Shown: positions 1-56,055 of the stretch, one piece after another
Layout: each line of letters starts with the position of its first letter
How positions within the stretch are numbered: position 1 is the stretch's first letter
DNA from: Octopus bimaculoides
Taxonomy: Eukaryota
DNA length: 56,055 nt
Assembly (NCBI RefSeq): GCF_001194135.2
Contig: NC_068997.1
Location: forward strand, 33,115,796-33,171,850
Direction: 5' to 3'
Made by a program: the position numbers and the translations under genes
Notes under the pieces: model-generated
The model's database searches: none
What the model saw: only the letters and a program-made list of their open reading frames with translations
Told to the model about the DNA's origin: nothing

Positions 1-547
1 CCGAGTATATGTGTGGAGACAGCCAAAAGAAGCATTTGACCCAGACTGCTTTCTTCCAACTGTTAAACATGGAGGAGGATCTGTGATGATCTGAGGGGCT
101 ATATCTTGGAAATCTGCCGGCCCAATGGTTTCCCTTCATGGCAGAACTAATAGTCAAAACTATTTAAGCATTTTATCTGATCAAATTCATTCTATGTTTG
201 CGAAACTGTTTCCAGATGGAAACGCAATCTTACACCAATTCACACAGCTAAAGTTGTTACTGAATGGCACGAGGAACATTCTAGTGGAGTTGAACATCTT
301 ATCTGGCCACCACAGTCCCCAGATCTCAATATTATTGAACATTTATGGTGCATTTTAGAAAAACAATTACTGTAGACTGTTTTAGCTGAAGAAAGGCCAA
401 AAATTCCTTTGGCAACAATTCAAACTTTTCATGAGTACATACTTCGTAGAATTCAAGCTGTAATTACTGGCAAAGGCGGTCCTGCCCCATATTAAAATAA
501 ATTTGTTTAAAATTTTGAGGTGTTTCCATTATTTTGTTCAGCCCCTG
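1..547 (+). mobile_element. Tc1-family DNA transposon, 3' part (decayed transposase plus right TIR)
   Basis: Translates to VWRQPKEAFDPDCFLPTVKHGGGSVMI*GAISW...WPPQSPDLNIIEHLW. It ends in a TIR whose reverse complement is CAGGGGCTGAACAAAATAATGGAAACACC, followed by TA (548-549). In-frame stop and deletion of the QDDN motif. Confidence 0.9.
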
Positions 548-620
548 TATATGCGCGCGCGTGTGTTTATGTATGTGAATGCATGTGCATAAATGTATGT
601 CTGAATATATGCATATATAT

Positions 621-670
621 GGCTGTGTGGTAAGAAGCTTGCTTGCCAACCACACGGTTCCGGGTTCAGT
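621..670 (+). mobile_element. tRNA-derived SINE head (family B), truncated
   Basis: GGCTGTGTGGTAAGAAGCTTGCTTGCCAACCACACGGTTCCGGGTTCAGT has A/B-box-like motifs and matches copies at about 19783, 32863, 36109 and 37219. Confidence 0.65.
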
Positions 671-696
671 AAAAGATAAAAAATATATAAAGTAAC

Positions 697-741
<45 letters not shown>

Positions 742-751
742 NNNNNNNNNN

Positions 752-794
<43 letters not shown>

Positions 795-963
795 ACACAT
801 GAGATCCAGAGATTCCCAAGATAGAAAACAGTTGCGCTCAAATGATTTGAATTTATACTTCGTAAACTTTACCAAGTAATCGACTTAATTCCTTTGTCTC
901 CTTGTTTGTCCCCTCTATGTTTAACCCCCTGTGGGCAATAAAGAAATAAATATATAAATGTCT

Positions 964-1178
964 TAAGGCAGCGAGCTGGCGGAAACGTTAGCACACCAGG
1001 CAAAATGATTGGAGGCATTTCGTCTGTCTTTACGTTCTGAGTTCAAACTCCACCGACGTCGAATTTGCCTTTCATCCTTTCGGGGTCGATAAATTAAGTA
1101 CCGGTTGCGTACTGGGGTCGACCTAATCGACTGGCCCCCTCCCCAAAAACTTCGGGCCTTCTGCTTAGAGTAGAAAAG
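964..1178 (+). mobile_element. SINE family A with 15-bp target-site duplication
   Basis: Body GGCAGCGAGCTGGCGGAAACGTTAGCAC...GTTCAAACTCC...GGGGTCGATAAATTAAGTACC is flanked by AATATATAAATGTCT at 949-963 and 1179-1193. Confidence 0.85.
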
Positions 1179-1193
1179 AATATATAAATGTCT

Positions 1194-1381
1194 ATAGGGC
1201 GGTGAGTTGGCAGAATTGTTAACACGCAGGGCGAAATGCTTAGCGGTATTTCGTCTGCCGTTATGTTCTGAGTTCAAATTCCGCCGAGGTCGACTTTGAA
1301 TTTCATTCTTTCGGAGTCGATTAAATAAGTACCAGTTACGCACTAGGGTTGATGTAATCGACTTAATCCCTTTGTCTGTCC
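1194..1381 (+). mobile_element. SINE family A, running into gap
   Basis: Same body as 964-1178 (GGCGGTGAGTTGGCAGAATTGTTAAC...GTTCAAATTCCGCCGAGGTCGAC). A matching tail fragment also lies at about 872-948. Confidence 0.85.
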
Positions 1382-2579
1382 NNNNNNNNNNNNNNNNNNN
1401 NNNNNNNNNNNNNNNNNNNNNNNNNNNNNNNNNNNNNNNNNNNNNNNNNNNNNNNNNNNNNNNNNNNNNNNNNNNNNNNNNNNNNNNNNNNNNNNNNNNN
1501 NNNNNNNNNNNNNNNNNNNNNNNNNNNNNNNNNNNNNNNNNNNNNNNNNNNNNNNNNNNNNNNNNNNNNNNNNNNNNNNNNNNNNNNNNNNNNNNNNNNN
1601 NNNNNNNNNNNNNNNNNNNNNNNNNNNNNNNNNNNNNNNNNNNNNNNNNNNNNNNNNNNNNNNNNATATATATATATATATATATATATACATTTGAAGA
1701 AAAGCAACAAAAATTCAATAGGTTATAGCAGTACGTACGTTTCGTACAGACTTCATTTATTCATGTAGTGAGAACACTACATAAAATGTGTAATGAAAAC
1801 GTACCCCTCAGTTGCATAATGGAATTTCATTTTAGAAAGTCATTTTGTAGATGTGTGCAAAAAACAAGAGTAAGAGAAGAAAAAATACCATCTTGACTGG
1901 GCTGCCATTCAACAGTCTAGTGAATCAAACAAGAATTTAATTTCTATATATAGAAATTAAATATATATTAAATATATTTCTATATATATTAAATACATTT
2001 CTGAGTGCAGATTTCGCCGAGGTCATTTTTATCTAATCAGCTAGTTCCTTCCCCAAAAATTTCAGACATTGGGGCAGTAGCAAACAGGAATCCACATCAC
2101 CCCGGCTCCGGTATTTCTACAACAAATATTATTGGTAAATTAATCATTTAAAACAAATATCAAGAATTGGATTAAATTATATTTTATGGAATAACATTAA
2201 ATTATATTTCATAAATTAGAACTTGTTTAAAAAAAAAAGACAAAACTTTCAAGTAACTAAATACAGAAAATTACTAGATTGCCAATATGTATGATCGATC
2301 ACTAACGTAGCAAGTCACATGTAGTTGTGAATATCTAACATAAAATTGGAAGTATTAGAGAATTATATATGGTTAATTTGCTAATGAGTGAGAAATTGGG
2401 AAATTTTATTACAGAAAATTGTAGTAAAACTCTGTTAAGACCGTTTAGAGAGTTATTTAAGTAAAATTACAATAAACATATGCGAATGATAAGATAATTC
2501 ATTTAGACGTGTGCATCTCCCTAGCAATCTATACTTATCTGCTATATATATTTAGACATACACACACTCACACCCACAC

Positions 2580-2624
<45 letters not shown>

Positions 2625-2698
2625 TACATATATACATGTATATGCATATACACGTATATATTCATGTACACACATATATATGAGTATGTGTATGTGTA

Positions 2699-3632
2699 CG
2701 AGGTGGTATAAAAAAGTTTCCCGGACTAGTTTCGTAGCGCGCCAACAGATGGTAGCACACTGTTGCGCGCGCAGTGAGATGTAGTAGTGACTGTCATGAG
2801 GCAGTGTACCCAGTGACATCAGTGTGTTTACTTCGTAAAGTTGTGAGCTTTGTATTTTCGTGATCAGGTGTATACTGTAGTCAGCGATTTTTGTCATGGG
2901 GAAGAAGTTGGAACAAATAGCCAACGTAGAATTTTGCGTTAAACTTGGGAACTCTGGTATAGAGACATTGAGCATACTTTGGCAAGCTTACGGGGACGAG
3001 GCAATAGGTCGTACGCAATATTTCGAGTGACACCTGCGCATTCAAAAGTGGAAGAACGTTCCTGGAAGACGATGAACGATCTGGAAGACCTGCCACGAGC
3101 GTCACCCTCGGAAATATGGCATTATGCATCGAGAATTCGTCCCCAAAGGCCAGACTGTCAATCAAAAGTTCTTCTGAGGTGTTTTGAAGCGTTTGAGAAA
3201 GGATATTCGACAAAAGCGACCGAATTTGTGGAGCACAAAGAATTGGATTCTTCACGATGACAATGCACCCTGTCACCGAGATCTCCTCACTCGTGAGATT
3301 CTCGCCTAAAAACAGCATGGTATCGTTTGCGCACCCGCCCTATTCGACAACTAACTAACGCCTGCCAACTTCCACTCTTCACCAAGATTAAAATGCAGCG
3401 CAAATCTTGCCGTTTTAACACCGTCGTCGAGATCCAGAGAGAATCGCAGAAGATCCTCTACTCGCTTACGGAAAACGACTTCCAGGCCGAATTCCAACAG
3501 TGGCAGAAATGCTGGGACCAGTTTATTGCTGCGCAACATGGCTATTTCGAAGGGGATGATGTTAAAATTTAGGTAAATAAGTTATCTTTCATTAAACATA
3601 TCTAGACCGGGAACTTTTTTGATACAACCTCG
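2699..3632 (+). mobile_element. mariner (DD34D-type) transposon with internal deletion
   Basis: About 30-bp TIRs (CGAGGTGGTATAAAAAAGTTTCCCGGACTAG / CTAGACCGGGAACTTTTTTGATACAACCTCG) with TA on both sides. Decayed ORF motifs QAYGDEAIGR, LEDDERSGRP, LHDDNAPCH, HPPYS, KCIAAQHGYFEG-like C-terminus (WDQFIAAQHGYFEG). Confidence 0.92.
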
Positions 3633-5099
3633 TATGTAGGTAGGTAGGTAGGGAGGGAGGNNNNNNNNNNNNNNNNNNNNNNNNNNNNNNNNNNNNNNNN
3701 NNNNNNNNNNNNNNNNNNNNNNNNNNNNNNNNNNNNNNNNNNGGGAACTTTTTTGATACAACCTCGTATGTAGGTAGGTAGGTAGGGAGGGAGGGAGATG
3801 AAGGGAGAAAGATATGTACATATGTATGCTTTCTTGTATTTATGTGTATGTGTGCGTATGTAAGTTAACTGGATCCGCCAGACTTTGCGGAAGAAATATT
3901 CTTGATTAAACGGAGAGGAAGACGGCTGCTGCAACGCATTGTGGAGGGCAGAGAGCAAGATGAGACAAGTAAGACATTTTGGTCATCCATTGCATCTGAC
4001 CCCATCCCTTAGTTGTCTTGACTTGCGTTTGTCACGGACGAGAAGGTGAGGTTTATGGTGCGCAACTCACCTTCTTCACCTGAAGCAAAATCACTTCACA
4101 AGTCATCAGTGATCCTTAAGGATTGCTAGATCGTCCTCGTCGCTCCGACGGGCGAACATGGAAAATGTAAGAAATGTATCAATCGATCAAACAATTTAAA
4201 ACGTCTCCATCGACGAAGACTAAAGCAACAACACGCCCAAATCTCATTCTGAAGCAGCTATTAGTTTATTTGAAAATTTATAATCTCTAGAAAATGGTGG
4301 GCGGATGTATATGAAGAATACACTTTTGATTAAAACTTCCATTTACATACTTCAAATAAAATCTTATTTCTTTTGACAGTAATTGCAAATACCAATTTAT
4401 ACAGGACACAAAGCAAGTAGTCCTCTTTTCTATCTATCAAGAAATTATTATTGGACTTATTTGTGGACAATGAAATGTCAAAATGTCGGAATGAAAATTG
4501 AAGCTTTAACATTTTTTTCTGGACAAAATCCAGAGGGACATTTTATATAAACAATTATAACTCTACATTTCTGCAGAAACAATGCAGGAAACTTATTTCT
4601 CTCCAGTCATTTGATGCCAGTCCTTCTGATAGAATCGCTCTATATTACTGTAGTCCTAGTGACGCTACCACAAGTAAAGAGCTTTTACGCGAAACTTACA
4701 TTTCGAATTTGCTAACACCTTGTGTTCTGCATTACGTCACTCATGATTGTGCGTAAACGAGTCTATTTGTAGCAATTACTATTATTTCACAGAAATATAA
4801 TTGTGCCTTTCTTTCAAAAAAAAAAAGTATATATTTCAATAAGTATGCATTCGTTGTGTGTGTGTGGTGATGGGTGGGAGGGAATCATTCTGTTTTAATG
4901 CCGTATTAACACGCTCACCGGTTCAATTTCCACTTATTTGTTAATTTTTTCCTAAGATTTTACTTGCTTCTTGCAACCTCATCAATAGTTGTTCACTGTC
5001 CGTTATCGGAGCTGCGCTCTGTTTGTTTGTTTGTGTGTTTGTTCGTGTGCATGTGTGTGCGTCAGTGTGCATGCGTATACACATATGCATGTATGCATG

Positions 5100-8000
5100 T
5101 GTGAGAGAGGGTCCTACTGCATGAACTGTAAAATACCACCGTACTACACGAAAGGGACAGATTTATGACGCACATCCAACAAGAATCCTGCCAGATAAAC
5201 CACGCCTGTAACAAACACTTTGACAACAAACTCGGATGAAACAGCAGCAGCAGCAACGATCTCAGCAGAGCAAGAATCAACACAGGTACCCAAGCAATAT
5301 TGACGGGATCATGGTGTNNNNNNNNNNNNNNNNNNNNNNNNNNNNNNNNNNNNNNNNNNNNNNNNNNNNNGGTACTGAAAACCAATGCCACCACCAACAA
5401 TAACAACATCGATTACACCCCTGGAATATACGGTGTAATACAACTAGATACGGATGACGTGCATGCCTTAGAGTTACCACCAAAATTCACAACATATAAG
5501 AAAGTCAGAAAAATTGATTGTCTATCTGAGAAAGCAAGAAACGTTCTTAAAAATAAGATGGAGGTTAGGACAATACAACAACACAAACAAGCGATACCAA
5601 AACTACAACAACAATAGCAATGTTAATGACAACAACAATACAGGCAATAACAACAATGATAACCACAACATCCCCCACACGAACAACTATAACGACAACA
5701 CAAACAAACGAAACCAAAGCAACAACAATAGCGATGATAATAACAACAATGACAATAACAACAACACCCGACTCACAGACAGCAATACCGAATGCCGCCA
5801 TCAGCACCAGCACCACCCACAACAAGAACAACAACCACAACAACAACAATAACAACAATGAACACAACACAAGCACCACCACCACCACCACCACCACCAC
5901 CAGCAGCAACAACAATGCCAGCAGCCATAACAACAGCAACCACAACGATAATAACACCAGTAGCACCCTACACTCTGCCTTCAATAACCCCAACAACAAA
6001 TCATACAATATGACGAGGATCTACCTCACAGATATACCCTTTAATAAAAGGATATGTATTCCACCACTGACTGACAGTGAGACAGAGGCAAAGATTTCCT
6101 TAGCTAGAAATAGACTCCGACACGACTTAGACGGGTACAACAAAACCACTAATAAACATGAGGGGGAGACCCACCAACTCAGGCCTACAAAAACTGAAAC
6201 AGTGAATTAAGAACAGAGAACTAGTGTACCTCCCTACGGACAACTCTGACAGACTGTCGATAGACAGCCCACAGGTCTATGTCCAGACCATGCAACAACA
6301 CATAGTAGCATGAGAGAAGTTGCACCACAGGAACATGAAAGAGTGGAAAAATTCCTCAATGTACACATGGGAATGTGGTGCAACATACCCCAACCCAAGA
6401 AACAGACTGCATAAAATTTCCAAGCATTCAACAACGATGTTCCTGCGCTATAGTGGTTACATAAGGATCATAAACCCTACGTAAAACCTGTTATGGGGGC
6501 CCCAATCGGCCAGTTTGTGGAGCAAATATCTCCAGCAATTAGAGGCTATCCTACTTCCTCTCACAAGTGTTACCACCACTCAGTGAAATGTCCCTGGATG
6601 TCTGTGAGCACGGAGATTCTCCTCAGTAGAATTAGTAGTTGCAACTGCTCCAACGACCTTGCAGGTTGTGTAGTAGGTGGTAGTAGGTGGTAGTAGGTGG
6701 TAGTAGGTGGTATAGATGTAAATTTTTCTGTGGAAAATACATTGAGATTACATGTGAGAGAAAAGTAGAGTTCTGAGGAAGTCAACACAAGGGAACTGGC
6801 CCTCCTTAAACTAAGCTATGACTGTAACTACCTAGACAACCATAACCTTAGTAGATATGCCCCACCAGGTCACAGAGGGGAAGACCGCCCACCATCACCT
6901 CGGCGGCGAAAAAAGCACCGCAGAGCGCTGGAGTGGCTGGACCACACCCACGCAAGACTCTGAGAACAACAGTCAGGTGAAAAGAATGATTGCACATGCA
7001 ATAGGGGCTAGCATAAGAACTACCTTGAAGAACCACATAGTAAAGTTTAATAGGAAACTAAACATGCAGTTTCAAGGTGCAGTCATTGGGATCAGTCTTG
7101 CGGGAGATTTGGCTGGTCTCTTTCATGACCTGGTGAAACAGAAAACTTAAACAATCCTTAGCTGAACAATACACAACTGTTTTGCTTTACTGTAGGTATT
7201 CAGATGACATTAATATTCTAGTTAGGACAAACTCTAGTAACTGTAGTGTAGAAACCGAGAGGAGTATAACGGAGAGCAGCCAGCACGTAGCTCGCTCCAT
7301 CCACCAAAATATCATGGTAACTATAGATTACTCTTCTTGGCACCCCAACAATCAACTCCCTGTCCTTGATACTGAACTTTAGCTAGAGACTGTCAACAAC
7401 AGAGTGTAGCTGTTCCACTCCTATTACATGTAACTCACAGCTTCTAAATAGGTTGTTCATAAGAACTCAGCTTTGTCAACAACATGAAAATCAACATATT
7501 GATAGCAGATAATGAATAACGAACCCTGTGAAATGCGAACCTTGTGAAACAAAGAAACATGTACACCGCATGCAATTATCTGGATATCACTAGAAAGATA
7601 GGATTTGGGTATACAGGGGAGCTAGAAAGAAGTTAGATGGTATTATATGTAGTGAAACCAGTGGTAGCTGCCCTAGATAAAGAAGTAAAGACTGGAATAA
7701 GATACAAAGAGTTTGTGACTAAACAAACAGGGTGAACACGTGGTACAAGGCCGACAGATATCAAGGAGTGGAGTTTGTAGAGGCCACAGCCCATGGAGAA
7801 CTAGCCCGTAGGTTTAGAAAAATTCTGAAGGAGACCAAATTCAACATTAATGCCGTTGAAAACCCAGGGAGATCCATCAGATCACAGTTATGTAGGACGT
7901 GCCCCTTTGAGAATACTACACGCACCAATGAAAACTGCATGGTATGTAAGATTAACCCTGGCTTTAACTGTTGTACTAGAAATGTAATCTACAGCATGAG

Positions 8001-8270
8001 GTGCATAGAAGATACTTGTAAAAATAAGAATATGGCATACATTGATGAGACATCTAGAAGCATTGCGGGGAGGTTAAATGAACATCTGAGACAATATGAC
8101 GACAAAAACACTTATCCATACTCTACCAATATGCCAAAGACCAACATGGAGGCTAACTGGGTCGAGGTGACATCCGCATTTTATCCAACCACCCGAAGAA
8201 CCCAACACTCAAACAAATACACGTCCGCATAAATGAAGCATCTCCAGGACTAAATAGGAGTTATACGTTG
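5100..8270 (+). mobile_element. Penelope-like retroelement, Neptune-type (RT plus Cys-rich linker plus GIY-YIG), pseudogenised
   Basis: Motifs LELPPKFTTY, TDIPFNKRI, LHKDHKP, GAVIGISLAGD, RYSDD (7197-7208), HRMQLSGY, NTWYK, CMVCK..CCTRNVIYSMRC...AYIDETSRSIAGRLNEH. Many stops and frameshifts. Confidence 0.88.
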
Positions 8271-8517
8271 AAGGTAGTGATACCCCAATACCCACAGTTC
8301 ATACATACATATATATATATTCAATAACTATAACTATAGAGAATATGGAGACCGGAACATCCTCAAAATTTATTCCTTTTATTTTACAATGATATGGAGC
8401 ATTTTCGTAAATGCTTTTATGAGCGAGTGTACACGGGCAATGCAGCTTGCGCGAGGGCGTTTATACACCCTTATCTGTTAACGGCTATTTTTAATACTTT
8501 TCTCCCTGTATATACAA

Positions 8518-8564
<47 letters not shown>

Positions 8565-9689
8565 TATATATACATACGCATATACATACACGTGTTCGTT
8601 TCTTTTTTGCATCTGTGGTTTGATTTGATTTTTAATCTTCTATATAAATGAAGATGTATCCTTTGTTTTGCTGCTTTTCTTTCTATGAAATGAGAAGATA
8701 TATTTTGGAACAGTTATTTTAACGAGTTATATCTATTTATCACCCGAAGAGACACATCTGCACCGTTGGGTAGCAAATTTCTGACCATACAGTGTATAAG
8801 TTGTGTTAATTGATATTTTGAATAAATAGTTAACAAAGAACCAGAAAAAAATGTGTCGATCACGCAGCAAATTAGAAACTGCACAATTTTTAATAGGTGT
8901 CGATGTAGAACGGATGTTAGGTGGAACTTCAACTCCAGAAAAACAAAAGATAAAGATGATTACATTAAAAAAGAAAAAGAAAAAATAAAGTAGGATATAA
9001 AGAATGTTCTGGAAGGTGAAAGGGTAAAATAATAGAAGATGGAGGGAAAGAAAAAGGATAACAAAAGGAAGAATCTGAGAACAAAGAAGGTAGAATGACG
9101 ATGAATGGGGGAAGACAGAGGAAAGGAAAGGAATAATAAAAGGAGTGTAGTAGCAAGAACAAAGAAGGAGTAAAGATGAATAGAAAAATAGAGGCAAAAC
9201 AATAAAAAGAGAAGGAAAAATGAAGGTAATGAAGAAGAAAAGAAGAAAAAATATCAGACAGAAACGATTAGAGGTTAGTTGCTAGTCATGAAGCGTTATA
9301 ATTATAGGATTTTCACAAAGTCTTCTAAGAAATTATAGACTATATTATATATAGGAAATTTATATCTACACATAAACGTATAAAGGCTGAACAGGCGCAT
9401 GTTTGTGTGAGTGTATATACAAATACACACACACACACACACACATGTATATATACATACACATGCACCTATGTATGTATGCATGTATGTGTGTATGTAT
9501 GTATGTATGTATGCATGTATATATGTGTGTATGCATGTGTATATATATTTTATTGATATCAAAATAATTGTCATTTCTCTTATTTATAACTTTGATACTT
9601 ATACGAGAATAAATTTTTATTTATGTTTATGTAAAACACCATTTTATAGAGCACGTTTCGACTCATTCGGGTTTATTTTCAATTATTGT

Positions 9690-10275
9690 TAAATTTAGGA
9701 TGGGGAAAAACGGAAATTCGTTCGATTTCATTGCAAGACTTCAAAATGGAACGCAAAATAACGGAAACTCGTAATATCAGCTTTGAATTTAAGGCAGCGA
9801 GCTGGCAGTAACGTGAGCACGCCGGGCCAAATGCTTAGCGGTATTTCGTCTGTCTTTATGTTCTGAGTTCAAATTCCGCCGAGGTCAACTTTGCCTTTCA
9901 TCCTTTCGGGGTCGATAAATTAAGTACCAGTTGCGTACTGGGGTCGATCTAATCGACTATTCCCCTCCTCTTGTACCTGGAGTCGAAAAGAAAAGAATAT
10001 CAGCCTTGAATTTGGTTAATCGATAATAAATCAGCTTGGTTCCAAAGCCTTCGCAGTAGTATTTTATAGGTGAAGAAGGCTTCGGATGATTTGCTGTTAA
10101 CAATTACGAGCTAAAGCCCTTAATTGGAGTGGAGCCCTGCAAAACAACCCATGACGTTGCAGGAGAATTAAATGTTGACCATTCAAGAGTTCTTCTTCGT
10201 CATTTGCGCCTCATTGGAAACTTAAAATGCTCTCGATAACTGGATGCTACACGAGATGAACGAGAAACACAAATG
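9690..10275 (+). mobile_element. mariner transposase N-terminal remnant, interrupted by a SINE
   Basis: MGKTEIRSISLQDFKMERKITETRN...ELKPLIGVEPCKTTHDVAGELNVDHS..HLRLIG..LDNWMLHEMNEK resembles the mariner HTH region and WVPHEL linker. Confidence 0.7.
9791..9995 (+). mobile_element. SINE family A with 18-bp TSD
   Basis: Family A body flanked by AATATCAGCTTTGAATTT (9773-9790) and AATATCAGCCTTGAATTT (9996-10013), 17/18 identical. Confidence 0.9.
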
Positions 10276-11349
10276 AAGTCCAGTGCAAAATTTGTAACGG
10301 CTATTTTTATGTGTCTCCTTTATCTCGCGTAGCATCCGTTTATCGAGAATATTTTTACCTTCCAATAAGGTGCAAATGTCGAAGAATAACTACGTTAGTT
10401 TTACTATACATAACACTGATAAAGGGGATTAAACCACTCGTAGTGCATTTACAGCGTCTATATTGGGGTTTGAGGATAATTTGAAATATAAAGTATACGT
10501 TTTTGAATAAACATTATTTTTGTCCCACTCTGAAATGTAAGGAGGTTTTATCTCTTCACCATTTTTCGCAATTGAAATATAGAACACACATTGAATAAAC
10601 GCGTATTCCCAGAAATATGAGAAGGAATGTGAAATATGTTCTCAAGTAAATGAGTTAATACATGGTAAAAAAAAAACTGTACCAAAGCGAGAATATTATT
10701 AGAATATTTATGAGAAATTATTAATTAGAATATTATTAGAATATTTATGAGAAATTATCAGAATATTTCCCAAAGAAAATTTACATAGTTCGTTTTTAAT
10801 ATAGTGACTATATTTTGATTACACAAACCTACGAGAATGTACGTATAATGCATAGCGTTCAGTTATTTTCCATCCACAACGATCTGTCCCACGTCTAAAG
10901 CAACAAACAGCATTTCGGGAAAAAATTCTCTCTTCTGCCACATGCACTTGATGCCTGTAACACTGACAAATGTCACTGCTCAAGTAGCTGTTGACTAGCT
11001 TTGGAATTTCTGCCAGACCGTTGTTCTAGCAACATTTTAGCAATAGTTAATAGCAATACCGCACAGGCAAATATATTCAGAAGGTCAGCGAGCACATCAT
11101 GACTTAAGTCGTGATATTTGTCACTCTCCATGTAAAATGAATGCGCCACTAATGGAAATCAATAAGTTGAAACAGTTGTTTGTCCTGCGATGACCCGGAA
11201 GTTTGCTTTCCAAATGTCGTTCGTTGCTTTATTGTGTGATATACACACACAAGTGGACACACAGACACACAAAAACATAAACATGTATAAGTATAAGTAT
11301 GCTCGTATCCAGATTATTAATCGCATCTCAGTTCGTAAACCATATCTTC

Positions 11350-13225
11350 TCTCCCCCTTCCCCCTTCACTTACTGTTCCTACAATGCACCATCGTCCACC
11401 TCTTCCAACGCCTACAATCTAACTGTGCCACCTCTCGTTTCTTCCCTTTCCGACTGATTCATTACTTCAAGTGCCCTCGCAACCTATGCAGCCTCCTCGT
11501 CCACAGTTCTTTTCCAATGTCCGTCCCGCTCCTAAAATCCCCACTTGCTCTCGTCCCGATGCTTTCTTTTTCAACACCACCACCCTGATCGGACCCAACA
11601 TTCGCAACTTACATGTTAAATACTCTTTTCGATGCATTTAACTTCCTCATATATGCGCACTAATATTCCCTCACCAGATCGATCTACACCAAGCAAACTG
11701 GCCGCTGATGGTCGAACACGTTTTCAGAGTATTTCAGAGACGTACAACTTGGCAAACAGTCACCTGTTTTTTGACATTTCTGCTCCACTGAATACTTCCC
11801 CCAACATCTCTCAGTCATCAGCTTGACCTCCAACATAAGGCCTCCCATTACACGCCTTCCGAGGGAACAGAAGCTCATCTTTTCTCTCAAACATCTGCAC
11901 GCTCTCTGGCCTAAATCACCATCGTAATTTTTCTAACTTGCACTTCCTCCCTCCAATCCCTTAAATTACACTACTATTTCTTCTGCTCTGCCTCTTTTCC
12001 CTGTAGCCCTACCTGTACCTCACTCTCCCCTCCCCTATATCCCATAGCTCACCTTTCACCCTTACATTTGCAAACACTCTTCAACACATTAACACAGCTC
12101 CCGTATAGAAGTACACATATACGTACATCGCTGTTCACCTATCATCTTGCTTCTTTGAAATACACACATCGACATGTGGACACACACATACCCACACCTA
12201 TCAACTCTTCACATACGCACACATTCTCACGTGCACACCCACTAGCACACTCTTATATACGCCTTCCACTCTTCATTTATATACGCATATATACATACAT
12301 ATGCGGAACAGGTAAGGCCCAACGCACCACACACATACGCATACATTCATTCACACACTAGTATATACATTTCTTCTAGATTTCAGAACTCCTGTTTCGG
12401 TTGAAAGCTTCGAATCACACCTTTCTTCACCTCGTCTTCCACTTATTAGATCTGTTGAACCATTAATTGTTCAGCTGGACAACATGCAAGCGACACCGCT
12501 CTCATACACACGCTATTTGTGAGATTTCACTCACCATATTATCCTTTAATCACTTTCAAAACACTAAATTTGTCCCTGTTGATTGTTTTCTTTTTCTACA
12601 CCACATGCGTTACATGTGCTATTCATGTGTTCATCATTCTTATGTTCTCCATGGACTTTAATTACTTTTTTACCCTTCTCTGGACACGCTGCCAAACTAT
12701 TCACACCTTTTTACCCATGTTGTGTAATTGTTATCAATTTCTTTTACTTTTCTTCTCTTCACATGATTCATATACTTTTCTCTCATTTCAAAATTTTGGT
12801 TAAAAAAGCTTCCACACTCTTACGTACGCTTGTTATACACTTTCACATACATCAACAAAATCTTCCACTTTGCTCTCACCATTTCAGGTACTTCAATGCC
12901 TTTATTGTCTCACGCTCAAACACGTTCTCACCTTCTAACATACTCGCTTTCATACCAATCATCTAACGATTACACGCACACACCAATACCTCACACCACC
13001 ACAAATCAACGCTACTGTACTTTCATACTTACGCACCTCTCCACTATAATGTCTGCTTCGTGCGTTAAATGCACTCTTATATTTTGTCTACACACCCACT
13101 CTTGTGCCGCTTTCTTTCTTTGTTCAGCTGAATATCTAACATCCGAAACGTCACGACATATATTCACACATACACGCGCGCACATATCGTGGGTAGTGGC
13201 TTCACACGTTTGTAAAGTGTAACTA
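11350..13225 (+). mobile_element. Penelope-like element 3' part (GIY-YIG remnant plus long CT/CA-rich tail)
   Basis: 11430-11935 translates, across frameshifts, to FKCPRNL..LLVHSSF..PKIPTCSRP..NTTTLIGPN..QTGR..FSEYFRDVQLG..HFCST..REQKLIFSLK, a typical PLE endonuclease C-terminus. The extent of the tail is approximate. Confidence 0.7.
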
Positions 13226-13617
13226 AGTGAAAAAATACTCAATATAATAAGACAGAGTAGAATGATAATATATAGTCAAGACAAAGTTCTCTTTTTATCA
13301 TCCAAGTTGTATGTGTGCATGCATATATTACATATATTACAAAATTCGAATCTAATGCAAGGTAGAAAATAACTCGGAAGTCGTCCTCCTGGCGGTGCGC
13401 ATTTGTGTGTTTACGCCAAAGCTGCGAGAGGTCTCATATGATTTTATCGCGCTTTCGTCAAAGGTGGAAACAAACACCAACTTCCCATGTGATATGTTCG
13501 ATAACTGCTAAGTGATGTCTCTCTTAACATGAAACCAACGGCTGCCTGGCTAACAGAAAATTAAGAATATTTATCCACCAACGCGGTATTCAGCACTCAT
13601 CCTTACTGTCGGATATT

Positions 13618-13657
<40 letters not shown>

Positions 13658-14631
13658 NNNNNNNNNNNNNNNNNNNNNNNNNNNNNNNNNNNNNNNNNNN
13701 NNNNNNNNNNNNNNNNNNNNNNNNNNNNNNNNNNNNNNNNNNNNNNNNNNNNNNNNNNNNNNNNNNNNNNNNNNNNNNNNNNNNNNNNNNNNNNNNNNNN
13801 NNNNNNNNNNNNNNNNNNNNNNNNNNNNNNNNNNNNNNNNNNNNNNNNNNNNNNNNNNNNNNNNNNNNNNNNNNNNNNNNNNNNNNNNNNNNNNNNNNNN
13901 NNNNNNNNNNNNNNNNNNNNNNNNNNNNNNNNNNNNNNNNNNNNNNNNNNNNNNNNNNNNNNNNNNNNNNNNNNNNNNNNNNNNNNNNNNNNNNNNNNNN
14001 NNNNNNNNNNNNNNNNNNNNNNNNNNNNNNNNNNNNNNNNNNNNNNNNNNNNNNNNNNNNNNNNNNNNNNNNNNNNNNNNNNNNNNNNNNNNNNNNNNNN
14101 NNNNNNNNNNNNNNNNNNNNNNNNNNNNNNNNNNNNNNNNNNNNNNNNNNNNNNNNNNNNNNNNNNNNNNNNNNNNNNNNNNNNNNNNNNNNNNNNNNNN
14201 NNNNNNNNNNNNNNNNNNNNNNNNNNNNNNNNNNNNNNNNNNNNNNNNNNNNNNNNNNNNNNNNNNNNNNNNNNNNNNNNNNNNNNNNNNNNNNNNNNNN
14301 NNNNNNNNNNNNNNNNNNNNNNNNNNNNNNNNNNNNNNNNNNNNNNNNNNNNNNNNNNNNNNNNNNNNNNNNNNNNNNNNNNNNNNNNNNNNNNNNNNNN
14401 NNNNNNNNTATGCATAGCATATATACATACATGGGTGTGTTTAATGTGTATGCATGAGTACACCAATGTATATAATGTGGTATATGTATATGCATACTTA
14501 CGTATATATGGATGAAGGGATACATTATGTATGCACTTGTTAAGAGAAAGTGAATGAGTGACACGGATATAGATGTAAGAAAATTAAAGAAACATTGTGA
14601 TATACACATGTACATTGATATATATTTACAC

Positions 14632-14672
<41 letters not shown>

Positions 14673-14810
14673 ATACCTGTTTATATACATATATTCTCAC
14701 ACACACACATATATATGCATATATATATGTATACACACATATATATATATATCTGTACATACGTATGTACTTATATTTGTGATGCATCTGTGTACATATA
14801 TGTATGTATG

Positions 14811-14885
<75 letters not shown>

Positions 14886-15123
14886 CTATTTCTATATCTG
14901 CTTATCTCTCTATTCCTCTGTACTAACAGTGTTTGACTGTGAGTCATAGTGGCCACAATTGGCAGGGAAATTCATGGCACCATCGATACTAAAACAGAAA
15001 GAAAATATTATTCATGTCTGTGATGAGCAACATGATGATAAACTCGCCCATCACATTCGTTATGACAATAACATAATCATCGTCATCAAGAACTAAAACA
15101 AATACAACGACAATAAAACTAAT

Positions 15124-15275
15124 CCTTTCTACTAAAGTCACAAGGCCTGAAATTATGGGATGGGGGCTAGTCGTAACTGGTACTTATTTCATCGACCCCG
15201 AAAGGATGGAAGACAAAATTGACCTGGGTGACGTAAAGAGTCGCAAGAAATGTCACCAAACACCAAGATAAAATA
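15124..15275 (-). mobile_element. SINE family A, decayed and partial
   Basis: Reverse complement of the family A core (CTGGTACTTATTTCATCGACCCCGAAAGGATG). Confidence 0.7.
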
Positions 15276-15304
15276 CCTGCTAATTTAGCATGAACTAGCA
15301 TAGC

Positions 15305-15376
<72 letters not shown>
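15305..15376. repeat. (AAT)24 microsatellite
   Basis: Perfect trinucleotide run directly abutting the 5' end of an RLE retrotransposon fragment. Confidence 0.95.
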
Positions 15377-15378
<2 letters not shown>

Positions 15379-16220
15379 TTAGAAGGCTGCGTGGAGTTAG
15401 AGTAGATATAGACTCCTATGTAGGTAATAGTGAAGAAAGTTTATTAAAAGCTACTAGAGTCACAGCAAGACATAGGGAAACCAAAACAAAACCCAAACCC
15501 AAACGAAGTTACCCCCCCCCCCCAAAAAAAGAACAGAAATTATCTGACTGGCAGAAGAAGGTGTTGCTTCGTAGATTCCCAAAGATAGTTGCTGTAAATA
15601 GTAATAGTGGGACATTAAGGAAGCCTGAAAAAGGAGACAGAAAGTTTGTTAGTAACTTCCCAATATCAGACATTAAGGACGAATTGGATAAAAGCGAAGA
15701 TAGACAAAAGCCAAGTAGATTCCCAATGGGGATTATGCAAATCAAAAGAGGTAAGTATTACTCATATAGTAAGTGAATGCAGCAGGCTGGGACAGAAAGA
15801 ATATAAGAAAGGACATGACAATCTAAGGGGAGTAATCCACTGGGAGTTATGTGGAAAGCTAGGATTTGAACATATTGATACCAGAACCTAGATACCAGAA
15901 AAAATACTAGAACCTGGATATTGAATTACAGAGACGATGGAAAGTGCGGGTAAAATGTATCCCAGTAGTTATAGGTGCACTAGGAACTATTCCTAAAGAT
16001 CTGTACAGACGGATAGAAGGAATACGCTTAAAACCCAGTTTAGTACAGCTCCAGAAAACAGTATTACTAGGGACAGCTAGGATACTTAGGAAGGTTCTTG
16101 GCATTCAAGGTTATTGTTTGTAGCCCAGTAGGAGGGTTCTTGGTATCTAAGGTTACTTATTGTAGCCCGATGTGAGGATCTTTATCTTTTCTAACAGTCC
16201 AATGTATTGAGTGTATATGA
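15377..16220 (+). mobile_element. R4/Dong-like non-LTR retrotransposon (RLE), 5'-truncated copy A
   Basis: LRTNWIKAKIDK..LCKSKEVSITHIVSEC (CCHC knuckle), HWELC, IPVVIGALGTIPK..LQKTVLLGTARILRKVL, then 3' UTR and AAT/GAT tail. Internal deletions. Confidence 0.88.
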
Positions 16221-16256
16221 AAATAATAATAATTACAGCAAATAATAATAATAATA

Positions 16257-16294
<38 letters not shown>

Positions 16295-16347
16295 AATGAT
16301 GATGATGATGATGATGATTATAATGATAATGATAATAATAATAATAT

Positions 16348-17524
16348 TGTCCTACAAGTTAACAATAAGAATGACCAACGACACTGACAAACCTACTATT
16401 GCTTCTCCTGGTTTAGAAATTAACAATCAGAAAGACCAAAGATATCCAAATAGTGACAAACCTATCATTGATGCAAAAGACATCAAGCAAAAAGCAAAGA
16501 AGGATTGCATGAATAATATTGAAGACAACTGGAAAAGCAAACTCCTGCATAGAAAATACCCTAACCGCCTGTCCAAGCTAGATATTGATCAAAATCTAAC
16601 ACATCAATGGCGACAAAGGACAGGTCTGAAAGGGGAAACAGAAGATTTTCTTATTGCAATAAAAGATCAGAGCTTACCTACCAGAAACTACCATTTAAGC
16701 GTCCTTAAAGATGGATCTGACCCCTCGTGCAGAATTTTCGGAAAGTTGTTTCTGGCTGCCCAGTCCTCGCTGAAAAGGAATACCTCATAAGACATGACAG
16801 ACTAGGGCAGTACATCCATTGGAATGCTTTTAAATACTACAAAATTAAATCTCATCATAAGTGGTACAGGCACCATNNNNNNNNNNNNNNNNNNNNNNNN
16901 NNNNNNNNNNNNNNNNNNNNNNNNNNNNNNNNNNNNNNNNNNNNNNNNNNNNNNNNNNNNNNNNNNNNNNNNNNNNNNNNNNNNNNNNNNNNNNNNNNNN
17001 NNNNNNNNNNNNNNNNNNNNNNNNNNNNNNNNNNNNNNNNNNNNNNNNNNNNNNNNNNNNNNNNNNNNNNNNNNNNNNNNNNNNNNNNNNNNNNNNNNNC
17101 AAGATCTACACCAGAGGAACTTGTCTGTTAATAGATATGTCTGTCCCACAAGATCAAAATGTCTCAAGAAAAGAACACGAAAAGCTTTCTCACTACAAAG
17201 ATCTGCAAATTGAAATCACAAAAATGTTGAAGCTTAGTACTACGATAATACCAGTAATTAATGGTGCGTTGGGAATGATAAAGAAGGGAGCTGAGAAGTA
17301 TATTAAGCAACTCCCTGGTAACTCCAATCTCCGTTAACTACTAAAGATAACCTTGATGGGTACATCCATATACTACGGAAAGCACTGTCCATCTAAAATG
17401 GAATAAATGTGGTGATAATTTTAGCATGCCTAGCAAAACAAAAGTGCCCTTGCTACTCTTGGCCTCCGGAGGATGTCCGGTACTAAGGCAGCTGAAATAA
17501 ACTTATAATGAAAAGAAACCATAA
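16348..17524 (+). mobile_element. R4/Dong-like RLE retrotransposon, 5'-truncated copy B (different subfamily)
   Basis: GLKGETEDFLIAIKDQSLPTRNY, SGCPVLAEKEYLIRHD..IHW, LLIDMSVPQD..EKLSHYKDL..IIPVINGALGMI. Contains a gap; ends in a GAT/AAT tail. Confidence 0.88.
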
Positions 17525-17557
17525 ATGATGATGATGATAATAACAACAATAATAATA

Positions 17558-18357
17558 TAGTAAAGGCTGTAAATACTTGGGCAGTATCATTACTTAGATA
17601 CTCAGCATCTTTTGTAGATTAGACAAAAACTGAATTAGAAATCTAGTCAGAAGACTAGGAAAGAATTCAATATGAATGAAGGATTCCATCCAAGACCAGG
17701 GGTAGCAAGATTATACTTACCTAGAAAGAAAGATGGAAGAGGGTTAATATCAGTAGAAGACTGAGTGGAGTTAGCTAGAGTAGATATAGACTCCTATGTA
17801 GGTAATAGTAAAGAAAGTTTATCAAAAGCCGCTAGAGCCAAAGCAAGACATATGGAAACCAAAAACCCTAACCCTGACCCTAAAAATCGGAAAAAAGGTT
17901 ATCTGACAGGAAGGAGAAGGTGTTGCTTCGTAGATTTCCAAAGACAGTTGTAGCAAATAGTATTAGTGAGAAGTGGTTATGGCTGCAGAAAGGAAGGTTG
18001 AAAAAGGAGACAGAAAGTTTGTTAGTAGCAGCACATGATCAAGCATTAAGGACTAATTGGATAAACACGAAGGTAGACAAAAGCCAAGTAGATTTCCAAT
18101 GTAGGTTATGCAAATCAAAATAGGAAAATGTTACTCATATAGTAAGTGAATGTAGTAGGCTGGCACAGAAAGAATGTAAGAAATGACATGACAGCCTAAG
18201 GAGACTAATCCACTGGGAGTTATGTAGAAAGCTACGATTTGAACATACTGATAACTGGCATAAATATGAACGTAATAAAGTACTAGAAATTAAAATATAT
18301 AAAATGTGGGAGTTTAAAATTCAGATTAACAGAGTTATAGAAGCTAGAGGGCCTGAT

Positions 18358-18412
<55 letters not shown>

Positions 18413-18675
18413 ATAAAGAGAATATAAAGTGCCAGATAATTGATTTTACGGTCCCAAATGATGAAAAAATCAATATGAGAGGTGGTACAGAAAAAATAGC
18501 AAAGTACCAGGATCTAGCCATTGAATTACACAGACGATGGAAAGTGCGGGTAAAATGTATCCCAGTAGTTATAGGTGCATTAGGAACTATCCCTAAAGAT
18601 CTGAACAGATGGATAGAGAAAATAGGCATAACACCCAGTTTAGTACAGCTCCAGAAAACAGTGAAGAAGCTGTAG
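17558..18675 (+). mobile_element. R4/Dong-like RLE retrotransposon, copy C (same subfamily as A)
   Basis: AVNTWAVSLLRYS, RLYLPRKKDGRGLISVED, LKKETESLLVAAHDQALRTN, CRLCKSK..THIVSEC, GPD(V)nDK..IIDFTVPND..KYQDLAIELH. The 3' end is missing. Confidence 0.9.
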
Positions 18676-19782
18676 AGAATATTTTATGTTGAGATTTTAG
18701 ATTTACTCAAATTTTGTTGATTTCTTATTATATGCCTTTTTCCATGATCGTCTTTCATTTAACCTAGATATTTTAAATTTTTGTCATTTCTGATCTTTCT
18801 GATGTCCTTGTTTAACAGATTTAGTTTTTGTAAGGTAATGATAAAAATATTAAAAATATTTTTTTCTCGAAGTCAAAAATGCAGTAAATATTACTCATTG
18901 AGTCCCCTCCCACCTAAAAAGAATCAACTCGACTATATATTGTTTCATATTACTTGTACGCTCACCATTTGCCAACATTGTGCCTTGTGTGTGACGTCGA
19001 GCCAAAGGCCAACGTCACAGTTAATGTCACTGGTTGTGATACTTGTTTTATATCGTTCCATAAATATTATAGCGCCGGCTTATAGAAAGATGTGTGATGC
19101 ACCATCCCCTGTGTTGTCTCGCCTCATTTTCAATCACAAACACAAAACACACGCTTCCAAGTGTTGCTCTACAATGATCGATCGGATAGACATAGTTCCA
19201 TCAGTTGGTAGAGGACATCTCTTCTAGCTGTTCTTTTGTCTCATATGAAAGCTCTCTTTTTTTTTTTTTTTTTTGCAAGACAGAGGCATAACACACTTCA
19301 ATGTCTTTTTCTGCAACCACCACTTTCTTGCTGATCAGACAAGCTGAGCTAGTAAAATGTTTGCCACTGTTATTTGTGTAAAGTGGGCCTACTTTTGAAA
19401 ATGCATCTTTTTATCATTTTCGTTTTCTAGCTATCAATAATTTAATCGGTAATAGTTTTGTGAAGCGTAGATGCTGCTACCAACCTTATGGTTGTACGAC
19501 TCCATCCCAGTCAAGGCCATGTCTACAAATATTTTCTTGAAATTTGTCTGACGGCTAAATTGAAATTTTTGTCTCTAAATGTAAAGTCTTTTTTTATCTC
19601 TGAAACGGCAGGGAGGCAACAGAAAAATATTCTTTTCTCTGTGTAACGAGTATACACGAACGATTCAAAAACAAGCATCCAATTTGAAACGATCTGCGAT
19701 AATTTTCCTAAAATATTAAGACGGTAAACAACATATCCATCGCGAGAAACTTCCAAAATAATATGAACAATATAGGCGCAGA

Positions 19783-19925
19783 CATATTTGTCTGGCTAAG
19801 AAGCACACACGGAAACCACATGCTTTCGTGTTCAATCACACTGCGCGGCACCTTGAAGAAGTGTCTTTTATTATCGCCCCGCGCAGACCAAGGCCTTGTG
19901 AATGTATTTGGTAGATGGAAATATG
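19783..19925 (+). mobile_element. SINE family B, decayed
   Basis: GGCGCAG...AACCACATGC..GTTCAATCACACTGCGCGGCACCTTG...GGCCTTGTGAATGTATTTGGTAGATGGAAA matches the other family B copies. Confidence 0.65.
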
Positions 19926-20029
19926 TGGAAATCTGTCGATATATATATTTATGCATCTATGTATGTATGTTTGTACGAACATGTAAAATGTGTGTAACTT
20001 TGTGTTTATCAACCCGTATACCGCTTAGC

Positions 20030-20200
20030 TGGTTTGTTTGTATCTCTGTAATTTAACGGTTTGGCCAAAGTTACTGATAGAATAAGTGACAGACTAAAAC
20101 AAAATAAGTACTTGCGGGAATTTGATTGACTAAACCCTTCAAAGTGGTGCCCCAGCATGGCCGCAGGCCAATGACTGAAACAAGTAAGGATAAAAGATAA
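20030..20200 (+). mobile_element. SINE family A2 (tail GGTGCCCCAGCATGGCCGCAG..AATGACTGAAACAAGTAA)
   Basis: The same tail recurs at about 36975-37030 (minus), 42485-42580 (plus) and 53760-53830 (minus). Confidence 0.7.
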
Positions 20201-20409
20201 TATTGATTTCAAATTTTGGCACAAGGCCAGCAAGTTCGAGTAAGGGATAGTCGATAATATCGACGCCAGTACTCAACTAGTACTTATTCCATCGACCCCT
20301 GAAAGAATTAAAGTCAAAATCGACCTCGGCGGAATTTGAATTCAGTAAGTAAAGAAGGGTGCAATGCCGCTAGCCATATTGCCCGACGTTTCTGCCAGCT
20401 CACCGCCTT
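20201..20409 (-). mobile_element. SINE family A
   Basis: Reverse complement of the family A body from head (CTGCCAGCTCACCGCCTT) to tail. Confidence 0.8.
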
Positions 20410-20573
20410 CGGGTAAAAGAATATATTAATATCGAGAAGGGAACAACAAGTAAAACAACAGCAATAGCAGTAAAAATAATCGGATGCAATCAGACATGTG
20501 TATGCATCTGTATGTGTATTTGTTTACGCAAGAGTGTGAATATATGTGTATAAATATGTTTGTGTGTGTGTGC

Positions 20574-20633
<60 letters not shown>

Positions 20634-20667
20634 GTCTAGGGAGAGTCATTCTGTTTAATGCCTCCTT

Positions 20668-20706
<39 letters not shown>

Positions 20707-21400
20707 CATACAAGAGTGAGCTACAACTTAAGCGCAATGTACATTCAATTTTTTCCATTGATGGGAAAATTAATTGCACCCGCATCACTAGGTATGTTCC
20801 TTCTTGTTTTTTTTTCAACGCTGCAGATTTGAAATTGAAATGCCAATGAAGTTGCTGTTATGATGTTAGCCAAGTCTACTGTCGATGGTTTCAGGGACAA
20901 AATCACGAGTAATTTTGAATATTTCTTTATAAATAGTCACTCATTTGTTCGTCAGAAGAGTGTTATGGACTTTTTCATTATTGTTGTTAGCACAGGACAT
21001 GTCCGGGCCTTCAGATCCTTCTTGAAGCATGCAAACTATGCGGCCATTCACTGAAATTTTCAGTGCATTCGTTGACAGACTGTTACGCAAAATAATCCTT
21101 TCGTAATAATCAGAAAGCCATCGCTGGTTTGGTGGGTCTTGAAGTACTTTCATCCCACACAAAAAAAGATCAATGGTGATACTCTGTTCGGAGCAAGGAG
21201 AATGCGATGCGACTAAAGTTAACGTAACAACAACAACGACAACAATTTAACTGATGCTTAAGTTCAAACCTGCACTAAGTGACTTGGGGAAGATGCCATT
21301 TCTGATGCGCGAGCAACAATTTTCCTGCAATAGGAAACTAGATTTCGTCTGCATATTGTGGATATGTAATGATTCACCCCCGTGCACATGTGTACACATA

Positions 21401-21438
<38 letters not shown>

Positions 21439-22044
21439 CCACACATGCACACACATATACATATACATGTTTCCGTGTGGTGTGCACACACACTTGTATC
21501 AGTAAACGTGCGTGGTGTGTGTGTGTGTGTATACTGCATATATGTAGGCATCTGTGTATGCGTATGCGCATTAGTATGATAATATTCCAACAGAGCTATC
21601 CAATATTCAGTGCAGATTGAAGATGGGAAACTGGTATGTATTAATATAAACTATTATCATATGTCATATCAGATCCCATGAACCGTAAAATGTATCTTTC
21701 CTATTCTTATTAATTTTTGTTTCCAATTATCTCAGTGACGTAGTACAATATAGAATGATGGAGATAAAAAGAGCAGAAGAGAAAGTGAAACTAAGAGACA
21801 CAACACAGAGATAAATACTTATTGTACGATAAAACAGAAATTTTTCTATGAAAATCATATCTAAATGACAATCTCTCGTAGTCTCATGCTCTCCCATATA
21901 TACACACACATACATGGACAACGCACACACACACAGACACATGCCCACGCGCACACAGAGACACATGCCCACGCACACATACACACACAGACATTTGTAC
22001 GTATAATATATTATAAATGTATTTGGGTAATTTTGCTTATTATA

Positions 22045-22104
<60 letters not shown>

Positions 22105-22619
22105 TATATATATGTATGTGAATATATATACATATACATATGTGTGTGTGTGTGTATGTGTGTGTGTGTATTTATGTACGTATGTATATATACAAAGTAT
22201 CATAGATCTATTACACCCGGTTTTAGCAATCGTTTTTCCTACTGAATATCTGAATATTAGATAGCTGGTCAGTTATCTAATACTTTTCCTCTCCAGAGAT
22301 GTCAGGCATGGAAAAAAATTGGTGACATATGTGTGTGTGTGTGTGTGTGTACGTGTGTGTTTGTGTGTATTTGTGTGTGTGCGTGTTTGTGTTTGTCTGA
22401 CTGTCTGTCTGTGAGTGTGGACGGAGATATGACCGTGTTTCTAAAATGATTGAAAACGCTGTTCTATGTTCAATCACACTGCGTAGCTCTTCGGATAAAT
22501 GTCTCTTAAAGAATGTATTTTACATTAAATAAAAAATAACAACCCAAACCGCATCCTTTATGTATATGCTCATATACTTATATAGATAAATGCTTGAATA
22601 CATATATATGTGTGAATAT

Positions 22620-22670
<51 letters not shown>

Positions 22671-23428
22671 ACACACATACATATATGTATGATGTTGAAT
22701 AAAATTTGCGTAATAACCTTTCAGAAGGCTATACAAAGCACCTCCACAATTATTGGCTAGCTGATGTCATCATACAGTAGGAATACTCTTGTTACTGTAC
22801 ATACATCAAGAATACCAATGTGTACGTAGAGCGTAAATTTTATATTTAAAATTTAAATTTTAAATAAATATGTAATATAATCAACAGTCTCCATTTTTGT
22901 TTGCTTTATTCTAAAACTTGCAGTCTAATCGTACTAAAGAAACAAAATCCCCAACCAGGTATTTGACTTCAGTTATTTGGGATAAATAGTTGTATAATGG
23001 AACTAAGGAAATACACCCGGCAGCTTATATACACTTAGGTTTTCAATGCTGTTAGGAGTAAGGCATTCACAATGATTTCTGCAGAACGCTTCTTTTTTTT
23101 TTTCTCCTTTCTTTTGAGCTCCACTTTGTCGTACCTCTTAATATGTGGCATACATAAAACTCATATTTACGAATATCCGTGCAAACATCCATACATCTAG
23201 ACGCTTATACATAGATATATATTTACTGGACCGTTTTGGCGCTAAATTCGGAATCATGGTATCAGATTAACCAGCATTACTTTTGCTGACCTAGCATGGA
23301 CATTTTCCCTACCATGCCTGTATTAATTTTGTGACTATTCCGTGGCTCAGAAGTATTTTTAACTTCTATTTTTAGCGATGCAGGTACTCATGTAGTACCA
23401 TTGTGTATATATATAAGTACATGTCATA

Positions 23429-23478
<50 letters not shown>

Positions 23479-24137
23479 NNNNNNNNNNNNNNNNNNNNNN
23501 NNNNNNNNNNNNNNNNNNNNNNNNNNNNNNNNNNNNNNNNNNNNNNNNNNNNNNNNNNNNNNNNNNNNNNNNNNNNNNNNNNNNNNNNNNNNNNNNNNNN
23601 NNNNNNNNNNNNNNNNNNNNNNNNNNNNNNNNNNNNNNNNNNNNNNNNNNNNNNNNNNNNNNNNNNNNNNNNNNNNNNNNNNNNNNNNNNNNNNNNNNNN
23701 NNNNNNNNNNNNNNNNNNNNNNNNNNNNNNNNNNNNNNNNNNNNNNNNNNNNNNNNNNNNNNNNNNNNNNNNNNNNNNNNNNNNNNNNNNNNNNNNNNNN
23801 NNNNNNNNNNNNNNNNNNNNNNNNNNNNNNNNNNNNNNNNNNNNNNNNNNNNNNNNNNNNNNNNNNNNNNNNNNNNNNNNNNNNNNNNNNNNNNNNNNNN
23901 NNNNNNNNNNNNNNNNNNNNNNNNNNNNNNNNNNNNNNNNNNNNNNNNNNNNNNNNNNNNNNNNNNNNNNNNNNNNNNNNNNNNNNNNNNNNNNNNNNNN
24001 NNNNNNNNNNNNNNNNNNNNNNNNNNNNNNNNNNNNNNNNNNNNNNNNNNNNNNNNNNNNNNNNNNNNNNNNNNNNNNNNNNNNNNNNNNNNNNNNNNNN
24101 NNNNNNNNNNNNNNNNNNNTATATATATATATATATA

Positions 24138-24172
<35 letters not shown>

Positions 24173-24297
24173 TGTATGTATGTATGTATGTATGTGTGTG
24201 TCTGTATGTATGTATGTATGTATGTATGTATGTGTAACCGCACACGTATTTTCTTGGACTATTTTTTCCTTTTCTGGATATTTCAGCTTTCCACTTT

Positions 24298-24327
24298 CTG
24301 ACGAAGAACCATGCTCGGAACGTCACA
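24298..24327 (+). ncRNA. Decayed minimal hammerhead ribozyme motif
   Basis: CTGACGA-A-GAAC-CAT-GCTC-GGAA-CGTC versus consensus CUGANGA..stem II..GAAA-C-GUC. One core substitution and one stem II mismatch. Confidence 0.4.
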
Positions 24328-24433
24328 CACACCAACTTTTTTCCATCTTAAACTGAGCATCAGCCTAATACATTCACTATGTTCGTCCTTTTAACTTTTG
24401 TTGCTTTCGTCTTTATTATTTTCGATTTGCCTG

Positions 24434-24520
<87 letters not shown>

Positions 24521-24889
24521 GTATGATTGTGTGTATGTGTATGTATGTATGTATGTATGTATGTATGTATGTATGCATGTATGTATGTACACACAACTAC
24601 ATAGGCAAATGATTTTGCTTAATTGCATAGCAAATAATTGCATAATCCAGTTCAACGTAGAATGGCGTCGTCAACTGATCAAAAGCTGTCGAGTTTGACT
24701 TTACTGATGGAAATCTAATATTACAGAAAGGTGTCTGTCACCTTGACAACGATTAGTTCTCACCTCGAGAAGCTTTCAAAATTTCTCTTTGACAAAGTTT
24801 AGATTTTCCACTTCGCATGTCAATTGTGTAAAAAAATTTTATAAAATTCTTTTATCTTTTGTCTTTTATTGGTCTCAGCCAAAGGTTGA

Positions 24890-27290
24890 GGCCATGCTGA
24901 AGCACCGCATTTCAGTATGTTTGAGTTTCTTGTTTTTAATGTTTCTGGGGAAGTATCGAATTGGACGAGATGCTCTTCTTTGTGCCCCCTCCGTGATGTG
25001 GGTTCATCTAGTATCTCAAAAACAAACATTGTTCTGACGTTCTTTGAAGATCTCCGCATCTACACCACGCAAAACTTTGAGGTTGTTTGATAGAATGTTG
25101 AGTAGATGTGGAGCCTTGAAACTCAAGTTGTTACAGTACTGGGTTCTTATTTTAGTTGAAGAAAAGGGTATCTTTGGTTCTATGCTGTGCCGTCCAGTTC
25201 GGTGGCTTGTATAGCTTTCAATTCCAATGTCAGAAATTAGACCTTCCAGGATCTTCCATATTTATATCACTGTATATCTTTAACGCCTTTAACCTCCTTT
25301 AACCTCTCCCAGCAGCTCATCTGTTTCAAAGAGTAAATCTTCTGTGTGTAGTGGCGCTAGTTTGCCTTAAGTTCCGCCACCAGTTTGACGCTCTACGGTG
25401 ACCACTATTGGGAGCAGTAATCCAGACGACTGATAGCGAAAGTTCCCCATATGAATAGCATGGTATCCTTTTTCCTGATTCTGAATGATATCAAAATCCT
25501 TTCAGCTACTCACCTGCAGTGTTGCCACCTTGGTAATATCGACTCTGACTCTTGGATTACACTACCACCTGGTACTGTGCATTCCGAAAGCATTCGATTT
25601 GTTGGGCGATAGTAGAGTGCTTGAGCCTTCTCAGCATTGAACTGCATGTTATTTTCATCTGCTCATCTGTATATTGCACGCAGGTCGTTTTGCAATTTTA
25701 GTATCAGGATCCTTGGCCGTCTGTGATACTTTTGTATCATCAGCAAAGCTGGTGAGAATGGTTGAATGTATGGATGAGGGTATATCTGAGAGAGTGGCCA
25801 CAAACAGTAGTGGTCCCAGTACAGTTCCTTAAGGGACTCTCCTGCGGATTGATGTCTCCCCAGAGAGAGCACTATTTGCTGCAACTTTTTTTTGGAGAGG
25901 AGGGGAATTCATGCAGCCACTATCCCAGTTTTCCAATGCTACTAAGGTCACGCAGTTTATGACATGTCATCCCATGATCAACTTTGTCAAAGGCCTTTGC
26001 AAAGTCAAGATATATCACATCCGCATTTAAGTGGTTAAGCTGCTGTTTCAGTACCTAGTCGTAGTGCTGTGGTAGGTGTGTGAGGCAGCTCCTCCCAGTA
26101 CGGAAGTCATGTTGTGTGTTTGTGATCAAGTTATTTTTCTTCCAGGAGCGTGATCAACCTTCTTCTGATAATGCGTTCCATGACCTTGCTAACATGTGAT
26201 GTCAGGGAGATAGGCCTGTAGTTTTAGCATCTGCTCTACTTCCTCCGCTATGCACAGAGCATATTATAGTTTCTTTTAATTTCTTTTAACAATCTGGGAA
26301 GTTTATCACATACAAAGAAACTCTGAAAAAGTATCTGCAGTGATTTTGCGAGAGTTTTCTTACATATCTTTAAAAGATCAACTGGAAATCCATTTCGGCC
26401 CTTCACTGAGATCGAGTTAATCTCATCAATAGCCGATATTACATTTTCCTCCTTTATGTCGATGTAATCGATGGTTGCCTCTTTCCCATGCAGACCTGTA
26501 GTGTTTAAGAAACTCATCACGCTTGCTTATTTGCATGTTTCCCAGTGGAGTGTTGAAGACACTTTCCAATTGCCTATTTAACACTTTACTTATCCTCCAG
26601 CGGTCTACAGTTAGTGAGCCGTCTTCTTCACATAGTGACTCTATCTTGTAGCTCTATCTTCAAATAGCGGCGCTATCTTGTAAAAAGCTTTAGGATTTAA
26701 TTTTATATTTTCCGCCGCCCTGGTTTCTCTTTCTACCCTTTCTTTTTCATGGAAAAGTGTGAGTTTACTTTCAATCTCAAAAAGTGCCTCTTTGAGGAGG
26801 GATATCTTGCTGTCATTAAGTTGCTTACTTAAGCAATTGCATATTTTTATTATCCGCCTCATAAGGACTCCTCTGTCTCGGGGAATGATGTTTTTGTATG
26901 TAGTGGCTCTCTTCTCTGGGAGAAATTTAATGTACATGGCATTATTGAAATGGATTCTTTAAGTTTCATATCAATCTTGTCTTGCTGGAGTATCTATCTT
27001 TCGATTGACTTTCAATCAGCCGTATAGAAGTTCATATTGGATAGAGTTTGGGTGCCATCTGTGTGGAATGCATTCTTAATTAGTTTTTGAGCCATATATT
27101 TTCAGTTCTGTTATGTGGTCTGAGAATATTGACGGTGTCTGTACATTATAGGTAAGTTCTATAATGTTGGTGAAACAGAGGTCTAATATGTTATTGTTTC
27201 TGGTTGAAGAGAGAATGTTTTGCTTCATGAACAGCATTTTCGTGAAATCAAATAGAAATTTTGTTTGATTGCGTTCTTTGCGAATTATTC
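24890..27290 (-). mobile_element. CR1/L2-group LINE (APE C-terminus plus RT), pseudogenised
   Basis: NNILDLCFTN..SDH, YRPISLTSHVSKVMERII, QHDFRTGRSCLT, VIYLDFAKAFDKVDHG, GTVLGPLLF, FADDTK. Many stops. Confidence 0.92.
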
Positions 27291-28071
27291 CTGAGATTAT
27301 GTCGCCTTCTTAAATTCTTAATTTCTCACAATTATCATCCTCTTTCTTTCAAAGACGCTAACAGTTACCGACAGGTTTTTGTTTCTTCAACAAGGAAGGA
27401 AATCTAATCAATTGAAGGTTTTTCTTTCGTTAATCAGTATTCCGCCACTTGATTAATTTATCTAAACTGTAACCATTGGTCAGCCTCAGTTATTTCCCGT
27501 GGTTTATTTTATTTTTTAGTTGTACAACAAAAATCAAGACTACATGCAAAAAAGTGTCTGACCAATAAAAACTCACTCTCAAATGCATTTCTCTCTCTGT
27601 CCTTTCTTTCTATACATTTTCTGTTCTCCCGAACTAGCTAAACGCATATTCTCGTCGTTCCTACGTATTCGATCCACCCGCCATTGTCTCCACTCATCTC
27701 TCACCCGTGTTACATGTCACCTTGCCTATCACTAAAGACTTCACCAATCCTTACTCTTCATAACTTCAAAATTCTGGAATTTTTATCCAGCCTATGATTT
27801 TTTTTTTTTTCAGCAAAATATTCAAAGCCCATCGAACCACCATTTTAGAAAATCCTAAAAAAGTCACAGTTACTGGCCCCACTCTTCTGAATTCCCTATT
27901 AACAAACAAAAATGTGAAGGAATACTAGAAATGATATATTTCCATACCTGAAAACATCAACAAATAACGACCACCACTTTAGTCCCAAGCCAACGGGTGG
28001 AGATTCAAAGTCGCTTGACCAGTTGTAAGGATAAAGTTTCTAAAATGGATTCCGAGATTCGAATTTATGCT

Positions 28072-28165
28072 TTGGTACATTGGTTGAACGTCTGTGGTAC
28101 TGACAGAAGGGTTCGAGTCCCACGGATAGCCTTTGACTTTATCTGTGCAAAGGATGTTTAATCCA
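28072..28165 (+). mobile_element. tRNA-derived SINE head (Pol III A and B boxes)
   Basis: TGGTACATTGG (A-box-like) and GGTTCGAGTCCC (B-box). No full cloverleaf; followed by GCCTTTGACTTTATC, reminiscent of a SINE body. Confidence 0.5.
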
Positions 28166-28639
28166 ACGTTAACACGTTATTCTTTTAAACTTTATTTGCT
28201 CTGAGCTTCAACGTTTTAAAAAGTAATTATCAAATTTTCGCTGTTACTGCTGCAGTAGTTGCTAAAATTATTCTCGTCCTCGAACAACAATATCAATATA
28301 CTAACAGAGAGAAGCCATTGTGACAGAAGAACAAAGGCCTGCATTGTCCTCGAGCCGAAAAATGTGGAACGCTTTTCCTTCCTCTCAGCATCTCAGTTGC
28401 ATCTCTCGCTTTCTTCCAATGCAAATGTCATTGAACGATGTTTTTGTAGAGGAAAATATGGATTTTTAAGTAAAAAAAGGATTTTAACGGTAGTATGAGT
28501 CACAATCAAAAGAAAAACTGCATCACAATATTTAAGTGTCAGTTTCTCAATAATATTGACAAGTAAAAATTTGTTAAATGTATGACTTTTAGGGCAAAAA
28601 CAACAGAAATTTATGTGAAAAATATAGAGACAAGTTGTG

Positions 28640-28990
28640 AAAGTTTTCCACTGGAAGCTTTGTCAAAGATGGAGTTTGGAGCAGGAAGTACATGGTACAA
28701 GCATCGGATAGAACGAGTTCTTGAATTGAAAACATGCACAATTTTATAGAATTTCCCCATTCAAACGGATAAGGAGATGGAACATAACAAGGCAGATATT
28801 AGAGAAACAGGCTGATTGATCCACTGTGTCCGTTTGATACTAGGATTGTGAAGAAAGCAGATGAAAGGGGTGAAAATCTACAACCCCTTAAAACTGGAAA
28901 TTGCGAGTATTTGGAATAAGAATCCTATAAGGTTTGTACTTGTGATAATTGGAGTAGTAGGGGCTGTGTGTGATGACAGATTGGTGGATA
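28640..28990 (+). mobile_element. R4/Dong-like RLE C-terminal fragment
   Basis: FHWKLCQ..GSTWYKH..ERVLE..FPIQTDKEMEHNKADI..CPFDTRIVKK..YNPLKLEIASIWN..VIIGVVGAV, read across frameshifts. Confidence 0.75.
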
Positions 28991-29223
28991 AAGGAGATTG
29001 GAATGGAATGTCCTTTACAGCTTCTACAGAACTTTTATCTCTTGGGAACAGGGAGGTCAATCAGAGAGGTTTTTATCACTTGATGGCTTATTGAAATCAT
29101 GTGAATATATAAGGTTACAGACAGTTGCCCGCTACTCTCATAAATTATATCAGGAATAAGATCAATTCTGAGTCAAGAAATTTTCTGCTATTTGCGACAG
29201 GGGCAAATATATGACTGAGGGTG

Positions 29224-29544
29224 TAGAAATACGAGCTAAACGCTCTAATGCTGCACTTAAAGCACATAATTGTATACATACATGCTGACAGGGACCGTAA
29301 TTGCTCGAAAAGCAGTGGTCGAGATATTCCCAAACAGGTCGATCAGTTTCGGCTTTCGCCGTAGCCTCCTCAATGGCAGCGGCCCGACTCGGCTGATTCC
29401 GGACGACGATCACTCTCAGCAGATATGTCTACAGTCTGGGAATATCTCCACCGCTGCTTTTCAGACGATTACGTTCCTGTGAGCATGTATGTATACAATT
29501 ATGCGCTTTGGCTGCAGTATTTGAGCATTTAACTCTTATTTCTA
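29224..29544. repeat. Fold-back (MITE-like) element with 114-bp inverted arms
   Basis: 29224-29337 versus the reverse complement of 29432-29544: 94/114 identities by hand with one gap; GC-rich spacer. Confidence 0.85.
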
Positions 29545-29860
29545 GCAATGTAGGTGTTTATAACACCCTTCATCATATTTAATGAGGGTTATAGTTCTCC
29601 TTGTTGGTACACATTTGCTTACTGCAGCCTAAATAAATGATGGTGAAGCGTGAGAGATTTCTTATATTAAAAGCTGGAAATCAATCTGAAGAAACGTATT
29701 AATTGGTTTTTACTGGGGAGATTATCACTGGTGACTTCGGTCTGCAGGTGATTTTTCTTATCTTTTTTTCTTGTTTCTTACAGATTTACATGTTCACGCG
29801 CAGAGAAACACACATGCACAGGACGTACAAATATCTGTAAGTTCAAATACCCCACATGCA

Positions 29861-29897
<37 letters not shown>

Positions 29898-30261
29898 NNN
29901 NNNNNNNTGTGTGTGTGTGTGTGTGTGTGTTTGTGTGTGTGTGTTTGTGTGTGTGTAACGTGAGCCATTGCCATTATCTGCCAAAATTTCGTGCAAGACT
30001 GTCTATGTTGCGTGAACGGATATATACAATTTGTCACTTCATTTCTACCTGTGGAGCGTAAATCTGTCGGCGTTAAAGTATGTGTGTATGTGTGTAGTTA
30101 CGCTCTGCATTTATGACCGTTTGTATGTTTACATGTACACTATTGTGTATATATGTATATATGTATCTATATATTATATAATATATATGTAAATATATAT
30201 TTGTCACAATGACAAATTCATATAAGTGGTGTTCGTGTGTGTGTGTGTGTGCGTATATATA

Positions 30262-30700
30262 TATGTATGTATGGTGGTTGTCTACTCCTTAAACAGAGTT
30301 TGACCACCTCCTGCACCTACACCTTAGCCCTTTCATGGCGTCTGATGTGGCTTTTTAAACCAGACAGTGTTTTGAAAAAACACCCACACAGATTGCACCT
30401 CTGATTTGCACTACCAATACCTGCAAGTAAGTTCTGCTCATTGTGGATCCTAACATGTCTTTTAAGACCCCCATTGGATTTGCAAACCCTCTAGCACACA
30501 CCACATTCAAACGTGTGCACAGACATATAATCAGAATAGCTGGGTGAGGTTTGTTTTCCATGGGTTCGCAGGTGAGATTTGAGGCCAGCCAAGGACAGAC
30601 ATGGTCTGTCACAGACTGTGCACACAAAAAGGTCCTTGTCATTCACCTTCTCAGTCTTCACCTTTTTCCTTAAATGTCTCTTGAGCCCTGCTTGCATCAT
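30262..30700 (-). mobile_element. RTE-type LINE 3' end encoding tandem C2H2 zinc fingers
   Basis: One frame, 30700 to 30317, with one internal TAG: CTVCDRPCLSLAGLKSHLRTH, CGVC*RVCKSNGGLKRHVRIH, CNLCGCFFKTLSGLKSHIRRH. Short 3' UTR and (CATA)n tail like the RTE at 49134. Confidence 0.7.
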
Positions 30701-30965
30701 CCTGGCCTCTCGGGTCGTCGGCGACTAAACTGGCAACCCCACCAGGCTTGCTTGGTGAGGAGGGTGTTGTTGGACACCCTGCAGGACGAAAAAAAAAAAT
30801 ATGTATGTATACACGCACACATACGCACACACACACACACACATATATATACATTTATATACATATGTATAAACAGAAGATGGGAGATATTTATATATAG
30901 ATATGCATATATTGATCTTACCTTAACGGAACAATAAACTAAATATGCATATGAATAAATATATG

Positions 30966-31006
<41 letters not shown>

Positions 31007-31016
31007 NNNNNNNNNN

Positions 31017-31060
<44 letters not shown>

Positions 31061-31399
31061 TAGCATATATATTAACTAAAGGAATGTATATACATATATA
31101 TACATGTATGTAAATACGCGTGTGTGTGCCTATATATATATAAGTATATATATATATATGTATATATGTGTGTGTGTGCATGCACACACACACGCACGCA
31201 CACATATAGATTTACATACATAGACACATACATATATATGTATGTGTGTATGGACGTGTATTAAAAGTATGTGCGTACATGTATCCAAGTATATCCTTGT
31301 AGGATCAGAGCTAACTGTGGAGATCTACACTTGATCTAAGCATTCGCACACATGGTGATCCTTACCTGATCTTTCTAGGGCTCCTTATCTTTTCTTGTT

Positions 31400-31600
31400 T
31401 GCTTAAAGAACTTGTAACCAAGATGACAGATTCTTCCATTGCTTTCTATTCTTTGCGACAGATGTGGTCTCCTTTGGTTGACTGTTGTTGTGTGACTAGT
31501 TTTGCCTCAGTATGTCTCTGAATTTCATGATAACGTTTTCCTATTGCCCGTTCAGAATATAACTGATCTTTCGGGCGCCTTTATTTCTCTTCTTTCTTAA
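31400..31600 (-). mobile_element. Possible decayed PLE GIY-YIG fragment
   Basis: DQLYSERAIGKRYHEIQRH..LVTQQ..GDHICRKE loosely resembles the YIGET.R.L..R..EH...GH.I.W pattern. Confidence 0.3.
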
Positions 31601-31771
31601 TAGAGCCAATACAGCATTGCTGATATCTCATCAACATCGCCCCTGTGCATCATGTTTATGCTTGTTCAACGACATAGATGTTGTTATTGTCTGCTGTCGG
31701 TCAAAAGTTTTCATTAATGGAGCCGTTCAACCTCTTTGATGTGACATCAATAAAGGTGTACCAATTGTGCA

Positions 31772-32630
31772 GGAGGTGGTATCAAAAGGTTCCATGGCTA
31801 GTTATGTTTAATAAAAAAAAAATAACTTATTTACCTACGTTTTAGCATCATCTTCTTCGAAATTGTCACATTGCGCAGCAATAAACCGGTCCGAGCATTC
31901 CAGCCACTTATGGAATCCGGCCTGGAAATCGTTTCCTGTAAGCGAATGGAGGACTTTCTACGATTCTCTCTTGATCTCGACAACGGTGTTAAAACGGCGC
32001 CATTGAACAGCATTTTTATCTTAGGGAAACGATTCCATGTTGTTTTTGACGAGAAACTCACGAGTGAGGAGATCTCGGTGATAGGATGCATTGTCATCGT
32101 GAAGAATCCACAGATCCAATCGTCTTCGCCAAACATCTTCCCTGAAACGCTTCAAAACGTCACAGTAGAACTCTCGATTGACGGACTAGCCCTGGGGGAC
32201 GAACTCTCGATGAACTCTCGATACCACATTTCCGGGGTGACGCTCGTGGCAGGTTTTCTAGATCGCTCATCGTCTTCCAGGGACGTTCTTCCGCTTTTGA
32301 TGCGCCTATGCCACTCGAAACATTGCGTACGACCCATTGCCTCGTCGCCGTAAGCCTGCTGAAGCATGCTCAATGTCTCTGTAACAAACTTCCCAAATTT
32401 AACGCAAAATTTCTCGTTGGCTCTTTGTTCCTGTCCGTGATAATATCGCAGACATCAGCATACACGTGATCACAGAAACACAAATTTCACAACTTGCGAA
32501 GTGAATACAGCAATATCACTCGGCACCTGTCACATGAAGGTCACTGCTAGCTCTCACTGCGTACGTTACTGTGTGCTGCCATCTGTTGGCGTGCTACAGA
32601 ACTACTCCGGGAACTTTTTGATACTCTTCG
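31772..32630 (-). mobile_element. mariner transposon, second copy of the 2699-3632 family
   Basis: TIRs GGAGGTGGTATCAAAAGGTTCC and GGGAACTTTTTGATACTCTTCG|TA. MLQQAYGDEAMGRTQCFEWHRRIKSGRTSLEDDERS and LHDDNASY-like motifs on the minus strand. Confidence 0.9.
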
Positions 32631-32862
32631 TATATATGTACGAGTGATACACACACACACACACAGACGCACACAAACACACAGACGCACACACACACAC
32701 AGACGCACACACACACACATACGGGGACATGTGTGTGTATGTATTTAGTTAAAAGTAAAAATGAAATACAGCAATGCAGTTAATGTGCTAGGGGTTAAAC
32801 GGCATATAGAAGTTGTTGGAAAATAACGGCGTGTATATATATATATATATATATATATATGC

Positions 32863-32933
32863 CAGTGAGACGCTGAACCCGGGACAATGTGGTTGCGAAA
32901 CAAAATTGTTACCACACAGCCACACCTGCGCCT
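32863..32933 (-). mobile_element. SINE family B head
   Basis: Reverse complement AGGCGCAGGTGTGGCTGTGTGGTAAC...AACCACATTGTCCCGGGTTCAGCGTC. Confidence 0.65.
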
Positions 32934-32946
32934 ATACATACATACA

Positions 32947-32981
<35 letters not shown>

Positions 32982-34088
32982 NNNNNNNNNNNNNNNNNNN
33001 NNNNNNNNNNNNNNNNNNNNNNNNNNNNNNNNNNNNNNNNNNNNNNNNNNNNNNNNNNNNNNNNNNNNNNNNNNNNNNNNNNNNNNNNNNNNNNNNNNNN
33101 NNNNNNNNNNNNNNNNNNNNNNNNNNNNNNNNNNNNNNNNNNNNNNNNNNNNNNNNNNNNNNNNNNNNNNNNNNNNNNNNNNNNNNNNNNNNNNNNNNNN
33201 NNNNNNNNNNNNNNNNNNNNNNNNNNNNNNNNNNNNNNNNNNNNNNNNNNNNNNNNNNNNNNNNNNNNNNNNNNNNNNNNNNNNNNNNNNNNNNNNNNNN
33301 NNNNNNNNNNNNNNNNNNNNNNNNNNNNNNNNNNNNNNNNNNNNNNNNNNNNNNNNNNNNNNNNNNNTATATATATATATATATATATATTCCAAAGGTT
33401 AAACAGAAAGAACACAAAGAAGGGAAATTTCAGACGAAAACTGGGCGAAAACACAACGGACGGAAAAAGGAAGCAACAACACAATAGAAGGAACATTCGC
33501 AGCGGGTTTTTCTCATCAGTTGGTTTCCGAGACGTCTTCGTGGTTTCGTGCACTTTAAAATCAAGACTACTATTGTCACGGAGGCGCCAACGTATTAAGC
33601 TTCGGGAAAAAGCTAACAAGTGTATCCGGGACAGAACAAAATAGCAAAATTACATAAGCATATACAAGAAAATAATGACAAGGATATGACAAGGAATGGT
33701 ACAGTAACAATAGAAAATGCCTTTCGGCTATACAATAGCAAAAAGAATAATTATACATATACAATACTAATAGAAAGCGCCTTTCAGCTCTCAACAGACA
33801 GTAGTAAGGTAGCGCAAAGAAGAGCTGGAAAAAAGTCTTAGCGGAGAGTAGACACACGTATGTAGTTTTGTCAGCGGCAGGCTGAAAAAGAACGACGCGC
33901 TGTGACTGGACACCGGTCACGTGGTAGGAGAGAAGAAGAATGGTAGAAGGTGGAGGGACTAAGGAATTAGAGAGAGAGAAGGGGGACAGGGAAAGAGACA
34001 GAAAGGGCGGAGAGTGTGAAGAATAAGAGAGAGGGGATGAAGAATAAGGGAGAGGGAAAGAGAGGTAGAAGAATAGCTTGCCGAATAT

Positions 34089-34164
<76 letters not shown>

Positions 34165-34165
<1 letters not shown>

Positions 34166-35655
34166 GATAGACAGCCTGCCGAACTACATCCAGGCAATAC
34201 AACCCCACATCTCCAACAGGGGGAAATCTACAGTACATGAATATGAGAAGAGAGAAAAAATCTTCAATGTTCACCTGATGATGTGGCCAAACATCCTTGG
34301 AGCAAAGAAGCGCACGGTGAACAACTTCCAGGCCACAAATAACCCAGCGCTGTATGGGTTTCCGCAACGATCAAAAAGTGACCATTGATCCGGTGACAGG
34401 ACCCCCGACCAGACCTGTCGGTGGAGCCAACGTTGCCAGTAACTACAGAATCCTCTCAATGATCATACACCCTGTGATCAAAATGTTCCCTGATATGTGT
34501 GACAGCACAGAGGATTTCCTCAGCAGAATTAATGAATGCAACCACGCCTGCGACCTGACGGGATGTATAATAGGTAGTATGAATGTAGTATCCCTATAGC
34601 CATTTATTGACATTGATTTTACTGTGGAGAAATGTGTGGAGATGATTGGCGAGAGCGACTTGGAGTTTCATAATGTTGACACAGAAGAACTGGGCCTCCT
34701 CCTTAGACTTACATTTGACAAGGAGTACTTAGACGAACATGACGTTAGTTGTGTCTGCACCATTAGATCAGTAAGAGGGAGACCCCCTACTGTAACTTCA
34801 ATGGCCAAGAAAATCCCTAGAGAGAAATAGAATGGGTGAACCAGAGCCATACGGACCCCCGGAAACTACAATCAGGTAAGAAAAATGCATGAGGTAGGTG
34901 CGAGTACCTGAGTCACACTAAAGGACCACATATTCAAGTTTAATAACAAGATATACACCCAAGAAGAAGGTGCAGCCATTGGTGTCAGGATCGCTTGGGA
35001 TGTAGGTAACCTATTTATGGTATGGTGGGATAGGCGACTCAAAGAACTATAAGCAGAGAGCTCCATAAACCTAAACATGTATTCCCGCTATATGGATGAT
35101 ATCAACATAGTAACCAAGCACTCCCACAAGACTATGAACTAGAAACTAGCACTGTTAAGAGCATCCAGCAAATAGCTAATTCCATCCACCAGAGTATTAA
35201 AGTAACAGGAGATTAACCTAGCAAGCACCCTAACTATAAGCTACGGGTCTTAGACACGGAGCTCTGACGGGAAACTAAGAGTAATAAGGTCCAGATCCTT
35301 CAATACCACTATGCAAAACCCATAGCCTCTAAATACCTGATCCACAAGAACGCATCCATTGCGGACAATACCAAACTCAGTATCCTAATAGCGGACTTGG
35401 TAAGAGTGATGAGAAATGTGTCCCGCATGTGCGACCCAGCGGAATTCGAATGACACATATAACACTTCATCTACCGCATGCAGTTCTCTGGCTACAGCCA
35501 AAGGAACAGGATTACAAAGGAGCCAGGATTAAGTATAAGGTCATCATAGAGAATGATGCAAATGGGATCATGAGTAAATCTTGGAAAAGCAAAGAAAGAA
35601 CGAAGAAAAAGATAGATAAGTCCAACTCATGGTATGACAACCAAAAATACTAGAG
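34165..35655 (+). mobile_element. Penelope-like retroelement, Neptune-type RT region (second subfamily), 3'-truncated
   Basis: PTRPVGGANVASNY, IGSMNVVSL*P, KDHIFKFNNKIYTQEEGAAIG, RYMDDINIV (YMDD 35089-35100), LRVLDTEL, SKYLIHKNAS, YRMQFSGYS, SWYDNQKY. Motif order is collinear with 6300-7750. Confidence 0.88.
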
Positions 35656-35665
35656 TGCCAAGTTG

Positions 35666-35739
35666 ATATATATTTTTGGTTAATAAAATCTTGTAAAAGA
35701 TTTTATCCTTTTTTGATTTTATTAACCAAAAATATATAT
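35666..35739. repeat. Perfect 25-bp inverted repeat with 24-bp spacer
   Basis: ATATATATTTTTGGTTAATAAAATC (35666-35690) and GATTTTATTAACCAAAAATATATAT (35715-35739). Confidence 0.9.
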
Positions 35740-35924
35740 ATCCGGAATATATTCAATGCTGAAATTTATTGCGGTTTTTACACGTGTACCGAGAACAACT
35801 CAGAAAGATTCCCGCTTTTTTAGCGATGTATATGGATAAGCATCATTCCCTTTGCTGGGCCGGATACATGCGTGTTCGTTTTGGTAAGGTGAGAATTCTG
35901 TTTATTTGTATATGTCGATACTAT

Positions 35925-35987
35925 ACTATGCTGACGAACGGAAACTAGATTTCATTCTGGTAAACGTGAAATCGGTCGATACATAGT
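35925..35987 (+). ncRNA. Type I hammerhead ribozyme (PLE-associated)
   Basis: Stem I ACTATG/CATAGT (6 bp); core CTGACGA (35931-35937); stem II ACG/CGT with inner hairpin ACTAGA/TCTGGT; GAAA (35968-35971); stem III ATCG-GT-CGAT; UH site T35980-A35981. All catalytic core nucleotides are intact. Confidence 0.8.
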
Positions 35988-36108
35988 TGAGTTTATTTTT
36001 TTTTAATGTTGGTTTCTTTCAAAAGTTGTTTTCCTCACATTCGGTACTAAAGTGTGTTTATTTGGGAAGTCTAGTGTGCGGCATTATTCTGTAGTAATGC
36101 CCTATATA

Positions 36109-36252
36109 CACGATGGGCTTCTTTTCATTTCCGTCTACCAAATCCACTCATAAGGCTTTGGTCGGCTTGAGGCTATAGTAGAAGACACTTGCTTAAGATG
36201 CCGAGCAGTGGGAATGGACCTGAAACCATGTGATCTGAAAGCATACTTCTTA
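36109..36252 (-). mobile_element. SINE family B
   Basis: TTTCCGTCTACCAAATCCACTCATAAGGCTTTGGTCGGCTTGAGGCTATAGTAGAAGACACTTGC is the reverse complement of the family B body. Confidence 0.75.
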
Positions 36253-36974
36253 GTACAAAAGCACGACATATTAAAGTTTTGACTATGCAGAGGCAACACC
36301 TATTGCCAATAGTGCAGTTAGGAGGAGATCGAATTACAGCCAATTTAATTTTTTAGTAAGAGATACCTCTTTTAAGCCCTAGATGTATTTTGAAAGAGTT
36401 GTTGTATTTCATTGATCTCATGTCTGAATGTATACGTGTGTTGAGCATACCCGAATTTAAATGAGTCCCCGGTAAGCCTACATAGCATTTTTTGTCATTT
36501 TTTTGTTATCATTGTTATCTTTCGCACAGCAAATGATATTTCTTTGAAAACATATATTGTATAGCATGCATGCACTTTTTGTGGGGAGGAGTTGAATTTA
36601 TCCTTGCACCAATAACTTTGAAATTTTATGTTAAAAATTTTATGGCATTTATGAACACAAGGGAAGCATTTACTGACAAATTTAGGAAGAATATGAAAAT
36701 ATTGGTTCTAATGTTCAGCCTGAAAACTGGAGTTATACCATATACCTTTTCTTTTTCTGGTGTTTTTACATTAGTTGGATCCTTGTGGAAGGGTATATTC
36801 TACATCAATGAAGCGCCTCCGCTCAGATACTCTTAAAATAATATAGAAGCAACGTTATAAGTTTCTTCTTTAGATGATATCAGAGAGATTCTTTTGCTTA
36901 TGTTTTTGGGTATGTTAGATGGGTGGTTAGAGTTTTTCTGAATGTAGCGCATGACCACATTAGGCTTGTTTTAA

Positions 36975-37373
36975 ATTCTTTTATTCGTTTCAGCCATTTG
37001 ACTGCGATCATACTGGAACACCGGCTTGGGGGTTTTAGTCGAACAAGTCGACCCCAGGACTTATTTTTTTGAGCCTAGTACTTATTATATCAGTCTTTTT
37101 TGCTGAGTCCCCAAGTTACGGAGACGTCAGCACACCAACACCGGTTGTCAAGCGGGGATGGGGGTACAAACACAAACACAAAGACACATTTACATAGATA
37201 TATACATTTATATATACAGCGGGCTTCTTTCAGGATCCAGCTACCAAATCCATTCACGAGGCTTTGTCGATTCGAGGCTATAATAGAAGACACTTTCCCA
37301 AGGTGCCACACAGTGGGACTGAACCCGGAAGCATGTGGTTTGAAAGCAACACAGCCACGCCTATATATTTTTA
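36975..37373 (-). mobile_element. Two adjacent SINEs (family A2 at about 36975-37175; family B at about 37219-37373)
   Basis: CAGCCATTTGACTGCGATCATACTGG (A2 tail) and CTACCAAATCCATTCACGAGGCTTTG...CAGTGGGACTGAACCCGG (B body and head). Confidence 0.75.
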
Positions 37374-37579
37374 AAATATATTATATGTGTTTAATAAAAG
37401 TATATGTTATTACATATTAAAAAAATATATTATGCATCTTTTTAAACATATATATTATATATGTTGAAAAAATTATATCTATATATATTGGGCACAGCCT
37501 GTAGGCTGAAACTTGTAAAAGAATAAAAGAATACACGTTTTGAGTTCTATTTTCCTGTTAGTATAATCAAACCTATATA

Positions 37580-37591
37580 TGTGTGAATATA

Positions 37592-37627
<36 letters not shown>

Positions 37628-37638
37628 TATGTATATAC

Positions 37639-37698
<60 letters not shown>

Positions 37699-38392
37699 GT
37701 ACATACATACGTGCATACATACTCACACACATACATACATACATAAATATATGCATGCATACATACATACATACATACATATATACATAGGTGCAGTCAT
37801 ACATAAATACATACATGCATACATACATATACATGCATATACATGCATGTTTGTATGTATGTATGTATGTATGTATATACATTCATACATACATGCATAC
37901 ATACATACATACATACCAACATACATACACATACATACATACCAACATACGTACATACATACCAACATACATACATATATACAAATATACATATATATTC
38001 TCAGCTTCATGATTGTTTGTAGATATATAATTGTGTTATAAGCTGTTTCCATGTTTCTCCACATAAAACTATTTTTGTACGTGCAGGTATACGTATGCAT
38101 GTGAGCATGCTGTTGTATGTTTCCTCTTCACTATTACTATTGTGTTTCTATATCTAAGTTGTATGTAGTGAATTTATGTTCTTATCTAGGGGAAAATGTA
38201 CATGTACATATATTTCAGTATATATTTTTGTACATACTCTTGCATGTTGTATGTAATTACCATCAATGTGCGCTTGCGTGTGTGTGTGTGTGCTTGCGTG
38301 TGTGTGTGTGTGCTTGCGTGTGTGTGTGTGTGTGCTTGCGTGTGTATGTGTGTGTGTGTGTACTTGCGTGTGTGTGTGTGTGTGTGTGCGTC

Positions 38393-38425
<33 letters not shown>
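37580..38425. repeat. Compound microsatellite field (TA, TATG/CATA, TG)
   Basis: Directly visible. Similar fields lie at about 2565-2625, 14620-14883, 24120-24235, 24440-24590, 40112-40390 and flank most N gaps. Confidence 0.95.
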
Positions 38426-38426
<1 letters not shown>

Positions 38427-38576
38427 CTTTATATTATGGGAATGTTTATTTCTCTGTGTAGGTTGATGCACGTGTGTGAATTTATGTGGGTGGATGAAGG
38501 TACATGCTTCCTATCCATTATCTCTTTTTCCATCTCTCACACCACTGCTCTGAAATACTCTTTTTAATGTTTCAGC

Positions 38577-38630
<54 letters not shown>

Positions 38631-39301
38631 GTATTTCTCTGTCACTCTCCCTCTCTATCTCTCTACCTCTCTCCCTCTCGCTCTCTCTCTCTATATATAT
38701 ATATATGTATATATATACATATATATATATGCATATATATATATATATAAATATATATATNNNNNNNNNNNNNNNNNNNNNNNNNNNNNNNNNNNNNNNN
38801 NNNNNNNNNNNNNNNNNNNNNNNNNNNNNNNNNNNNNNNNNNNNNNNNNNNNNNNNNNNNNNNNNNNNNNNNNNNNNNNNNNNNNNNNNNNNNNNNNNNN
38901 NNNNNNNNNNNNNNNNNNNNNNNNNNNNNNNNNNNNNNNNNNNNNNNNNNNNNNNNNNNNNNNNNNNNNNNNNNNNNNNNNNNNNNNNNNNNNNNNNNNN
39001 NNNNNNNNNNNNNNNNNNNNNNNNNNNNNNNNNNNNNNNNNNNNNNNNNNNNNNNNNNNNNNNNNNNNNNNNNNNNNNNNNNNNNNNNNNNNNNNNNNNN
39101 NNNNNNNNNNNNNNNNNNNNNNNNNNNNNNNNNNNNNNNNNNNNNNNNNNNNNNNNNNNNNNNNNNNNNNNNNNNNNNNNNNNNNNNNNNNNNNNNNNNN
39201 NNNNNNNNNNNNNNNNNNNNNNNNNNNNNNNNNNNNNNNNNNNNNNNNNNNNNNNNNNNNNNNNNNNNNNNNNNNNNNNNNNNNNNATATATGTATATAT
39301 A

Positions 39302-39355
<54 letters not shown>

Positions 39356-39911
39356 AGTATGTATATATGCATGTATATGCATATGTATATACACATACAT
39401 ACATACATAGAAACATATATATATATATATCGATGTATATTTATATATACATCGATATATATCCTTATGTTTCTTTATATATTATTTAACCCTAACCCAT
39501 CCCCACTCTCACAGTAAGTCCCTTTCTCTCGGTTTTCTTTATCTCTGTCGACAATTATCTACATACAACCTGAGGCAAAGTATTCAGCAATTCAGTACAG
39601 AGAATGTATGCGCGCCTACACACCATACATTCGTATACACCCACGCATATGCACACACACACGAACAAATACAAACAAGTGAACGAACCAAGGCACTCAC
39701 ACACACACACATACTCACACACAAATGCAAACAAATACTTACAATCACAAGCACTGGAGAAAATATGTGCTTTACACCGCACATTTGCATGAGCGTCCAA
39801 ATACTTCAGAACCATGACACCCACCACCTACCCCGCCTCTGCTCTGCAGACATATGGGAACCTTACACTACAGGAAAGTAGGTGCCCACGTAATTTGTAC
39901 TGTAGCTGGTA

Positions 39912-40111
39912 ATATTGATTTCAAATTTTGGCATAAGTCCAGCAAGTTCGGGGCAGGGGCCTAATCGATTACATCGACTCCAGTATTCAACTGGTACTTA
40001 TTTTATCGACCTTCGAAAGGATGAAAGGCAAAGTCGACCTCGATGGAATTTGAACTAGGAACGTGAAGACGGACGAAATGCCGCTAATCATTTTGCCGGA
40101 CATCCTAACGA
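39912..40111 (-). mobile_element. SINE family A
   Basis: CTGGTACTTATTTTATCGACCTTCGAAAGGATGAAAGGCAAAGTCGACCTCGATGGAATTTGAACT is the reverse complement of the family A core. Confidence 0.85.
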
Positions 40112-40123
40112 GATAGATAGATG

Positions 40124-40173
<50 letters not shown>

Positions 40174-40217
40174 TAGATAGATAGATAGATACATACATAC
40201 ATACATACATACATACA

Positions 40218-40248
<31 letters not shown>

Positions 40249-40253
40249 GTATG

Positions 40254-40369
<116 letters not shown>

Positions 40370-40682
40370 TGTGTGTGTGTTTGTGTGTGTCTTTATACAC
40401 TAAAGTATGTATTTGAATTTCTCTGATTCGATGATAAGCCTCGTCAGGGGCTTTGAAACTTTAAGTCGCACAGAGTTTGAATCAAACTGTTTTGATCCAT
40501 ATGTATATAAACTCGAAAAGAAAAACTAGTCTACATCATTAAATATTGTCAGTGTTGCAGGCTTTCACTCTGAGTTATCCTCTCCTAGAGAGATGTTGTG
40601 ACAACAAAGACGCCTTCCTGTCACAGTCGGCTGACCGCGCGCCTGGACGCCAAGCCAGGTATTTACACGTCACTGCGCAAAT

Positions 40683-40870
40683 GTTGTCCATGTTCAGAGA
40701 GTGGGATTGGATTTATGCAAATCCTTTCTCCACTATAAAAAATCATCATGCACAGGCATCGTTTTAAAAAAAAGTAACAGCTATCACAAAAATGGCTGGT
40801 CGTAGCCTTCGCATGTGTGGGACTTTCGACCAGACGATGGCAATACTCGAATACTGGTTTGCAGCCACTA
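40683..40870. repeat. Unclassified ~190-bp dispersed repeat, copy 1 (inverted copy at 52541-52719)
   Basis: The first 60 aligned bases differ at 5 positions from the reverse complement of the 52.7-kb copy. Both copies end against TA runs. Confidence 0.75.
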
Positions 40871-40902
40871 TATATATATACATGCATGCATACATACATA
40901 CA

Positions 40903-40939
<37 letters not shown>

Positions 40940-41523
40940 ACAGATATATGTATANNNNNNNNNNNNNNNNNNNNNNNNNNNNNNNNNNNNNNNNNNNNNN
41001 NNNNNNNNNNNNNNNNNNNNNNNNNNNNNNNNNNNNNNNNNNNNNNNNNNNNNNNNNNNNNNNNNNNNNNNNNNNNNNNNNNNNNNNNNNNNNNNNNNNN
41101 NNNNNNNNNNNNNNNNNNNNNNNNNNNNNNNNNNNNNNNNNNNNNNNNNNNNNNNNNNNNNNNNNNNNNNNNNNNNNNNNNNNNNNNNNNNNNNNNNNNN
41201 NNNNNNNNNNNNNNNNNNNNNNNNNNNNNNNNNNNNNNNNNNNNNNNNNNNNNNNNNNNNNNNNNNNNNNNNNNNNNNNNNNNNNNNNNNNNNNNNNNNN
41301 NNNNNNNNNNNNNNNNNNNNNNNNNNNNNNNNNNNNNNNNNNNNNNNNNNNNNNNNNNNNNNNNNNNNNNNNNNNNNNNNNNNNNNNNNNNNNNNNNNNN
41401 NNNNNNNNNNNNNNNNNNNNNNNNNNNNNNNNNNNNNNNNNNNNNNNNNNNNNNNNNNNNNNNNNNNNNNNNNNNNNNNNNNNNNNNNNNNNNNNNNNNN
41501 NNNNNNNNNNNNNNNNNNNNNNN

Positions 41524-42052
41524 ACGTGGAGGAGGATCTGTGATGATCTGGGGAGCTGTATCTTGGAAATTCACTGTCCCAATGGTTTCCCTTCATGGCA
41601 GAATTAATAGTCAAGACTATTTAAGCATTTTATCTGATCAAATTTATCCTAAAGTTGCAGAACAGTTTCCGGAGGGAAACGCAATCTTTCAGGATGATAA
41701 TGTACCAATTCACACAGCTAAAGTTGTTACTGAATGGCACGAGGAACATTCTAGTGAAATTAAACATCTTATCTGGTCACTACAGTCCCCAGATCTCAAT
41801 ATTATTGAACATTTATGGTGCATTTTAGAAAGACAAGTAAGGAGTCGATATATCCCCACCATCATCACTACAAGAACTAGAGACCATTTTAGCTGAAGAA
41901 TGGACAAAAATTACTTTGGAAACAATTCAAAGTTTGTACGAGTCCATACCTCGTAGAATTCAAGCTCTAATTACTGCCAAAAGTGGTCCTACCCCATATT
42001 AAAATTAATTTGTGCGAAATTTTAAGCTGTTTCCATAATTTCTCCACCTCCT
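41524..42052 (+). mobile_element. Tc1-family transposon 3' part, same family as 1-547
   Basis: GGGSVMIWGAVSW...IFQDDNVPIHTAKVVTEWHEEHSSEIKHLIWSLQSPDLNIIEHLW, with a decayed right TIR. Confidence 0.92.
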
Positions 42053-42712
42053 ACATATATATATATATATATACATCTAATAGTGTATGAAACATATACG
42101 AAGAGAAAACCGCTATGTGGATTTCTTACATGCTAAAATTAGCAGTCGAAGCCTAAAACCACGAAAGAATATTCTTACATTTAAAGCACGTTGTTTTGTA
42201 CACGAGGAAAACATTTCAGTGAATAAAATATAGTAAACTTTATGCTTATAAGTTTCCCGATTACTGACCAAATAAATCAACTAATAAGATAATTAACTGA
42301 CTATTTAATCATCCGTAGCTCATCAACAAGGTCGCTAATTAAATGCATAAACATAAAATTGCAATACGTACCGAAAGCATAAAGTAAAACACATACGCAC
42401 TCAGTTCCATGTTTATACATCATCGATTCACCTCGGAATAAAAAAAAAAGCATCGATAGAATATGCACAAGGCTTTAAAAAAGTACTGGGGCCGATTAAT
42501 CGATTAAACCCTTCAATGTGGTGCCCCAGCATGGCTGCAGTCCAATGACTAAAATACGTAAAAGTTATAAGATAAAGATACATTCTGTAAGTAAAGGTAT
42601 CCAGTCCGTTGTAACATGACCCCTTCTGTGTTTCAACATTTACTATGTTCGCTTGTGTTTCTCAACTGATCTTAAATCACAGTCATATCTTGTTCTTCCA
42701 TTTTATAGTCGC

Positions 42713-42770
42713 TCGACTTACTAGAAATAGCAGCTAAATTTACCTCAAATTACACTCCCAAAGTCTTTAA
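42713..42770 (-). repeat. Dispersed repeat family C fragment (also about 43280-43340, 51850-52020, 55010-55075)
   Basis: Shared motif GACCTGCTAGAAATAGCAGCTAA.TT..CTCAAATCACACC or its reverse complement at four places. Confidence 0.55.
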
Positions 42771-43907
42771 AATAACACATTGGCAATTCATGTTTGAAAA
42801 AAAAAGACAGAATGACAACAACTGAAATCATTTTGATGACAGGTCTTACTTACTCAATCAAAGATGACCTGAGACCCAACAACAACAACAAACGCTTCAT
42901 CCCTCTTTCTCTAAACAAGAACATTATACAACGCCGCTGCCAATTACTCCCTGAACCATATCTCTCTACATCATCTTTGCACACTTCGTCCCATCAAGCA
43001 TTAATCTACAACTCAGGTTATGCAGGAATAGCATCGTTATACTATTTCACAGATGCTATCAGGAGATATGTCAAGAAATCGTGCACTCTTCTTCGGATAA
43101 CAGAGCTGTAACATCACCTTGTGACTATAGCTAGATGTAAGCTATCAGAAAGTGTCATTCTTCATAGTAAACTGTTTTATTGGATATTTGAGCATTTAGA
43201 TCGTGACCATCCTGTCTTTTAGGACTATCTATGCCTACATTATCTCATGTACTCGAATCTTTATCTTATTTAACATAATAGGTGGTGATTTAAGGTACAT
43301 TTGGTTGCATTTCCATCAGGTCAACTAACTATGTACAGGGACCAACGTGGCTTATCTTCTGGAGTTAGTCAGTAAGGCAAACCTCATGCTACGTCTGTAA
43401 CATAAAAACAGTTACAACTGTAATACCTACAACGATATTAGAAATATCAAAAGTCTCCCAACTCTCTTGAAGATACCACCTCAAAACTGATATTCCTTCG
43501 TACTCAATGTAAGCTTTGCAGCAAGACTCATGAAACTTAAACTTCAAGGACCCTAATCTCGGAAGAGCCCCAGAAATAGCCTTATTTTAATGAATGAATT
43601 TCTCTACATCATCAGATTTAACAGTGTTTATAAAAATCTCCATCTAATATATAGCAGTGAAGTCGTAATTTTTCCTAATAAATTTTTCTTCTTCTTAAGC
43701 GAAGAATAAAGAATGAAAATAGAAAAAGAAATGAATGTTTAATCCAAGGGCAGCAAAATTCTCGAGGAAACCTAATATACCGCTAAAAATGCCTGAAACT
43801 GTATAAAAAGTACAGCAGCAACAATAACAAAAGCACCAACCAAAAGCAGTGCTGAAAAAATGCAGTACACAAATGATATTTATCTCTTTCTTTCTCCCTC
43901 TGTGTGT

Positions 43908-43950
<43 letters not shown>

Positions 43951-44749
43951 CGCGCGCGCGTGTGTGTGTGTGTGTGTGTGTGTGTGTTGACATTCTCAAA
44001 ACTCATTTTTTTCCCTTTAAAATTTACATTAAAGGTAAGAAATCCTCCATATTTTCCAAAATTGCCAAACACCTTTTGCAGATCAAGTGTACGAGAAAAT
44101 TCACTGAATTGTCTTTGTTTTCTTTTACTCTGTTTATCTTAGTTTCTTTTATTTTTTTGTAAAGAATTTTATGTTTTATTTTGTTTCAGTTGAAAAGTTT
44201 TGTATTTAATTCAAATTCGAATAGCTTTACTATTTCGAATTTTAAAACGTTTCTTTTATTTTTACATTTTTCGTCAATCAATGGTTAATGATTTAGAATA
44301 ATTATTAAGTATTACAATAAAATAGTGATTCTTTAAACAACAGAAAGATGAATAAACGTTTAGGAATATTATGATGATGTACTTTATTCTGAAACTGCAC
44401 CTTAAAATTATTCTGAAGTGTCAACTCAGAAAGTTGTGGAGTCCACTCTCAGAAAGTTTTGAAGTGCACTCTCTAGAACCTGGCAACGGATCTTCTTATA
44501 GTCTAAAAAATTTAGCGTGTCTAAATTTATTTAGGCAATTCCAGAGAAATACAATTAGCGCGAGTTCTTAGTTTTCTTAGCTATTATTTAGAATGAGTGA
44601 CGGAGCAACTTCGATGATACTCTGTTATTGTTGACTGCGCATCACCTGATATATGTTGACTAGCTGGTAATTATGGTTTAGTACTGTTATAATGGAAAAC
44701 CCTACAAGAGATTTTAAACATTTTCATTAATAGAAAAGCATTCATTCAC

Positions 44750-45930
44750 GACTATATTTAACAAGATACAAATTTTAAAATATCTGTGATTGCACTCTTT
44801 AAAAACATTAACAGGTAAACAGACTATATATAATGTACATAGTCTGTTTACCTCAACTTTGCTGGTGGAAAAGGCTGTATCTGCTCTACATGAAGAAATT
44901 AAATATTTTGATATTTTGCAGGAGCTGTGCTTTCTTTCCTGGACGGGAGATACAAACCAAGCTGGACAAAATTGATTTTTCTCTGAAGAGCCCAATTGTA
45001 ACTGTGTAACTATGAAGAAATTAGGACAATCAAAAAGGGAAAAACAGAAATTTTTCAAACTCTCAAACATATTTTGTAAGAGAGAAACCTAAATGTAAAC
45101 AAGATACAAAGATACTAGAAATTAGTAAAGTTAGAATATGCTATTTAAACAGTTATTTAGAAAGATGTGTTGGAGTGTTTCAGTAAAACAAGTAAGAAAC
45201 TCCTAATTCTTGGTTTCAATGTATTTGAAGTTTACCTTCTGCCATCATCTTTGCTTTTAAAGAACTCCAAGAAAATTCAGACTGGACTAAATGCTTAGTT
45301 TGTATAAAGATATCACTTCAAGTTATTCTGATGCTTCTAAATGCATTGTTACCATAAAATCTTCAAATGGAACAAATGCTTCTTTGAATGGATATGACAA
45401 ATTTAAAATAGAATCTCTAAATCAGCTCTATAACTTCTTAGTAATCAAATTACATAAGAGAATTAACTTTGCAGATTGCAAAGTTCAAGTTCCTCTCAGA
45501 ATTGGTACACAATTCTGTAATTGATGAGGATTGTATTAAACTTATAATATCATATTACAAATATGATATTAACAATAAAATAGTAAATGAGTGTCATCAG
45601 TTCAGAGAATATTTGCATCTTAGAAAATTTCGTAACACAGAAGAAAACATGCCATCCAAAATGCAATGCACAGAAACTTTACAGTTTACTTATGAGCAAT
45701 ACCAAGTTGAAATGTTCCCTAATATTACTATTTCACTTAAGCTCATGCCTATCATAAGCTATGAATCTGAAGGGAATCTCTCTAATTTTTTTTTATGAAG
45801 AAAAAAGTTCAGTCTACCATAACTGAAGAACGCTTAAATTCATTACCCATATTGTCTCCAGAAAATGACATTGCAAAGCTCCCATATAACACAACTTTGC
45901 ATGAAAGAAAAACACAGGAGATGGAGTATT
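44750..45930 (+). mobile_element. hAT-superfamily transposase remnant (C-terminal dimerisation domain)
   Basis: NKIVNECHQFREYL...EMFPNITISLKLMPIISYESEGNLS...QSTITEERLNSLPILSPENDIAK matches the hAT C-terminal FPN..A.ERSFS..RST...RL..L pattern. The upstream boundary is approximate. Confidence 0.75.
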
Positions 45931-46409
45931 TTGTAATATAGGCTTCATGTAGTATGAGTCCCTATAAGTTTTTAAAACGAAAGTTTATATTAACCCTGGT
46001 TTTCGTTATGAATATAAATAAAACCTTGTTTTCATTCCCCTATAAATAGAAAACTATAAAGTTTAGGGAACTTTTATTCACGCCAGTGTCTTCTATACGT
46101 GAAAATCTCAGAACAGTAATATAAATCAAAATCTGAAAGTACTAGTGAGATTTCATTTTTCAATTTGTAGTGATATCTCATGGAACAAACATACTGCAGA
46201 GGATAACAGTGGTTACCTTGAGTTCGATTCTGGTAGAAAGGGACTCGCTGCAAGTCCTCATTTTAAAGGACTTCACTCAAAAACACCGTTTCACGCTCCT
46301 TGAACCTTTCAGACTTTACTGGATGTTACCTTATTGTTACTGGTTGGCCTATTGTCGCTGATTACCCTATTGTCGTTGGTTTTGATGGTGGTCCTATAAA
46401 AATTCAAGC

Positions 46410-46570
46410 TTCAGGGCATCAAAAGTATAGGTCCGCCACTGCTCACAGTACCAATATATCAGACATTTACACGAAGAAGATTGTCCTTTATCAGGAAGAT
46501 CGCGTCTTATGTAAGTGTTGAACTACTGAGAGCGGTTGGTTGCTTCACAACTCTACATTGTTGAGTAAGG
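46410..46570 (+). mobile_element. Possible decayed PLE GIY-YIG C-terminus
   Basis: HQKYRSATAHSTNISDIYTKKIVLYQEDRVLCKC*TTESGWLLHNSTLLSKD loosely resembles SAVAEH..GH.I.W..KIL.QE....RK..E.I.I..H...LN.D. Confidence 0.35.
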
Positions 46571-47313
46571 ACTGAAGAAGGTAAATTACATGCAATAAAT
46601 TATACCTGAACGATCTTACAAGCTTGTAGCAAACATTGAAAGGGAAAGATTTGCTTTTAGGCCATGAAGTACTGTGCTGTAATATGGTCAGTTTGGTTTT
46701 ATGTCGTGACACCGGCTTCTTTCTTCTTTGTGTTTGTCTGTTGTTGGTTGTTGTTTGGCATTAAATGTGCTTCACTCCTGGTCCACCTGAGATAGCTGAA
46801 CGGATGACTGATACAATTTCTTCGCCATCATTTCTATCAATTAAAGCACGTAACCGCCAAACCTCTAAGTGTGTCTCGCGCATCTGCGCTGATGCTCATA
46901 TACGAAGAATACTGAAGAATATATGAAGAAAACTACGCCAAAACTCACCAACTGAGACGTTCACTCACCAACAAAAAACATAACCATACAGCAACAAAAA
47001 TAACAGAAGCAGCAGTAGCCGCAGCAACATCAGTGATAATGAAATCAAGAACAATATCAATATCATAAAAACAACAACATTGATAACAGTAAGAAAATGA
47101 ATTACAATAACAAAAATAATAACAGCAATACAAACAATACAAAGCATGCTTTGATTGAAATTAGAAATGCCATGTTCAGTGTCACGTGAAATCGTGATTG
47201 AGATATGAGAGACTGATGCAGTTAGAGAGGGGAGAGAGGGAGAGATGAATTGNNNNNNNNNNNNNNNNNNNNNNNNNNNNNNNNNNNNNNNNNNNNNNNN
47301 NNNNNNNNNNNNN

Positions 47314-47381
47314 GAGGAGGAGGAGGAGGAGGAGGAAGGGATGAGGTGCAGATGGTAGTGATGGGTTGGTGAGAACTGTTG

Positions 47382-47413
<32 letters not shown>

Positions 47414-47460
47414 GGTGGTGGTGGTGGAGCAGGAGGAGGGGGAGGGCAGAGGAGGAGGAG
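47314..47460. repeat. Compound trinucleotide microsatellite (GGA/TTG/TGG)
   Basis: Directly visible. Confidence 0.9.
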
Positions 47461-48123
47461 ATGTGAATTTCAGTTCCAATTACAAATAAATTGGAAACAT
47501 ATTACTGAGATAGAACCACTGCTAGTACAACAACAACAACCACAATCACTTTAACATCTACCACCACCATCACCACCACCAACACCTCAACTACTTGCAC
47601 AACACTAATTATTCAGTCGTTTTCTATTTCCCTAATTGACAGTCTTTGTTGTATTTCTCACTTGTTTCTCTTCTGTTTGTCAATCACTCTGTGACGTTTT
47701 ATTCATGTCTATATACATGGCGTACGTGTTTGTAGACACACCTATCAGCTCTGATTTTGTCTTGTGTGAGTGCGTGTGTTGCTGTAGGTATCTTAAAATG
47801 CATCTGAGTTCAGGTACGTACGATTGTCTTCGAGCTCATATACTGCTTGCCAGTTTAATAAGTTTAGTCTATCCATCTCATCTACCGACTCAGTCAGGTA
47901 TACTTCCACACTGACTACAAATACAACTTTTCCGCATTTTATAGACCTACCGACTGAAATATATACTCGAACCGCCATATTCCAATGAATTGACGAAAAC
48001 AAGATCTTAAAAAGTTGGCCACTCCAATGTGAGTTCCGATCATTAACAAATCTCTCAATGTAAGTGTAACCAAAAATTATGTTCGGTTCCACCTTCTCTG
48101 ACTAAAGGTTACATACAATATTA

Positions 48124-48336
48124 CTTCCAAATTTTGTCACAAGGACAGTAATTTCGTGGGAGAGAGTAAGTTAATTACATCGACCCCAGTACTCAACTGG
48201 TACTTATTTTATCGACCTCGAAAGGATGAAAAGCAAAGTCAACTTCGGCGGAATTTGAACTCAGAACATAAATACGGACGAAATGCCGCAAAGAATTTTG
48301 CCCGTGGTGCCAACGATTGTGCCTGCGCGCCGCTTT
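48124..48336 (-). mobile_element. SINE family A
   Basis: Reverse complement of the full family A body (CCCCAGTACTCAACTGGTACTTATTTTATCGACC...GGAATTTGAACTCAGAAC). Confidence 0.85.
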
Positions 48337-48419
48337 AAAATTGAAGGTTACAATATTAGTGGCAATTATAATTGCTCTTATATTATGTGCAGTAAGTTCG
48401 TTGTTGTCACTTACCTGTG

Positions 48420-48760
48420 GTGTACTTCCAATTCTACTCAGTTGACAACGGTCAAGAATATTGCTGCTCCTAATCTTATCTTTTATAATGCACAGATAGA
48501 GCATATCTAAGTTGTCCTGAACACGTATTAGTTTTCTACATAGTAACCATGTTACAATACCATACAATGACATTAAATATGCCAATTCTTTGTAGAAATT
48601 AGACTTTGCTTTAACTTTGTAAGCATCGACAGGTCTTTGACAGAGGAAATCAAGCTATCACGAAAAACTATTGGCAATGCGCCACGCAGCTACTATTCAA
48701 TAAAGTCACCAGCAAATACAAAGTTGTCAGTTATTTTTGTATTGTTTCTGGATCCTGGGG
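48420..48760 (-). mobile_element. Old RTE LINE remnant
   Basis: LYGIVTWLLCRKLIRVQDNLDMLYLCIIKDKIRSSNILDRCQL parallels the RTE LYGSETW...KI.N.EVL.R region, as in LLYSSETWTTYR of the neighbouring copy. Confidence 0.5.
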
Positions 48761-49133
48761 TGGGCCTTTTGGATTTAAAGAGAACTCTGCTAAAATGAGA
48801 AGGAATCTCAAGCCCATTAAATATAGTCTCCAAGATCGCCATGAAAAAATCAGAATAAAACTACAGAGAATAAATATCATTCTTACTCTCTTACTCTCTC
48901 CCTTTTCCTTCTCTCCCTCTCTCTCTCCCTTTACTCTCCTTCTCTTTTCTCTCTCTCTCTCTATTTCTATCTATCTTTTATATATATATATATATTAAGC
49001 GTAAATTCTGTTTTCAATTTACGTTTAATATATTCTTTCACCTCTGCCACTATCCGTCATATACAGGTGCTTACACTTATCAAGTATTACCTTTAAAATT
49101 TACAGTACCTACGTTTTATATATATATATATAT

Positions 49134-50755
49134 TATGTATGTATGACGATTGCTTCATTATGACAGAACATAACCGACTCATCAACACTCACACCACACC
49201 CGCATCACACAGCACAATCCCACCGTTGATGAGCCCATAGTTGACTTTTAAGACCAGCCGCTTGACAGGGTTTGAAACACAAGTGAGAGATATTATTCAC
49301 GTTTCTTCTATATCTTTGCCCTTTGGAATCTGATTCTGAAGGAATGTTTTTGTGAACTAGCATACGTCTTTTAAGTCCAGATATTTTCTTACAATTTTTG
49401 GGACATATGACACAAGTCATGAGAGGTGGTTGGGGTGCAAGTTTATTACCTACCTGGGTGTTTCGATTTTCATATGACTTTACATGATTCACGTATCCTA
49501 CTTTTGAAAACAGAACACGATTACACATAATACATATCCAATATTCACTGTTGATTTCAGTTGCAATTGTTCCTTTGCGACAGGCCCTTTAAACTCAGAG
49601 TGTTGAATCATCTTTTCCTCCCAAGCGTTACAACCAGTCTTAACAACACCTTTCCACTTGTTCCGATCCAGAACATCAGTTTCCCAATCACTTTTGTTCA
49701 TATCTAGTTTCTTCAGGTTTTCCATCACAGTCTTTATACCTTTTCCGCGGCTTATGCAGCTTATGCTGTGGTCACTTACCAGAGTTGAGCTCACCATAAA
49801 AAAGGACGCTTTGGCAATCGCTCATCTTTCATTCTAATAACATGTCCGGCCCAACTCATTTGAGACAAGATAACATGTTAAATTGAACTACAACGTACCA
49901 TGTGCAGAACTTCTGTATCTGGTATAAAGCATTCCCACTTGACTCCCAAGATACGTCTGAGGCACTTTTGATGAAATCTCTCTGGCATTTTCATATGACA
50001 CCTGTAAGTGGTCCACGTCTCACTCGAATAAAGAAGTGCAGTCAATACACAGGTTTTATAGACACTGATCTTTGTCTGCAGGGAAATACTTCTATCTGCC
50101 CATACTCGCTTTTCGAGTTTTCCAAATGCAACACTTCCCTTCCCCATTCGATAGTATATCTTTGTATCAGGAACACCATCTCTTGACAGTGTGCTTCCAA
50201 GGTAAACAAAGGTGTCAATGACTTCTAATATTGTTCCATTCACAAAAATGTTTAGTTCAGAATATGTTTGTCCTGGCGCAGCAGTAAACATTACTTTGGT
50301 TTTCCCAAGACTAATTGTGAGTCCGAAATATACACATGCAGGGGAAAATCTGTCCATTATATGTTGCATATCCCCCTCTGAGTGTGCCAACAAATCAGCA
50401 TCATCAGCGTGAAGTAATTTTCTTATAAGTGTTTTGAAAGTCTTTACTTTGCAGTTAAACCGGGTCAAATTAAAAATGCGACCAGATGTCCAAAATCTGA
50501 TTCCGCTTCCCCTCGTGCAGGGCAGGAATATCTCTCTGTTCGACAGTGTTGTCCACTAAAAATTCATGAGATAGCTCACCATTGAAGACTACCTCAGCTT
50601 TTATATTTCTGTGTAATTCCTTAAAGATGCTCACAAAATTTGTTGGACAACCAAGTTTACACAAAACAATTCACAGTGCCTCCTTGTTTACCGTGTTAAG
50701 TGCCTTAGTATTTGTCTCTAATCCTTTCAGACGCGTCCACCAGATGCATTCTTTG
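49134..50755 (-). mobile_element. RTE-clade LINE (RT C-terminal half plus C-terminal C2H2 array), running into gap
   Basis: LGCPTNFVSIFKELH, LLHADDADLLAHSE, FGLTISLGKTKVM, FVYLGSTLS, KISVYKTCVLTALLYSSETW, LRRILGVKW, DRNKWKGVV, then three Cys/His fingers and a (CATA)n tail. Confidence 0.92.
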
Positions 50756-50855
50756 NNNNNNNNNNNNNNNNNNNNNNNNNNNNNNNNNNNNNNNNNNNNN
50801 NNNNNNNNNNNNNNNNNNNNNNNNNNNNNNNNNNNNNNNNNNNNNNNNNNNNNNN

Positions 50856-50896
<41 letters not shown>

Positions 50897-52540
50897 CAGC
50901 TACGCTCCTAGAGATAGGCCTAAGGAAAGAAGCAGCATCTATAAGTGGTCTAACATAAAGTATCTTAGGCGTCGTTCCTTCCATCTTTAACTTATCAGGC
51001 AGTGTGTCTGAACACAAGGCAAATGAGTGCAAGAGAATTGATTAAGAAGAAACGAAATATAAGAAACGACGCTAACAGATTGCTAGGTGAATGCCGAAGT
51101 AATTAATACACTCTCAGCTGAAGTGCATGTTCAACACCTACATAAAAAAAGCACACATCTATATGTATGGAAGTGCAGAAATAACGTGCAATTTAGTAAG
51201 AGTGTGTGAAGAACGTGAATTATTGTATGCCTTGTGTAGGGGATACTTCGTAACTATTACATATATTTCCCCCCTGTTTATTTCTAGTATTCTGTTGCTT
51301 CGGTTATTTTTATTCATGTCTTTTTTTTTTCTTGTGGTAAACGAGGTTACAGTATTTTTCTGAGAAATGCTGTTGCACAAAATATTCGTGAAGCGTAGAT
51401 ATGCGTATAAGGTTGCCACTCATAGACAGGCATAAATGCGGTATGTGTGTATGTATATACACACACATGAACTAATTTAAGCATATATGTATATGTTTGA
51501 GTGTAAATAAATATATATACACACTCACACACACACACACACATACTTAATACATATATACATATACGAACGCAAAAACATGTTCATGCATGTTTTCACA
51601 TGTGTTTATACGCAATTTGTGTGCATTGTGTGAGATAGATATTCACAAACACAGGCGCGTGCTCTGAAATATTGCGAGATTAGATAACTGACAAAAATAT
51701 CCAGTGGTGTCCCAGAATCGAAGACAGCATTGCAAGATCTAATCTCATATGGCACTATGTTATAATAAAATGTAATGTAATTCTTGAAGATATTCCAAAT
51801 TCTCTTTCCTTACTACAACAATGATAACAACAGCAAAGAGCTAGTCTCATGAGACCTGCTAGAAATAGCTGCTAAGTTTCACTTAAATCACACCCTGCCA
51901 CAATATGAAAAGATACATTGGATAAGGATGTTCTAAAGACATTACGTCTGAACAAAAGAAAACTTGCTCGTAGTTTGAACGCTTTTGGCTATAGATCTGC
52001 CTGATCACGACTGACCTGGAGCAAAATAATAAAAAGAACAACTACAGTAACAACAGCAAATAGAAACAAAAAATAGCAACAGCAACTGCAGCGACAGTAG
52101 CAACGAGTACAACAACAAAATCTGCCTCAAGAAGTTCAACAGCAATAGCAGAACCAGCGGCATCGATATCAGCAACACGTCATGTAATTAAACCAATGAA
52201 AGAATCTTTATAAGGTTTCTGATCTGCTACATATAGCAGTCAAGTTTCGCTTCAACTTCGCCCTTATATCTCAAAATAGCAAGGTGACAAAGTAGTTCTC
52301 TAAATATAAAAAGACAAGACAATCATGATTAACGCGAGGGCTGGCTGAACAACAATGTAATCCTCGATACTCTATGTTTTTAAAATGATGGAATGGTTGG
52401 GATTCGAGCGATTTTTGATCATTTATATCAGCTATTAATTTCTTTGTTCAGATGGTTTTGTAAGCAACAATACCTACAAGCACACCCCAATGACAATTAT
52501 ATATAAATACAATACATAAATGCGACTATACAAACATATA

Positions 52541-52719
52541 TGGTGGTTGCAAACTCATGTTCGACTATTGCCATCGCCTGATCGAAAGTCTCGCACACTA
52601 CGACTAACCATTTTTGTGATAGGTTCTACATTTTTTCAAGTGATACCTGTGCATGATAATTTTTTATTGAGGAGAAAGGATTTACACAAATCCAATCCCA
52701 CTCTCTGAACCTGGACAAC
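52541..52719. repeat. Unclassified ~190-bp dispersed repeat, copy 2
   Basis: Reverse-complement match to 40683-40870. Confidence 0.75.
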
Positions 52720-52738
52720 ATAAACTCGAAAACAAGAA

Positions 52739-52776
<38 letters not shown>

Positions 52777-53089
52777 TCCTTTTCCGTTAACGTAAGATCA
52801 ATAAAAAAGTACTCCATCCAGTGAGAGATAAATATCATTTAAGGTACACAGCATACATTTACGAGCAAATAATATTTTTCATATTTTCTAGGCAAATTTT
52901 AATAACACGCCTTGTCTCCAAGCAATCCCTCGGCTCTGAGGCCCTACACAATTTACAAATCAAGACGCTAGAAGAAGAGCAATCACGAGAAGAAGAAAAC
53001 AAGGAGATGGATGCAAAAAGTGGAGGGGTGAAAAAGACGGAATAAGAGAAGGAAGAGAAATTAGATCTAGAAAGGGTATGCGATGTTTC

Positions 53090-53670
53090 AGCTACTCATA
53101 AATTGTATTTCTTAGATCCACTTCAACGGCTCAGATCTCATCAAGAGTCCAATCAAACAGCCCAAATGTTGGTATGCATATTGGCACCGCAAACTCATTG
53201 TGGACCACTGTTTTATTGAACGAAGAGAGTTCTCAGATCCAAATTTTTTTTATTCGACTGTAATATTCTTTAGTGATACGTATTTTGTTACAGGTGCCAT
53301 TGTGAGATATGTTTTCATCCGCCCTAGAAAGCTATAACATTTCTTGTCAGATATAGGGAAAACAGTCAAATCATTGATGGACATGTTGCAGGTCTGGTTT
53401 ATAGTTTTTCCCTTGTTCACAACATTTATCCTGACCAAATCCTACATCCTTAGAGAATGTTGTGACTAGGTCGAGGCTCTTTTTTATCGCATGCATATTC
53501 CCTCATAAAATTTCATCCACAAAGGAACAGTGTGTAATTTTGGTATTTCTGTTTCCTTATGAACCAATGAGATATCCTTCAGACTTCCTTGACATGAATG
53601 ACAAGGGGTTTACAGAAAGTATAAACAACATCACAGAGAGGTTGTCCTCTTGGAATATGCCTTTGCGATA
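53090..53670 (-). mobile_element. R4/Dong-like RLE retrotransposon RT fragment
   Basis: KGIFQEDNLSVMLFILSVNPLSF..ITHCSFVDE..DLVTTFSKDVG..FGQDKC..RIKKIW.ELSSFNKTVVHNEFAVP..TFGLFDWT. Confidence 0.82.
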
Positions 53671-54526
53671 TCAGTGATAATACAGTCACTCTTTGTGTTT
53701 AATAATATGTATGTATATATGTATGTATCTATTTATTTTTTTATTATTTTATTAGTTTCCATCATTGGACTGCAGTCAAGCTTGGACACCGCCCTCAAGG
53801 GTTTCAATCGATTATGTTCGCTCCAGTACTTATTTCAGCAATATGTAATCATGGAACGGCTTAATTTTACCTTTTCAATGAAAAGTGATCTAATTTGACG
53901 TACTGATTTTCACTAGTATACGCAAACATAGACATTCAGGGATTAACATCAACATTCAGAAAGTGGAATTCCTACTCAATTTTTTATTTGCCAATTACAA
54001 CTAGTTCATCACAAGAAAATGCATATTTCTGTCATTGACTTGAGTATCGTGACAATGAAAAATATGGCACTGCTGAAGACCTCACTTCATTCAGTCTTTA
54101 TCAATAAGGGACATGATTTGGCCCCAATCAAGCGATAACACCACGTTTTCCGATCCTTCGCATTCTCACACAATAAAGGACAAAACCGGAAATGTTAAAT
54201 TATTCTACATTCCCCCCGACTTGCGAGCCTCTAGAACTTCAATTCTTTATAAAATATTAACGTTTCTTTTTTTCAAGTCCTAAGTTTAGTCAACCAGTAT
54301 TTATTAGTCACAGTAAGGATTATCTATTCAACAAAGGAAAATTTCAAAATTTTAGCGGTATGTCATCAAAATACCGAGTCGGTAAGATGTTTGGAACCTT
54401 ACTGAAGATACATGAGGTCGTATCTTCCGCTAGTTGTATGTAGTTGTGTTTGAATATAACACCTTATTATAGATTATTCTACTTGAGTTGTCAGATATAA
54501 GAAATATTTGGCAATATTATCGATCT

Positions 54527-54726
54527 AAAGCGGCAAGCTGGCAGAATCGTTAGCACACCGGACAAAATAAGTATTTTGTCTATCTCTACTTCTGAATACA
54601 AATTACGCCGGGGTCGATTTTCCCGTTTATCCTTACGTGGTCGATAAAATAAGTACCACTTAAGATTTGGGGTCGATGTAATCGGTTTACTCCCTCCGCC
54701 AAAATTGCTGGATTTGCGCCAAATTT
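54527..54726 (+). mobile_element. SINE family A, decayed
   Basis: GGCAAGCTGGCAGAATCGTTAGCACACCGG...GTCGATAAAATAAGTACC...GGGGTCGATGTAATCG. Confidence 0.8.
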
Positions 54727-55999
54727 CGATCTGTCTACTAGTATTGCTTATAGTTATTGGCTTTTAAATCATCCTCTTCATGCTATGAAAGAAAACAGAG
54801 CCAAGCGTCGAGTACCAACGAGAACCGCTTGAAACATGGAAACCCTTGCTTTGTTGTATACCCACCGCCAACATCGATCAAATGTAGGTATGCACTGCAA
54901 ATATAGAAAACAAGCTGATTGCAGTTGTTGAACGGGCATGCCCTTACCATCGTGTCTTTATTATATACTTTATTGTATATCAAAGCCTACTACCCTGTCA
55001 TTATCTAAGACAGTAGGGTTATTTGAGGGAGATTTGGTTTCTATTTATTGCGGGTTAAGCAACTGTGTAGCACTCTTTGTCTCTTGTCTGGAAAATTGAA
55101 TGTCTGTTTAAAATTTTCAGTGATCGTTTAATATATTTCATGCACCAACCATAAATGACAAACTGGGAGATATTATAATCGGAAGCTGACAATACCTTAG
55201 ACATCTGTTTCAATTGTTAACTGATTATCATCTTACTTTTGTTGGACATCATTTGTAGCTCAACTGAGCTCTGTCCTATTAGCGGATCCATGCAAACCAT
55301 ATACTGGATCACCTTTCCAGAAAACCGTTGGCTTGTAGTTATCACCAGGAACACATGCCGTACAATTGCTGTTGATTGTGAAATATGACGTAAGTGCACG
55401 AACTTTTCTTCTACAGGAGCTGGAGGATATGAACATTTTGTTAAGGTCAAAGCTTGCACACATAAATATAACTGTGTGGTGTGTGTGCGTACGTACGTGC
55501 GTGCATGCGTGCATGCGCATGCGCTCCGTGTGCGAGCGTACGCGCGCGTGTGTATGTGCATGTTTGTGTTTGTGTATGTGTTGAACAAAACAGGAGAAAT
55601 AGAACTCGATATATGAGTATATATACTTTATTTTTAATTGGCAGAAAGTCACAAAAGTGAACCACCAGTTGAGAGTTTATCCATCGTACCTATATACATA
55701 TGTGTGTGCCTGTGCGCCTGTGTCCATGTGTGCGTGCAAGTATGTGTATGTGTGTTCATGCATGTGTGTGTGAGCATGTTTGCATTGTGGTAGATACGCA
55801 TAAAAATGTTCGCTACAACCTCATGTTAGCGATGTGTAGAGTTGTAGAAATGTCTGTTTAAGCATAAAGTATACAATGATGACAATTCCGGACAAAAGTC
55901 TTACTGGATCCGTTGCTGGATACTGTGGACCAAGAGACCGAGTGAGCAAAATTGTAATCGGAAATCTAATATCAGTTTATTCCACACTACATTAAAAGA

Positions 56000-56042
<43 letters not shown>

Positions 56043-56055
56043 ATGTTTTATATAT

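Follow-up and report, generated by a model that had tools for sequence, protein, structure and literature searches.

The window, that is, the whole stretch of 56,055 nucleotides of Octopus bimaculoides DNA analysed here, contains no evident host gene. It is rich in (CA)n, (TA)n and (TATG)n arrays and is interrupted by 14 assembly gaps. Transposon debris is scattered along it, with mariner-like and Tc1-like transposase remnants and LINE reverse transcriptase (RT) fragments at 2881-3318, 16257-17337, 31871-32373, 41540-41896 and 49878-50468. The window also holds two remnants of Penelope-like elements (PLEs), one of which lies upstream of a hammerhead-like motif at 35925-35987 on the forward strand. 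Here we ask what this motif is and which element it belongs to.

The PLE remnant beside the motif is a decayed RT at 34164-35668 on the forward strand, delimited by protein alignment and cut at both ends. Its best match is P0001, an 803-aa Octopus vulgaris protein (66% identity, E 2.5e-163), of which it spans residues ~187-705; all matches above 53% identity come from O. vulgaris. These matches bear out the preliminary description of the locus, in which the upstream ORF remnant had been read as a PLE. The 513 codons contain 10 in-frame stops and three frameshifts, and from the stops we estimate ~16% substitutions. The N-terminus, the CxxC linker, the GIY-YIG endonuclease and the 3' third are missing. 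At its 5' edge the remnant abuts a (TG)n array (34090-34165).

The element had also been called Neptune-type. In full-length relatives (P0004, P0008 and P0013) the RT is followed by a CX3-4CxxC linker and a GIY-YIG endonuclease (VVYxIxC...YIGETSRS). Since this fits the description of Neptune and Nematis elements (PMC8557442), the label is consistent as far as the relatives go, but the window copy itself lacks the region in question.

The second PLE copy, at 5974-8258 on the forward strand, corresponds to residues 2-765 of P0004 and is heavily decayed but more complete. It keeps the CxxC linker and the GIY-YIG region, including an intact 166-aa ORF at 7732-8232, and is followed by (TA)n at ~8300 and then by (AC)n at ~8520. 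We considered this copy as a source of the motif and rejected it. No hammerhead lies downstream of it, and the similarity of its 3' flank is insignificant (alignment z ~2.3).

On the 3' side of the RT remnant the homology breaks off abruptly. DNA similarity to the O. vulgaris locus L001 ends at 35664 and protein similarity at ~35668, and no remains of a linker or an endonuclease are detectable from there through 37100 (~1.4 kb). The break falls on a junction at 35666-35739, a perfect 25-bp inverted repeat (arms 35666-35690 and 35715-35739, 25/25 match on the reverse strand) with a 24-nt spacer, which runs into (TA)n. The inverted repeat could be a rearrangement foldback or a tiny MITE-like insert.

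Beyond the junction lies an unclassified single-copy segment on the forward strand, 35740-36102, that contains the motif. The inverted repeat and (TA)n mark its left edge, and a SINE-like repeat of ~140 bp its right one; this SINE-like repeat occurs twice (36103-36243 and 37209-37348, 76-78% identical). The segment has no coding remains and no similarity to the rest of the window or to the PLE loci that we compared. The motif is indeed downstream of the RT remnant, as first described, but the gap measured from the last homology is ~257-260 bp and not 270 bp.

Read on the forward strand, 35925-35987 is ACUAUG CUGACGA ACG GAA ACUAGA UUUCAU UCUGGU AAA CGU GAA AUCGGUCGAU A CAUAGU. The topology is that of a type I hammerhead, with three helices around the core and open ends in helix I. 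Helix I consists of six Watson-Crick pairs between 35925-35930 (ACUAUG) and 35982-35987 (CAUAGU). It is followed by the 5' core CUGACGA (C3-A9, 35931-35937), helix II (35938-35967), the 3' core GAA (G12 A13 A14, 35968-35970), helix III (35971-35980) and A17 at 35981, so that cleavage is predicted between 35981 and 35982. The invariant hammerhead core is complete: C3 U4 G5 A6 C7 G8 A9, G12 A13 A14, the pair A15.1-U16.1 within AUCG-GU-CGAU, and H17.

Helix II is the unusual part. Its outer, closing stem is formed by ACG and CGU (35938-35940 with 35965-35967) and has just 3 bp (A-U, C-G, G-C). A symmetric GAA/AAA internal loop separates it from the inner stem, ACUAGA/UCUGGU, which has 6 bp including one U.G pair and carries a UUUCAU loop. 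Positions 10.1-11.1 are occupied by A35938-U35967, in place of the highly conserved G10.1-C11.1 pair that closes helix II in other hammerheads. No extra nucleotide follows A9; the paired A10.1 comes directly after it. Our reading and a descriptor scan thus agree with the preliminary description on the full core, the 6-bp stem I, the two-part stem II (3+6 bp) with its closing A-U pair, and A17 as the cleavage site.

For stem III the agreement is partial. The near-palindrome AUCGGUCGAU is there, but the 2-nt loop with which it had been drawn is sterically impossible, so that in a monomer helix III is limited to 3 bp (AUC/GAU) with a GGUC loop. Two copies of AUCGGUCGAU can instead pair with each other as a 10-bp intermolecular helix of -8.4 kcal/mol, in which the two central pairs are G.U. 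The sequence of 15.2-16.2 and loop 3 is therefore palindromic, as in a dimeric helix III, albeit imperfectly.

An 8-mer comprising the 3' strand of helix III and the cleavage site, GTCGATAC (35975-35982), is repeated 61 nt upstream at 35914-35921, just before helix I. The upstream copy could pair with AUCGGU as an alternative partner. We also asked whether the repeat is left over from a tandem or circular unit and dropped the idea, because the estimated probability of such a repeat arising by chance is ~0.17.

How often should a motif of this kind arise by chance? The strict descriptor finds no comparable motif elsewhere in the window on either strand, and relaxed rules that admit a U3-A8 core variant and a bulge after A9 still return the single match. 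In 400 first-order Markov copies of the window the strict descriptor matches once. In 4e9 random bases of the window's composition it matches 248 times, which corresponds to 0.007 matches per window and ~330 per 2.7-Gb genome. If the fold also has to be as stable as the -11.8 kcal/mol of our motif, 6 matches remain in 2.52e9 random bases. This amounts to an expectation of 2.7e-4 for one window, ~5e-6 for the downstream flanks of the two PLE remnants in the window (1 kb each, 2 kb in all), and ~13 per 2.7-Gb genome. The null model captures base composition alone, and repeat-rich real DNA may yield somewhat more matches. Motifs of such quality do arise by chance across a large genome. With 2.7e-4 per window and ~5e-6 downstream of PLE remnants, however, a chance origin at exactly this place is very unlikely.

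We looked for further copies of the motif. Neither the motif nor the region 35665-36100 has a second copy in the window (self-BLAST, repeat search), and no homologue of the motif occurs in ~160 kb of related loci (126 kb from O. vulgaris and 34 kb from other assemblies). Scanning JGI metagenomes (two patterns), IMG/VR and GTDB genomes for exact patterns of this hammerhead type returned zero matches; cephalopod DNA is scarce or absent in these metagenome, viral and prokaryotic collections, and hence the zeros are weak evidence. As no second copy was found, there is no family and no covariation to confirm the motif. There are no tandem units around the motif either (TRF, repeat searches), as a retrozyme array would have.

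Rfam does not recognise the motif. The preliminary description had named Hammerhead_1 (RF00163) as a check, and cmscan of the whole window, of 501 nt and of 83 nt around the motif gives no hammerhead at the gathering threshold; in the slices, even that of 83 nt, there is none at E<=10. The same models also miss genuine PLE hammerheads in loci L001-L003 and L005 (described below). Since Rfam is blind to these bona fide cases, its negative result on our motif carries little weight.

Folding predictions call for more caution. At -16.2 kcal/mol (z = -2.85 relative to shuffled sequences), the most stable fold predicted for the 63-mer retains helices I and II and pairs the UGACGA core with the helix III strand. 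The hammerhead fold, at -11.8 kcal/mol, lies 4.4 kcal/mol above it, and helix III has an ensemble probability of 0. Secondary-structure prediction ignores tertiary contacts, and thus the unfavourable fold is a caution only. Strong self-cleavage of 35925-35987 as a lone monomer is doubtful in view of the predicted fold, A-U at 10.1-11.1 and the absence of a partner copy nearby, taken jointly. By published account, PLE hammerheads cleave poorly in vitro in any case, even as dimers (PMC4209133).

Could the motif still be an accident? In that case it would be an AT-rich, hairpin-bearing stretch that happens to fit the descriptor, and that was noticed since the PLE remnant next door primed the reader. 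A genome of 2.7 Gb has room for the ~13 equally stable and ~330 strict matches given above. Moreover, the motif departs from consensus exactly where the descriptor is lax (A10.1-U11.1, U15.2-A16.2, no bulge after A9, the 3-bp minimum closure of helix II), and deviations confined to unconstrained positions are typical of chance matches. The missing second copy, the missing Rfam match and the 4.4 kcal/mol gap between the hammerhead fold and the lowest-energy fold point the same way. Yet the position speaks against an accident, given the low expectations per window and within 1 kb downstream of a PLE remnant on the same strand. The 6-bp helix I and the near-palindromic helix III exceed the descriptor's minima, and the Rfam result adds nothing when bona fide PLE hammerheads are missed as well. 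On balance we consider a chance match unlikely, though it deserves to be kept in mind.

To see what hammerhead the RT remnant should have had, we turn to its relatives. We compared the O. vulgaris loci L001, L004, L005 and L006 (126 kb, GCA_951406725.2) and loci from other assemblies, L002, L003, L007 and L008 (34 kb). The O. vulgaris family carries a motif with the consensus GGACCA CUGAUG(A/C) (C/G) GUCACA GGAG UGUGAC GAA AGAACU C UGGCC, present in 10 copies. Every family copy has one on the strand of the ORF, and further inverted copies lie upstream. Where the end of the ORF is preserved, the motif lies 449-537 bp past it and ~190 bp before the 3' end of the element; in a truncated copy at L004 it lies ~465 bp past the last aligned residue. 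The conserved 3' region of this family consists of ~250 bp before and ~190 bp after the hammerhead. L007 and L008 carry UCUCA CUGA(A/G)GA G G(CC/UU)GCC GA(A/G)G GGC(GG/AA)(U/C) GAA AAUU U UGAG, 64-80 bp past the ORF. Across three lineages of intact relatives, the hammerhead lies 64-540 bp past the ORF stop.

Judged by their sequence, the relatives' motifs are the 'minimal' PLE hammerhead (min-HHR) of Cervera and de la Pena (PMC4209133). All 13 of the 13 motifs have an extra nucleotide between A9 and 10.1. G10.1 pairs with C11.1, or with U in L007 and in one O. vulgaris copy. Helix II is a continuous 6-bp stem with a tetraloop, and there is no helix III hairpin. The helix III sequence is palindromic in L007 and L008 (AAUU), whereas AGAACU of O. 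vulgaris is not. In a joint alignment of the relatives, four pairs of helix II have changed on both sides and 94% of the cells are paired.

Individual copies deviate from this picture. The normally invariant A9 is C in 8 of the 10 O. vulgaris copies (CUGAUGC-G), for example at 12366-12405 of L004; CUGAUGA-C occurs in just two copies, both in L005 (12435-12474 and 9216-9255). In L002, UUGACGA A GUUAAC GAAG GUUAAC GAA AAUAUU A (3602-3634) lies ~525 bp past the PLE ORF. It has U for C3, keeps G8, has a palindromic helix III and is missed by a strict CUGANGA descriptor. In L003 (2-457, 514-2832 and 3021-3698) the 772-aa PLE ORF is followed by another ORF, which is cut off where the contig ends and which resembles either an upstream ORF1 or the beginning of a second tandem unit. 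Between the two, a 188-bp spacer contains no canonical hammerhead, only GAAAGCUU.

From nine min-HHRs of the clade, with covariation support, we built a covariance model (R1) and ran it on the window with filters off. At E<=10 it matches neither 35925-35987 nor anything downstream of either PLE remnant; by this measure the motif does not match the hammerhead family of the RT's own clade. Likewise, the region 35665-36100 compared with the 3' regions of the related PLE loci gives nothing above background (blastn, local alignment, nhmmer profile). Elsewhere in the window, at 4086-4117 on the reverse strand, AAGGAUCACUGAUGAC agrees with 15 of the first 16 bases of the O. vulgaris min-HHR including its 5' flank. 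The remainder does not fit (R1 11.3 bits, E 0.8), and the stretch is either a decayed copy or a coincidence.

The state of preservation separates the motif from the RT as well. When the 63-nt motif is made to drift neutrally by ~16% in simulation, only 0.24% of trials leave its 11 core positions and all 18 pairs intact, and this figure does not yet include indels. Hence a flawless hammerhead as old as the RT is improbable. The motif should then be either younger than the RT, or selected, or no descendant at all. Most simply it is younger, because it is intact while the RT has accumulated 10 stops and three frameshifts.

The preliminary description had taken the motif as the probable processing signal of the adjacent element. 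The analysis does not support this claim. The homology ends at 35664-35668, no linker or endonuclease follows within the next 1.4 kb, the relatives' hammerhead is a different one, and R1 is negative. To rescue it, the motif would have to be the 3' pseudo-LTR signal of the very PLE that the RT belongs to, moved close to the RT by an internal deletion of ~0.75-1 kb in which the endonuclease domain was lost together with the 3' UTR upstream of the motif. Such a history has something to recommend it. The motif is on the same strand and ~257 bp past the last RT homology, canonical PLEs bear hammerheads near their 3' ends (PMC4209133, PMC8557442), and Neptune-like derivatives without an endonuclease are known (PMC8557442). 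But at the relatives' spacing the hammerhead would be expected ~1 kb further downstream, homology breaks off right where the inverted repeat and (TA)n lie, and no similarity to the conserved 3' region of the O. vulgaris family is detectable here. No recognisable pseudo-LTR repeat surrounds the motif, nor does it sit at the set distance after an ORF. Furthermore, all three lineages of relatives carry the bulged min-HHR with G10.1, which a model that ignores the window motif describes, and the probability that a motif stays intact through as much decay as the RT shows is ~0.2%. We therefore regard a common origin of RT and motif in one copy as quite unlikely.

We propose instead that the motif comes from another retroelement with a hammerhead, of which a solo fragment ended up next to the older PLE remnant, and put the probability of this at about 0.55. 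The segment 35740-36102 may be a 5'-truncated piece of that element, which would most likely be a separate, younger element of the PLE or retrozyme type. Several observations lead us to this reading. All invariant positions and the three helices are present. The chance expectation is low. RT homology stops at an inverted repeat, and no endonuclease comes after it. The motif is intact beside a decayed RT, and PLE hammerheads with a small palindromic helix III have been described. Lastly, PLE hammerheads are mostly isolated, and PLEs insert beside other PLEs with a bias to microsatellites.

The last point rests on published work. Most PLE hammerheads in animal genomes are isolated motifs, attributed to truncated PLEs (PMC4209133), and PLE insertions tend to fall within or next to PLE copies already present (PMC6765202). 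A bias towards insertion into microsatellites has been described, for which the CxxC linker of Neptune elements is hypothesised to be the mediator (PMC8557442). The related PLE copies that we compared end in microsatellites, and the junction at 35668 is likewise (TA)n-rich.

In mechanistic terms, the parent would be a hammerhead-bearing retroelement of the PLE pseudo-LTR or the non-LTR retrozyme kind. A short, 5'-truncated solo fragment of it would have landed at the (TA)n-rich broken 3' edge of the older RT remnant, or would have been rearranged onto it. In the parent, cleavage of the retroelement's transcript by the hammerhead would fall after A17 (35981). It would probably need either a second copy, with two AUCGGUCGAU strands forming the 10-bp intermolecular helix III, or host factors. 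What is left at the locus is probably a lone relic, weak or inactive on its own. Several things count against a solo fragment: there is no second copy in the sequences searched, helix II is closed by just 3 bp before its internal loop, Rfam finds no match, and the lowest-energy fold is not the hammerhead.

A flawless motif next to an RT that is ~16% decayed could also mean that the ribozyme outlived its parent element because selection retains it for some task in the host, transcript processing for instance. We see no evidence of conservation, of transcription or of a nearby gene, and the 56 kb are transposon debris and microsatellites. A younger insertion accounts for the contrast between intact motif and decayed RT more simply. 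Exaptation by the host is thus very unlikely.

How does the motif compare to known hammerheads? Min-HHRs occur in the pseudo-LTRs of metazoan PLEs (PMC4209133; Lunse et al. 2017, as cited in PMC6765202). With them the motif shares the type I topology and the invariant core, a helix II that is longer than usual, and a helix III whose shortness and near-palindromic sequence suggest a dimer, as well as the adjacency to a PLE and the isolated occurrence. That PLE hammerheads with a short palindromic helix III act as dimers, as the preliminary description stated, is established (PMC4209133, PMC6765202). Unlike the min-HHRs, the window motif has no extra nucleotide between A9 and 10.1, has A10.1-U11.1 rather than G-C, and has U15.2-A16.2. 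Its helix II is broken by a 3x3 purine internal loop. Its helix III has 4+4 nt around GU, whereas that of PLE min-HHRs has 0-2 nt, and it lies outside any recognisable pseudo-LTR.

Variants of PLE hammerheads with a small palindromic helix III are known from Drosophila, rotifers, shrimps and mosquitoes (PMC4209133). The variants of Drosophila virilis Penelope, rotifers, shrimps and mosquitoes resemble our motif in the canonical-like but very short, palindrome-centred helix III and the irregular helix II. However, they form families of many copies, highly conserved in D. virilis, while the window motif is known from one copy.

Another group to compare is that of metazoan non-LTR retrozymes and satellite repeats, which carry canonical type I hammerheads (PMC7229834; bioRxiv 10.64898/2026.07.22.740005) and for which a derivation from PLE pseudo-LTRs has been proposed. 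Here the shared features are the 6-bp helix I, the lack of a bulge following A9, a hairpin in helix III with a few base pairs, and low-GC surroundings. Retrozymes differ in that they are tandem units of 170-400 bp, each with a hammerhead that has a 4-bp helix II and conserved contacts of loop 1 with loop 2. The window motif has no tandem repeat, no recognisable loop-loop motif and no Rfam Hammerhead_1 score. For another cephalopod, the giant squid, 235 Rfam Hammerhead_1 matches have been reported in the genome (PMC6962438).

One may also ask whether, with this motif, a cephalopod hammerhead family not yet described comes into view for the first time. Such a family would be defined by A10.1-U11.1, a bipartite helix II with a purine internal loop and a palindromic helix III centred on G.U. 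The motif would then belong to an unrecognised retrozyme-like element, or would be a ribozyme that selection preserved when the parent retroelement decayed. We hold this to be highly improbable.

Hammerheads in PLEs and retrozymes are well documented, and a single further instance adds little. The location in PLE pseudo-LTRs, the dependence on dimers and the relation to retrozymes are already established, and the window motif adds minor structural details at best. Its value is more of a caution: a perfect-looking ribozyme beside a dead RT need not belong to that RT. At this locus the hammerheads that the relatives carry, the abrupt end of homology and the unequal decay of RT and motif all speak for separate histories. 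If a family of the variant did exist, the known structural range of animal hammerheads would come to include A-U at positions 10.1-11.1 and a helix II with an interruption, and cephalopods would gain a retrozyme-like element for study.
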